Assembly (NCBI GenBank): GCA_904063045.1
Contig: CAJFCJ010000012.1
Coordinates: forward strand, 62,001 to 126,000
Direction of reading: 5' to 3'
Source: Dimorphilus gyrociliatus
Taxonomy: Eukaryota; Animalia; Annelida
Length of the DNA: 64,000 bases
This document shows positions 1 to 64,000 of this stretch, piece after piece; the first letter of the stretch is position 1, and every line of letters begins with the position of its first letter. A program made the position numbers and the translations under genes. The notes under the pieces are model-generated. The model worked only from the letters and a program-made list of their open reading frames with translations. It had not been told where the DNA came from and ran no database searches.

Positions 1-1195
1 GGCTTTTCTGGAAATAGATGTGAAATAGATAATAACAATCCATGTGCCAGTAACCCTTGTCAAAATGAAGGCGTTTGTTCCAACAGTGGAACCACTTTCG
101 TTTGCACCTGTAAAACGGGTTACAGTGGAACAAGATGTGAAACTGTAAGCACTCCTTGTTCATCAAATCCTTGTTTAAATAATGGCGTGTGTCAACTTTC
201 CGGAACTACTGCATATCAATGTTTCTGTGCCAATGGCTTTTCTGGAAGTAGATGTGAAATAGACAACAACAATCCATGTGCCAGTAATCCTTGTCAAAAT
301 GAAGGCGTTTGTGCCAATAGTGGAACAACTTACGTTTGCACCTGTAAAACTGGTTTCACTGGAACAAGATGTGAAACTGTAAGCACTCCTTGTTCATCTA
401 ATCCATGCTTGAATGGCGGAGTTTGTATTGCTTCAGGCACTGTATCATATCAGTGCTTCTGTCCTAATGGCTTTTCCGGAAGTAGATGTGAAGTAGACGA
501 TAACAATCCATGTGCCAGTAATCCTTGTCAAAATGAAGGCGTTTGTGCCAACAGTGGAACCACTTTCGTTTGCACCTGTAAAACAGGTTACAGTGGAACT
601 AGATGTGAAACTGTAAGCACTCCTTGCTCATCTAATCCTTGTTTAAATAATGGCGTGTGTCAACTTTCCGGAACTACTGCATATCAATGTTTCTGTGCCA
701 ATGGCTTTTCTGGAAGTAGATGTGAAATAGACAACAACAATCCATGTGCCAGTAATCCTTGTCAAAATGAAGGCGTTTGTTCCAACAGTGGAACCACTTT
801 CGTTTGCATCTGTAAAACGGGTTACAGTGGAACAAGATGTGAAACTGTAAGCACTCCTTGTTCATCTAATCCTTGTTTAAATAATGGCGTGTGTCAACTT
901 TCCGGAACTACTGCATATCAATGTTTCTGTGCCAATGGCTTTTCTGGAAGTAGATGTGAAATAGACAACAACAATCCATGTGCCAGTAATCCTTGTCAAA
1001 ATGAAGGCGTTTGTTCTAACAGTGGCACAGCCTTCGTTTGCACCTGCAAAACTGGTTATAGTGGAACTAAATGCGAAAAGGAAAGTACTCTCTGCTCGTC
1101 AAATCCTTGTAAGAACAACGGTGTTTGTATAGAATCCACAAGCACTTTCACGTGTTTCTGTCCATCTGGTTTTAGTGGCACATTTTGTGAAATCA
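1..1195 (+). repeat. Intronless coding tandem array, 234-bp period (two EGFs per unit)
   Basis: aatggcgtgtgtcaactttcc recurs at 181, 649 and 883 (spacings 468 and 234). The [14 protein letters not shown] / [14 protein letters not shown] pairs alternate in one open frame. Confidence 0.9.
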
Positions 1196-4100
1196 GTAAG
1201 TACTTTATAATTTTTTTAATTGATATCATCATGTGTTATTTTATAGGTGCTACTTCTTGTGTTAGTAACCCTTGTCTCAATGGTGGCGCCTGTATTGATT
1301 CTGTAAATGGATATAGTTGTCAATGCGTTGGAAGATTCAAGGGAACACGTTGTGATGTTGATCAAGGTCCTTGCTTTAGTAATCCCTGTTTGAATGATGG
1401 CGTTTGTCAAAATGTTGATTTTGGTGAATCCTATAAATGTTTATGCAAAACAGACTTTTCTGGTACAAACTGCGAAATAGGTAGTTATTTTGCGTATATA
1501 TATCTGAAATGACCTATGAGATATCTTTTTCCAGTTCCTGCATGTAATAGTAACCCTTGTAAAAATGGAGCAGTTTGTAAAAATTCTGCTGGTGGCTTTC
1601 TTTGTTACTGTCAGACACCCTACTACGGAATACTCTGTGATAAAGGTATAAACTTTTATACCTATATTCTTTTTTAAATGTTCAGTGTTTTGTATACTTT
1701 TGAATTTTGTAGAACCTATTCCTGACCCCTGTAACAGTAATCCTTGTTTAAATGGTGGAGTTTGCTCAAATGAAGGAGCAAATTATAATTGCGCTTGTAA
1801 GTCTGGCTATGCGGGAATTCAGTGTCAACTGACGGTTGGAAGTAAGTAAAATATTTAAATTATAGGAGAAACCTAATCTTCAAATATTTCAGCTTGCAGT
1901 AAAGTTGACTTGTCATTTGTCCTGGATTCATCTGGTTCAATTAAATCTGAAAATTGGCCTAAGATACTGACATTCGTTAATTCTATAGTTGATGAATTAG
2001 ATGTAAGTCCATCAGCAGCAAAGGTTTCCTTGATTGTTTACAGCTCTGCAGCTCGAGTTGAGTTTAATCTTGATAAATATGATACGAAAGCAAAAATAAA
2101 AACTGCCATATCTGCCGTTGGTTGGGCAACAGGATCAACTTATACAGATCTTGGTCTAAAACTATTAGGAACTCATATATACACTCCTACAAGTGGTGAT
2201 AGGAATGATGCCCGAAATATTGCAATTGTTATAACTGATGGTCAGTCAACTGACGAACAGGCAACAAAAACAGAAGCAGCTACAGTTAGAGCTAAAAATG
2301 TTGAATTATATTCTATTGGTATTGCTGGATTTGACGTGGATGAATTAATATCCATCTCTGGTGTAGGGAACCGCGTCTTTACGGTTGGGACTTTTGATGA
2401 ATTACCTAACTTAAAGGAAAAGGTACTTGGCGTAGCTTGTGGTACAGCAGCTCGTGAGTTTTAGACTTTCTAGAATATATAAGAATAAGTAACAAACAAA
2501 TAATTATTAAACAGCAAACAATCCTTGCTCGTCTGATCCTTGTCAAAATAGCGCAGTCTGTATTCAAACTGCTAACGGTTACAGCTGTAATTGCCAAACA
2601 GGATATTCCGGTCAAAATTGCGAAATTGGTATGTAAAATATAAAAAATGTATAAAAAGATTCATTGTTTCATGATATGTTCCTAATTCAAAAAGACGATG
2701 GCGCCTGTTCGTCTAATCCTTGTCAAAATGGCGGTGTTTGTCAGAAAAGTGGATCAACTTATCAATGTTTCTGTGTCGAACCATGGGATGGTCAACATTG
2801 CGAAAACAGTAAATACAAATATAAAAATGGTATTATTTTCAAAGTCAATATTTAATTACAGATAAAAATGACCCATGCATAGTCAATCCTTGTTTAAATG
2901 GAGGAGTCTGTGTTAAAAACGGACAAACGTTTACATGCTTTTGTCCCTCACCTTGGACTGGAAATACATGTCAAAATAGTAGGCAACTATGAATAAACAC
3001 AAAGGCTATACCTAATTATCTTTGAAATTTTAGATCAAATTCCTTGCAGCAGTAATCCCTGTAAAAACGATGGAAATTGTAAAGAAATTACAAATGGCTA
3101 CGAATGTACTTGCAAAACAGGATTTACAGGACCAACTTGTGAAACTGTTGTCACTCCTTGTGATCCTAACCCTTGCCAGAATCAAGGAGCTTGCCAGATA
3201 AATGGGAATTCGTTCAATTGCCTCTGTCCAAATCCTTGGACAGGAACTACTTGCACTATTAGTAAGGCTAAATATAATGAAATCATTCAATTCAAAAAAT
3301 CTAAAAAATAATTTTCTAGACGTAAATCCATGCAGTAGTACTCCATGTCAAAACGGAGGAGTATGCACAAACACAGCAACAGGTTATTCATGCGCTTGTA
3401 CAACCGGATTTACTGGACCAAATTGTGCAACTGCTGTAACACCATGCTCTCCAAATCCGTGCCAAAATGGAGGAGTGTGTCAAGCAAACGGAAATGCCTT
3501 CACTTGCTTTTGCGCTTCACCATGGACTGGAACAACTTGCACAACAAGTTAGTCTCATATATACACTATAATTCAATCAAAGATGGTTCTATTTCCTTTG
3601 CAGATCAAAATCCTTGTAGTAGTAATCCATGTCAAAATGGTGGAGCATGTACCAACAGTGCAACAGGCTATACTTGTGCCTGTACAACAGGATTTACTGG
3701 AACTAATTGCGATACTGCAGTAACACCATGCTCTTCAAATCCATGTCAGAATGGCGGAATTTGTCAAGTAAATGGAAACTCTTTTACTTGTTTATGTTCA
3801 TCACCATGGACTGGAACAACTTGCACAACAAGTTAGTCTCATATATACACTATAATTCAGTCAAAGATGGTTCTTTTTCTGTTGCAGATCAAAATCCTTG
3901 TAGTAGTAATCCATGCCAAAATGGTGGAGCATGTACCAACAGTGCAACAGGCTATACTTGTGCCTGTACAACCGGTTTTACTGGAATTAATTGCGATACT
4001 GCAGTAACACCATGCTCTCCAAATCCGTGCCAAAATGGAGGAGTGTGTCAAGCAAACGGAAATGCTTTCACTTGCTTTTGCGCTTCACCATGGACTGGAA

Positions 4101-7100
4101 CAACTTGCACAACAAGTTAGTCTCATATATACACTATAATTCAATCAAAGATGGTTCTATTTCCTTTGCAGATCAAAATCCTTGTAGTAGTAATCCATGT
4201 CAAAACGGAGGAGTTTGTAGTAACACCGCAACAGGTTATACTTGTGCCTGTACAACAGGATTTACTGGAACTAATTGCGATACTGCAGTAACACCATGCT
4301 CTCCAAATCCGTGCCAAAATGGAGGAGTGTGTCAAGCAAACGGAAATGCTTTCACTTGCTTTTGCGCTTCACCATGGACTGGAACAACTTGCACAACAAG
4401 TCAGTAATATATACAATTTGCAATTCAGTCAAAACTGGTTCAATTCTTTTTTGCAGATCAAAATCCTTGTAGTAGTAATCCATGTCAAAACGGAGGAGTT
4501 TGTAGTAACACCGCAACAGGTTATACTTGTGCCTGTACAACAGGATTTACTGGAACTAATTGCGATACTGCAGTAACACCATGCTCTTCAAATCCATGTC
4601 AGAATGGCGGAATTTGTCAAGTAAATGGAAACTCTTTTACTTGTTTATGTTCATCACCATGGACTGGAACAACTTGCACAACAAGTTAGTCTCATATATA
4701 CACTATAATTCAGTCAAAGATGGTTCTTTTTCTGTTGCAGATCAAAATCCTTGTAGTAGTAATCCATGCCAAAATGGTGGAGCATGTACCAACAGTGCAA
4801 CAGGCTATACTTGTGCCTGTACAACCGGTTTTACTGGAATTAATTGCGATACTGCAGTAACACCATGCTCTCCAAATCCGTGCCAAAATGGAGGAGTGTG
4901 TCAAGCAAACGGAAATGCTTTCACTTGCTTTTGCGCTTCACCATGGACTGGAACAACTTGCACAACAAGTTAGTCTCATATATACACTATAATTCAATCA
5001 AAGATGGTTCTATTTCTGTTGCAGATCAAAATCCTTGTAGTAGTAATCCATGTCAAAACGGAGGAGTTTGTAGTAACACCGCAACAGGTTATACTTGTGC
5101 CTGTACAACAGGATTTACTGGAACTAATTGCGATACTGCAGCAACACCATGCTCTTCAAATCCTTGCCAAAATGGAGGCGTATGCCAAGCTAACGGAAAC
5201 GCCTACATATGTTTTTGCGCTTCACCATGGTCTGGAACAAATTGTGGAACAAGTAAGTCTTTTATTGTTACATCCGATTTTTTGTTATAATTGGCCATTT
5301 TTTTAGATACAAATCCATGTAGCAGTAATCCATGTCAAAACGGAGGAGTTTGTAGCAACACAGCAACAGGTTATACTTGTGCCTGTACAACAGGATTTAC
5401 TGGAACTAATTGCGATACTGCAGTAACACCATGCTCTTCAAATCCATGTCAGAATGGCGGAATATGTCAAGTAAATGGAAACTCTTTCACTTGCTTGTGT
5501 TCATCACCTTGGACTGGAACAACTTGCACAACAAGTCTGTTTATTTTTTTAATTTGATTTTCTTTTTAACTTTTTAATAATTTTAACAGATACAAATGCC
5601 TGTAGTAGTAACCCATGTCAAAACGGAGGAGTATGTTCCAACACAGCAACAGGTTATTCCTGTGCATGTACAGGGGGTTTTACTGGAACGAATTGTGATA
5701 CAGCTGCAACGCCATGCTCTTCAAATCCTTGCCAAAATGGAGGCGTATGTCAAGCTAACGGAAATGCTTTCACATGTTTTTGCGCTTCACCATGGACTGG
5801 AACAACCTGCACAACAAGTAAGTCTTTTATTGTTACATCCTTTTTTTGTGATAATTGAGTATATTTTATAACAAATTTAACAGACACAAATCCATGTAGC
5901 AGTAATCCATGTCAAAACGGAGGAGTATGTAGCAACACCGCAACAGGTTATACCTGCGCCTGTACAACTGGATTTACTGGTACTAATTGTGATACTGCTG
6001 TATCACCATGTACTCCAAATCCATGTCAGAATGGCGGAATTTGTCAAGTAAATGGAAACTCTTTTACTTGTTTATGTTCATCACCTTGGACTGGAACAAC
6101 TTGCACAACAAGTCTGTTTATTTTTTATAATTTTGTTTTCTTTTTGACTTTTTAGTAATTGTATCAGATACCAATGCCTGTAGTAGTAACCCATGTCAAA
6201 ACGGTGGAGCATGTACCAACACTGCAGCGGGTTATACTTGTGCCTGTACAACAGGATTTACAGGAACTAATTGCGATACCGCAGTTACACCATGCTCTCC
6301 AAATCCGTGTCAAAATGGAGGAGTGTGTCAAGCAAACGGAAATGCTTTCATTTGCTTTTGCGCTTCACCCTGGACCGGAACAACATGCACAACAAGTTAG
6401 TAACACATATATTTACAATTCACTTTAAGTTGTTTGAATTATTTGTGTCTCAGATACCAACCCATGTAGTAGTAACCCATGTCAAAACGGAGGAGTTTGT
6501 AGTAACACAGCAACCGGGTTTTCTTGTGCTTGTACGGCGGGTTTCACAGGAACTACTTGCGGGACCGCCACTACTGGTCCTTGTAACCCTAATCCATGTC
6601 AAAATGGTGGAGCTTGTGCTATTAATAATAGTGCATTTGTGTGTACCTGCGTCATCCCTTGGTCTGGAAATACTTGTACTAACAGTAAGCTACTGTTGTG
6701 ATTTTCTTTGTTACATTTATAAGGTAGCTTTTTTTTACAGATAATCCCTGCTTAAGCAATCCATGTCAAAATGGAGGTGTATGCTCTCAAAATGGAAATG
6801 CTTTTTCATGTGCATGTGCATCTGGATTCACTGGAACAACTTGCGGTACGCCTACTTCAATTTGCGATAGCAATCCTTGCCAGAATGGCGGAGTGTGCCA
6901 TTTCCAAGCTTCCAGTCCGTTTTATACGTGTGCCTGTCCGTCTACTTTTGTGGGAACATCCTGTCAGACGGCTGGTAAGTGATAGAAATCTGTTCTTAAA
7001 AACATATGTCATAATAATTTCTTTCAGCTACATCTTCCTGCGTTCAATGTTCAACTACTGATCCAAATTGGACTGACCTATGCGGACCAGGGGCTGTAGA

Positions 7101-7584
7101 TGTTGATGTTGTTCAAGAACTTAATGGAGTCGTAACTTGTCAGCAAGGATGTTTTGTACAGATTGAAAATAACAGTAAAATATATTAAAACAAAGTCAAT
7201 ACTTATTTGATAATTATCATAATTTCAGTTGTAAGTAGAGGATGTGTGGAAGACTTTACTGGATTAAAACCAAAAACCGTACCAGAAAATGGTATAGTCT
7301 GCTTACCCGAACCTACAAACAAGGACACGTGTTTCTGTCATGGAACAAATTGTAATTACAAGCAGGCTACTGATTTCAGACCATCAAAACTCTCAACAGG
7401 TTTGTTTTAAAATTTTTCCCAAAGTAGGGTGATATCTAATTTTTTTTTCAATAAAAAATAAATAGGAATATCGTCTTGCAATTGTCAAACCTGTCCATCT
7501 GGAGCATCTAATCCATTCTTATGTAACTTTGATGGAGATTATGCTTTATGCAATTGCGATCAATGTCAATGTACTAAAATTTAA
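1..7584 (+). CDS. Giant multi-EGF protein (5' partial): >=14 EGF, VWA, 31 EGF, Ly6/uPAR(three-finger)-like domain, 8-Cys tail; no TM or GPI signal at the C-terminus
   Basis: Hand-spliced exons: <1-1195, 1247-1480, 1535-1645, 1713-1841, 1893-2453, 2515-2628, 2695-2808, 2862-2978, 3034-3261, 3320-3547, 3604-3831, 3888-4115, 4172-4399, 4457-4684, 4741-4968, 5025-5252, 5307-5534, 5590-5817, 5884-6111, 6168-6395, 6454-6684, 6741-6974, 7028-7174, 7229-7399, 7466-7584 (TAA). All 24 introns are GT-AG, phase 1 and about 50-70 bp. Repeats follow the Notch/fibropellin-type 6-Cys pattern CxSNPCxNGGxC...YxCxCxxGFxGxxC. Confidence 0.9.
1893..2453 (+). CDS. von Willebrand factor A domain exon of the EGF protein
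   Basis: Translates to [15 protein letters not shown] (MIDAS DxSxS), STYTDLGL and [10 protein letters not shown]. Single phase-1/1 exon. Confidence 0.92.
3320..6453 (+). repeat. Tandem array of ~284-bp units, each a 228-bp two-EGF exon plus a ~56-bp intron, with an 853-bp higher-order duplication
   Basis: Exons start at 3320, 3604, 3888, 4172, 4457, 4741, 5025, 5307, 5590, 5884 and 6168, each 228 nt. Introns 3832-3887 and 4685-4740 read identically, as do 3548-3603 and 4116-4171. ORF-track entries 3707..4120 and 4560..4973 are identical (offset 853). Confidence 0.93.
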
Positions 7585-9117
7585 ATAGATCGGAAAGAGA
7601 AAGAAAAGTAAAAATATGCAATGGTATGAGAAAAATTTTAAAATAAAAGAAAAAAAATGATATATCTATTTAAATTGAAAATGCAGGGAATAATAATTTT
7701 TTTTTTAAATTCAATGCACATTTTTTTTATTTATTTGTCAATTATATAACTTAAGTAAGGGCAAACTATCCTTTTGGCCTATATAATTCCAAATGAAAAA
7801 GAACTTAAAGAAGGAAATATTTCAATTCAAATACGAATATTTTTCAACCTTTCCGAGATATTGATTTTATATGACGGTTAAAAAACCTGATAATATATAA
7901 TTTTACTTAAATCTATATTCAGTGTATATGTTAGAGTAAAAGTCTATATACTGTATTTATACGCAGTATATGAAAAACATAATAAAGTTTGAATATGTTT
8001 TGAATTGACGGGAAATAAAAAAAATTTGAATGAATTTAATTTTACTATTCGGACAAAGAGTTTCTATTTTGTGATAATTTTTCTATTTGTTTATTAAATT
8101 AGTAAATATAGTATTTATCATAATTTATATCGTCCTTTTATCAGTATGCATAAGCAAAAATCCTACTGCAATTGTATTAGAAATTTTTAATATTACTTAT
8201 ATAGTATATATATATATTGGTATATAAAGTGTATTTTGTACTGTATATACCTAATATATAATTTTATCTTTATGTAATTATAGTGTTCAACAAATTATGA
8301 ATTTTATTTAATACAATTTTCGTAAATTTCGAAAATTAATGAAATTTTTAAATCTTTCTATTTACATTATATACTTTGAACGACTTCAGTCGACTTTCTA
8401 TTGAATTTTAGAGTAGAGTAATCTAATTTATTATAATAGGAACTGTTAATATAATATTTTTCAAAAGAATATCGGGAAATATGACACTCTATTTTATCTT
8501 TATTGTAAATTTCCCTCAAAGTATCTTATCTTTAAGAAAGTCACAGTTTTTTTGACAGGTGTTATCAAAATATATCGAAAATATATACCATATATGTTTA
8601 TAAATGGCTTTGCACTCTATACTCACCCTCAGTAATTTTCACACTCTGCAAAAATCAAATTTTCGTCCACTATTTATAGGAGATATCATACAGTTTTTTG
8701 TAGTTTTACTATATGTTATAAAAAATCCGATTGACAGTTTAATATCAACAAATATTTCATTTGTTTTTCCAATTATTTATATTAATTAACTAAAAAAGAG
8801 TCACATAAAAAATTGTTTTTTTCATAATAAACTGGTAGTACACAAAATCTAAATTTCATTTTTTTTATATATCTTTCCTATCATTAAAAAAAGTGAATGG
8901 AAATTTTTTAACAAAAAAAAAGGAACATAAATTGCACATGAATTTATTATTCATAATGTAAAATGAGACAGTTGTTTGTTAACAGAATAGTTTCTTATGT
9001 AAAAAGACATTCGTAACGATGTTGTTCTTTCCGGTAGATTCCTTTGGTTTTATATTTACATACAGTATTTTTTTTGCCTATATTTTATGAGAAGAGAGAT
9101 AATAGCCTTATATTTTT

Positions 9118-12100
9118 CTATACTGTACATTGCACGACTGTACATCGTCCGTTTGACATTGTTTGCAAAAATGGCTCATCTTCCCTGATCCCTTTCAATT
9201 CAAACTCTTCATTTCGTTTGAAAGTTCTCTGATACACAGATGGTTTAGGTGGAGGCGGAGGAAGGGTTGTACTACCCATAGGTAGATATGTAGAAACATC
9301 TATACCTGATTTATTAGCGCTAGTTACTACATAAGTGTCTTTTATCTCTGCTCTATTCTTTGAACTTTTCTTTCTTGAGCAGGAGCAGACGATTATGAGA
9401 ATGATAATAAGCACAATGAAGCAAAAACTTGCTAATAATGAATAGAGCACCAAGCCACTGAGGCTACTTTTTGTTGCGTTAGGTGTTGGCGGACACGAAT
9501 CTGTAAAATACAATAGATGGCGTTAGTGTAAACTGTATACATGCTTATATATAGACACAGCTAATATGGAACAATTGAATGAAGGAGGAATAATTAACAA
9601 AAAGTCATAAATCAGTGAAATAAAATTTCCGGTCAGTTTTCTATTTGCCGAATTTTCAAAACTGCTAACAGATACTTGAGAATATTTAGCAAAATGCTAA
9701 AAAATGTCAAACTCTTCTTTCGATAGCCTTACAAATCAATGATTGCTATAAATTTGAACTGCAATCTAATAAAATAAGCTTATTTTGGCCTTTACCGCCC
9801 TGGCTGCTGATTTCCCTGTAGATACGAATGATTTAGGAGATCAAACGTTTTAATATGTTAAAATAAAAATTCCAGCAGATGGCTCTAGTATATATATATA
9901 TACTAATATATATATATATATTAATACAATTTCTTTTCGAATGCTTTTTGTAGGTGACGCCTCTTAAAGAAATGTTATTACAAGGTCGACAAACCGATCG
10001 TTCTGTAAGATGAAAAAATCTATAAACGGCAGATAAAAGTACTCACATTTATTGAAGGCTAATTCGAGTGCATCTGTAAGGGAAAGAAACGCTATTAGCT
10101 TAGCATATAGGGAAAAATTAGTGGAATCCTCTGGAAAATTGAAGTATAAATAAAAAATAAGGGAAAAAAAACCAATTTGTTATACCTAGCGATTTATTGG
10201 CTGAACATCGGCATCGGTTATCTTCCAAGTTACAGAATGAGTAATTAAAGTGTGAGCATTGTCTATCGTTCGTACATCCAGAATCCAGTAAGCAATGAGT
10301 TCCGTTACCTGTTACATTAAAAAAAATATATAAAAGCTTTATAAATAAACTTTTCAAAGTTACCACTATACTTTTGAAATCATTTAAAGGCCTTCTTACT
10401 TCAATTAAATTAATAAAATGTGATTCTATATACAGTTTTTTTGAACGTATAAATTCACTTTTTACTTTTGGAGAAAAGAAATATCAATATTTAGCTTTAG
10501 AGTTTTTTCGACATGCATAAAAGTAGGTCATAAAAAGTGAGGTTTTACTCAGATTCAATTGCATTCTATGACATAAAGAGGGGTAAAATAGATTAGCAAA
10601 GATATTTTTCACTTGGTCTCTCTTCAAAGAGCATCTTACGTCATTTTTTTTGTATATTATATATATTCTATTTCGATTGCGCGTTAACAAGGTTAGATTT
10701 TATCGATTTGTATATTTATCATTTCCTGATGGAATAAGATGAGGCAAAGATGGCAAACAAACAAATGGTTTTCCAATATTCTGTCTATTTTTTGATAAAA
10801 AAAGAATTAATAAAATTTGATCAGTTTCCAATAAGCTTAGTCCGTTGTTTGTCACTTTTACAATCGTATAAAACTGTCCTATCTTTCATTATTGCTTCAA
10901 CTATTTCACTTTTGCCACGCATACATACACTCTTTCTCTCTCTCTCTCTCTCTCTCTCTTATCCTCTCTCTCACCGTCTCTCATACCCTCTTTACAGCAA
11001 TTGAGTATTTATATAGAGAACATATTTTAGTAATCTACTTTATTCTAGTCCTTAATCAAGGGGTAGATCATAGGAAATATATTATACTTTAACAACCATA
11101 AATATAAAGTATACCGCTTCTAAGATTATATTAGTGGCTTTTCATCAGATACAAGGCCAACACAATCCCAAAAACCTGATATCCCTCTATTCGTCATTTT
11201 CTTTCTTTTCTATGGCAAAAATGACTTTCATTCAGTCATTTTATTCCTGGTTGAAAGAATGCCAAATATTAATCTCCAAGTGATAAGTACTATATTTCTT
11301 TTGTATCACCCTATTCACTAGTTATCACGTGACACTTAATAATCTTTCTCATCTAAAAATTGACTAGAAAGGGAGGAAAAAGAGGAATTTTCCAGTTCTA
11401 ATTTTTGAATTCAGTCCCAAAAGGTTAAAAATTTATTAATTATACAACTGAACTTATTCAGTTATTTCAGTTTGAAGATTAATCACAATGATAAAATATT
11501 CATTTCGAAAGTTGGTTGATTATTAAAAATTGACTATATGAGATAATTTAAATGGAATTTAATTTGCGAATGATGGATTATATCTAGGAAAAAAAATATT
11601 TAATAAAGTATCATTAATACGGGTATTATATATTCCTAAACTCTTTGAATTATTAAAATTTGCTAACATTTTAAATCTCCTTTCAAGTATATAAATATTA
11701 TATATATAAAAATGTTCATTTATGCCATTTGATAAAATTATATAGTACCGGAAGCAAGAAAAGCACTTGAAGCTGATAATTATATATACATAGAAATAAC
11801 AAATTTCGAAATAAGGTCACGATCGCCTGTCAGATAGGCGTAGCGATAGGAAAAATCCTGTACGGATTATTTCCAACACTATACACCGAGTACAAGTGCA
11901 AATATAAGCCTAGTTAAGTGTATTCTAAGTAATTTGAAAAAAAATTATTTTATCGACATAATTACATCTTTAGTAGGTACTTTTATAAAATATAATTTAT
12001 ATATAGTATATTCTATTTATTACTCTAAAAGTATATTTGTATATAAACCGTACTACTTATTTTATAATTTAGTATATACTAATAAAATCAAATTTGAATA

Positions 12101-13832
12101 ATGAATATTTTATAAGATAGTGAACATTATTTTAAAATGCGCTTATAGTATATTAATCAATTATTAACATGTATTAAATATACTTGTTAAAATGAAAATA
12201 TAGGGCTATTTTTTTATTATTTCTAATATTTTACAGGTTTTTGACTGTAAAGTTAGGATATATTTATAAAGAATATTATGCTTTAGGGATATTTTCTATT
12301 TATTATATACAATTACAAATGAAAGATTAAAACCTGTGCTTGTTTGATTCTTATTTTGAACAAATTAAACAAAGCTTGTAGAAGTAGAATTAACATAAAT
12401 ATATATACTATATATATATACTGTATATTAGTATAATATGATATAAGTAATTTAATAGTAATAAAAATATCAACAACGACCCATTACAAAGAGAAGATCA
12501 AATCGTCTTTCCTTGTATAAACATCACACCTCTAATGGGTTTCTAGCCGCTAGGCTTTGGATGCAAATCGTATTTTGGCCAGCAGAATATCATACTATTT
12601 ATATACAAAATAAAGGTCTCAAATATTAGTTGAAGAAAGTAATTCTATTATTCATATAAGTTTTTAATTAATATTCAAATGATATAGCAAACAGATGGTT
12701 TATTTATGGTCTTGTTCTGTAGAGAATTTCTTATAAAAAATATAGATTTGAATATATATCATTTTCTCTTTTTGATTATTTATCCATCGATTATATTAAT
12801 CACTGATGAAATCAGTATTGGTTAGATTGGATTAACAGGATATGTTACCGTCTATTGGATAATTTCAAAGAAACAAATCGAAACCATACTTTTATAATCT
12901 AACCTCTATTTTTGTAATGGCTTTCAACCAGCTTAGAGATTATTTTAATGTTTGTAACTTACTAACCGGGTAAATCTTATAAGATTAGTTTTTCACTTTC
13001 TTTCATCAAGATTATAGATTAACAAGCAGCAGCAGTATGATTTGCTCTAGGTGTTAATACTCTCATTTTTAAGCTTTCTTTTCTGATAGCGTTACTACTC
13101 TATGGTGACGTAATATATATATATACAATATGTGTGCTGGGGTATATCCCTAATGATTTTTATATTTTTCTTCCGCTTATGTGCAAGGAATATAGATGGT
13201 AAAATAAACTCTCCCACAAGTCCGGTTAGTAGCCCTTTTCTCCCTTCAAGATAAAGTAGCAAACTCTTCTCTCTTAAAGAAATCAACCAGTCATCTCCTT
13301 ACTTTATATAAAATACTTAGTTACAGAGGCCTTGCGCGAGTATAGATAAGGTCGATTGGACAAAAAAGTTGCCTCTTAAGACGCTAAAACCAACGTCATT
13401 TTCAAACTCCAACCGCAGGCAGTTTGCAGTCCCGTTGGGTCTACTGCAATAAGTTTGTTTAGTTAACGTTTGGCTGTGCTGGCAGTTTGTTTGTCGATTA
13501 TGACCACCTGCAGCGTTTTCCGACTTTGATGCTAATTCAGTTTGCCCTAGGAGTTGTAAGGTTTTTTTCGTCGCAAATTAATTGTTCCTACTGCTGATTA
13601 GATTGATTGCTCTAGTATTTTTAGTACTATACATAGTATTACTCATTAATTCCGGTATGTAAATATAACTGTGTACTAATATATAGAATTACGCTGTGCT
13701 GTATTTTGGCTGATAGATTTGTAGATAAACGTAGCCAAATATTAAAATAAACTAGAAAAAAACATTTTTAGTAAAGGAAGGAATATATAAATAAAATAAT
13801 ATTGCACATATAAATTCTATATATATATACAG

Positions 13833-13863
<31 letters not shown>

Positions 13864-16800
13864 TTATACTGTATCTAATATAACATTGTTTTGCATGGTA
13901 TCCTTACAAATATATTCTACCACAATGGTGAAAATATGTTCTTTTTTCAAAAAGAAAAAATCATTAAATACTCTCTTTCAGATGGATTTATCTCAAAGGG
14001 GGTGAGAGATAAAGAGAGTGAGGCTGCGACAGCTATAAAAGAGGGATGAAAAAAAAAGGTGAATGAAACACAGACAGCAAAATAAGAGAGTTTTACTATT
14101 TAAAAGAATACTATCAAACTAATAAAGGAAGAGTAACTCTGATTTTTCATAAGATTTCTATACCGAGCACATAGAGCGCAATGTACTTAAAAAACATGGA
14201 AAAGCTATTCCAATTTAATCAGATTTATTCACTGCAGGAATGAAGTAGATTATCTTGGAGAAGTTAATTACTTATTACCTTGCCTTAAATCTCCGGGATA
14301 TTAAATCCTCCCAGATCCTGGATTGTTCTCATCGTAAACCTAATTGGTGTCACCATATAAAAAATAGTCTTTAATAGAATAGTGAGAGAGAGTGACAAAA
14401 ATAGATGGAAAGAGTGAGAAATAATAAAATAGTTGATCAAAGACATGTAAATTTATTCATTATGTCATTCAAGTGTTATATTCACTATCATTTTTATTGA
14501 TTTTCTTAAAGTAACAAAATATTAATAGTTAACTTTATTCATTAAATTCTTTATTCTCACATTATTCCATAGATGGCGCCATTTAGTCTTATCAAGTAGT
14601 AAAACTAATTTGATCCTTCTAACTCTAAAAGTTAATGAGAATTGGAGGAAAAAAATGTCAGACGAGCTTCTACTTAAATATTTTTAAAGAAGTTTTGCCT
14701 AGTTTGTATTTCTCAATCAATAAATGCATGGATATTATATCTATAAACTTATGATTTGATGATTTTAATGGTTTCAAGTTTTATGGATTCTTACACTTTT
14801 CTGTACCATAAAGATAAAAGGTAGAGAGAATTCTACCTACAAACTTGACTGAGATTGATTTCTCTATTACAGATTATACTGTAACTGCACTTAGATTGTA
14901 GCCTATATATAGACCGCACGTGTACTATGCATCAAACTTCATTCACTGAGTACCGAATAATTAGGATATGTACGAAAAAAATGCTCCATCAACTTTTATA
15001 GAAAGTTATTAAACGAAATTAGAGCAATATAAAAAACGTACAAACCTGAATAGGACAACTTGCAAACACAATTTCCATCATAACATTGCGCATGCTCGTG
15101 ACAATTCTTGCAAAACCGACTATCTGACGGCTTTTTATCTTGGTCACATCCGCCGTCTAATCGAAGTTTCGAACCTTTATTTTCAAATACACAATACACT
15201 GCTCTTTTTCGGTTATTACGCTCTGTTGTCATCCATTTGAATATTGGACAAGAAGGTTGTTTGCATTCTCTATTGAAAATAACAAAAGATTTCTTTGTTA
15301 AATATAGATGTCACGTAAAATTTTGCAATTGATTGATTACTATTTAATATTTCTATTTATAATTAAAAAAAAGACACGTCTCTCTTTTGGCATAAAAATA
15401 TATTAAAGGTAGACAATCAGACAAGACAAATCTTTAAGATTGGCTTCAAAGGGGAAAATATATGTTTAATTACCAACCAATGATTCCTAAAAAGATACAT
15501 TTTCCTAAAATTTGTTTCTACTCTTTGATATAGATGATTTCCTGTCGAACGTTTCTCTTTATAGAAAATTTTTTTCCGCCACTTTTTACAACAAAAGAGA
15601 AACTTTTCACATTTTCTTTTTTTGCCAATATCGATAAAAAATAAAAAAGAATAACAAAAAATATTTATATTTTATCGATAAATCAATCTTTTTCTTTGAA
15701 ATCAAAATACATTAACAAAGTTAAACTAGAGAAGGATTTTCGATTAAAATCACTAAGCTATTCTTACAATAATAACACTGTAAAAAAATTTTGATAATCT
15801 AATGTTTCATTGTTTTTCTTTTATTAATCAAAGTTTAACAATAAAAAGTGACGGTATATAACTCTTAATTAGAATTGATTACAATATAAATTAATCTCTT
15901 TAGAGAGGAGAGACATCTTCCGTTATTTTATTAAATTACTCATAAGGTTAACTAAGATATTCTGTTAAAATGTTTCATGATCAGAATGATTTCAAAATTA
16001 GAGCTGTAGAAAAAATGTCTTCTGTAAAAAAATCTTAAGCCTATTCTTGAATTGTATAGGATCTTTACAAAGTCGGTTTCCTAACCTATTTACTCTAAAG
16101 AAAAAGGGTTAAGTGGTGAGAAAAAATCGCTCTTCTCTAACATAAAAAAAGATGTCTGAACGATAGGAGTTCTTTATATGGAAGGCTGAAATTTAAATAG
16201 CCGAAAAATAGAATCATTTCCGCAGTATGAAATTTTACTCTTTTTTTATAAAGTTATCGACTTCTGTACAACAGTTGACCTATATTATTCGTTCACCCAT
16301 TTTAGCCTTACTTAAAAACTATAGACGCCTACCCACGTGACAAATTAGGCTCACGGGTGCTATATTTTCTCGTTATTTAGCCATCTCATCTAAACGGCTT
16401 CTGAAAATAGACGCCTATACCTGACATAGCAGTATATCATTGGCTCTTTAAGCTTTTATTTAAAGTGTTTCTTATCAATATTTTACAGGGAGCAGAGAAA
16501 ATTTCGCTAATTTTACGGACTATTTATATTAATTAATTGATACGTTAAATCACTAAACTATGAAATTTTTTACTAATCAATTAATTAATTTATTAATTAT
16601 TTACGTCTTCAATTCTTAGATAAAATAATCAAAGATCATTGATAGAAGGATCTCTACAAATAAGATTTTCTATTATTAATTCATGAGAGGACCGACTTTT
16701 TAGACGATCCACTCACGTTTGTAGCCAATGACCCCGTTCAAATAAATAGCTCAAATAGTAAGATCAAACTTGTATATCAGTGACATATATTCATGACAAA

Positions 16801-19800
16801 CATATACCTTAATCCTATAACTTTCTGTTACTGTTTTGGTTTTTTTTCCCATTCAATTAATTAGTAAATAATATATTTAAAGTGTGATATATATGTATTT
16901 CTTTTTCTGGGAATGATAATGTAATGATAGTCCTTTAAAAGAAAATAAGAATATAATATCTTTCTTTTCTCCTCCCTTTCTCTCTTATTCTTTAGAATTA
17001 AAGAAGGCGTGAAAGGAGTCTACAATAGAAATTTTCTTACAATGCTCCCTAATGAACTCTAAAGAGTAGTGTGAATAATGATTACATTTCTTTTTCATCG
17101 AAATTGGTAATTTAATTGATTTTTTGATTGAATATTATAAACGTACCTCTCTTTTAGACCTTCCTCAGAACATCGAGCTCCGTTTGTGGCTCTTCTGACG
17201 ACTGACCTAGATTTATAACTGATTCCCTTTGATGTCTTACAATCAAGGAAACACGGACCCCATTCGGACCATTCAGTTATAATGCAATCACCAGGGCAAG
17301 GTATATAACAAGATTCTTCAGTTTTTGGTTTTTGCAGTTTACAACCTTCTTCAATCCTTCGACCATCGCTTCTTTCGCAATAAACAGTCCTATGTCTAGT
17401 TCCCTGACCACATTGACCATACCCAGCTGAACATTCAGACCAATCACTTGTCGACCATGAAAATTTGTAACAGGGTATTATTTTACAATAGCTCTTCTGT
17501 TCTAAGTCACTTTCTTTTGGGCATGGCCTCCCATAATTTACTGGCTGTTGTAAAATTCTTCTAGTTCTGACTTTTATCATTTTAGGACCACATGTTTTAG
17601 AGCAAGAAGACCAGGATGACCAGGGAGACAGCTGACAATCTCTATCGCATTCTACACGACATGTCTCTTTGTTTGTCAAATGCTTTTTTTCACAATATGT
17701 GTGTGATACAATCATACTGTCATGAAGTCTCACGCAATTCAATGGCCTTAAACGTTGTCCAACACCGCATGTTGAGCCGTTTAGTATACAATCCGTCCAT
17801 TCGCCTAATTTCCATTTGTAATCCCGGCAGGCACACTCCTGTTCTTCCGTTAACCTGTCGCATTTTTTGGCTTCTCCCCTCCTTTCTTTCTCAATTTTTC
17901 TCGTTCTTTTTCTTCTATATTTCATGCAGTCGCATGGCGACCATACAGACCAGTGGCTTAATTTGCAGTCGCCTGTGGGCGTTTTTTGGCAGTCAATATA
18001 CTGTTATTAGTTAGGTCACGTGATTTTTTGCCTAGATTGAAGTTAGTTTTGCATTTTATTATCAAGTTATAATGCTGTATTGTTACACTTGCAACCGTAT
18101 CATAAGAATACAATTTTTAATTAGTTTACTTGGATTTATCCGTGATACTGGATTCTTTACATTAGTACAAAAGAATCTTATCGAAAGTAAAGTTGATTAG
18201 GGTTATTGCTGACAAAAATTAAATGAAAAATTAAAGACTTTCCCATTTAAATTAGTATTTACATGAGCGTCATAAAATAACTTAGAATGCCAATTAACTT
18301 TTGCTATTATATCTGACTTTGCTGAGTAATGTTGACAAAACTTAAAATTGCATTTAGGGCTAACGCTATTATCATCTGGAACCAATGGTTAACTAGGCTC
18401 GCAGCTAGATAAAATTAATCAGTATAAAAGGGACATATATTGGAACGGTCTAAAGGTCGTGCGATCCTTTCTTTCATGCTCCATCAGTAAGCAAATAGCG
18501 CTCCATCAAAATAAATACCCTGAAAATTTTTTTAAAAGACCCTTATACAACTCTTTTGTCATTCTTTTAGAAAAAACTACCAAAAACTAATAAAGGATGA
18601 TTGGTGCTATTTTTTCTTTATATCTTTGACCTTGACAGGTTTTTAGTTAAAAGAAAAATCTCACCGACACAAGCATTATCGCAAATTTCCTCCGTCTTAG
18701 GTTTCGGCGCTAATCGAAGACAGAGACTTTCGCTTCCGGCTGGACATGTAACGCTTCTATTTTGGATACCTTCTCCACAACTTTCTTTTGATTCACAGGA
18801 GCCCCAATCTCCAACCTTCCATTCTAATTCATGACAATCACGCTGTGTACAAACGCGCTTTTCTTTTAAAGGACGACAAGGACGCCCTGTGAGCCCTGGC
18901 CTAAGGTCAATACTTCTATTTCGATACTGAATGCCTTCACCACACGCTTCCAAGCAAGAAGACCAAGGCTGCCAATTGGAAAGCTTGCAATCAATAGGCC
19001 TCTTGACAGAGCAGGACCGTCTGGTCTGAGGCATATGTTTTGGGCAGAATTTGTTTGAAACAAATGTTTCAATGGAATCATTGATTTTAACACAAGACAC
19101 TTGACGCTTAAGAACACCAGGGCCATAAGTTTCATTCTTAATTATACAAGATCCCCAAGACCCTAATTTCCATTTAAACATGGGGCACGTTTGATTGTTG
19201 CATGGTTGACGTTCTTCTAGGCGTACAGAATGAATACGAGAACATAATTCTTCTAATTCAAGATTATCACCAAATTCCTTAATTTGTCGATATCTAACAC
19301 GATAGCCAGAAGTTTCATTAGGAGTTTTGCATGAATGATTACACTGTCCAAATGCTGACCACTCGGTTAAGATACAATCTCCAGCACAAGGAATGAAGCA
19401 ACTCTCCTCAGTGGCTGGTTTTGGGCGTTTTTCAGCACAGATTGCTATTTAGATATAAAACAAATAAAAGGCTTATTAAACTTTCTAGTATACACGCAGA
19501 CTTCCTATAAATATAAATAACGTAAGATGAGTTGAAAGAACAGATTTTTTAATTACTTTTAGTACCAATTTCTATAAATATTGTATAAACTAGAAGCAAT
19601 ATTACGGCTTTAGAATAGCCTAATATCCTTCATTTATTACTGCTGGGAGTTTATCGTCATATTTGATTAGTGTTTTCTTTCAATCGATATTTTATAATAC
19701 CCACTTATTATAGTAAAATAAGGTAATTATCCAATTATTCAAAAAGTAAGTTATCGTCAAATTACACCATCCATTTTCATTACACGCCCTCAATAAACTT

Positions 19801-21592
19801 TAGTAGGGGGAAGAGAGGAAGAAAAATTACTAAAAATTATTTCTCTAACAAACTGCTTATATAACGATAAAAAGTTAATTTAAAAGAATAATCAGATTTC
19901 ATTTGGCTGTTCTATGTTTTAATTTAACCCATACATCATTCTATATTCATATATCTAAATAGAATGTGTAAAGAATGTTTAGGGGCTAACTTTCTTCCCG
20001 AAAATATGAAATGAAATATTATTACAGATCCATTTCAACACTTTTATAGAGCATTACGACATGTCACGCAAGGTTACCGTCCTAAAAAAGTCATGCGAAA
20101 GAACTATAATAAATGATAAAAATATTGCCTAGGATATAACTATTCTCATCTTTTTAATGGAAAAGGAATATTAGGAAGGAAAAGTATGAGCTTACATTCA
20201 CTGATAGTTCTGTTTCGCCCATCATTTTTTTCCTCGCATATAATCTTTCTTTTCCTCTTACCATATCCGCATAAAAATTTGTTTGAAACCGTACAATTTT
20301 TCCACTCAAACTCCTTCCAATCAATCCTTTTACAGGATCTTACTTTACACTTTTCCTCCACTGTTTGTACTCCATCGCCTGATAGGTTGCCCGGACATTT
20401 TTTACCATTTCCCACCGGTAGAATATCGATTCGTCTCCATCTTTGTCGTGTTCCCTCCCCGCATGTTTGGGAGCATGGCGACCACTCATTCCACATTGTC
20501 ATTTTACAATTAGATGAACACAATATTGTACAGGCTTTTTTTGGTTTTGGTTTGAGACTTACATCACATAAGTCTTCATCTACAACATTTTTTGTAGACG
20601 GATCAATGCAAGTAACACTCCTCTCTTGTATTCCTTTGTTCTCTCCACAGTCGGCTCCTATTTTCTTACAATTTGACCATCGACTGACGTTCCATAAATA
20701 CTCTATACAACGTTTTGGAGGACAATTCGTAGTTTCTTTTAAATCTTCATCTGAAACACAACGACCAGTAATCTTTCCACGTTCGCGAACGGATTTGGTG
20801 CGGGTTTTATGGCCTTGTCCACAGGTAACGGAGCAGTCCGACCACTCTGTCCACTCGCTGACTTGACAGTCCAAGCCATTTGAGCAAGGCTTATAGCAAT
20901 TCTTAGTTGAAAGTGGTTTGGTACCTCCTGACAATTCGCATTTATGATCATCTTCTACCTCTTTACTGTTCACATCAAAACAATGAATCGTTCTACTAGA
21001 AATTCCCTTTCCGCAAAGTCTATTGTCTTCGGGTGAGCATTCCGACCAGGGACCTGGAAAGTAATTATAATTTATTTTATTGATATTTTATTTATGGCGT
21101 TTTCGCATCAAACCATCACCTTTTACTATCTTTTTAACTTTACATACATGATTTAAAAAGAATGAGTGTGAGAGTGCAAGACTGTTATTTCGCCCTCTTC
21201 TATACATCTACTTTACGAGTTAAAAGAGGCGAGAAGGCCTTGACAAACGATACTAAAAAAATACCGAAACATTGATAAACCGACTGTAGTGAAATGAAAA
21301 GATCTTTCCGTATGATTAGACTATATCTCCAGCTGCCAGCATGTCATTGTTATCATAATCTATATACCAAATTTGATCCTATTACGTTGAATGAGACTTT
21401 GCTATTACTTTTTTTTATTACAAAAAGTTAATTAACTACAAAAATTAAGTATTTTTGTCTATCTGCAAAGATTCGTTTAATCGTTAAGTAAAATAAATAA
21501 TATTGATTTAGGCCTATAAAATCACTGTTTTGTATTATGATAAAGTACATTTAAAAAAAGATGAAGATTATCAGTGAAATAAGTTAATCTCC

Positions 21593-21631
<39 letters not shown>

Positions 21632-24600
21632 AAATATATATAAATATCGTTATAGTATTCGATTTGTAGCCTATAGTAAAATTATTTATATAAGATATTT
21701 ATACGAACAAACAGTATCTGTGTCCTTAATGAAGTATTATTTCTTTATTGAATTTTCTGAAATGGTGGTTCTCTAGATTTTCATTACTTTCTTTCAAATA
21801 GCTCATTCATTTTAGTAATTTGTTTTGTTTTCTTTACCAACGAGTCTCCTTACCATTTATATATATATATATATATATAGAGTTTACGTGAGCTATTTTA
21901 TCAAGATTTTGCAGGATGGTTTATATATATACAAGTATATATATATAATGTATTTAAATATATACAATAGAGCTACTTGATTAACTGTAAATTCTGTTAA
22001 ATGTAATAAAATGACGTAATACTTGGTTATATTTCATAAATCTTTTTTCTTATCAAATAAAATGACAATTAGCACAGTAAAGCCTGAGAAAATCTAATAA
22101 ACATTCGTTAAATATCTAATTAATATTTCTAGCCTAAATTTGAGATTGAGCTGGGCTTAGATAGCTGTCAATAAGAATAAATTACTTATATATAAATAGG
22201 TAAATAGGGATTTTAATACCTGTTTTATAAATACTAATAAAAATAGGTTATTGCTAGTGAAGAGGTAAAACAATTCTTTTCTTTATTCTTGAATGTGAAA
22301 CAGTATTCTATCACTTTTTTTCTAGTTAATTGGGGTTACAGTAATTTACGTTAATTTTCTAAAACAGGGTTTTACGATAGTTATTTACTTATTATATCTG
22401 TTATTTATTCCTTAACGTATAGAATATCGTTAGTTTTAGTATAAACACTATAATAATAGAAAAAGAAGGTTTAGATATAGTGTAAAGCTAGCCACATTTC
22501 ACGACGGGAAATAGAGACATGCGATTGGAAAATGTCAAATCTCTGACATGTATAGTGTTACCTAACCTAGATAAACTTACTAGCAGAATTAAAAGTTCTT
22601 TTTTGATGCTATATATGATGTATAATTTATTATATACCCTATACCTATAACTTATTTATTTGTAAAAGATGCATTCTTCTCTCTTAAAAAATCCTCCGTT
22701 GAGTAAATATAATTTTAAAAGTAAAGCAAAAAATCAATATAGACAGAGCTGCCGACTTAAAGTATTCCCACTGTTCTTGAAAAGTGTAATAAGAGGGAAA
22801 CATTCCAAAATCATCTATGAAGTAATCATCAAATTTAAGAGGGGAAGAGGGAGTAAAGAAGGAGGGAGAGAAGGAGAATGATTTAGTTTTTCTTATCCGC
22901 TATTTTGTAAATAGTCTTAAAATATTTAGAATATATATTTTTTTAGATGGTACAAATCAAAAATTATTCTTTTCAAGCAATATAAACAATATTTTGAATG
23001 TTACATTACTGAATAATTAAAAGAAGAATGATTTGTATAAAACCGATTGACTAATTACGTAGGTGTTTTACGTAATTACATCTCAAGTTAAAATCAACCG
23101 CTGCGTTTACTTGTTTGAGTAAAGTGCTTTAACACGTATTAATTTTCTTATTAGAGAGTAATGGAATATATTCAACTACATTTAAAATTTCACTATATAT
23201 CGTATATCCTGAATACATTTTACTATTATTCTTTATTTATATTTTATCCTTTTTCTCTTAGTTGGCTATGCTTTATTTTTTTAATTTAAAATAATATACA
23301 GGAATTTGGTTTATTTATTCGCATGATATGCTGTATAGAGAGCCTATTCAACTGGAAAATAAAATAACTAAAGAACATTTTATTAAGAAAATTGGAGAAA
23401 AGCAAATAAGTAAGAAAGAAAAACTACAGCAAAGATTTTGTTAATCTTTCAATTAAAGAAATTCAAATCGATACACATCGGAAGATGAGAGTAGGAGAGA
23501 GAATAGACGCGAAAGAGAAGAGGACAGGGTAAAAAAGAGAATAAGAGATTGAAAAGGGGAAAGTGAGAGGGAAAGCTCGATAAAACGCGTATTTTGCGGA
23601 CGACACGCTTAACTGACTGCAATTTCCTGCGAGTTTAGAGAAAAATCTCTGAAAGTAATCAAGACTCCTCTTATCGGAATTTTCTTTTAAAAACGTCTGA
23701 GAATACAAATTTTTCGTCTCTTTTCTCTCCTTTTTACTCCCTGTCGATTTATTTTTACTTTTAGATAACTTAATTTCGGTCGAGTGTGCGTAATATAAAA
23801 CTGACTTTATTAAAAGGAATGGTAAATGGACGTAATACCGTTATGAGAGAAAAATTGGTAGAGTGACTTTTAGAGAGAAAACAATTTGAAATCTTATATA
23901 CACTTTTCATTTATAACAAATATATTTATATAAATGAAGTTGTATACTTTGCGGTATACACTGTATATAGAAATATATATATATATATATATATATATTG
24001 TCTATGCTGTATTGTCTATCTGTGTTATTTACTTTAGTAGTACTTCTCTATAGGTAGTTACACGTTTTATCATGATACGAAATTTTTTACCGTTTCCGAT
24101 AATACAATATTTTAGCCATGTATAAAGTTTTTACTTACATTTTGTGTACTCAGAGGAAAATTCTATAGATAAAAAAAATGCTGCTTAAAATTCATGATAT
24201 ATATAATCTTTTATCTTTCTTTCGACTAAAAACCTTCATACCGACTCTCCTGATAATAAAAAAGAGTAACTCAATCCAGTAATTTAAATAAGAGATTCTG
24301 TTCTTCCTTGAAAAGTTAATATTTATCTGTCTCTTTTAAATTTCTTATTGAAATATCAACTATTTTCTCTTTTCACTAAATTCTTTTGTCTAATTTTTCC
24401 CTTTTTTCTCTCTCGATCTATTATTCCATTCACATATACTACTTAAATATTACACAGTTAACTTATTTAAACGCTGCCATTTTTTGTAAGAACGCTTTAA
24501 ATAAGATAATAACAAAGAGACTCAAAGATTTATCAATAACTTCAACAGACCAGAAAATTTCCTCAAAAAAAAATAAATTCTCACTTGACGAAACAATTTT

Positions 24601-27600
24601 CGGTTTCTTTTGTTCTTTCTCTGTTTTAAGTCATTATTAAAACACAGCATATTATTTTTTCTGATAAGTTTAATTAGCTTCGTTAATGATATTCAGATAT
24701 AAATAATTAAGCTTATAGAATTGAGAGAATTCTAATATGAATTCTTATCATTATTTCGTATGAATTATCATACTTTTTATTTAAAGAAAATATAATATTG
24801 AAATGTATTTTTTTTCGTTTGTCTCTTACAAAATGCTGATTAAAATGCTGGAAAATAATTGAAGAAATATTAGGAATGGAGAAATACCACAAGTTGTGCC
24901 AAACAAAAAATTAGCGAAAGAAAACATTCATCAAAAGACAGCGAAGCTAGCGAAACGATTATTTCCTGCCAACGTCAATTCAACAGCGCTAGCATCGGAC
25001 GTACGTCAAAAAGATTGATAAAAGTATAAAAAGAAACGAAGAAAGGCGTAAATTAATTGATGTTTACCAGTTTATTTAAGTATAAGTTTATATGAGGGAG
25101 GTTTATTGACAATTTTTAATGTGGAAGTAGTGAGTATTGTCAATTTTTGCCTTTAAAATTTTCATTTACCAGTTGATTATAAGAAGAGAAACTTTTTTAG
25201 GATATTGTAAATTGTCTACAGTTACGATAAATGGTTTGTTAACAACTCTCCCTTAATCAGAAGTCAAACAAAACAAAAAAGAAAAATATTAAGCATATTA
25301 CAAGAATTTATCTTAAATCTTCCTTTGTCATAACTTTCTTTAGTTTTAATCGTTTAATCGTCGAGTAAAATTTAAAATAAGTGGAATCGATAAGTAGGGC
25401 TATGTAAGTTTTTTGCTACTCATTTTACTCTGCTTCTGCCTATTTTGTCTTTGCTGTCGATATAACTTTTCCAGTTATATAAATAAACAAGAGAAGAGAT
25501 TCTCTGTTACTACTGAGGTTACCATAATATGCTTTAGAATACATTAGACGAAGTATTTAATGACTTTTTGCATGAACTACCTATTTAGATAATTTTTATA
25601 TTATTTTAGTGGAATTAACAGTAATTTTCTCCTATAAAAAGGGAAAATAACTGATATAGTTACCGTCTTTCCAATAAAGGCCCCACCGTTTGCATGATAT
25701 AAGGTCAATGGGTTTATCTTTATCACAGCCTAAGTGTTCCCTATCTTGTTCCGGTGTTAAAATCTCTCGTGTACGATGACTCATTCCCTCATGACATTCC
25801 GACCAAGATCCCCACTCTCCATATTCGCAACCAATATTACAAGGTAGTAGGCAAGCTCGCGTTGTGATCGGTTTAGGAGAGGCAACTGGAAAAAAGGAAG
25901 GAAACATAAATAGATAGATAGAAATGGTGGAGCTTATCAAATCAAGTTTGACAAGGGCCAAGTGGACTAGGTCCCCACTCTGATTTTTCTGCATTTTTGG
26001 CACGACTTCATTCATGGACCCCTTCACGAAACTCTTAAGAAATAGACTTTTCTTTGAGAAAATATAACTTATATAGCATTGCACATCTTGAAAACTATAC
26101 GTTACTCTTGTTTATTTTACTATTTATTTTATTTAAATTGCAATAGTGTTGGTTTTTTGTTGTTGCTGTTTTCATCTATTCTAAATTATGCATAAATTCA
26201 GAATGGCTGTTAATTAATTAGCTGTAAATATATTTAAAATACTGTTCTACTCTATGCTATACTGTATAACTACATACTATGCTATCTTTACAATATATTG
26301 TATAGATATTTGTAAGCGATATGCTTGTAGACTAGGCTTTTTCATTTAAGCATGACAGTATTAGAGATAGTACTATAAATCCTTTCGTACTTCTTAATAC
26401 AAATATTATTGTTCTGAAAGAAAGTGTCAATGCTCTAGTCGTTTTCTATTATTCTCTTTTATTGTATGGATTAAATTGTGCACGAAATATTGTTACCAAC
26501 AGATAATTTTCGGAGTGAGATTAGCCTTTAATTAGAAAGTTTAAATTATAGAGAATTGAGGACTATCTTCCTAAAGATGGGAAGCTATCATAACCAATCT
26601 GTTATTAAAGTCTTTGCATCTTTCAATAATTCTATAGCATCTTGTTACACATTTTTTTCATAGGGTTATATATACTGTAGATATAAATATATATAATATA
26701 TATACAAAGTAGAACAATTGATGACAAGAACAATGGAAGTGGGTTGCTAGGAGTGAGACTTGCGTGCAATTCGGCTTTGACTTATCGATTTATGTTGAAT
26801 CATTTGATTCATATCGGATTATGTACGCTTTTGTTACACATTTCCTATTAATATTATAATTTTTGGGTAGAATGTCAGTATTTCCGAGTATTTTTTTCTT
26901 GTATGCAATATATTTTCTGAGAAATGTAAAACACATCAATTTGTAATAATTTGGCAAAAAAATTAACAACCAATGAAGAAGGAAATATATTACATGTTTC
27001 ATAAATCCTTATTATATATATACTATATGCGTATTTAAAATAAATGATTTGTTAAGACTTGCTTCTCATTAATCACACATCATATTTACTATAAATCTAT
27101 ATAAATTATCTTAATTTACCGTATAATTTATAATAATATGTTATTAATATCACTTATTTCTATTTTAATCATTGATTAAGGAGAATATTGACACTCACGT
27201 ATCGAATTGAGAAAACGTTTTCGGACAAGTACTATTTCCCTATTTCACGCTCAAGTGCCTTAAATATCACAGTTTTGATCGAATCAACTTAAAATAATTT
27301 AAATTTCTAATCTAACATCAATTCCATTTGCCGAGTAATTGTTAATTAGTCGATCTCATAAGTTATGTAATTATGCAGTCAAGTCACTTTGTATAAAAGT
27401 AAAAAAAACACATTTGTATCTCACTTGTTCAATACTAATATATGATGTTTTATTTATTTAATGGGGTTTAAGTTTTCTCTCCAGCTCTTTTCTCTGTCTA
27501 ACTCATCCCTTTTGCGTGAAATTATCAACGAACGATTATTTCGTCTAATTAACTCTTTAAAACCTAATTACTATCTGTCATGCTGCAGCAAACAAGTCTA

Positions 27601-30600
27601 TAACTAAAATAATCGCCATTGCTAAGGATTATTTAATAATCCATATTGTTTGTAGTACCACAGGTCGCTTTTTGTCAGTTCTCTAAAAAAAGATATTTTC
27701 CGATATTTTTGACTCATATATAGCCCGAAGGTCAATCGGATTGAAAGAAAAAAAGAAAGAAGTAGACCTTTTAAGGTATTAAGATTGTTTTTTCTCTCTT
27801 TTTCTATTGCTTCTACTATTTTCTTTCGCCTAAAAATAAAAAGAGACATTTTCCTACTTTTAATCATTTAAAAAAAAAAATTTTTTGTAACCTTCATAAG
27901 AGACAAGTATAAGAAGATGACATTTTCTGTTCTCTCTTGTTTAATGAAGATAATTACAAACAGAGCATATATTGTATGTAATTTAATTGTCTTTTCTACT
28001 ACCAAAAAGATTGATTTGTTATGTTTGAAAAGAAAGATTAACATATTACGAATAAAATGTGTTATTTTTAAACTATGCTAGTACAACTTTTTTTTTTTGT
28101 TAAATAAAGTAAACACTACTATTCTAAAAATAGCAAAGTTTTTTCAGTGAGTATTGATGGTAGAGAAACTTAAGGTAGCGCATTTTGATTTATAATTTGA
28201 CAAGTCATTTTAGAAGTCGAAAATGAATGAAACAATTTTCGATTTTTATTTACATGGACGTACGCACACGCATACTACTCACACAAACACACAGACACAT
28301 TCACACACTCCTTTTGTCTGAAATATTCCCTTTCTCCCTCTTCATACGTCTCTCGTTTATATTTTTTGTAAACAAAAATAAAAAGTCTGTTCATTTTGAT
28401 CCTTTCATATCGACACAGGCCTATTTTGGCGGATATTATCGTCAATTATTTAAGTTCAGTTAAGGGAAGCATAACAAAATTTGCTGGTTTTCATTTCCCT
28501 TCCTAAATACAACCATCGATCGATTAGCATTCATTTTAGGTTATAACAATCAATGACTTTGATTGTATTTAGTTAAAAACACTTGAAACTCAAAGTATTG
28601 GGAAAACGTAAATTATGGAATATTTTTGGATATGCCACTGGAATAACTAATTAGGGAATGTTCGTTTTTTAAACGAGCTTGTTCTTTTTTGAGAACAAGC
28701 CAAGCTGAAAATGACTAACCCTCGATAAAAAGAGGCCGGTCAAGTGAGCGGTAACAAGAAAATAGCTACTCTTTTGAAAAATTGTGATAACAAGCCCATA
28801 TTTTAATGAAGGCATTATAATTTAGACAACGCCCCAATAGTTAACGATACATGCATAGGCCATATACATGTTATATAATATATATATACTTTTTAATATA
28901 GTCATGTTAAAATATGAATATGAAATTTTAGATTAAGATAAGCTTATTACCTAAATATTTGAAAGAATTTCAATAGACTTTTCTAATTTGTAATAGCATA
29001 ATTCCATATAGTAGTACCATATTTATCTAGGCTTATGCACATGTAGAACATCTTGACATACTGTATATTAGTATATATGTAAATAGTGGCTCATGAAAAA
29101 CTAATCAAATTGTTGATACCAATTCTTAAGTAAGGGAAAAAATCCTATTTTTTTCACTTGGTCACTTAATAGAAATTATTTATTTTGCAAAAACCTAAAA
29201 AATCGGATGCCTAATAAGATATCTACAGTATTTATAATTGCAAGTAAATAGGGGCAGGTGGCTTGGCAAAACCCCATCTTCTTAGCTTAATTTCTCAACA
29301 AATTCTGTGTCACTGGGATTCGGACCATCTCACCATTATTAAATTATCCATTCAAACTTTAACTACTAAAATTAAACAGAATGTAATTTATGTATGAATT
29401 TTTTTTCTTTATAAATAATTAATATTTAGATTGATCGCGATAAAAGCGTTACTCTACAAAGGGGATGCTTCTATCGGTAAAGAAGGATTAACTATTGTCC
29501 GCTTTTCCTCGATAAAATTCAATAAATGACAAAGTTCTAAAAAAGGACGTTGCTATTGACTACACATCTATTACACATATAGTATAAAATGATTATGTAA
29601 AAACATTGATTTACTATTTGAGAATTTTCAATAGTAAGCATTAAAGGAGGATTAAATATTGAAATACGAGAAACAGTATTGGAAGAAATAGTTTTGTAAA
29701 TTCGATGAGTTGCCCATCTACTCTGACACCCGGTACATTTTATTAGCGTTGCGCATCGATCTCTTTACAAGAGGGGGTCCAGTGAGTAAAGCGCCTAAGT
29801 ACTTTTGTCAACAAACAATGTTTTCAATTTACCTACCGCAATAATTGTCGGTTGCTGCTTGACCGTCCGAATTTAGTCGACAAATTACCTCCCTATTTTG
29901 GTATCCGGATCCACAGGAACCCTTAACTATGCAACGGCCCCAATCTTTAACTGTCCAATCACCCCTGGAAAGAAGTATGACTGTTTAATGGAATGCTTTT
30001 TTTTGGATATATAAAAGGCAAATTTGTCTGTAACTGGTAGCAGGAGTAGTGGTATGTAACTTCTGCATAAATATATCAACTCAAATACTTGATAATTTAG
30101 TAACATTTTTTTAAAAATACGTCCTTGTCAGTTGATTTTATCGAAAGTCGTTCTAATTAAGACTCATTAGTGGCAGGCAAGCCTTGTTTTTTAGCCATAG
30201 CATTTAATATCTACATACGTATATATACAATATACTGTATATAATTAAAGTTTTTACTTTAAACTGCCAAACAAATTACAAATAATTTATGTGAAAGGCT
30301 ATTTTTAGACATTTCCAAAATTCTAATACCAGTTTTTCATATACTGTATAGACATATTATACTGTATATATACTGCTTAGATAGAGATATGTTTTTGAAG
30401 TAAGTATATAACCACTTCAATAATAGAAAATGTACAATTATCAATAATAATTTCATTATAAATCATCTAAGGATTTATCGCAGCCCTTCTAAAAACTCTG
30501 TCAGTTTCAGTACGTAGTATTGCCTCTTTTGGGAATAGCAATGAGAATAACACTCTCCCTTTTTACTCTATTTTCCTGGGAAAAAATCCTCATACCTGGA

Positions 30601-33600
30601 ACATTCTCGACCTACACAAGGTTGAATTTCTATTTGAGGGGGACAAGAAATGCCTCTATGAGATGAGGGTCTGATAGTTTTCCGTCTTCTTTTCTTTTGT
30701 CCTCGACCACAACTAGAAGAACAGCTTGACCAGCTCTGCCATTCGCTTACAAGGCAATCACACGGTAAACTACATTGTCTTTCTTGTATAGGTTTTTCTG
30801 TTAGGAATAATCATTAATAGAATGTTGTAAAGATAATCCCTAGTTTCTTTTTCTTTTTATTCTTTTCATTTACAAAAACTGTTTTTATTAAAGATTTATA
30901 TTTCATAGGGACATTAACGTTTATTATTTATGTTTTCTTAATAAATAACAAAAAGAAAGAAAATAAACATTGAACCGGAAGTTCTTAACGCTATCAATAC
31001 GGCGTTAAATGTACGAGTCAGAAAGAGATCCTTCTCAATTACCGCCCCGCCACATTCCATCCTTATCCATCAACGTCCCGTAAGCCGCGTTTGGTACTCG
31101 ATCGTTAAAAATTGGCGCTGTGCAAGAACGCGTAAGCCGGATAAAGTATTTAAAGCTGAACAATTGAAGCGGATGGAAAAATTGTGAGCAAGCTGATGGA
31201 ATTATGGATTTGCGCTATTTTGAGTTTTCAACCTAGTATGACTTTCAGATCATAAAGCATTTATGTTTGTTTTATACAGACATTATCTACCAATATCCAC
31301 CAAATGAGATAATTATTCTTTGGTAAGAATAAATATTCCCATAGAAACATATAAAAAACTGGACGTTATTGTTATACCCTCTTTTTTTTCTAAAAAAAAA
31401 AACATTAATTATTACTTTTTTAACGATGTATATATTTTCTTTTATGCATTAAATTTTCCAGATTTTGTACTCGTTATATCCATTGTTCAAACGGTTCCCA
31501 GTATGCATAATACTAAGTTTTTGTGTTTAATATATATTATTCAATAAACTCCTATAATAGTTAATGATAAGGACAAGTGCTAGTTTAATTTTATTAATCA
31601 ATTAAGAATTCAAACTAAAGAAATAAATTATTAGATAGAATTTAAATTTAATTAATAAAGTTACCTTAACTTCATCTAATATTTACAAGGTTTGCAGCGT
31701 AATAGTCGAATATCTATATTAGTATATCGTAAATTTTTCTAATGATCTAATTTGTAACATAACAAGAGAAAATCTATTTCCTACCAATAGTAGCTTTAAT
31801 AGCCAGTTTGACTGGCCCTTAACTCCTTTCAAACACGATTAACTTTTTGTGTAATAGTATAATTAAACTGCACAGTACAGCTTGAGTAAATTCTTATTAG
31901 TCTAAATTCCTTTCGTAAAAATTAATAATATTGCTCTTACAAAAAAAGTTAGTGGAATTATTTACATGCATATATTTACATATATATATATAAAACCACG
32001 CTATATATGTACAGTGTAGACTGTACAAATTGAAATAATATATATTAAATGCGTGTAATACAAATTATGTTTAGCAGCTATTTCTTTTTTTAAGAATTGC
32101 TGGTTTATATAAATAATATAATAGTCATAGAATAGTATTATCATTACTCCTATTAAAACCATATACACAATGTTATTTTGTGTCATAAAAAAGGATTTAC
32201 TATAAAGTAAGACTTTTTTGTATACTTTGCGTTAAATTATAGAATATTATATTGCAAATAGGGAACAAAAAGGAATTTTAATGAAAATCTACTAGAACCT
32301 AACTTTCATAGAGTCTTTAAGTAAGAAAAGAGATAGCTCTCTTATAAGAGATGTTTTTTAAAGAAATTTACTAGTGTTTTCTTTTCATTTTACCTCCTTT
32401 TCCACGTTCTAAATAACTAGGTTAAAAATGAAACCATACAATGGTTTTATTAAGGTTTCATAATATATGAGGTCACATAAGAATAGAACTCTAAGGTCAA
32501 GAATCTTTTTGGTAATTTATTCTAATGGAATAGTAACCTTTAACTTATTGATCATTTGAAACAGAATGGAGACGATTCCTCGAATAACGGATTCTGACTA
32601 CGCTAGTCGACGCAATTTAACCCAGTAATATATCTGCACGACTTGATGCAATGGGAACGATACCTTTTGCCGCTCGAAACCTTTCTTTGACACTTTCATA
32701 TCACGTTTTGGCACTAAACTCTCGGAAATTGTAACTGAATGAAGTGACACCTGCTACAACAACAAATTTCTTCTTGGTCGACTACTAATAACTTAACTTA
32801 TTTCTAAAACTCATTTATTTAACAATTATTAAACAAGGCATGATTTTCTTCTATTTGAAGGAATAATTACAGTAAAGTAGTGAGGAGTAAGAAAAATAAA
32901 TTTAGAAATAAATGGAAGAGTCTATCTCTGTGTCAGTCGATTGACTATTTTAGAAGAGATGGTTAGGAGAAAATTTTTCGTAGGCCTAATGGCTTTTTTG
33001 TACTTGGTCGTTTCGGTTTTCAAGTAAAGTGACGCTCTTAGACGCCAAGAGCGCCGAAATGACGGCAGCTTTTATTGATGCAAGAACGAACCTACATATA
33101 AAATTTCAGGAAGATTAGCAAAGGAAGTAGGGTTTTTGATGGAGTGACGGTATAAAAAAGAGAAGAAATACTGATTCACCTTTTACAGGTACAGTACTCG
33201 TGCCGTAATGAAAACCTTGTTAATAATAACGAGAATTTACAGACTCTAAACGCTTAGAAGTCTCCAAGTACAGGGAAAAATAAACTCGTACTTATCTTTA
33301 TAAGAAATTGTAATAATAGAATACTTTATGTATACATACATTACTTAACGAGAAAATTACCAAATATGATACAGTTCAATTATATTCTTTTGTATATTAA
33401 ATCATTATTTATATTAAAAATCGAAATTTTCAAGTATTATGTTAAATTCCTGCTTAAATTCAATAATAAATAATTTATTAAATTTTGTTGAAGTGTTGGA
33501 AAAGATAAAAAACTGAAAACACATTTGATTGACATAAAATATATCATCGATACAATTTTATTGATTACCAGATGTTTCGTCAATACTGTCTCGACATATT

Positions 33601-35810
33601 TTACGGATTATTTGAACAAAATCTTGAAATATTTCTCTATAACACGTTAAAGTACTAGCTTATATAAGCAAAGTTCCATGCTCTATTTCCTACTATCGTT
33701 GTTTCTGATTCCCTAGTGTACCATCTTACTTGTTGATGTTTGTATTGTCCTATCATATTTTATCTACATTTTAGCAGTGAATCACTTGTAACATAATATA
33801 CGTTTCCCAAAAAGATGTAGGTAAAAGGAAATCCTTTTAAGTGAGACTTAATAAAAACTACTTGCCATCAACTTGTTCATTTTTTAGTCACTCGACAAAA
33901 AATAATAACACGATTATTGTAAAAAAAAAAAAAAAAAGAAAAAAAAACTGAAATTTCTCAATTTTGCTCATAAAATTTTTTTAAACCCAGCTTTAGTCAA
34001 CTGATGTCAATCGATATTAAAATAAAGAGTACACTTGGGTAAAATCATCAAATCTTCGACACTATGCTCTTTTTATAGATAAATATACATGCTATGTTTA
34101 TCTATATCTACAAGATATATATATATATATATATTTATATGTGCATCAAGTGTATATTGTAGATATAGAGATACATATATGTCTAAATACATATATATTT
34201 ATATATGACTATTTCTTACTAGTTAAATAAATGTTTTAATAAATTAATGGAACCTGGTATAGTTTTGGATCAAATTAAATTCAATAAATTTCTATAACGG
34301 CAGGTATAAGGTTTCTAGTACTCTATTTTATACAAATAGTATAATGTATACCAATCAGAAAGAATTTCATCAACGTATACTTTATGTATACGCATATACT
34401 ATATATTTACTGTATATATACAGTATATATAAACTGTATATTCGTCTCTGAGAGATGAAAAGTGTTTCCCACTGTCTTTGTTAATAGTGAAGGATAAAGA
34501 AAATGAAAAAACAACGGAACGAAAAGGAAATGAATAAAGAAAAAGAGAAAGAAAGGAAAATATATATATATATATATATATATTTTCAGTTGAGAGATTA
34601 AATAAAACAAATTTTTTCAGTCTTTCATTAAAAGAGAAAGACGATCTTTCAATTTTAAAATTCAATTGAAGAGTAAAGAGCAAAAAATTATCATAAATCT
34701 TATATGATTTCAGACAAGTTTATCATTGAATTTTTCACTTTTTGTTGCTATTTGTCCTTAAATCTCTCTTTCTCTTTCAAATTTACATAGTTATCTTATA
34801 ACTGTATATAATACAGTATAAGATAATTTATTACTATGATACTTAAACTGAAGGTTATAAAAACTTCTTGTATTCTATTTTAATAAAGTAGATGACAAAC
34901 TCTATTTATATATACTATATTCTATGTCCTTTAAAATTGATTAAGGAATTCTATCTTAAGAATATTCTCCTTCGAAATGCTACTTTTAAATGGAGAAATT
35001 CAATGCCATATGACTTAAGTGTTCTATATAATTTCTATGAGTAAAGAAAGTAATTTCTTCTAATCTCTCTAAATATAAAGTATAATAAAGTAGCGGATAT
35101 TTTTCAACTGATCAAAATATAATTTCTTTTCTAACCAAAGACTTGACCTGTTAAAATTTGGTTTATACAGTTGTACAAATAGTATAGAAATACTTAAGTA
35201 AGTTTTCAACAAGCTTGTTCGTTATTGTTATAAAATAGAGAAAGAAAAGAGAGCACTTACGGAGGTTTCTGCAATATTTCTCTGGAATAACGTTCCCCTC
35301 TCTTCCTATACATTGAACAAGTCTTTTTTTTATTCCTTTTTGACAATTTTCAGATTTTTTAGCTGTATTCCAAAGACGGCAAGATGACCACCTTTCAGTT
35401 TTCCATTCACTCTTTGTTGAACATGTTGAAAAATTTGCACACTTTTTTGTTTGAACGAGATCAGGACATTTTAATCCTTCCGAAGGTGGTAATAAAATAC
35501 TTCTACTCCTATATTGTATAGGTAAACAGTTCGAGCTACATCCAGACCAAGGCGACCATTCTGAAACGACACAGTTGTTCTGACATGTTTTACATTTTTG
35601 TTTTTCCGAAGGTTTTTCTATTTGAAATCCACGGCAAAAAGACGCTGGAACGGGCTCCCTTGAATGAACGCACGAAACCAATCGCTTCTGCTCGCAGGAA
35701 CAACAGTTAGTTTCTTCTATTGGTTTGCAACGTCCCCAATTTTCCTTCCGAAATTCGAATAGGCCGCCAACGGTCGTGACTAGCACGATCGGCAGCCAGA
35801 ACGCACGCAT
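9118..35810 (-). CDS. THSD7: Thrombospondin type-1 domain-containing protein 7-like (THSD7A/B-type): signal peptide, many TSP1 repeats, EGF-like module, single TM, cytoplasmic tail; about 1480-1500 aa
   Basis: Exons: 35810-35261, 30797-30596, 29964-29837, 25885-25664, 21053-20196, 19444-18665, [18375-18263 tentative], 18000-17147, 15269-15046, 10308-10186, [10002-9928 tentative], 9500-9118. Phases are compatible and motifs rejoin across junctions (YWKD|GPWSEC; CKLSYS|GNGTHC). TSP1 units alternate WSxWSxCSxxCG and WxxxxWxxC. The segment CPIFKW...RAVYC...LDGGC...KP followed by EGF and TM matches the THSD7A C-terminal layout as I recall it. N-terminal MRAFWLPIVLVTTVGG is signal-like. Confidence 0.82.
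10935..10959. repeat. (CT)n microsatellite
   Basis: Direct reading: tctctctc... run in a THSD7 intron. Confidence 0.9.
13818..13860. repeat. (TA)n microsatellite interrupted by CAG
   Basis: tatatatatatac-ag-tatatata...; contains TACAGTA at 13828-13834. Confidence 0.9.
21598..21628. repeat. (CT)n microsatellite
   Basis: Direct reading. Confidence 0.9.
29837..29964 (-). CDS. THSD7-like exon 3 (TSP1 repeat), not in the ORF track
   Basis: ttccag| ... |gtaggt, phase 2 to 1, 128 nt. Reads GDWTVKDWGRCIVKGSCGSGYQNREVICRLNSDGQAATDNYC. Confidence 0.9.
30596..30797 (-). CDS. THSD7-like exon 2 (TSP1 repeat), not in the ORF track
   Basis: cag| ... |gtatga, phase 1 to 2, 202 nt. Reads KPIQERQCSLPCDCLVSEWQSWSSCSSSCGRGQKKRRRKTIRPSSHRGISCPPQIEIQPCVGRECS. 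Confidence 0.9.
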
Positions 35811-38800
35811 GTCATCCGTTGTCCATGGCTGAACGCCGACTACTAAAAGAACGTAAAACTTGCTTTGACAGCTCCACCTATCGCAGTGCGGAAAACTAAC
35901 AATTCTTTCTATGAATGGTAAGACAAAATCAATTCCTATGGCAGTTAAAAATTGGCCATAAATATGTTTATTATTATAATCCGATAAAAATGAGCTACAT
36001 TCAATTGTTAACTTAAACCATCGATATTTTTATATTACTCAAAGTCTTAACTACAAATGTTTTCTTTACTGTACAAACTCTGTAATTAATTGAAATGTAC
36101 AATTACTTACAAAATTTAAATATCGTGTGAGATATGAGATACCAAATCAATACATTCTAAGAACGTGATTTGAATTGCGACATTGGTTTTTGTTAGGATA
36201 AAGACGTCTGGCTAATTGTGAATTTTTATTAGCATTGTATATTTTACAATAGAAACAGCAACCTTGTATTTTAAAGCTTCTTTCTTTTAAAAAAAAAAGA
36301 AAAAGAAGATACTTTTCTTTCCATCTTTCTTTCCTAATGATACTATCACAAAAAAAGAAAAGAAATAAAGAGGTAAAATATACGTCTAGACTCAGTTATC
36401 TTCAATTCTAGTTTCAACATCTTAAACTAAGTTTACAATTGTATAAATCTTTTCTCAGATGACCATAACAATTTTGTAAGATATAGCATTAATATCAATT
36501 TTCTGTAAAAGGGAAATCTCTACATAATTAAGTAATCAAAGACGACCTTTTACTATTTAGAGAGAGAAATGACAAAAAACTAGCTAAGAAATTTTCTTTA
36601 TTTTTTTACTTCCATAAAAAAGATATTCTTATTAATTCACCTCTTTTAATTAGGGTGTCAGGTGAATATTTTACAAGCACGTTTACTATATTTACCCGAT
36701 TTCAGTCGTTATAGATCTATAAATATAATTTTTTTGCTACTATATTTTCTATTAATGATTATTTCTTTTTTATTTCAACTTTATGTTCTATTTGTAAAAT
36801 GTTGAAAGTATAGTTACAATACTATTTTTCCTTATGAAAAAGTTCGAAGGGATTGAAAAGTATCTTTCTGTTTGCTTAAATCGAAAGAAATTAAACTTTT
36901 ATTTTACTATATTACTTTATTTTTAATATTTCAGTATAACGTATTGATAGCTGTCATGAAGATAATAAAATGAGGAGAGAAAGTGTCTTTGACAAAATCG
37001 ATGGCCATAACCTCAAGCTTACTGGAATGGCAAGGAATTGTTTTATCCAATTTTTCAATAGTAATAGCTCCTGGCTTTCCTTTTATTATACCATTCGCCT
37101 TTCAATTAGGACAAAAGTTATTTCAGCTATTTCTTTGCAGAGTTTGAATGAAATTTCTACGAAAATATATCGATATTTAACCTCATTCCCATAAAGAAAT
37201 ATCACATTTTACTCCTATAGAGACTTTAAATATTTTAATTTATTGTAAAGAAATGCAAACTATCGATGACTATGTCTTGTTATTTAAATGACAAAATGCA
37301 TCGAAAATAGCAATGAGCTGCAATAATATTACCTCGAACATTCTATGCTTTTCATGAAAAACGAACCTTTAAACCTTAAGGAAAAGAATTTTCTATACTA
37401 AGCTAAATATCTTTAACAAGGTAGAAATATATAAAGTATACAAATGAAACAGTATATACAGTATCTTAAGCAGTAACGTCGTATTTCTTTTAAATATTAA
37501 GTTTATATCGCTCCTGATATATAAATGAATAGCATATTAAAACTGTTAAAAATAATACGAAAAAAGACAAATTATACTATTTCTATTGATTGCGTAAACA
37601 TTTGTTAAAATCCCGTTTAAAATTGATGAAAATAGACATAGCAAAATAGATTAATAGGAGTATAGAATTTATTCAACTTTAACTAAGTCGATACTTTTTT
37701 TCTTCCAGGAAATTAACTTCTACCTATACTGTATACCTTTGCAAAGTATGATCAAGTACAAATAAATCACTCACGCTACACTCCTAGATTGTAATTTGTT
37801 ACTTTATGTTATTATCAGTATTCTTACCATAAAATTGAGCTAGATAGTCTTTTCAAAAATTTTATAAACAAATTAGAAACATAATCTGAACATTACTGTC
37901 TCTTTAAGAAATATTTATACTAAATATGATGGTAAGTTCTATGTATTAAGTACTGTCACGTTCTTATACTGCCCGCTTCGATGATTTTCCTTGTCAAGGA
38001 CCGATGCATTAGGAATTAATGACAGGGAAAGAGTGGTAAGATGTTCAGTAACTTGAAAGTTTTTGTGTCCTTCCTAATAGTTTAATGCTTTTTTAAGATG
38101 TATTATTTATTCATTATTTAGTTTTTGCACACGAATTTCTACCCATTCTATTTCCATTTTCTAGATATTTAATGAAAAAGATAATTTATAGATTCTTCTC
38201 GAATTTAAAATACTCTTAGCATTTCTTTTTACTATTGTAGAACGCTGCAAAAGATATATACATTTTTTTCTAGCTGCTAGTGACATCTACACTTAATTTT
38301 GCTCTTAATGGATACTTGAAGAAGTTTATCTTTCCTAATCTGTAATCTGTAATATGCACCTAATTAAGTTACTTTCTAATTTTAATAGATTAAAAACTAT
38401 CCTTTCAGATCATGCATATGAAACAATAATGCTACTTTTTCGCCATCTATCGATCTTAGTTCGAGTTAAGTAGTCCTTTTCCTTCATGAAAGTTTTTATC
38501 ATTATGAATGTATGGTGCTTATTAAGTATTGTAAAACATTACGTTACATTTTATATATTACAGAATAATGTGATATAGTTCTAGCTCATTTAACATCCAA
38601 TAATTCCCTCTTAAGCAGATATTGTCAGCACTGTATAAAAAGTAATAAATCAACAGTATAGATATACATAAAGAATAGATAAATTACATTCTACACAGAG
38701 AAGAGATACAAACTTCTCATTTATTTAGCATTGTTCCTTTCCGATTGGTAGAATCTATACCCAATGAAGTAATAAATATCTTAAACTCTCATTAAGCATC

Positions 38801-39015
38801 TGATAAGGATATTTTTAAAAAATATAATTTAAATTGACTTAATCTTAATTACTATATTTTAATGAATATTTCTATTATTTTTATTATAATAATCAGAGTA
38901 TTGAAATGAATTAGTGAAGCTTTTGTTTAATTTTTCAAGGAACAAAATTATCATCATCAAGCGTTTTTGAGTTAATATTAATAAATTTACATATATTTTT
39001 CGGTGAAATATTTGC

Positions 39016-42000
39016 TTATTCGCAAGATATTCCAACTTCTAAATGCGGAGCATAATCACTTGGACAATTATTGGTTACAGAAGATATAGCATACATAGCC
39101 ATTGAAGAAAACGTACATTCATTTCCACTACATAGTTCTTGTAGTTCGCTAGTGACATCTGTATGACAGCCAACGTGGGGGGAATCGTGTTTCACACACT
39201 CTCCTACACGCATAAGACCCCAGTAGGCTTTATGTATCTTTACTGTTTGTCCCGGAGAGCATTTTTGGGTATGCTGTTGTCCAAAACATATTGACTTGCC
39301 ATCTATTTTTAAAAATATTAATTAGAGCCGTGACCATAAATGTCTATTTTACTATTTTTATATAAAAATCTATTAAAACTTACTAGTAATAGGTGCAAGA
39401 GTGGTAATACCCTGTGTAGTTGGATTATTTGTAGGTTTCATTACACATTCTACACGAGCTTGAAGATATGAAAGTAAATTTACTGGGCAAGGGGTGCTAG
39501 TTTTTTGATACAATCTGTGTTGCCAGAAAGAACATTCTTGAGGAGTAGAAGAACAAATATCTCTAACATAATCGGTAACATTCTTTTTACAACCAAGAGA
39601 GCCCATATCTTTAGTGACACATTTACCAAGCTCCATTCTTCCCCAAAATGCTTCGTGTATCTTCATCTCATAACCATCTTCACACTTGTAACTGAATTGT
39701 TCATTACCGCAAAAACTTTTCAATTCTCCTGCGTCTGCCATCACTTCAGTCGTAATTTCTTGGTTGGTTGTTGTTTCCATTTTAGGAGAGCAAATAGCAT
39801 CGATATATAAGTGTGAAACAACACTCATTGAACAATTATTGCTCTGTTGATTAATGATCATATAGAAGGGAATAATGTTACACGAAGATGTGTCCGCTCC
39901 ACATGCATTTTGGATAACTGATGTTACGTCCCTATAGCAAGGCATGAATCCTAAATCATTTTTAATACATTTTCCAAGCTTCATACGTCCATAAAGTGCT
40001 TTCTTAATAACAACTTTTTCGTTGTCTTGACAAGTTTTTGTAAAAGCCTCAAAGTTGCAACTCTCTTCAAATCCTTTATTTAAAACAAAACAATTAATTA
40101 ATCATTACCTCATAAATATTTATAGAAAACATTTTACGTATCTTAAAAGTTATTCGTTTAAAAGACGTAATGCAATGGTTTTGTCTTTAGTTACCCAATA
40201 GTATATTGGTATATTATTCTAAAATTATACGTACCATCAATATTTACAGCAGAGTTGGCTGGTGTGCCACTGGGAAGTGTACTAGCTACAGTTGTGGTAG
40301 GCATTAAATCCGATTGACAATAGTACGAAACTTCCAAATAACCAATTACACCAGAAGGACAATTAGTTTCTAACGACATAAGATCGATAAGTGACTTGGA
40401 GCAGGTTTTCATATTTTCGCAATCTGCTTTAATAACTTCAGTAACATCTGTATAACATCCTACATTATTCTCTAGTTCAGAAATACAATTTCCTCTCCTC
40501 ATTCTTCCATAATGGGCACGTCTTATTATAATTTTGCTATTTTGTTCACATGAAGGCTCAAACGTTGAACCAAAACAAAATTGTTTAGCGTCTAAAAGAA
40601 ATGATATAGATTGAATATTAACGTTGCTTAAAATTTGGCTTCCCACCTTGTAGTGGTACATAGTCCGCTTGCCTTTTCGTAGTAGGCTCTTCAGTAGTAG
40701 TCCTCACTGCTGTTGTTGTGGTGGGCATTTGGGTAGTTGTCATTTTCACAGTGGTACTAATTGTTGATGGAGGTGTTTCCTTTGGTACATTCACTACACC
40801 TCCCTCCACACATTTATATGTTACTTCAAGATAACTCTCGAGGTCTGAAGGGCAATTCGTCTGGCCGTTTAATAAGTTCTTTAGTTTCATTAGTGGAACT
40901 GAACATGTCATTCCATTGCCACATAGATAACCAACTTCTCCCTTGACGTCAACATAGCAAGGCATATGGCCATAATTTTTGTCTAAGCATTTACTTAGAC
41001 GCATTCTTCCGAAATGGGCAAAGGTGATTTTGACTTTATAGCCAGCAGAACAGTATCCTTTGAACTCTTCACTCATACAGTAGGCTCTCGCATCAGCAGG
41101 AGCTACGTAACTATTTGTAACTGCAGCCGTCGAAGTGGAAACAGTTGTTGATAATGTTGTTGGTGGCATTGTTACTGTAGAAGTCTTTACAGTCGTGGAA
41201 GGTTGGGGTAAAGAGGTGGTAGGTCCTCCAGCAGCACATAAATAAGAAGCCTCCAAGTAAACACTGTATTCAGAAGAACATTTGCTCTGAATAACGTTCT
41301 TTATATCTATTCTCAATGTCACGACATCAACAATGCAGATTCTTTTACCATCACATTTTGAAGATAAGCTTGGGTGTACATTATCAAAACAACCAATATA
41401 AGCTTGATTTGTGGGAATACAACTGCCAGTTCTCATACGACCCAAGCGGCCTCCTCTCATGATAACTTGCTTACCATAGGGACAAGAAGCTACCAACTTA
41501 GTACCCCAACAAGCCTCAACATAATCATTTAATGGTTCATATGTGGAAACTGGCTTAGAGGTTGTTGATATGATGGGAGCCTTTGTTCTCTTTTTAGTAT
41601 ATAAAGAAAAAAACATATATATATATACATATATATATATATACTGTATATAAATTATATGTTTATGGTAAATATAGTAATTTGTAAATTAAGTTTTCAA
41701 ATAGAAATTAGATAGTCTATAGAGATTCCCCTTACCTCTTTTGTTGTAGTTGACGGTATTGTTGGAGTAGTGGTTGGCATTGTTGAAGGTGTAGATTCTC
41801 TGAATATTGGACCACCCTCCATACATTTATGGTGAACTTCCAAATACATAGTAACATCTTTTGGACATCGTGGGTTCTTAACCTTATCTCGAACATCGTC
41901 TACTGGAACCTCACAGTGTCTCTTACCATCACATTTTTCACTTAAAAGTTCTGTTACTTCATTAAAACATCCTAGAACACCTAAATCTAAAGATATACAT

Positions 42001-43951
42001 TTTCCAATTCTCATACGACCATAATGAGCTGTTAGAACTTCAATTCTTTCTCCAATAGGGCAAAATACTTTCCATGTTTCTAAAGCACAAACCTGCCTTG
42101 CTCCCGCTATAGGTTGGTATGTTTTCGAAGGTTTAGTAGATGGATTTGACGTAGTAGATGATTCCACCTGTGGTGGTTGTGTCATGGGAGAAGTGTGTAC
42201 TCTATGGCCGACTTCACATTGATATGATATCTCTAAATATGAAGTTAAGTGTTTCGGGCATTCAGCGTCTTTTATTTCATGTATTAAAGTTGAAACTTCT
42301 AAATCACATCGCCTTTTGTTCAAACATCTTTGTCTAATTAATGCAGTAATATCTGTATAGCAACCAACAGATCCATTGGATGTTACACAAGATCCTTTTC
42401 TCATTCGACCAAAATGAGCGCCCTGTATATAAATCGATTCACCACTTTTGCACTCAATTTTCATAGTTTCATGTGCGCAGAACTTCTGTGCATCTATATT
42501 TTGAATTATTTCCTGAAGTTTTCTTTAAAACAACAAATACTAACTTGGCAAAGGCTTATACTGGCTGTTTGGTTTGTCAGGATCTTCTGGTTTTACATTA
42601 TTCTTCTTGATATTATGAGCTTTACAAACTCTATCAATTAATTTCACGTTCATATTTAAGCTTGACTTTGTTTCATTTAATGCTCCACAAGTTGACATAT
42701 AGTCATCTCGGCATTTTTCATGAGTCGAAATTAGGCTTTAAAGATAAAAGTCTTGTTTACATATAAAAACATTAAGAATCTAGTCATCTAAAACAAACTT
42801 GCAAATTCTCTTCACTTGTTCGTTAATTTTTGAATTGAAATTTTTGATTTCTCCGGTGAGATTATTTAGGCAAGAGAGCGATTTTTCAACTCTTTCAACT
42901 GGTTTGCTACAGCCTGAATGATTTATAGAGACATAGATATACATTTTTCTTCTAAATTTTTGACTGATCATGTTTCTTTACCTTCTGAACACATCACTTC
43001 AAAATGTTTCAGTTTACTTACTATTCCTCTTGCTATTTCTTCAAAGACTTTGGCCGAATCTAAGTTTCCACAAGCCAAGTTTTTGTCGAGACATCGTAAT
43101 ATTCTTGGACATTGTTGGAGATCACTAATCGTAAATACAAATTTTTAGTGCTTTCCAACTGCTTTAAACTAAATAATTATTTATACATGCATGCTTTTTC
43201 AAAGGATATTGATTGAAGAATTTCCATACTTGGTAGACTTCTTCGACCTCGTCCCCAGCCTGAAGAACCTCCCCATCCTCCTCCTCCAGAGCTACTACCA
43301 CCTCTTCCGCCGCCTCCCCATCCTCCTCCAGAATTACCGCCACCTCTTCCGCCCCCTCCCCATCCTCCTCCAGAATTACCGCCACCTCTTCCGCCCCCTC
43401 CCCATCCTCCTCCAGAATTACCACCACCTCTTCCGCCCCCTCCCCATCCTCCTCCACCCCCGCCTTGATTGCCCCACTTATCATTATTTCCTCCAATAGG
43501 TCCACCTCGTACGGGCTTGTTTTTGGATTCTCCCTCTTCATCATTTTCTGAAATCTTATATTCTCTTGACACTTCAGGAGCCATTTGTGTTAATTGAGCA
43601 TATTCATTTTTACATGCTTTTCCAAAGTTTTCAGTAAGTGGTTTGATACATTTAACAGCTTCTTCAGGGTTGCATTTGGGCTGATTGGCTTCACGTGACC
43701 TTTTTTTGGGATCGAACATACCTCCGGTTTGTTTCCCTCCTTGATTATTATTCCCACCTGTCATTCCACCCTGTCTACTTCCTCCTTTTGCACCCTTTTT
43801 TGAACCACCTCCTTGAGGATTTTCTTTTCTTGTTCCTCCTGAAATGTAGTTAAAAATAAATAATAATAAATTAATCCGTTTTCAGAATATTACTTTCATA
43901 AGTATCAGTAACAAAGAGCAAGAGAAGAACAGATAATAAAATAAGTCTCAT
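39016..43951 (-). CDS. Secreted multidomain protein (~1397 aa): signal peptide, Gly/Trp/Arg repeat, RGRR site, helical Cys-rich region, eight SUEL/galactose-rhamnose-lectin-type domains with Thr/Pro-rich linkers
   Basis: Exons: 43951-43894, 43838-43187, 43124-42982, 42913-42799, 42735-42545, 42493-41736, 41589-40647, 40591-40235, 40073-39384, 39302-39016. Total 4194 nt, all phases compatible. Signal MRLILLSVLLLLFVTDTYE. Eight ~90-aa units follow C-x9-C...A(H/L/F/Y)(Y/F/W)GRM...C...C...C...C...C(P/S)...(Y/H)L(E)...C, matching the 8-Cys SUEL (Gal_Lectin) pattern with its ANYGR motif. No TM segment. Confidence 0.85.
43262..43465 (-). repeat. 42-bp coding tandem repeat encoding (SGGGWGGGGRGGGN)n, about 4 copies
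   Basis: gaattacc recurs at 43331, 43373 and 43415. The ORF 43177..43764 translation shows the GGGWGGGGRGG units. Confidence 0.92.
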
Positions 43952-45031
43952 TTCGCTTTTCAAGCATTGAAGAAAATTTTTGTGAACTCTTTTTTTTATA
44001 CCTTCACGTAACGTATCATTTTACCATAATTAGCCGGTTAAAAAATAAGACTTAGTTTTTGGATTTATGACGTAGGTAGCCACAAGCAGCTATCGATCGG
44101 ATATGAAAATTTTAATGCAATGATAAATTTTTTATACGACATATTAAGTTAAATTTTATATAAAAAGCATACAAATAATCACCATTTTGAAGTAGATTCT
44201 TAACCTGAAATATGCAGATTATGTTTAACAGAGAGAGACAGACATAATCTAACATACAAAAACTGAAAACAATCCGTATGTAGGATATTAGTTAATAAAG
44301 CAACAGAAGCGATTTTAAAAGCCTATAAAACAATATGATGAAGTAAAACGATCTCTGACTATTATAGGTGTACAAAAATATAATGAATAAATAATTTAAT
44401 GCATTTACATAGTGCGTGTAGGTTTGGTATTGACGGTTGAGATTTACTTGAGTAATCTGAGGAGAAGGAAAATGATGATTATATTAAATTTAATTAATAA
44501 ATATTTATATTTATCTATAAAATAAATATTAAAGTTAATCCATAGTTTAGTTGAATAACAAAAGAATTATTATGTTTTACCTATAAGAAATTTTGAAGGG
44601 AAATCCCTTAAAATTTCCTCAATAATGCAATTTACGAACAGGTACATGAAGCTCTAACCATGGCATAATTCTTTATATTTCATGCTTTTAGCGAAAGACT
44701 AAACTTACTCTTATATAGTATAGAATATTCATTTAGAAAGTAATACTTGATATAAATATGGTATACAGTGTCTACTGTATCTATCAAAACGTTTTCTGTA
44801 CTATTTTTAATAGTATCAATAATAAATATTAATGTATTATTTATTAAATATACTATACAGTAAGATATAAATATTAGTAATAATAATTTTAGGTTAAAGG
44901 TTAAGAATAGCTTGCTGATACTCAAAAGAGAACTATAATTGTATTTTTGCCTCATTAGCAGTATTTTATGAATCATTGACAACACTTCCTGTAATATTAA
45001 ACATAAATAAATCTGAACGATGAAATGTATA

Positions 45032-45734
45032 CTATTGACTTCTACCGAACCGAATATATTGCTTCTTTTCTTTATTATTTCTGCCAAATCTGATATAGGT
45101 TTTCTTTGTTTCACCACCTTCATGATCTTTACCAAATCTCATATACATAGCATCATCACGTTTACCAAACCTCATGAATCTCTTACCAAACTTAATAAGC
45201 CTCTTTTTGTTAAGGGACCCTAATACTTCGTACAGTCGAAGTATTTCTATAGCACTTTCTAATTCTGGATCTAATTGTTTATTCTCCTCTATATGTTGTT
45301 GTTCTCTTTGGTTCATGGATTCCTGGTTTCGGGGTAAGCTCTTCTCTTCATTTATATCTCTTTTTTGCCTAAGTTTCCAATCAATAGGCGATCTTCCAAA
45401 TCTTATATAACCTCCTTCTCTCTTCTCTCTAACTCTTGGAGCTATATTCTCCTCTGTTATTTAAATATAATACTATTATCAATTTTGTTAAGTTCTATAC
45501 AAAAGGGATAGGATAGTCATACATATGCTAAGACTGAAAGCATCATATACACCTTAAATATTTAATACAAACTCGATCTACATAATAGCTTGGAATAAAA
45601 CTATATTTATACTAACCTTCATTATGAATGGTACACAAATATTTTAACAATCCATCTGGAATATTACATAATTCCTCCAAATGTACGTAGTTTATTGCAG
45701 CACAAGTAATACAGATAAGAAAGAGTATTTTCAT
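45032..45734 (-). CDS. FMRFa: FMRFamide-related neuropeptide precursor (179 aa)
   Basis: Exon 45734-45617 (MKILFLICITCAAINYVHLEELCNIPDGLLKYLCTIHNE, signal peptide plus a Cys pair) splices in phase 1 to exon 45453-45032. Amidation cassettes: KR-EGGYIRF-GR, KKR-LIKF-GKR, FMRF-GKR, DDAMYMRF-GK, KK-TYIRF-GR, KK-QYIRF-GR. Confidence 0.93.
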
Positions 45735-48716
45735 TTCTGAAACAAATATATGGCATTTCTTTATTAATGATGAAAATATTTCTTTAATAAATTAAATAAT
45801 TAATTTGTTTATATTAGATAAAAAGAAAGCATAGATATTTATACCCGAAAACAATACTTTTCTCGATTTTATCATTAGATTAGGTATTTTATGTGGCAGA
45901 TTATTTTAATTGGTCTCCTTATGAGAGTAGTTATCATAAGAACAGACTTAGGATGCAATAATCGTAAATATTTATACTGTATCCAACGAATGTCTATTCC
46001 ATTTATAAAGACGTATTTAGACAATGAAAAATTGAAAGGTCGTTTAGGTATGGAGATATAAATTCAAATTATTCATTATTTTCTGCAAATGATACTGTTA
46101 TAACATATTTTGGTTATTATAGAGAAATATTAACTAAATGTACATATTGCATGCCAGAAGTGATTCAAATATAATATATAAGTCAAAAGTGACTTTTCTT
46201 AAGATTTTTTGATGTTTAGTTATGTCCATAAGAAAGGCTACTGAATCAAAATCTAACAATTTATCAATTATAATAAATTCTATTACTTTCAGCTGAACAG
46301 AAATGTTTTACAATGTTAATCCAAATTTGTTTCCCTCTCTGTAAAATTTTATTGTATTTATACAGATTTTGTTCTAAATATTAATGTTACGTAATCCTTC
46401 TTTTAACTAACAGCGAAGTTTTATGGTGGAAAAAAAATCTGTATATTGCACACTGCTTAAACATCTTCATAATACCTCTTTAAAATCTCACCCATGTCAT
46501 AAACCTTACAAAGTAAAGCATTAAAGTTATTAAAGAATTGATTTTTTGGACTATTATCTTTGATGCTATGTTGACAGACTTAGGCTGATTCAAAGGTAGG
46601 ATATCAAAAACTCGAGCGTAGATTTTACATTTCACCTCAAACTTTTTAAAGGATATTAGTGATATATTAGCTCAAGACTATACAGATATGGTAAACTAGT
46701 ACAGAAGCAATATTTCATACAGTTTATAACCTAAGTTTCAAATACCTATCTTTTAAACAAATCTATAACTTCCATATTACTACTATACAATCTTATTTTA
46801 AGCAAAGACATCAAATATTAATGAAAAAGTAATCAAGCAATGAAATATAGAATTATTAAGGAAATGGAAAATATGCAATTCTATTAAAGATTAGTCTATT
46901 GAAAAAACTTAAAAAAAGAGAAAACGTCTATGGACAATTGTTATTAAATATTAAATATGAATTGAATAAATTTGCTTTTTCTTGAAAAGAAACAATAATA
47001 CAGAACGTTTTTATACGTTTATGTATTATAGTTCATCCTTCTTTTTAATAATATGTATCCATTTTCACAAAACAGCTATCGCTTCTATAAGAACTAGGCG
47101 ACATGTTTCAATTAAAGTCAAACTTGATTATTTAATATTAAAAAATAAAATGCTTTAATTAAAAATAATCTAAATTGAATTGTTGTCAAAATTACAAACG
47201 TATTCTTACCTATAAGGATAAAACTGCTGCTGAACAAAGTTTATACTGATGAAGTTGTAGAAATTCTGATGATATTGTTTCCTCTCCTAGAGGAATAATA
47301 ATATACATGAAGACTCCGCCCAGTAGCTTTAGCTTAACATCGTCATAGGTTATATTTAACTTAATTTTAAAAGATTACAGAATTCCTTTGTTCAAGGTTA
47401 TTGTGGGGAACTTGACTTTTATAAAAGATAAATTATTATTAATCTTTCAATACTGTTATTTAAAACCGCTTTATTTTTATTTCTATGTACAGTTTATTTA
47501 TAATATTAATTAAAAATTCACAAATTTAATTCATACTTTTAAGAAATACAAATAATCATTTATTTGGAAAAAAGATAACATAAACAATCGTCATAGAGGG
47601 AAAAATTTCTTTCCCATTTAAATAAATAATGTACTATGTGTATACTATTTATAATTTCTTGATTTGTTCGCTAATTTATTTGTTTCGACTAGTTTTATTG
47701 TGTTATTAGTGGTAATTCTGTTTATCAAATCCTTTCCTTAAAGTAATTGTTACTTCAATTTTAAACAACTTTTGGTATTTTAAAGAAAATTATGGTAACT
47801 TGGAATGAAGTAAGTTAACAAAAGAGTTCTTTTGTATTCATAGGTTTATCCTTTTTGAGAGGTCGCTTATTGTAATAAAGCCATTGAGCAGTCACTCGTC
47901 GTAGACTAGCTGTCGATGTAAGAACGCTTTCGATTCATAAGCAAGGTCGTCTTAAATTAATTCACGTAGAAAGGAAAAGTAATTAACTTCTAATTAGAAG
48001 GTTAAAGTCAATTATTTACCCTACTTTTGTTTACTTTAATAATAAAAATGTTATCAACACTTATATAGAATTAAAGCGAAGTTGAGTAAATCTGTAATAG
48101 GTATTGTATGATTTACAGCTCTGGGAAAAAGCTGAAAAGGTTAGGAAGAAGTATTTTTGAAAAAAAAAATGCCTTTGATGGTCAATAGCTTATGAATTAC
48201 AGCATATTTTGAAATGAAATATTCTTTTGTGATATATCTTGTTACCCTTTTAAATAAATTAGGAAATATGATATAAAAGTTATTAATTCTGTTGAAAAAT
48301 CTGAACGTAACTCATTATTAAATAATACTTTGGAAATTTGAATATTTTATTATTTACTTTTGGTCATTACATGATTAAATATTATAATGTATTTGTATTA
48401 ATGCTGAGTTATAATTTTAGAATTTATACACTCATCATAATATATATATATATATACTGTATATAAATTAATATGGAATAATATGTATATTTTCTTGTTG
48501 TATACACATTTATTAACGAGGAAAGAGTAGCTATTCTCTCGTGCAATCTTATTACGAGGTAACTGTATCAAATGTTACAATTTCTGATTGCGAGGAAAGG
48601 TAGTTAGTGGCTTTATAAAATGAGAAGGGCTCTAATGGAGCTAAAGAAGTGTTTAACAACATCAGACAGAGGGCAGCAGTGTGTGGCAGTAGATATTCTT
48701 TTAACTGACTGTCGTC

Positions 48717-51547
48717 ATGTGCAATATGACGAAACCGACGGTGTATCCGATTGGACAACTGTGTATATTACCAATTATTCTGACGTTAATCCTCATAGGA
48801 AATGGTTGCATCATAGCTATATCAACTATTCGATTGCAGAGTCAATGGTCCGTTCAGGATTGCATTAATAGATTTGTTGCTTTGCTTAGTTTTTCGGATG
48901 GTGGGCTGTCAATACCGACTTATTTTGCGTCTTTGGTAACGGGTAATACATAAATAAAAAGATGATTAATGTTCATATTATATATTATTTCTTTTAAATA
49001 ATAAATAAAACAGGAAAATGGCCGTTTATGGATGTCATTTGTCAAATATATGGAACTTTACATCATGTTTTTGCGACAAGTATGGTTTTACTCTTAGTTA
49101 TGGGTTGCTGTGAGAGGTTTTTATTATTTATTAATACTTTAAGTGTTCATTTTTTAAAGATAATTTCTTTAAAGCATATTACTTTATTCATTATTAGATA
49201 TACAAAGATATTATATAATGAAAAGAATAGGGCATATTTTTCGCCCATAAACACTAGAATAATGATGATCGGCTGTTTTATATCTATGTTAATACTCTTT
49301 CTTGGACCCATATATGGTTGGGCAGAATATTCAGAATACAGAGGTAAGTTAAAGCAATAGAACTCCGCTATTTGTCTATTATTATTATGATTTATACGTC
49401 ATGTTTTGCTTATCGTCTTCATATGCCCTTAATTTTAACGTCGAAGGCTTTCAGGCGTCACGTTACATTTTATGTCGTCCTTTTGGCAGTAGTATAGATT
49501 ATTTATTCGACTTTTTATTATAGAAGAATATTTATGAATCTTTACGATAGTATCACGTGTAAATCCTAATTACTTGAGGGAAGTACATTAGTATTAAAGT
49601 ATAATGATGAGTACGACAGCTAATAACCCCTAACGTTGCAGTATAGCCTTAATTTTCTCTTGAGAGCTGCTTTAATTGGTATAGGAAACGTTGAGAACAA
49701 ATTTGTACTCTTTTTTATTAAAATAGACTAGATCTAATAGCAAGAATTCGTAAGTGTAGATTTACTGATAATCATATTGAAGTTATATAAAATATTTTCG
49801 CTATAAATTATGTAAGCATAGAAGAAATGAAGAGAGAAAGAGAGAAAGAGACAGGGTGGGAGAGAAAAGAAAGCCGGTAGAAAGAAAATGAAAAGAAAAG
49901 AAGAAAATGTAAAAGTGGAATGTTCTTGGATAGAAATGTTAATTGTAAAGAAGGAATAATTTAATAGAAAGATAAAAGAGAGGAAAGTTTTGCGAATTTT
50001 ATATAAAAGGAGAATGAAAGACTGTTTTTTTTCAGAATTAGATCTAAAAAGAATCACAAACAACTTCCCTTTTTTTTCATTTAAAACCTAAAACAGGTGA
50101 TATAATCAAATATCTCAGCCGGTTTCCTTGTTTATGAGAAAGCTATATTGATTTATGGCACCATTAGGTAGCTCATTTAAGTTATAATAATCGAACAATG
50201 TTTGGTAAGCCTTAGAACAGTTATCTTAAGTAAATTAAGCATTCTCCACTGAAAATGTAGAACTGTCTTTAAGATTTTTGTTTTAGTTTGGCGCATAGGA
50301 ATTTCAATAGACATATTTGAAAATAAATATACTTAAGATAAGCTTGATCAGTAGCAGAGGACAGAGCAAAATGGGCAACAATATCTCTTTGTAATCTCGG
50401 TACATTATTAGGTTTTGTATCTTGTGCCTATAATTTTACCAAAGTTAAATATATATTAATAAAAAAAGACCATATCTTAAAATAGGGTTATTTTTTACTA
50501 AAAATATGATAACAAGCTCTTTTTCCCCATAGAGTCGGAATCAAAGTCAACTTAATGTTAGCTCAACCATTTTCCCCATTTTCCTTTTTATAAAGTGCAC
50601 AATTTCCTTTTTAGTACAGTAAAACTCTTATTAAAAATTTGATTATCATCTAACAGGGTCTCTAAGCTTATTCTTAAAAACAAATGCAACAAATGTGGAT
50701 ATCGATGATGTTGTCAAAATTTCCAAACAACTACGAAATCAATACGAATTAACTATTCGTAAGCCTATAACTAGTCAACCAATTATAGAAATGGCTCTTC
50801 CTTTACGATTGAGAAATAAAGAGAGATTGGAATGTTTTTTAGAGGAATACGAAGGACGACTCTTAACGGCTTTTGTAAATGACGTCTTTACGGCAAATAC
50901 AACTTTTGAAGCTAATAAATCTAGTCAAAATTTAATTGATGTTCTATTAGATGACAAACAAATTCAAGATTACCGTGATCTTTTAATCTGGCAATGTAGG
51001 TATATAAGTAAGAAAAAAATTACTTTATTCTTTGATGAATAGAATAGTTTCAAATTTGTTTAGTTTCGCCAATAATGACTTTTTTAATACTTTTACAGAT
51101 TGGTCTAGCTGTGATCTTGATTATAGTCTCCTGACTGCAGAATCGACATCTTTCTTCCTCATCATCTTAATAACAACTCAAATTCTTCCTCTGCTGCTTA
51201 TTATATACTGTTTAACAAAAATTCAATTAAGAGGTTTTTCCTTTCTTAAAATGCAATTGACAAAAAAACAATTTCTAGCTGCTTTTATCTGTTTGGTTTT
51301 CACATCGACTGCATCAATTGTAAATATGATTTTAAGGTACTACAAACGAAATCATTTGTTAGCTTTCTTGAGTAAGGCTCTGTCTTTTATGGCAGACTCT
51401 TCTCTACCATTGGCTTACGTTGTCTCTGTAATTATTAATCCTAAACGCTCCTATCAAGAGGCTAATAGAAGGAATTTTAGGGAAGATGAGATTAAATGTT
51501 GTGATGATGAGGATGAGCCATATCAGTCACAAATTACTAGAGTATAA
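48717..51547 (+). CDS. Class A (rhodopsin-family) GPCR with opsin-like motifs, no Lys at the retinal-binding position; 307 aa, or about 424 aa with the cassette exon
   Basis: Exons 48717-48942, 49014-49116, 49198-49343, [50657-51007], 51099-51547. Motifs: N-terminal NMT glycosylation site, TM1 LIGN, TM2 LSFSD, WPF..ICQIYG, ERY rebuilt across a splice, TM4 GPIYGWAEY, ECL2 WSSCDLDY, TM5 ILPLLLIIYC. Seven hydrophobic segments. Confidence 0.82.
50657..51007 (+). CDS. Candidate symmetric (phase 1/1) 351-nt cassette exon inserting 117 aa into GPCR extracellular loop 2
   Basis: ctaacag| acceptor and |gtaaga donor, open in the frame continuous with the GPCR. It has three N-glycosylation sequons (NAT, NTT, NKS), two Cys and no TM segment. 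An alternative in-frame intron, 51000-51063, also works. Confidence 0.6.
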
Positions 51548-54500
51548 AAGTTCCTCTTTTCAGAAGTAAATAAGAAAATCGTCTGATATTTAAAAAATAT
51601 TTAATTGCTGATAAAGCAAAAACAACTTCTTATCCTTTAACTTTCTTATTGTTAAATTATCATATTCGTTGAATTATACAATATTTTACAAAGCATTAAA
51701 GATAAATAGATATGTAAACTGTTCCTTTAGAAATGTTTCGTCTTTTCTCTTTTAGGAAAAACGTAAAAAGAGATTTTTAATAAAAAATCTCTTAAATTTA
51801 AAGTGAATCGTTTGCGGTTAAGTCCTGTCTTCTGTTTAAATTATTATTTGTTAATATAAAGAATTTAGCCTATTTAATAAAATTTTCCAGTTAAGAATAA
51901 ACTAAAAGTAAACGCTAAGATATATTTTTGAGAGCCTTATAATAAGTTTTATTTGAGAAAGGCAATTTTTTTTACTACAATCTCAGTGGAAAATTCTTTT
52001 TTTAACATTTTTTTTCGGTTCACTGACTAAGTATTCAAACTGTTTCCTTTAGCATTAAAACTAATGATTAAGGAACGTGTTATTATTGATCTAAGATAAT
52101 GAATAAGAGCTGATTGAAATTTTTTTAAATTGAGAGATAAATTTTAAATATTAATTATAAATTTAATTAGCTAAGTCTAATATATTCATAACTGTAATAT
52201 CTTTTATTATGAATAGAGTACAAACCTTTTTTAAATGCTTATATAGGTATTTCATTTGCTATTAAATATTCTAGATTTCTTTTAGTATGTTTATATACAT
52301 TATAAACAATGATCAATAATTGGCCTATGAAATATTACTTACGTTTCACATATATTTTATATATACTGTATATAGTAAATAAATATCTCTAGTTTTATAA
52401 TAAATAATCAATCTATAATAATATAGTAACTATATTTTATTTACCTGATATCTTCTTAATTAATTGTTATAGCATCTCTGTTTCTACCGTAAAAATGACG
52501 ACTTTTTGAGCATTTTTCATCAGTTATGCAAGTTTGATATAAATATTAACGTTGGAGAAATATTTTAACCAATAAACGAAGTAGAAAATTGAAGAATTTC
52601 GAACAATAATTCTAAGAAATACTTTTAAAGTTTTATGTTTGTTTTGAGTATGAATATCTTGTTTGAAATTACAAACACGTTAACTCAAGTTATTATTTGT
52701 AATTCCATTAGCTGTAGCACATCCATATTATAAATATATCCTTTTATAGTTTCTTCTGTTTTGAGGATTACTGTTTAAGCTCACAAAACCTATTTATAAA
52801 CACCTATATTTGTTCTCTTAGGACGAAGGTGAGAAAATAGAAAGATTTCATCTTCCAAATTTGTTAAAATCATACTCAATTGGTATGATACAGGAAAGTA
52901 GCTTCTATTTATGACAGGTGGAAATTATTGTAAGAACTATCGTCTTTATTCTTTTTACGGTTGTCAAATTTTCATTTATCACTATATTAATCAATCTTTT
53001 TATGAAATCACTATGAATAATCATTCTGATTATTTAATGAACGAATATTTCAACACGAAATGGGTTTAATTTGGCGATTTATACAACAGGAGATAAAAAA
53101 GAGCTTTTAGAAATTTATCTTCTTTACGATAGTCTTGTTTCATATACAAAATAATCATCTCAAGAAATATCACCAGCTTTTCAAGTCAATTACTTATTAT
53201 ATTTTATACCGTTTAGAAATCTTTCTATAATTCTGATGAGAATAGAAAAAACGATCTTGCAAAAGATGTATTCATTATGAAGAATCAACTTTTATCTATT
53301 CATACGAATTAAATACAATGCTATATCTTAGTTGGAAAATCAAAAAGAACGAATTACTAAAGAGTTGAAATAATGTACCTTAAAACAATATAAGAATATA
53401 TAAGATATAGATTTTGAAAAGGAGCTAGAGGTAATAAGTATTTTACTTTTATGTTCAGGTAGGTGCAAAAATTTTCAATAAATTTTCATTTTCTTTCTAC
53501 AATAGTCGTTTTGTAAAAATGATATAAGTATACTATTATTGATGGAATGAAAGAAGCAAATATAAAAAATGTTTATAATATTTAAGTCCAACTGGAATCT
53601 AACAGTAAAGGCTCATTGCCTTTTCCTCGCTACCAAAATCATATATTACGTAACCCTTCTTTTAACTGATATATAGATAATTCTTTTTTGCAGTTACACA
53701 AGTATTGTTTTGTTGAAACTACAAAAATACAACTTTAATCAAATAAGAAGTAATGGAAAATGAGCTTATTTTTTAAGTTACTATTCTTAACAAGTAATGT
53801 GAAACCTCCAGGCTATTTTTTGTCTTTCCAGAAGGGAGAAATGAGCACATTAAGAAATGTTATTTTTCCCTATATACTTACTAATTTTATAAGCTGAAAG
53901 CTTTAAAAAAATTTACCACTGTAAACTAGAAAATGACAAAATATGTACAAATTTATAAAAGAACACAAAACAGATCTGTTTCTCTAAGAAATATACCATA
54001 AAATTAACTATAAAATGTAAATTACTTTGATAAATGTCTCTTTAGGTCAACTACTTTTATAAGATGAAAAAAAAACTATTGAATAAAATATATTAGTGTA
54101 ATTGATGATATTCTCATTTTAAGCATTAATTTTATTATTTTAAAATTTAGTTAAGAGCTGAGAATTAACTTTAAAACGTCATCTAATATTTTACAACATG
54201 GATATTATTTCTTAAAACAAAGTAGAGCTAATTAAATTCAGTTTATAAAATGTTCTTAGAAATTTTAGTTTTCAACAATAATGACTAAATTACCAACTCT
54301 ATTTTATGATAAAATGGTAAATAGGACGCTTATTATAAAGCTTAAATAATATTTTTCTTTTATACTTCTCAAAAAAGAGTCTAAATCAACGGAATTTAAA
54401 ACAAATATCATGTAAACTGCAACGGAAATACTAAATAAAAGATTTCCTTCTAATATTAATATTTAAAAAGTAATAATTGTGTTTTTAACAAGGATATCAT

Positions 54501-55900
54501 GGAACTAATGTTACAAATAGTTTAATTTTGGTAAAACTTTTGTTATAAATTTAAATGTGAAGCTATTTTTATAATGCTACTTGTAGAACTAGATGTTTCT
54601 CCGTAACAATGAGATACTATATCACTTTTTAATTATCAATATTAGACGTTATCCAGCTCCTCTTTCCTAAAAACATTCTAAATGCTGGTCTATAGACAAT
54701 ATTAAAATGGTATATATAGCATAATAGCAAACACAAAACATTATTTTCATTATGTTATACATGTATTATAAAAACGTACCTATTGTTGAACCAATTTCTA
54801 ACTATAATGATATTATATAGCATATCACTTAATTATCAAAGAAAACTGCCATGAATTATCTCTTCATAGTTTAATATATTTTAAATGGAACTAGGAAACA
54901 AAGAGCACAGGATATTACACATTAAAGAAGTCATTTTGTCATTCTGAAACTCAGGCTAAGTAAGTAACTAACTTTAAATAAATTATGAAACTGAGGCACA
55001 TGAAGAGATCCGGGAATAATGATTATGACAGATCTAATGGATAAGTTACCTTCTATAGCTAAATATTATTATCTTAATAAAAATGTAGGATTTTTGGTTA
55101 AAAAACCCTAATATCCGGTTAAGTTTTTGATCCTCTTAGATATTGATTTTTTTCCTGTAGTGTACAAATGGAAAATTCATAAAAGGGAAAAAAAGACACA
55201 TTATTCACTGCTTATAATATAAAATAGTGTATCTTAAGAAGGAGGATTAAAGAAATTTAAGTTTATTATGACATTCAATTTCAATCAAATATCAAAATAG
55301 CTCAAATTTACAGAGAGAATCTGCAAGATATAATAAAAGATTAACTTTATTCTTTTAATTATATTTTTTTAATTTTAATTAAAATAAAGACGAAATTAAT
55401 TAAATGACGAATTTTTTTAACTCTAAAAACCATCAAAAGTATTTAACTTAAGAAGCTGAAATGTCACATGGACGCTATGATTTGGGTTTTAACTTTCAGA
55501 TAATTGTTTCAAATTTCGCTATCCGCACTGGAAGAGCTGTTGATATTTTTTTATTAATTTAGAGAAAAATTATACTTTATATAAAGAAATGATAAATATT
55601 CAATTTACTAATAAATTACTCCTAGATTGAAGAAAAGAACTGAGAGGTATAATATCATATCACGATGGATATTTCCCTTTTCACATTCTTTTATATATTT
55701 CACTTAGAGAAAAAAGATGAAAGCTCTCTCTATATATAAAGCATATATACACTGTATAAGAATATATTTAGTATAAGAAAAGCTCAAAATATGAATAAGG
55801 TTTAGACATATCTAGAAAAATAGTCTCTGCCAAACAAAAAGAGAGTTCTAACTATAAATAAGACTTTTCATATAAATATAGTGTATTCTATAAATAATTA

Positions 55901-58422
55901 TTAAAAATTTGAATGAATAGTTCTTCGGAGTTTTTTAAAGTGTAAATATGACTTGATAAATTCGATGGTAATTGAAAGCAATGCAAGTCCGAATCCTATC
56001 GCAATTATGTAAAAAGATCCAGAATATGTTGCAAGATCTATTGCATTAGATTCTGTCGAATCAGAATCTTTGCAGCTAGGATTCTGCGTTAAATTATATG
56101 TCCTGAGCCATTTTTCATTTAATCCCGGCTCCAAACTGATTTCTAGCAATATCTTGTTAAAAAGATTTTGATAGCCCCACCCTTTTTGAACAGCAAATGT
56201 GACACCGTTTGGAAGAAAGTCATACTTTTCGTCGGTTGTTGTTAATTCACAATCTAGATGAGATACTAAATTAACAACGGATCTAGTACTGATATATCCG
56301 GTATTTTCTTGCTTAGCTTTTTCTATACCAGTTTTTAGATCAGGTACAATATTTTCTTGCGGATCTTGGATTATTTTCTCCCATGCTTTTTTGAATACTC
56401 CCGAATCTGCTGTTTTGAATATTGTCTCATGGCCAGAATTTCCTAAAATAATTAATTTAAAATCTTTATTTGAGACAGCATCCTCAAGATTATTGACAGG
56501 TAACTTGTACTTTCTAACGCTCATAATAGCTACTAAATTTCCAGTATAAATAGCCGTAATCATGATCCAAGTCAACCACATAGATCCTACTAAAGCTCTT
56601 ACGGATGTCTTTCCAACAGATGGTAATATTCCGCCTTGATTAATAGCCGCTCCAAATGCATACCAAAAGCAGTGTCTAAAAAGAGAATAGTCTTCGTCAA
56701 AAGATTTGACGCGTAGACCAAATCCTTCTTCTTTTAAGTTGTATTTCGAGAAAAATAATAAAGCTACAAAGCTTAGCGTAACCGAAGATATAAAACACAT
56801 CCATACTTCAATTTTAAAAGTCTGTGTGAAAAATACACTGGACAATAATTGAGGATTTGGCCTTTTCATTAAAATTGTCAGGGCTTCTGTTTGAGTAACT
56901 GAGAGAAAATCTACGGCTTTCAGTCTCTGAGCCGTAACAGTAAAAGCTCCAACTCCAATATCAGCTTCCTAATATATTTCAGTTTTCAATTAAAATAATA
57001 TTTTAAACAATTAATTAGGATTTATCACAAAGAAACAAGAAACAGAAACTTTCTAAAGATTAATCCCATCAAGCTAGGAGGTCGTTTTCTCTTTTAAAAT
57101 ATAAAAGAATATTTATAGATTTATAACAATATAACAAGCTAAATGTTTGATCGTTAAAGATTTTTTTAGAAAGTATAATAACCCAATTAATCTATATTCT
57201 ACATTTTAACCTTTAATTGAACATTACACCGGAATCTTAACGATATTTATTAAATATAATTACCTTTCTATAAATCATACCCATGGCTCCATTATAAGTT
57301 CCGTTAATTAAAGTTCCGATAGCTGCTTCTTTAGGTTCAATTATTCTATACCTATTAAGGAAAATTAATTAATAAACATATTGTTTGGTACAGCATATTC
57401 AATAATTAAAAGAGGAAAACGATAAAAACCTGAATTTTAGTCTTTCAGCTAACATATTAAAAATATTAAAAAATATTCCAACATAAAACACCTTTCCCTT
57501 TCTAACAATTCTAAATTGTAGGAAATCCAACTGCAATTCAGTCAAATGATTGTTATTATTTGGCAATTTCCGCTAAAAATTTATCTTACTGGAGTAGCAA
57601 CAATTGTGAATTCTCGCCCGTAAAAACCATGAAAAGGGAGAAAAAATGGAGCATTTTTTCGTATCTATTTTAGGTTAAAGTCATAAATAATACAATACGA
57701 TAAAACTAAGAGTATCAAATTAACTTTATCTCTTGTAAAATGACCAATTAATCTAAAGTTTCCAACGAACCATTGATAGTATTCTATGATACCGTTATTT
57801 TCAATAAGTAATAAAATACTATCACCTGGGTATAGTAAGTTAGTAAAGGCCTTCTCAATTTCTTTAAAATCATAATTTTCCATGTAAATTAGCCAATTAA
57901 ATAATGGGCCAAGTATTTTTAATTTACGACTCTTTTAGATAGAAAGTTTTATAAATATTCAATAAAGCACTATTTATTCTGAACTACCTTTAACAAGGTG
58001 TCTTTTACATAATTAAGACTAGAAGTATATATAACATATTCATACATTTCCGGATTGGAAGACCATTCGTTTAACCATTGACCATTGCTAAAAATAGCTG
58101 TCTTTCCAATTTTGTTTGTACGTTCAATTAAATCATTCTCAAGAAATGTATTATTGCCAAAAAAAACAACTTTATTAGCTTTTGTCGTCTTAAGAGCAGA
58201 TATCATTGAGGACGTTATTAACGAAAGCCTGAAACTTCGCTTTCTTCCTTCTTCCATTTCTCTATGTAAATGTATGTCGGAGAGTGACAGTGCTAAAAAT
58301 GATAAAGGTAATAAAAGAGAGAAAAAAGTTATATAACGATATTATTTTACATTCTTAAAAAGAATATTACCGTATTTGATAGAAATGAGAAATATGATCA
58401 AATTCATTACAGAGTAGGGCAT
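55901..58422 (-). CDS. Variant ionotropic glutamate receptor (IR-type chemosensory channel subunit), about 631 aa
   Basis: Exons 58422-58371, 58292-57988, 57931-57725, 57664-57590, 57530-57430, 57351-57264, 56968-55901 (1896 nt, phases compatible). S1: GREFTIVATP, YNGAMGMI, EADIGVGAFTVTAQRLKAVDF. M1: FKIEVWMCF. Pore: FWYAFGAAINQG. M3: TAIYTGNLVAIMSV (SYTANLAAF-like). S2 and M4 present. The N-terminus is short (~200 aa) rather than a full ATD. Confidence 0.88.
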
Positions 58423-61400
58423 TCTTCTTCCTACTTGATAGTTAATGTATTGAGTTAAAATGTGGTTTTCTTATATTACTGGTTAAAACACATGATTCCG
58501 CGTCAATAAAAAAAGGACTATTGATAAACTGAGATACTTATTGACGATTGTTCGCGTACTGTTTAGACTATAAAATAAAAAAATTTGTTGTTTGAACTTC
58601 AATCTATAAAAATATTTTATAAAGTAATAAGAAATATTACCTAAGGCAATCGCATTTTGCTATATTTATATATATGTATACTAGATACTAAATTTATATT
58701 GATAAATAATAGGGTTATAAATAGGTAGTACTTATCTTTGATCACTTCTAGCATTCTTTTCTCTTTGTGATGAAAATATATTAAAAGAGTCATAATAAAA
58801 CTATAGGGTATAAATTTATTCCGAATACAAGACTCAACAAAGATACTAATTAATCTATTTCACTTGTCAGGGCATTTTATTAATTTGTATTTCATAGCAA
58901 TCAATTGAAATCTTCTATATCTAAAAAGAATGTATTTTGTGCTAAAAGAACGATATGAAGTAAAACTTCATAATCATATTTCTAAAAATACTTGTATTAT
59001 TTATTACACTGTATTGCTTATTATTAGATGTATTAATTTTCATGTGATTTACATGTAGCTTCTGTTAAAAATAAATCAACCTCTCATTTTCAATTTGACT
59101 TTTTAATCAGAATATATTACAATAAACTTGAAAAAGAAAATTTATTAAACTTGAAGTAGTTTGCCATTTAGCATTATGAGGTAAACAAGTATATTAATTA
59201 TATCTCCTTCGACACACTTTTAATAGCTCTGAAAAAAATCTATAATTAATCCTTCTAGATGAAGAGCGAAACAATTAGAAGCCGAGAAATTTAGACAGAT
59301 GTCTAGCTAGTTTGTAAATAATATAGATTAAAAAAATTACCTTGATTGGTTGCTGATTTTCAGGGTCGGTGGAGTAATTTACTGAAGGATAATAAATTAG
59401 GATAGAAATCTCCCAGATCTCTGAATTTGTTCTTACCAAAAGTTTATTTTTGACTAGTTTAGATGACTTATATAAATAAAGTATACAATATATAAAAAAA
59501 TATAGTAGACTGCATATATTTTATAATATTAGCATACAATCTTTTATCATTTCCTACTGTCTGTAACAATAAAGTTAACTTTAAGAAACATTTACTGAAA
59601 ATATACACATTTATTTCTCTTAAGTTAAGACTGCTCAGAGAATGACATTTATCTAAAAGGTGTTATTTTTTCTTGTTTAATCACAATAATTAAGGTCAAA
59701 CTCATTTTTAAATATTACATGCACACCTAATTTTATATAGCTTTTACAATGTTATAAAGGAATAATATATAAATGATATAAAACTGTCCCCTATCTAGTT
59801 CTTTTTGAGAAGCCTTAAGACTAAAGAAATATTGTTTCTTTGAAAACTTTTATCCTCTTATAACTCAATCATTTCATTGATATATTGACATGTTAAATGT
59901 ATTTAATTGAATTGAGTAAACGATTGTTAGGCTGCGACGCAATTTCTAATATGTAAATATTAATGGATATATATATATATATATATATATAAGGAGTCCT
60001 CTATCTATTCCCTTTACGAAGCGTCTGACTATAAAGCAATATTATTTCTTGGAAAATTTCAGCATTTTTTGTGATTTAATCGATCTATTGATATATTGAC
60101 ATGTTTAAAGTATTTGACTGAATTGCAATAAGTAAATATTTATTAAGTTTTCAGTTAGGATTTTATCAAAATTCGAAAGGCAAAAATCGTTAGAGTAACT
60201 AGAGAGAAACTTTTGACATTAATATTCATATTTCTCGTCTGTGTCTACGAAGAATTTTATACTGCTACGTTCACATCATTCTTTAAGTAGATTGTTATAT
60301 ACAAATAAATTTCTTTTTCTTACAGATCTCTATACTTCTCCAATTTGTCTGCGAAGACTATAGAAGTTCTATTTTAGTTATATCCTGTCTTTCATTTAGT
60401 CCTTCTAGATATCATCTTTGAACCTATCTTCTATTTTCTGCACCATCTGCATAAAAGTAATTTTACTACATGTAGTATCATATGTAGTATTACACTTTAC
60501 AGCATCAATAATTATATTTAAATCAAGAGTAACAATATTCTGAAGTGTCATTTACGAGTTCACTAAGTTAAAAGTAAAAAATTGTTCAAACAAATGAGAC
60601 TTTTTCCTCCCTATATAAATAGGTTAAGTACTGAGCGACCTTAAAATTTCTTTTCTTCCCTTCCTCTTCACATCTCTTTTTTCTGTGCTTTCTCTATTCT
60701 TCTCTACGCTCATGTTAATATAATAGAAAATGAAAAACCGAAATATTCGTTTCCCACATTCTTTTATACAATTATTATGGCTGAAAACTCGAATTTATTT
60801 GTTTTTTTTGTTTAAATGTCTAATAGATAATTGTTTTTAGCGTTATTTGTAGAAATATAAATATGTTTTTATTACTTTAAAACTATATTAACTTGCTTTT
60901 TTTCTCAAATTAAGCGTTTAAGTATATTTTACAACATTGATTAATATTTGTTCTTTTAAATTTTCTTAATTTCATGAAATTTTTTTCATTCATTCATTCA
61001 AAGCAATAAATAAAGCATACTTTTGTAAGTAATTTATACATATATATATACTGTATATATATATACAGTACATATATATATATTTCTTCCACGATTCAAA
61101 ACTAAACTATTGTACTTGTATGAGAATAGCATTTGTTAATTCGATAGAATTGATTTGTTCATTCGATATGAGAATTAAAAATTAATGAACATAAAAAATC
61201 AGATGATTATGCTTTAGAGTTTATTGATATTTCTGGGTTGCTTAAATATTATATTCAAAATATGAAATATATTATAATGAAATTACATCATTCAACCAAA
61301 TATAATTTCTTTCTTGATATGATTTGAATATAAAATTCTATATTATGGATAATAGAATCAAATATTTACAGAGTCAGCAAATTTTTAAGAGTTACTAGAA

Positions 61401-62022
61401 TATACATATGATGATAAGAAGAAGAGATTAATTGATACTGATAGGATATTCATACGATTGTCACATAAAATAGATAAACATAAATATATCAAGTAATTCT
61501 ATAAAATATACGAAATTCGATAAATCTGTGTAATGTTGTCCTAACTTGACTGATTTTTGATAAAGAAAGATTTTCCCAAGAGCCATTTCTTTATCATTTG
61601 CGCTTGAGGATACTCCGCAGTAAACATATACATCTTTTCGTAAACAAATTTAATAAAGAAAATAAATATTTCTCCTTTTCTAATCTTATTATAACTGTAG
61701 AGAAATTTTAGATTTAAAATGTCACATTTTTGTTTACGTCATAGTTGTTTACAAAGTAACTAGGTTTTCTTTGTTTGCAACATTTTTTGTCATAAAATTA
61801 ATTCTCTTTTTACGTAAGCTGCTTCGATTATTTCATTTACTGAAAATAGTAATTGTATTAACGACTTGGATATATTATCCAAGTACAATGATCATATAAC
61901 TAAAGACGTTTACATATATATATATATACATTATATATTAGTATGTATGAACGTTGTAGTAAGAACATTATTCCAGTTTAAAATTCTATAATTAAAAAGT
62001 TATCTAAATAAAAGACAGTTAA

Positions 62023-62717
62023 TTAATGCATAAGCTTGTTTAAAGTCTTTTTTATCCTTAAGCTGCTTAATCTCGCATCGTACTCGTGAGCCCAGCATTC
62101 AATGGATATCTTTTGAAGCTTTTTACCTAGAAGCTAAATTTTTTAACTTTATAGCAAGTGATATATTTATATATACTGTATATATATATAAGTATATGTA
62201 TACAATAAAACTGGAATAAACAAAAAATAAATGGTTTCTTACCATTTCTGTCTCCTCGCAATCGCTAAATACTGGTCTGCATCTATTCTGGCATACAATT
62301 TGACGAATTTTGCCAATGCTCGTGTCGTGAGATATATTTTCGTAATAAGCAAGATTATACGTTTTAGAACTGTTTTTGACAAGTTCCCATCTGTGATAAA
62401 TTTCCCAAAGAAACAATCCGAATGCGTAAACGTCACTCTTCTTGTAACAGTCAAAATTTGACGATTCTAGTGTACCGTCTAGAATTTCAGGTGAAAGATA
62501 TCGTTTTGTTCCAGCCTATATAAGAAATATTACAATAGTATAGTATATGATCTAATAGGAAATTGCAATATATATTTTTTTTTAGAAATTTAATAGTTTC
62601 ATTCTTTTGAACTGATAAGATAAGCATCTTATGATTGAAAGTAAAATTAGGTCATTATCATTTTGATTTACTTTTTAACGTATAATAAAATATCTAAATA
62701 TATATATATATATACAG

Positions 62718-62749
<32 letters not shown>

Positions 62750-63969
62750 TATAGTTGGGAACTTACAATCAATTTAGGTAAATTTCCCAAATTAATCATC
62801 TTTGTATCGCTATAATAAAGTACTGACACCCCAAAATCAGCTATACAGCAACGTAAATCATCTTTTATTAATACATTATTACTTTTGAAATCGCGATGAG
62901 CTAAAGCAGGTTTTCTTTCTTTTCCGAAAATTTCAGTGTGTAAGTAAGCCAAGCCAGCAGCAGCTGACTGTATTATTCGAAGTAAATCTGTAGTTGATAT
63001 TTTTCTTTCTTGTAAATAATCAAAAACAGAACCATTCGAGTGATACTGAGTTATCAACCAAAACTGTGTTAGGCTATGTCTTGATGTAATATCTGAAGCT
63101 AAATAAGCAAGTATCGTTTCGTGACGTGGAAGAACCTATTATAAGTGTTTATTGCTGTAAAATGTAAACAAGTAATTTTTTCTTATATTAGGGATACCGT
63201 ATTATATATCTGACATTCTCTATTCCACGATTTTTCATTTAGGGAATAAAATATCTTAATAGCCACGTCATCTCCGTGTAAAGAACCTTTCCATACTTCT
63301 CCAAATTTTCCCCTACCGATTGTGTGTGATAATCGTATCTCATTAGCGACGGTTCTATGCATAAGGTATGGCAGACCCATTCCGCTACCGCTAGTTAGGT
63401 TTATATCACATTGTTCCTTTTGTAAAAATAAATATGAATAATAATATACTGTACACACATATATACATACATAAGAAGAACAGTATATTAACATTTAGGT
63501 TAAATGAAATGAAAGACAATAAACTCTAGTAATATTGTGAATATAATGAGGGAGGTTCAGTTATGCGTTTTTTCTTTTAAATTACACAGAAAATCCAAAA
63601 GTATGATAATGAAAGAAATTACGTGCTACAGTTATTTTCGTAATAATCTAAAGTACTCGCCTCTTCATTTATATTGGTAGAACTACATCTGAATTTATAA
63701 ATAACATAGTACGAAAAGATAGCAAGGGCGATCAATAAACCAACTATAATAGGAATTACAAAAGCCAGAACACTTGTATCAACTTTTTTAAGAGTTGAAG
63801 TGGTCTCCGCATAGCTGTATCCAAAATTCTTATTGCAGAAATTCGAATTGCAGCAGGTTATTTTAAAATAATCGGTTGGGGGGACTGTACATTGAATTTG
63901 ATTAAAACCAGCCAAACAACCTTGTTTTTCAATCGAACTTTTCGGTTCTTTAAGAATCGATGAGTAGCA
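62023..63969 (-). CDS. ACVR1: TGF-beta/BMP type I receptor Ser/Thr kinase of the ALK1/ALK2(ACVR1)/Saxophone group; 5' end lies beyond the window
   Basis: Exons 63969-63661, 63416-63198, 63135-62767, 62515-62243, 62133-62023. Ectodomain Cys box CCNSNFCN, then a TM segment, GS box TSGSGMGLP, GRGKFGEVW, VAIKIF, HRDFKS, DFG, GTKRYLSPE, ECW..ARLSSLRIKKTL. The L45 loop ASDITSRHSLTQFW matches the ALK2 type (ASDMTSRHSSTQLW), not ALK3/6 or ALK4/5/7. The symbol denotes the orthology group only. Confidence 0.88.
62699..62746. repeat. (TA)n microsatellite interrupted by CAG, in a receptor kinase intron
   Basis: Direct reading; TACAGTA at 62713-62719. Confidence 0.9.
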
Positions 63970-64000
63970 CTGCAATTATTGCATCACAAAAAAAAAGATA

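What the first reader, a model, noticed from the sequence alone, without database searches (positions are those of the whole stretch)
62510..63400. ALK2-type receptor naturally carries substitutions at FOP activating positions
Human ACVR1 reads LPFLVQRTVA-R206-Q207-ITL, and this gene reads LPYLMHRTVA-N-E-IRL (codons at 63344-63339). Established: R206H and Q207E cause fibrodysplasia ossificans progressiva, Q207D is the standard constitutively active mutant, and R375P is also a FOP allele that disrupts an inhibitory salt bridge. The R375-equivalent position here is Ile (KLIAGTKRY versus NPRVGTKRY, across a predicted splice). The third GS-box Ser is Met (TSGSGMG). Inference: a wild-type receptor with loosened autoinhibition, FKBP12 independence or altered ligand response, or with compensating changes that could be informative for FOP. 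Fast general divergence is the alternative.
Basis: partly seen in the sequence, partly recalled or inferred. Interest (0 to 1): 0.7.

Follow-up and report, generated by a model that had tools for sequence, protein, structure and literature searches.

The report
Fast-evolving worm ALK2 receptor, FOP-like residues
A tiny marine worm's BMP receptor of the ALK2 type really does carry, as its normal state, several residues that cause the bone disease FOP when they arise in the human receptor, but they are part of a general burst of change in this one gene and similar states recur in other fast-evolving animals, so it is a modestly interesting natural experiment rather than a new kind of receptor.

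Summary
The sequence observation holds. On the minus strand an intact ALK1/2/Saxophone-type TGF-beta type I receptor gene reads RTVA-N-E-IRL (AAT GAG, 63344-63339) where human ACVR1 has R206-Q207. The R375 claim is wrong: Lys (62775-62773) aligns with R375, as in all lophotrochozoan orthologues, and is followed by a 2-residue insertion found in no other of 319 receptors.

The gene is Dimorphilus gyrociliatus DgyrCDS8631. The public model is 5'-truncated; it starts at the Met that replaces the third GS serine.

An unnamed close relative (three Logan runs) has the same introns, N-E, the insertion and DFG. Pooled dN/dS is 0.09 (GS exon 0.04), so this is no degenerate copy.

The gene's branch is about 13 times longer than those of other lophotrochozoan ALK2s. 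It differs at 32% of columns that are at least 90% conserved (Owenia 1%). FOP positions are changed at the same rate (3-4 of 11), so they are not enriched. Non-basic 206, acidic 207 and non-Gly 328 each arose 10 or more times among 85 diverse type I receptors.

Loosened autoinhibition is plausible but untested. The scan had already noted this stretch (s1-081361).

The parts
63661..63969 (-). Exon encoding the C-terminal part of the ligand-binding ectodomain (CCNSNFCN knot), the transmembrane helix and a very short juxtamembrane segment. It ends ...NINEE. Upstream exons lie beyond window end 64000.
   Evidence: Translation. Pfam Activin_recp 18.7 bits, partial domain. 69% aa identity and dN/dS 0.24 against the relative. 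Aligned to Owenia and mouse ectodomains.
63417..63660 (-). GC-AG intron in phase 0 (GAAGAG|GCGAGT ... AAAAG|GAACAA). It probably explains why the public gene model misses the upstream exons.
   Evidence: This is the only frame-consistent junction. The donor GCGAGT and the phase are conserved in the relative, and similarity between the two species stops right after it.
63198..63416 (-). GS-domain plus kinase N-lobe exon (EQCD...IYNT): GS box, LP(Y) FKBP12 motif, alpha-GS2 helix, Gly loop, VAIK lysine, alpha-C glutamate.
   Evidence: Pfam TGF_beta_GS 29.8 bits, above the 21.3 cut-off. Best PDB sequence match is ACVR1. dN/dS 0.043 against the relative.
63378..63380 (-). ATG (Met) at the third GS-box serine (human S194). 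It is Phe in the relative. The public annotation uses it as the start codon.
   Evidence: Ser in 63 of 81 and 230 of 238 surveyed receptors.
63339..63344 (-). AAT GAG = Asn-Glu at human ACVR1 R206-Q207.
   Evidence: The relative has AAT GAA, a synonymous difference.
62767..63135 (-). Kinase exon (VLPRHET...PKLI): R258 equivalent, D269 equivalent, ALK1/2-type L45 loop SDITSRHSLTQ (63096-63064), E6 loop, HRD (62898-62890), DFG (62838-62830) and the first part of the activation loop.
   Evidence: phmmer: ACVR1 145 bits, ALK1 142, BMPR1B 121, TGFBR1 111. Coordinates.
62914..62916 (-). AGA = Arg at human G328 (E6 loop). It is Asn in the relative.
   Evidence: Gly in 236 of 238 ALK1/2-biased sequences and 59 of 81 diverse sequences.
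62767..62775 (-). AAA TTG ATT = Lys (aligned to R375) followed by Leu-Ile. Together with the Ala that opens the next exon, this makes a 2-residue longer spacer before GTKRY.
   Evidence: Conserved in the relative.
62243..62515 (-). Kinase C-lobe exon (AGTKRY...ETEM).
   Evidence: The junctions are identical in P0321.
62023..62133 (-). Last coding exon (LLGKK...KLMH) plus the TAA stop.

Best explanation
Shown:
- This is the GS-domain and kinase part of an ALK1/2/Saxophone-type BMP type I receptor gene of the annelid Dimorphilus gyrociliatus. No canonical second copy turned up in the one profile search. The public model DgyrCDS8631 is truncated at its 5' end.
- The gene is intact, has every catalytic motif and folds as an ALK2-like kinase.
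- It has been held under strong purifying selection since before the split from a related species.
- It went through a lineage-specific burst of change that rewrote about a third of the residues that are otherwise nearly invariant. N206, E207, a side chain at G328, a bulky hydrophobic residue at S194, DFG for DLG, a shortened juxtamembrane/alpha-GS1 segment and a unique 2-residue insertion after K375 all date from that burst.
- FOP positions were changed at the same rate as other conserved positions.

Inferred mechanism:
- In human ALK2, R206 ties the alpha-GS2 helix to D269/M270. Q207 bonds W227 and faces an acidic FKBP12 residue. G328 leaves room for the buried GS loop (PMC3481300).
- The worm receptor should therefore hold its inactive, FKBP12-bound state less tightly and switch on at a lower threshold.
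- It keeps R202, D269, R258, W227, S244, the LP motif, three of the four GS phospho-acceptors and a basic residue at 375. I therefore expect it still to need a type II receptor, not to be constitutive.
- This resembles fly Sax-K262H, which turns non-signalling complexes into signalling ones (PMC12415261). It occurs in a family of worms with a reduced TGF-beta ligand set (PMC7854359).
For: Identity:
- P0321, 'DgyrCDS8631 [Dimorphilus gyrociliatus]', matches window exons 2-5 at 100% with my junctions. L004 contains the window sequence.

Family:
- The GS motif is above the Pfam cut-off.
- ACVR1 is the best PDB match for the GS and L45 exons.
- The gene lies inside the ALK1/2/Sax clade (99*) and with lophotrochozoan ALK2 (96*).
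- AU tests disfavour BMPR1-type and TGFBR1-type placement (p 0.046 and 0.049).

Intact and selected:
- Orthologous contigs from three runs share the introns and the N-E, PKLI|AGTKRY and DFG features.
- Pooled dN/dS is 0.09 and the GS exon 0.043, with dS saturated.
- AF2 pLDDT is 92.7 and pTM 0.91. TM-score is 0.91 to ACVR1 structures.

Burst:
- The end branch is 2.08 against a median of 0.16.
- 49 of 151 columns that are at least 90% conserved are changed, against 2 of 153 in Owenia and 7 of 155 in Capitella.
- FOP sites are changed at 3-4 of 11.

Contacts and effects of the human alleles: PMC3481300, 10.1101/170837, PMC7478894.
Sax K262H: PMC12415261.
Reduced ligand set in Dinophilidae: PMC7854359.
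Against: - No functional, expression or FKBP12 data exist.
- Lack of enrichment at FOP sites means the changes need not reflect selection on autoinhibition.
- With about 50 other changes at conserved sites, compensation is entirely possible. One candidate is Arg at position 209, one helical turn after 206, and His at 201.
- The 328 residue differs between the two species (Arg against Asn), and so does 194 (Met against Phe). This looks like relaxed identity rather than a tuned state.
- The AU support for ALK2 orthology is only borderline, and the row is a very long branch.
- The 5' end, start codon and signal peptide are unresolved.
Confidence: 0.45

Rival explanations
1. Fully compensated divergence. 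The receptor is regulated like any ALK2/Sax, with normal ligand, type II and FKBP12 dependence. The N-E, R328 and insertion changes are neutral in the context of about 50 other substitutions at conserved sites.
For: - FOP sites are changed no more often than other conserved sites.
- All partner residues are retained: R202, D269, R258, W227, S244, D336, D354 and the LP motif.
- Each state recurs 10-12 times among 85 diverse receptors, so it is tolerated in nature.
- Residues 194 and 328 vary between the two sister species.
Against: - In human ALK2 each single change (Q207E, G328R, substitutions of R206) activates (PMC3481300; PMC7478894). G328 is described there as a site where no side chain fits.
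- Several such changes, a remodelled activation loop and a remodelled alpha-GS1 coincide here.
Confidence: 0.35
2. An adaptively fixed, truly constitutive or ligand- and type II-independent receptor. This would be a natural equivalent of caALK2, as reported genetically for nematode DAF-1 and SMA-6.
For: - N-E is conserved under strong constraint (GS-exon dN/dS 0.043).
- The closest constellation found is in a nematode receptor (Ostertagia P0113: N-D, Arg328, DFG, Gln375).
- C. elegans type I receptors can act without the type II receptor (PMC8819019).
- The same N-E arose independently in unionid paralogues.
Against: - The ectodomain is conserved (dN/dS 0.24) and three GS phospho-acceptors are kept, which argues for continued ligand and type II input.
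- Human Q207E is a weak allele compared with Q207D (PMC3481300).
- The test for coupling between positions 206 and 207 was not significant.
- dS is saturated, so positive selection on the stem cannot be measured.
Confidence: 0.1
3. The real product is the annotated 311-residue cytosolic kinase that starts at Met194, with no ectodomain, membrane helix or GS loop.
For: The public model P0321 starts at that Met. The upstream intron has a non-canonical GC donor.
Against: - The relative has Phe, not Met, at that codon.
- In-frame coding conservation continues upstream of it (EQ[C/Y]DI[N/D]LTSGSG), and into an ectodomain/TM exon with dN/dS 0.24.
- The GC donor and its phase are conserved.
Confidence: 0.05
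4. A degenerating or unexpressed paralogue, or a pseudokinase.
For: The branch is very long and many invariant residues are changed.
Against: - There are no stops or frameshifts. K235, E248, HRD, N341, DFG and the APE-type motifs are present.
- dN/dS is 0.09 over a saturated dS.
- The fold prediction is confident.
- No second Dimorphilus ALK2-like protein appeared among the 120 best hits of a profile search in which Capitella and Owenia ALK2 were listed.
Confidence: 0.03

Closest known systems
Human ACVR1/ALK2 and its FOP/DIPG alleles (R206H, Q207E, G328E/R/W, R375P; engineered Q207D)
   Same: - Same subfamily: L45 loop SD-x-TSRHS-x-TQ, 48% identity and TM-score 0.91 to ACVR1 kinase structures.
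- The worm wild type has Glu at 207 and Arg at 328, exactly as in the alleles Q207E and G328R, and lacks the Arg at 206.
   Different: - Residue 206 is Asn, not His.
- The R375 position keeps a basic residue (Lys), followed by a 2-residue insertion, rather than Pro.
- The changes sit among about 50 other substitutions at conserved sites.
- They are a fixed, selected wild-type state, not a heterozygous mutation.
Drosophila Saxophone, and insect, nemertean and annelid ALK2 orthologues with Lys at 206 (Sax K262; K262H model of FOP)
   Same: Protostome members of the same clade. Sax forms non-signalling complexes that the FOP-like K262H change converts to signalling ones (PMC12415261). I propose this as the functional analogy.
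   Different: Sax and the canonical lophotrochozoan orthologues (Owenia, Capitella, Lingula, Tubulanus, molluscs) keep K/R-Q, Gly328 and NNK-VGTKRY. The Dimorphilus gene does not.
Nematode type I receptors (Ostertagia ostertagi KAK6019414.1; C. elegans DAF-1 and SMA-6)
   Same: The Ostertagia protein has N-D at 206/207, Arg at 328, DFG and no basic residue at 375. This is the nearest natural constellation. DAF-1 and SMA-6 are reported to act partly without the type II receptor (PMC8819019).
   Different: It belongs to a different branch of the family and does not group with the ALK1/2/Sax clade in the tree, where it is a very long branch of uncertain placement. I did not examine the C. elegans sequences themselves. 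No one has tied the genetic independence to these residues.
Unionid mussel ALK2 paralogues (Potamilus streckersoni KAK3595991.1; Sinanodonta woodiana)
   Same: They read RTVANEITL, the identical Asn-Glu pair, on another long branch inside the ALK2 clade.
   Different: They are a lineage-specific extra copy beside a canonical ALK2 in the same animal. They keep Gly328 and K-VGTKRY and have a degenerate GS box (SSGTSSG).

Membership tests
TGF-beta family type I receptor (ALK) | Activin_recp-type cysteine-knot ectodomain (CC-x4-5-CN) | tested here: met
   The CCNSNFCN motif is present. Pfam PF01064 scores 18.7 bits on the partial domain inside the window, below the 20.9 cut-off because the first half lies outside the window. 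It aligns with Owenia and mouse ectodomains. The upstream exon ...FCEGLT was found in L004.
TGF-beta family type I receptor (ALK) | Single transmembrane helix between the ectodomain and the GS domain | tested here: met
   The hydrophobic stretch VLAFVIPIIVGLLIALAIFSYYVIY is read directly from the sequence. No TM predictor was run.
TGF-beta family type I receptor (ALK) | GS motif (SGSGSG) followed by LP and the alpha-GS2 helix | tested here: met
   PF08515 scores 29.8 bits against a cut-off of 21.3. The variant is SGSGMG. The LP motif is kept.
TGF-beta family type I receptor (ALK) | Catalytically competent Ser/Thr kinase domain | tested here: met
   GxGxxG, VAIK, the alpha-C Glu, HRD...N, DFG, SPE and the subdomain XI Arg are present. 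AF2 pLDDT 92.7. Enzyme activity is not testable here.
ALK1/2/Saxophone subfamily | L45 loop of the Smad1/5 ALK1/2 type | tested here: met
   SDITSRHSLTQ in the worm against SDMTSRHSSTQ in ACVR1. BMPR1-type and TGFBR1-type loops differ.
ALK1/2/Saxophone subfamily | Phylogenetic placement inside the clade | tested here: met
   99* clade and 96* with lophotrochozoan ALK2. AU p 0.046 and 0.049 against the two other subfamilies, which is borderline on a very long branch.
Activated (FOP-like) ALK2 state | Loss of R206 and acidic residue at 207 | tested here: met
   Asn-Glu.
Activated (FOP-like) ALK2 state | Side chain at G328 | tested here: met
   Arg in Dimorphilus and Asn in the relative.
Activated (FOP-like) ALK2 state | Loss of the R375-D354/D336 lock | tested here: inconclusive
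   A basic Lys is kept at the aligned position, and D336 and D354 are kept. A unique 2-residue insertion follows. The geometry cannot be judged with the tools available.
Activated (FOP-like) ALK2 state | Reduced FKBP12 binding; ligand-independent or activin-type signalling | not testable with these tools
   This needs cell assays.

The most novel reading that the evidence does not exclude
Dinophilid worms have fixed, for a long evolutionary time, a natural 'FOP-like' ALK2/Sax receptor. The GS-to-N-lobe clamp, the GS-loop pocket and the activation-loop lock are all remodelled. As a result the receptor signals from complexes that are silent in other animals, perhaps as an adjustment to their reduced TGF-beta ligand set. 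The roughly 50 accompanying substitutions would then include the changes that make such a receptor compatible with normal development.
Probability: 0.2. Interest if true: 0.65.

Novelty: new member of a known kind. Interest (0 to 1): 0.35.

Why it matters
If the worm receptor really runs with weakened autoinhibition, it would be a natural, long-tested solution to living with FOP-type residues. It could also point to second-site changes that tame them.

As it stands, three results are useful:
- The public gene model is incomplete.
- One BMP receptor has evolved about 13 times faster than its orthologues, in a genome otherwise described as conservative.
- Positions treated as invariant in the FOP literature are repeatedly replaced in fast-evolving invertebrate receptors, including the identical Asn-Glu pair in freshwater mussels.

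Tried and rejected
- **Reads.** Expression, the GC-AG junction and the codons could not be confirmed in reads.
- **Exon 2 word search.** It found nothing. The length window of that tool excludes full-length kin, so the blank is uninformative.
- **Joined spliced model.** None was submitted to any tool. Exons were searched one by one by reference. The profile search used an alignment in which each exon was a separate row. Full-length work used the public protein P0321.
- **Paralogue hunt.** The supplements of the genome paper hold no receptor names. Scan notes by words gave no other type I receptor and no FKBP. I cannot list the other Dimorphilus type I receptors.
- **Species of the relative.** The run numbers are not in the paper library or in the Patchwork paper.
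- **Coupling between residues.** The test between 'non-basic 206', 'acidic 207' and 'non-Gly 328' on independent pairs was underpowered and not significant.
- **Structure prediction.** AF2 confirms an intact fold, but coordinates are not returned. It cannot tell active-like from inactive-like geometry or possible compensation by Arg209.
- **Start codon and signal peptide.** They could not be resolved from sequence.
Rejected in favour of Lys plus an insertion.
Full report
**What is in the sequence**

The finding lies in a multi-exon gene on the minus strand of an AT-rich (70% A+T) animal genome. My model inside the window has these parts:
- An exon for the end of the ectodomain, the membrane helix and a very short juxtamembrane stretch (63969-63661).
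- A GC-AG intron.
- The GS/N-lobe exon (63416-63198).
- A kinase exon carrying the L45 loop, the E6 loop, HRD, DFG and the start of the activation loop (63135-62767).
- A C-lobe exon (62515-62243).
- A last exon ending in TAA (62133-62023).

The GS box reads TSGSGMG, with ATG at 63380-63378. phmmer against all PDB chain sequences aligns the GS exon without gaps to human ACVR1. This puts Asn and Glu opposite R206 and Q207. The best-scoring entry is the Q207E mutant 6eix.

**Whose gene it is**

A profile search returned P0321, 'DgyrCDS8631 [Dimorphilus gyrociliatus]', 311 residues. It is identical to my exons 2-5 with the same three junctions. The genomic locus fetched for it (CAJFCJ010000012.1) contains the window sequence.

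The public model begins at the very Met that replaces the third GS serine. It therefore lacks the ectodomain, the membrane helix and the GS loop. I take it to be truncated for three reasons:
- In a related species that codon is Phe.
- Coding conservation runs on upstream of it.
- The only frame-consistent link to the upstream exon is a GC donor (GAAGAG|GCGAGT) conserved in both species.

One further upstream exon (...FCEGLT) was found outside the window. The start codon and signal peptide remain unresolved.

**Family**

- Pfam finds the GS motif above its cut-off, plus kinase and partial Activin_recp matches.
- The L45 loop SDITSRHSLTQ is of the ALK1/2 type. On that exon ACVR1 and ALK1 outscore BMPR1B and TGFBR1 (145 and 142 bits against 121 and 111).
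- In trees the gene falls inside the ALK1/2/Sax clade (SH-aLRT 99) and with lophotrochozoan ALK2 (96).
- AU tests give p 0.046 and 0.049 against joining the other two subfamilies. That is only borderline, and the row is a long branch.
- All catalytic motifs are present.
- AlphaFold2 gives pLDDT 92.7 and pTM 0.91. The model superposes on ACVR1 structures at TM-score 0.91 with 48% identity.

**The R375 claim**

Three aligners put G-N-L-P-K opposite human G-N-N-P-R. Lys is the normal residue at this position in Owenia, Capitella, Lingula, nemerteans and molluscs, which read NNK-VGTKRY. So the basic residue is kept.

What is unusual is that two extra residues follow it before GTKRY. This was seen in 1 of 319 surveyed receptors and is conserved in the relative.

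- Arg at G328 (62916-62914), a lead I took from the scan's other note on this stretch and then verified.
- DFG in place of DLG.
- The loss of most of the juxtamembrane/alpha-GS1 segment.

**Is it a live gene?**

The representative search gave an 80%-identical fragment, P0004. Its Logan contigs come from three runs (L001-L003) and carry the orthologue of an unnamed close relative, with introns at the same places.

That species reads TSGSGFGLPYLMHRTVANEIRL, FGNENKPALAHRD, DFG and PKLI|AGTKRY. Counted exon by exon, pooled dN/dS is 0.09 and the GS exon 0.043, with synonymous sites saturated. The Glu codon differs synonymously between the two species (GAG against GAA).

The gene is therefore functional, and the odd residues are old and maintained. 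Residues 194 (Met or Phe) and 328 (Arg or Asn) vary between the two species, but neither has reverted to Ser or Gly.

**Is the pattern special?**

I compared the gene with 27 canonical ALK1/2/Sax receptors, from hemichordates and vertebrates to annelids and molluscs.
- The Dimorphilus protein differs at 24 of 94 invariant columns and at 49 of 151 columns that are at least 90% conserved.
- For comparison, Owenia differs at 2 such columns, Capitella at 7, Octopus at 4 and a tunicate at 13.
- Its end branch is 2.08 substitutions per site against a median of 0.16.
- Of eleven FOP positions, four are changed (F198Y, R206N, Q207E, G328R). Three of those are non-conservative. This is the background rate, so the FOP sites were not singled out.

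Each state is also recurrent across 81 diverse cluster representatives:
- Position 206 is not R/K in 15.
- Position 207 is D/E in 15.
- Position 328 is not Gly in 22.
- On a tree of 85 rows there are at least 12, 10 and 12 independent changes respectively.

Named examples:
- Potamilus and Sinanodonta paralogues, with the identical N-E.
- Ostertagia: N-D, Arg328, DFG, Gln375.
- Priapulus: R-D.
- Macrostomum: K-E.
- Hydractinia: G-E together with SGSGMG.

Canonical ALK2 orthologues of annelids, molluscs, brachiopods, nemerteans and insects keep R/K-Q and Gly328.

**How it probably works**

From the ALK2-FKBP12 structure paper (PMC3481300):
- R202 and R206 bond D269, and R206 also bonds the M270 backbone.
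- Q207 bonds W227 and faces FKBP12 Glu-55. Glu at 207 would repel it.
- G328 sits where no side chain fits next to the buried GS loop.
- R375 locks D336 and D354.

Simulations describe the R375-D354 pair as a general lock (10.1101/170837).

The worm keeps every partner residue, R202, the LP motif and three phospho-acceptors. It has lost R206, carries Glu207 and a large residue at 328, and has a longer spacer after K375. My inference is a receptor that leaves the inactive, FKBP12-bound state more easily but still needs type II phosphorylation.

The analogy is Sax K262H, which converts non-signalling into signalling complexes (PMC12415261). R206H and G328R ACVR1 escape normal partner requirements in zebrafish (PMC7478894). 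Dinophilids have a reduced TGF-beta ligand repertoire with a conserved receptor set (PMC7854359), which could have relaxed or redirected constraint.

Full compensation is nearly as likely. Nothing here measures activity.

**Limits**

Expression and splice junctions rest on conservation and on the public model.
- No joined spliced model was given to any tool.
- I could not search the whole genome for a canonical second ALK2. The only indication against one is that no other Dimorphilus protein appeared among the best 120 hits of the profile search that listed Capitella and Owenia ALK2.

**Verdict**

The gene is a live but exceptionally fast-evolved ALK2/Sax orthologue. The FOP-like residues are best explained by that general burst, and comparable natural states are not rare. 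The same stretch had been noted before by this scan (s1-081361).

Noticed in passing
window 63417-63660 and 63378-63380; protein P0321: The public model DgyrCDS8631 (311 aa) starts at the Met that replaces the third GS serine. It omits the ectodomain/TM exon, which is joined by a conserved GC-AG intron. The annotation is 5'-truncated.
   Followed up: yes
L004:5100-5230 (just beyond window end) against L001:225-350: A block of about 130 nt at the 5' end of the receptor gene is almost identical in DNA between the two species, although synonymous sites elsewhere are saturated. It contains a 12-codon ORF (MLLI(I)VSSQVFF-stop) out of frame with the conserved ectodomain frame. No in-frame ATG is visible for the receptor. 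It could be a uORF, a UTR element or an unresolved first-exon structure; this is unexplained.
   Followed up: partly
P0079 (Potamilus streckersoni KAK3595991.1) and P0172 (Sinanodonta woodiana): Freshwater mussels have an extra, fast-evolving ALK2 paralogue beside a canonical copy. It reads RTVANEITL, the same Asn-Glu pair, and has a degenerate GS box (SSGTSSG). This is an independent origin.
   Followed up: partly
P0113 (Ostertagia ostertagi KAK6019414.1): A nematode type I receptor combines N-D at 206/207, Arg at 328, DFG and Gln at 375. This is the nearest natural match to the Dimorphilus constellation.
   Followed up: no
P0059/P0151 (Hydractinia symbiolongicarpus XP_057303824.1 and XP_057303312.1): A cnidarian TGFBR1-like receptor also has SGSGMG together with Gly-Glu at 206/207. 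This is a second lineage in which Met at the third GS serine accompanies a non-basic/acidic pair.
   Followed up: no
window 63661-63969 against Owenia and mouse: The cytoplasmic stretch between the membrane helix and the GS box is much shorter than in canonical ALK2 (about 20 residues against roughly 45-50), and the conserved GDSTLxDL (alpha-GS1) motif is missing. The ectodomain residue aligned to ALK2 Tyr74, the activin A contact in PMC12415261, is Phe in both species, and the next two residues are deleted.
   Followed up: partly
P0001, P0002: The two top-scoring 'proteins' of the representative search are long tandem repeats of a short kinase fragment (14-15 copies). They are probably assembly or gene-call artefacts, not receptors.
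   Followed up: no
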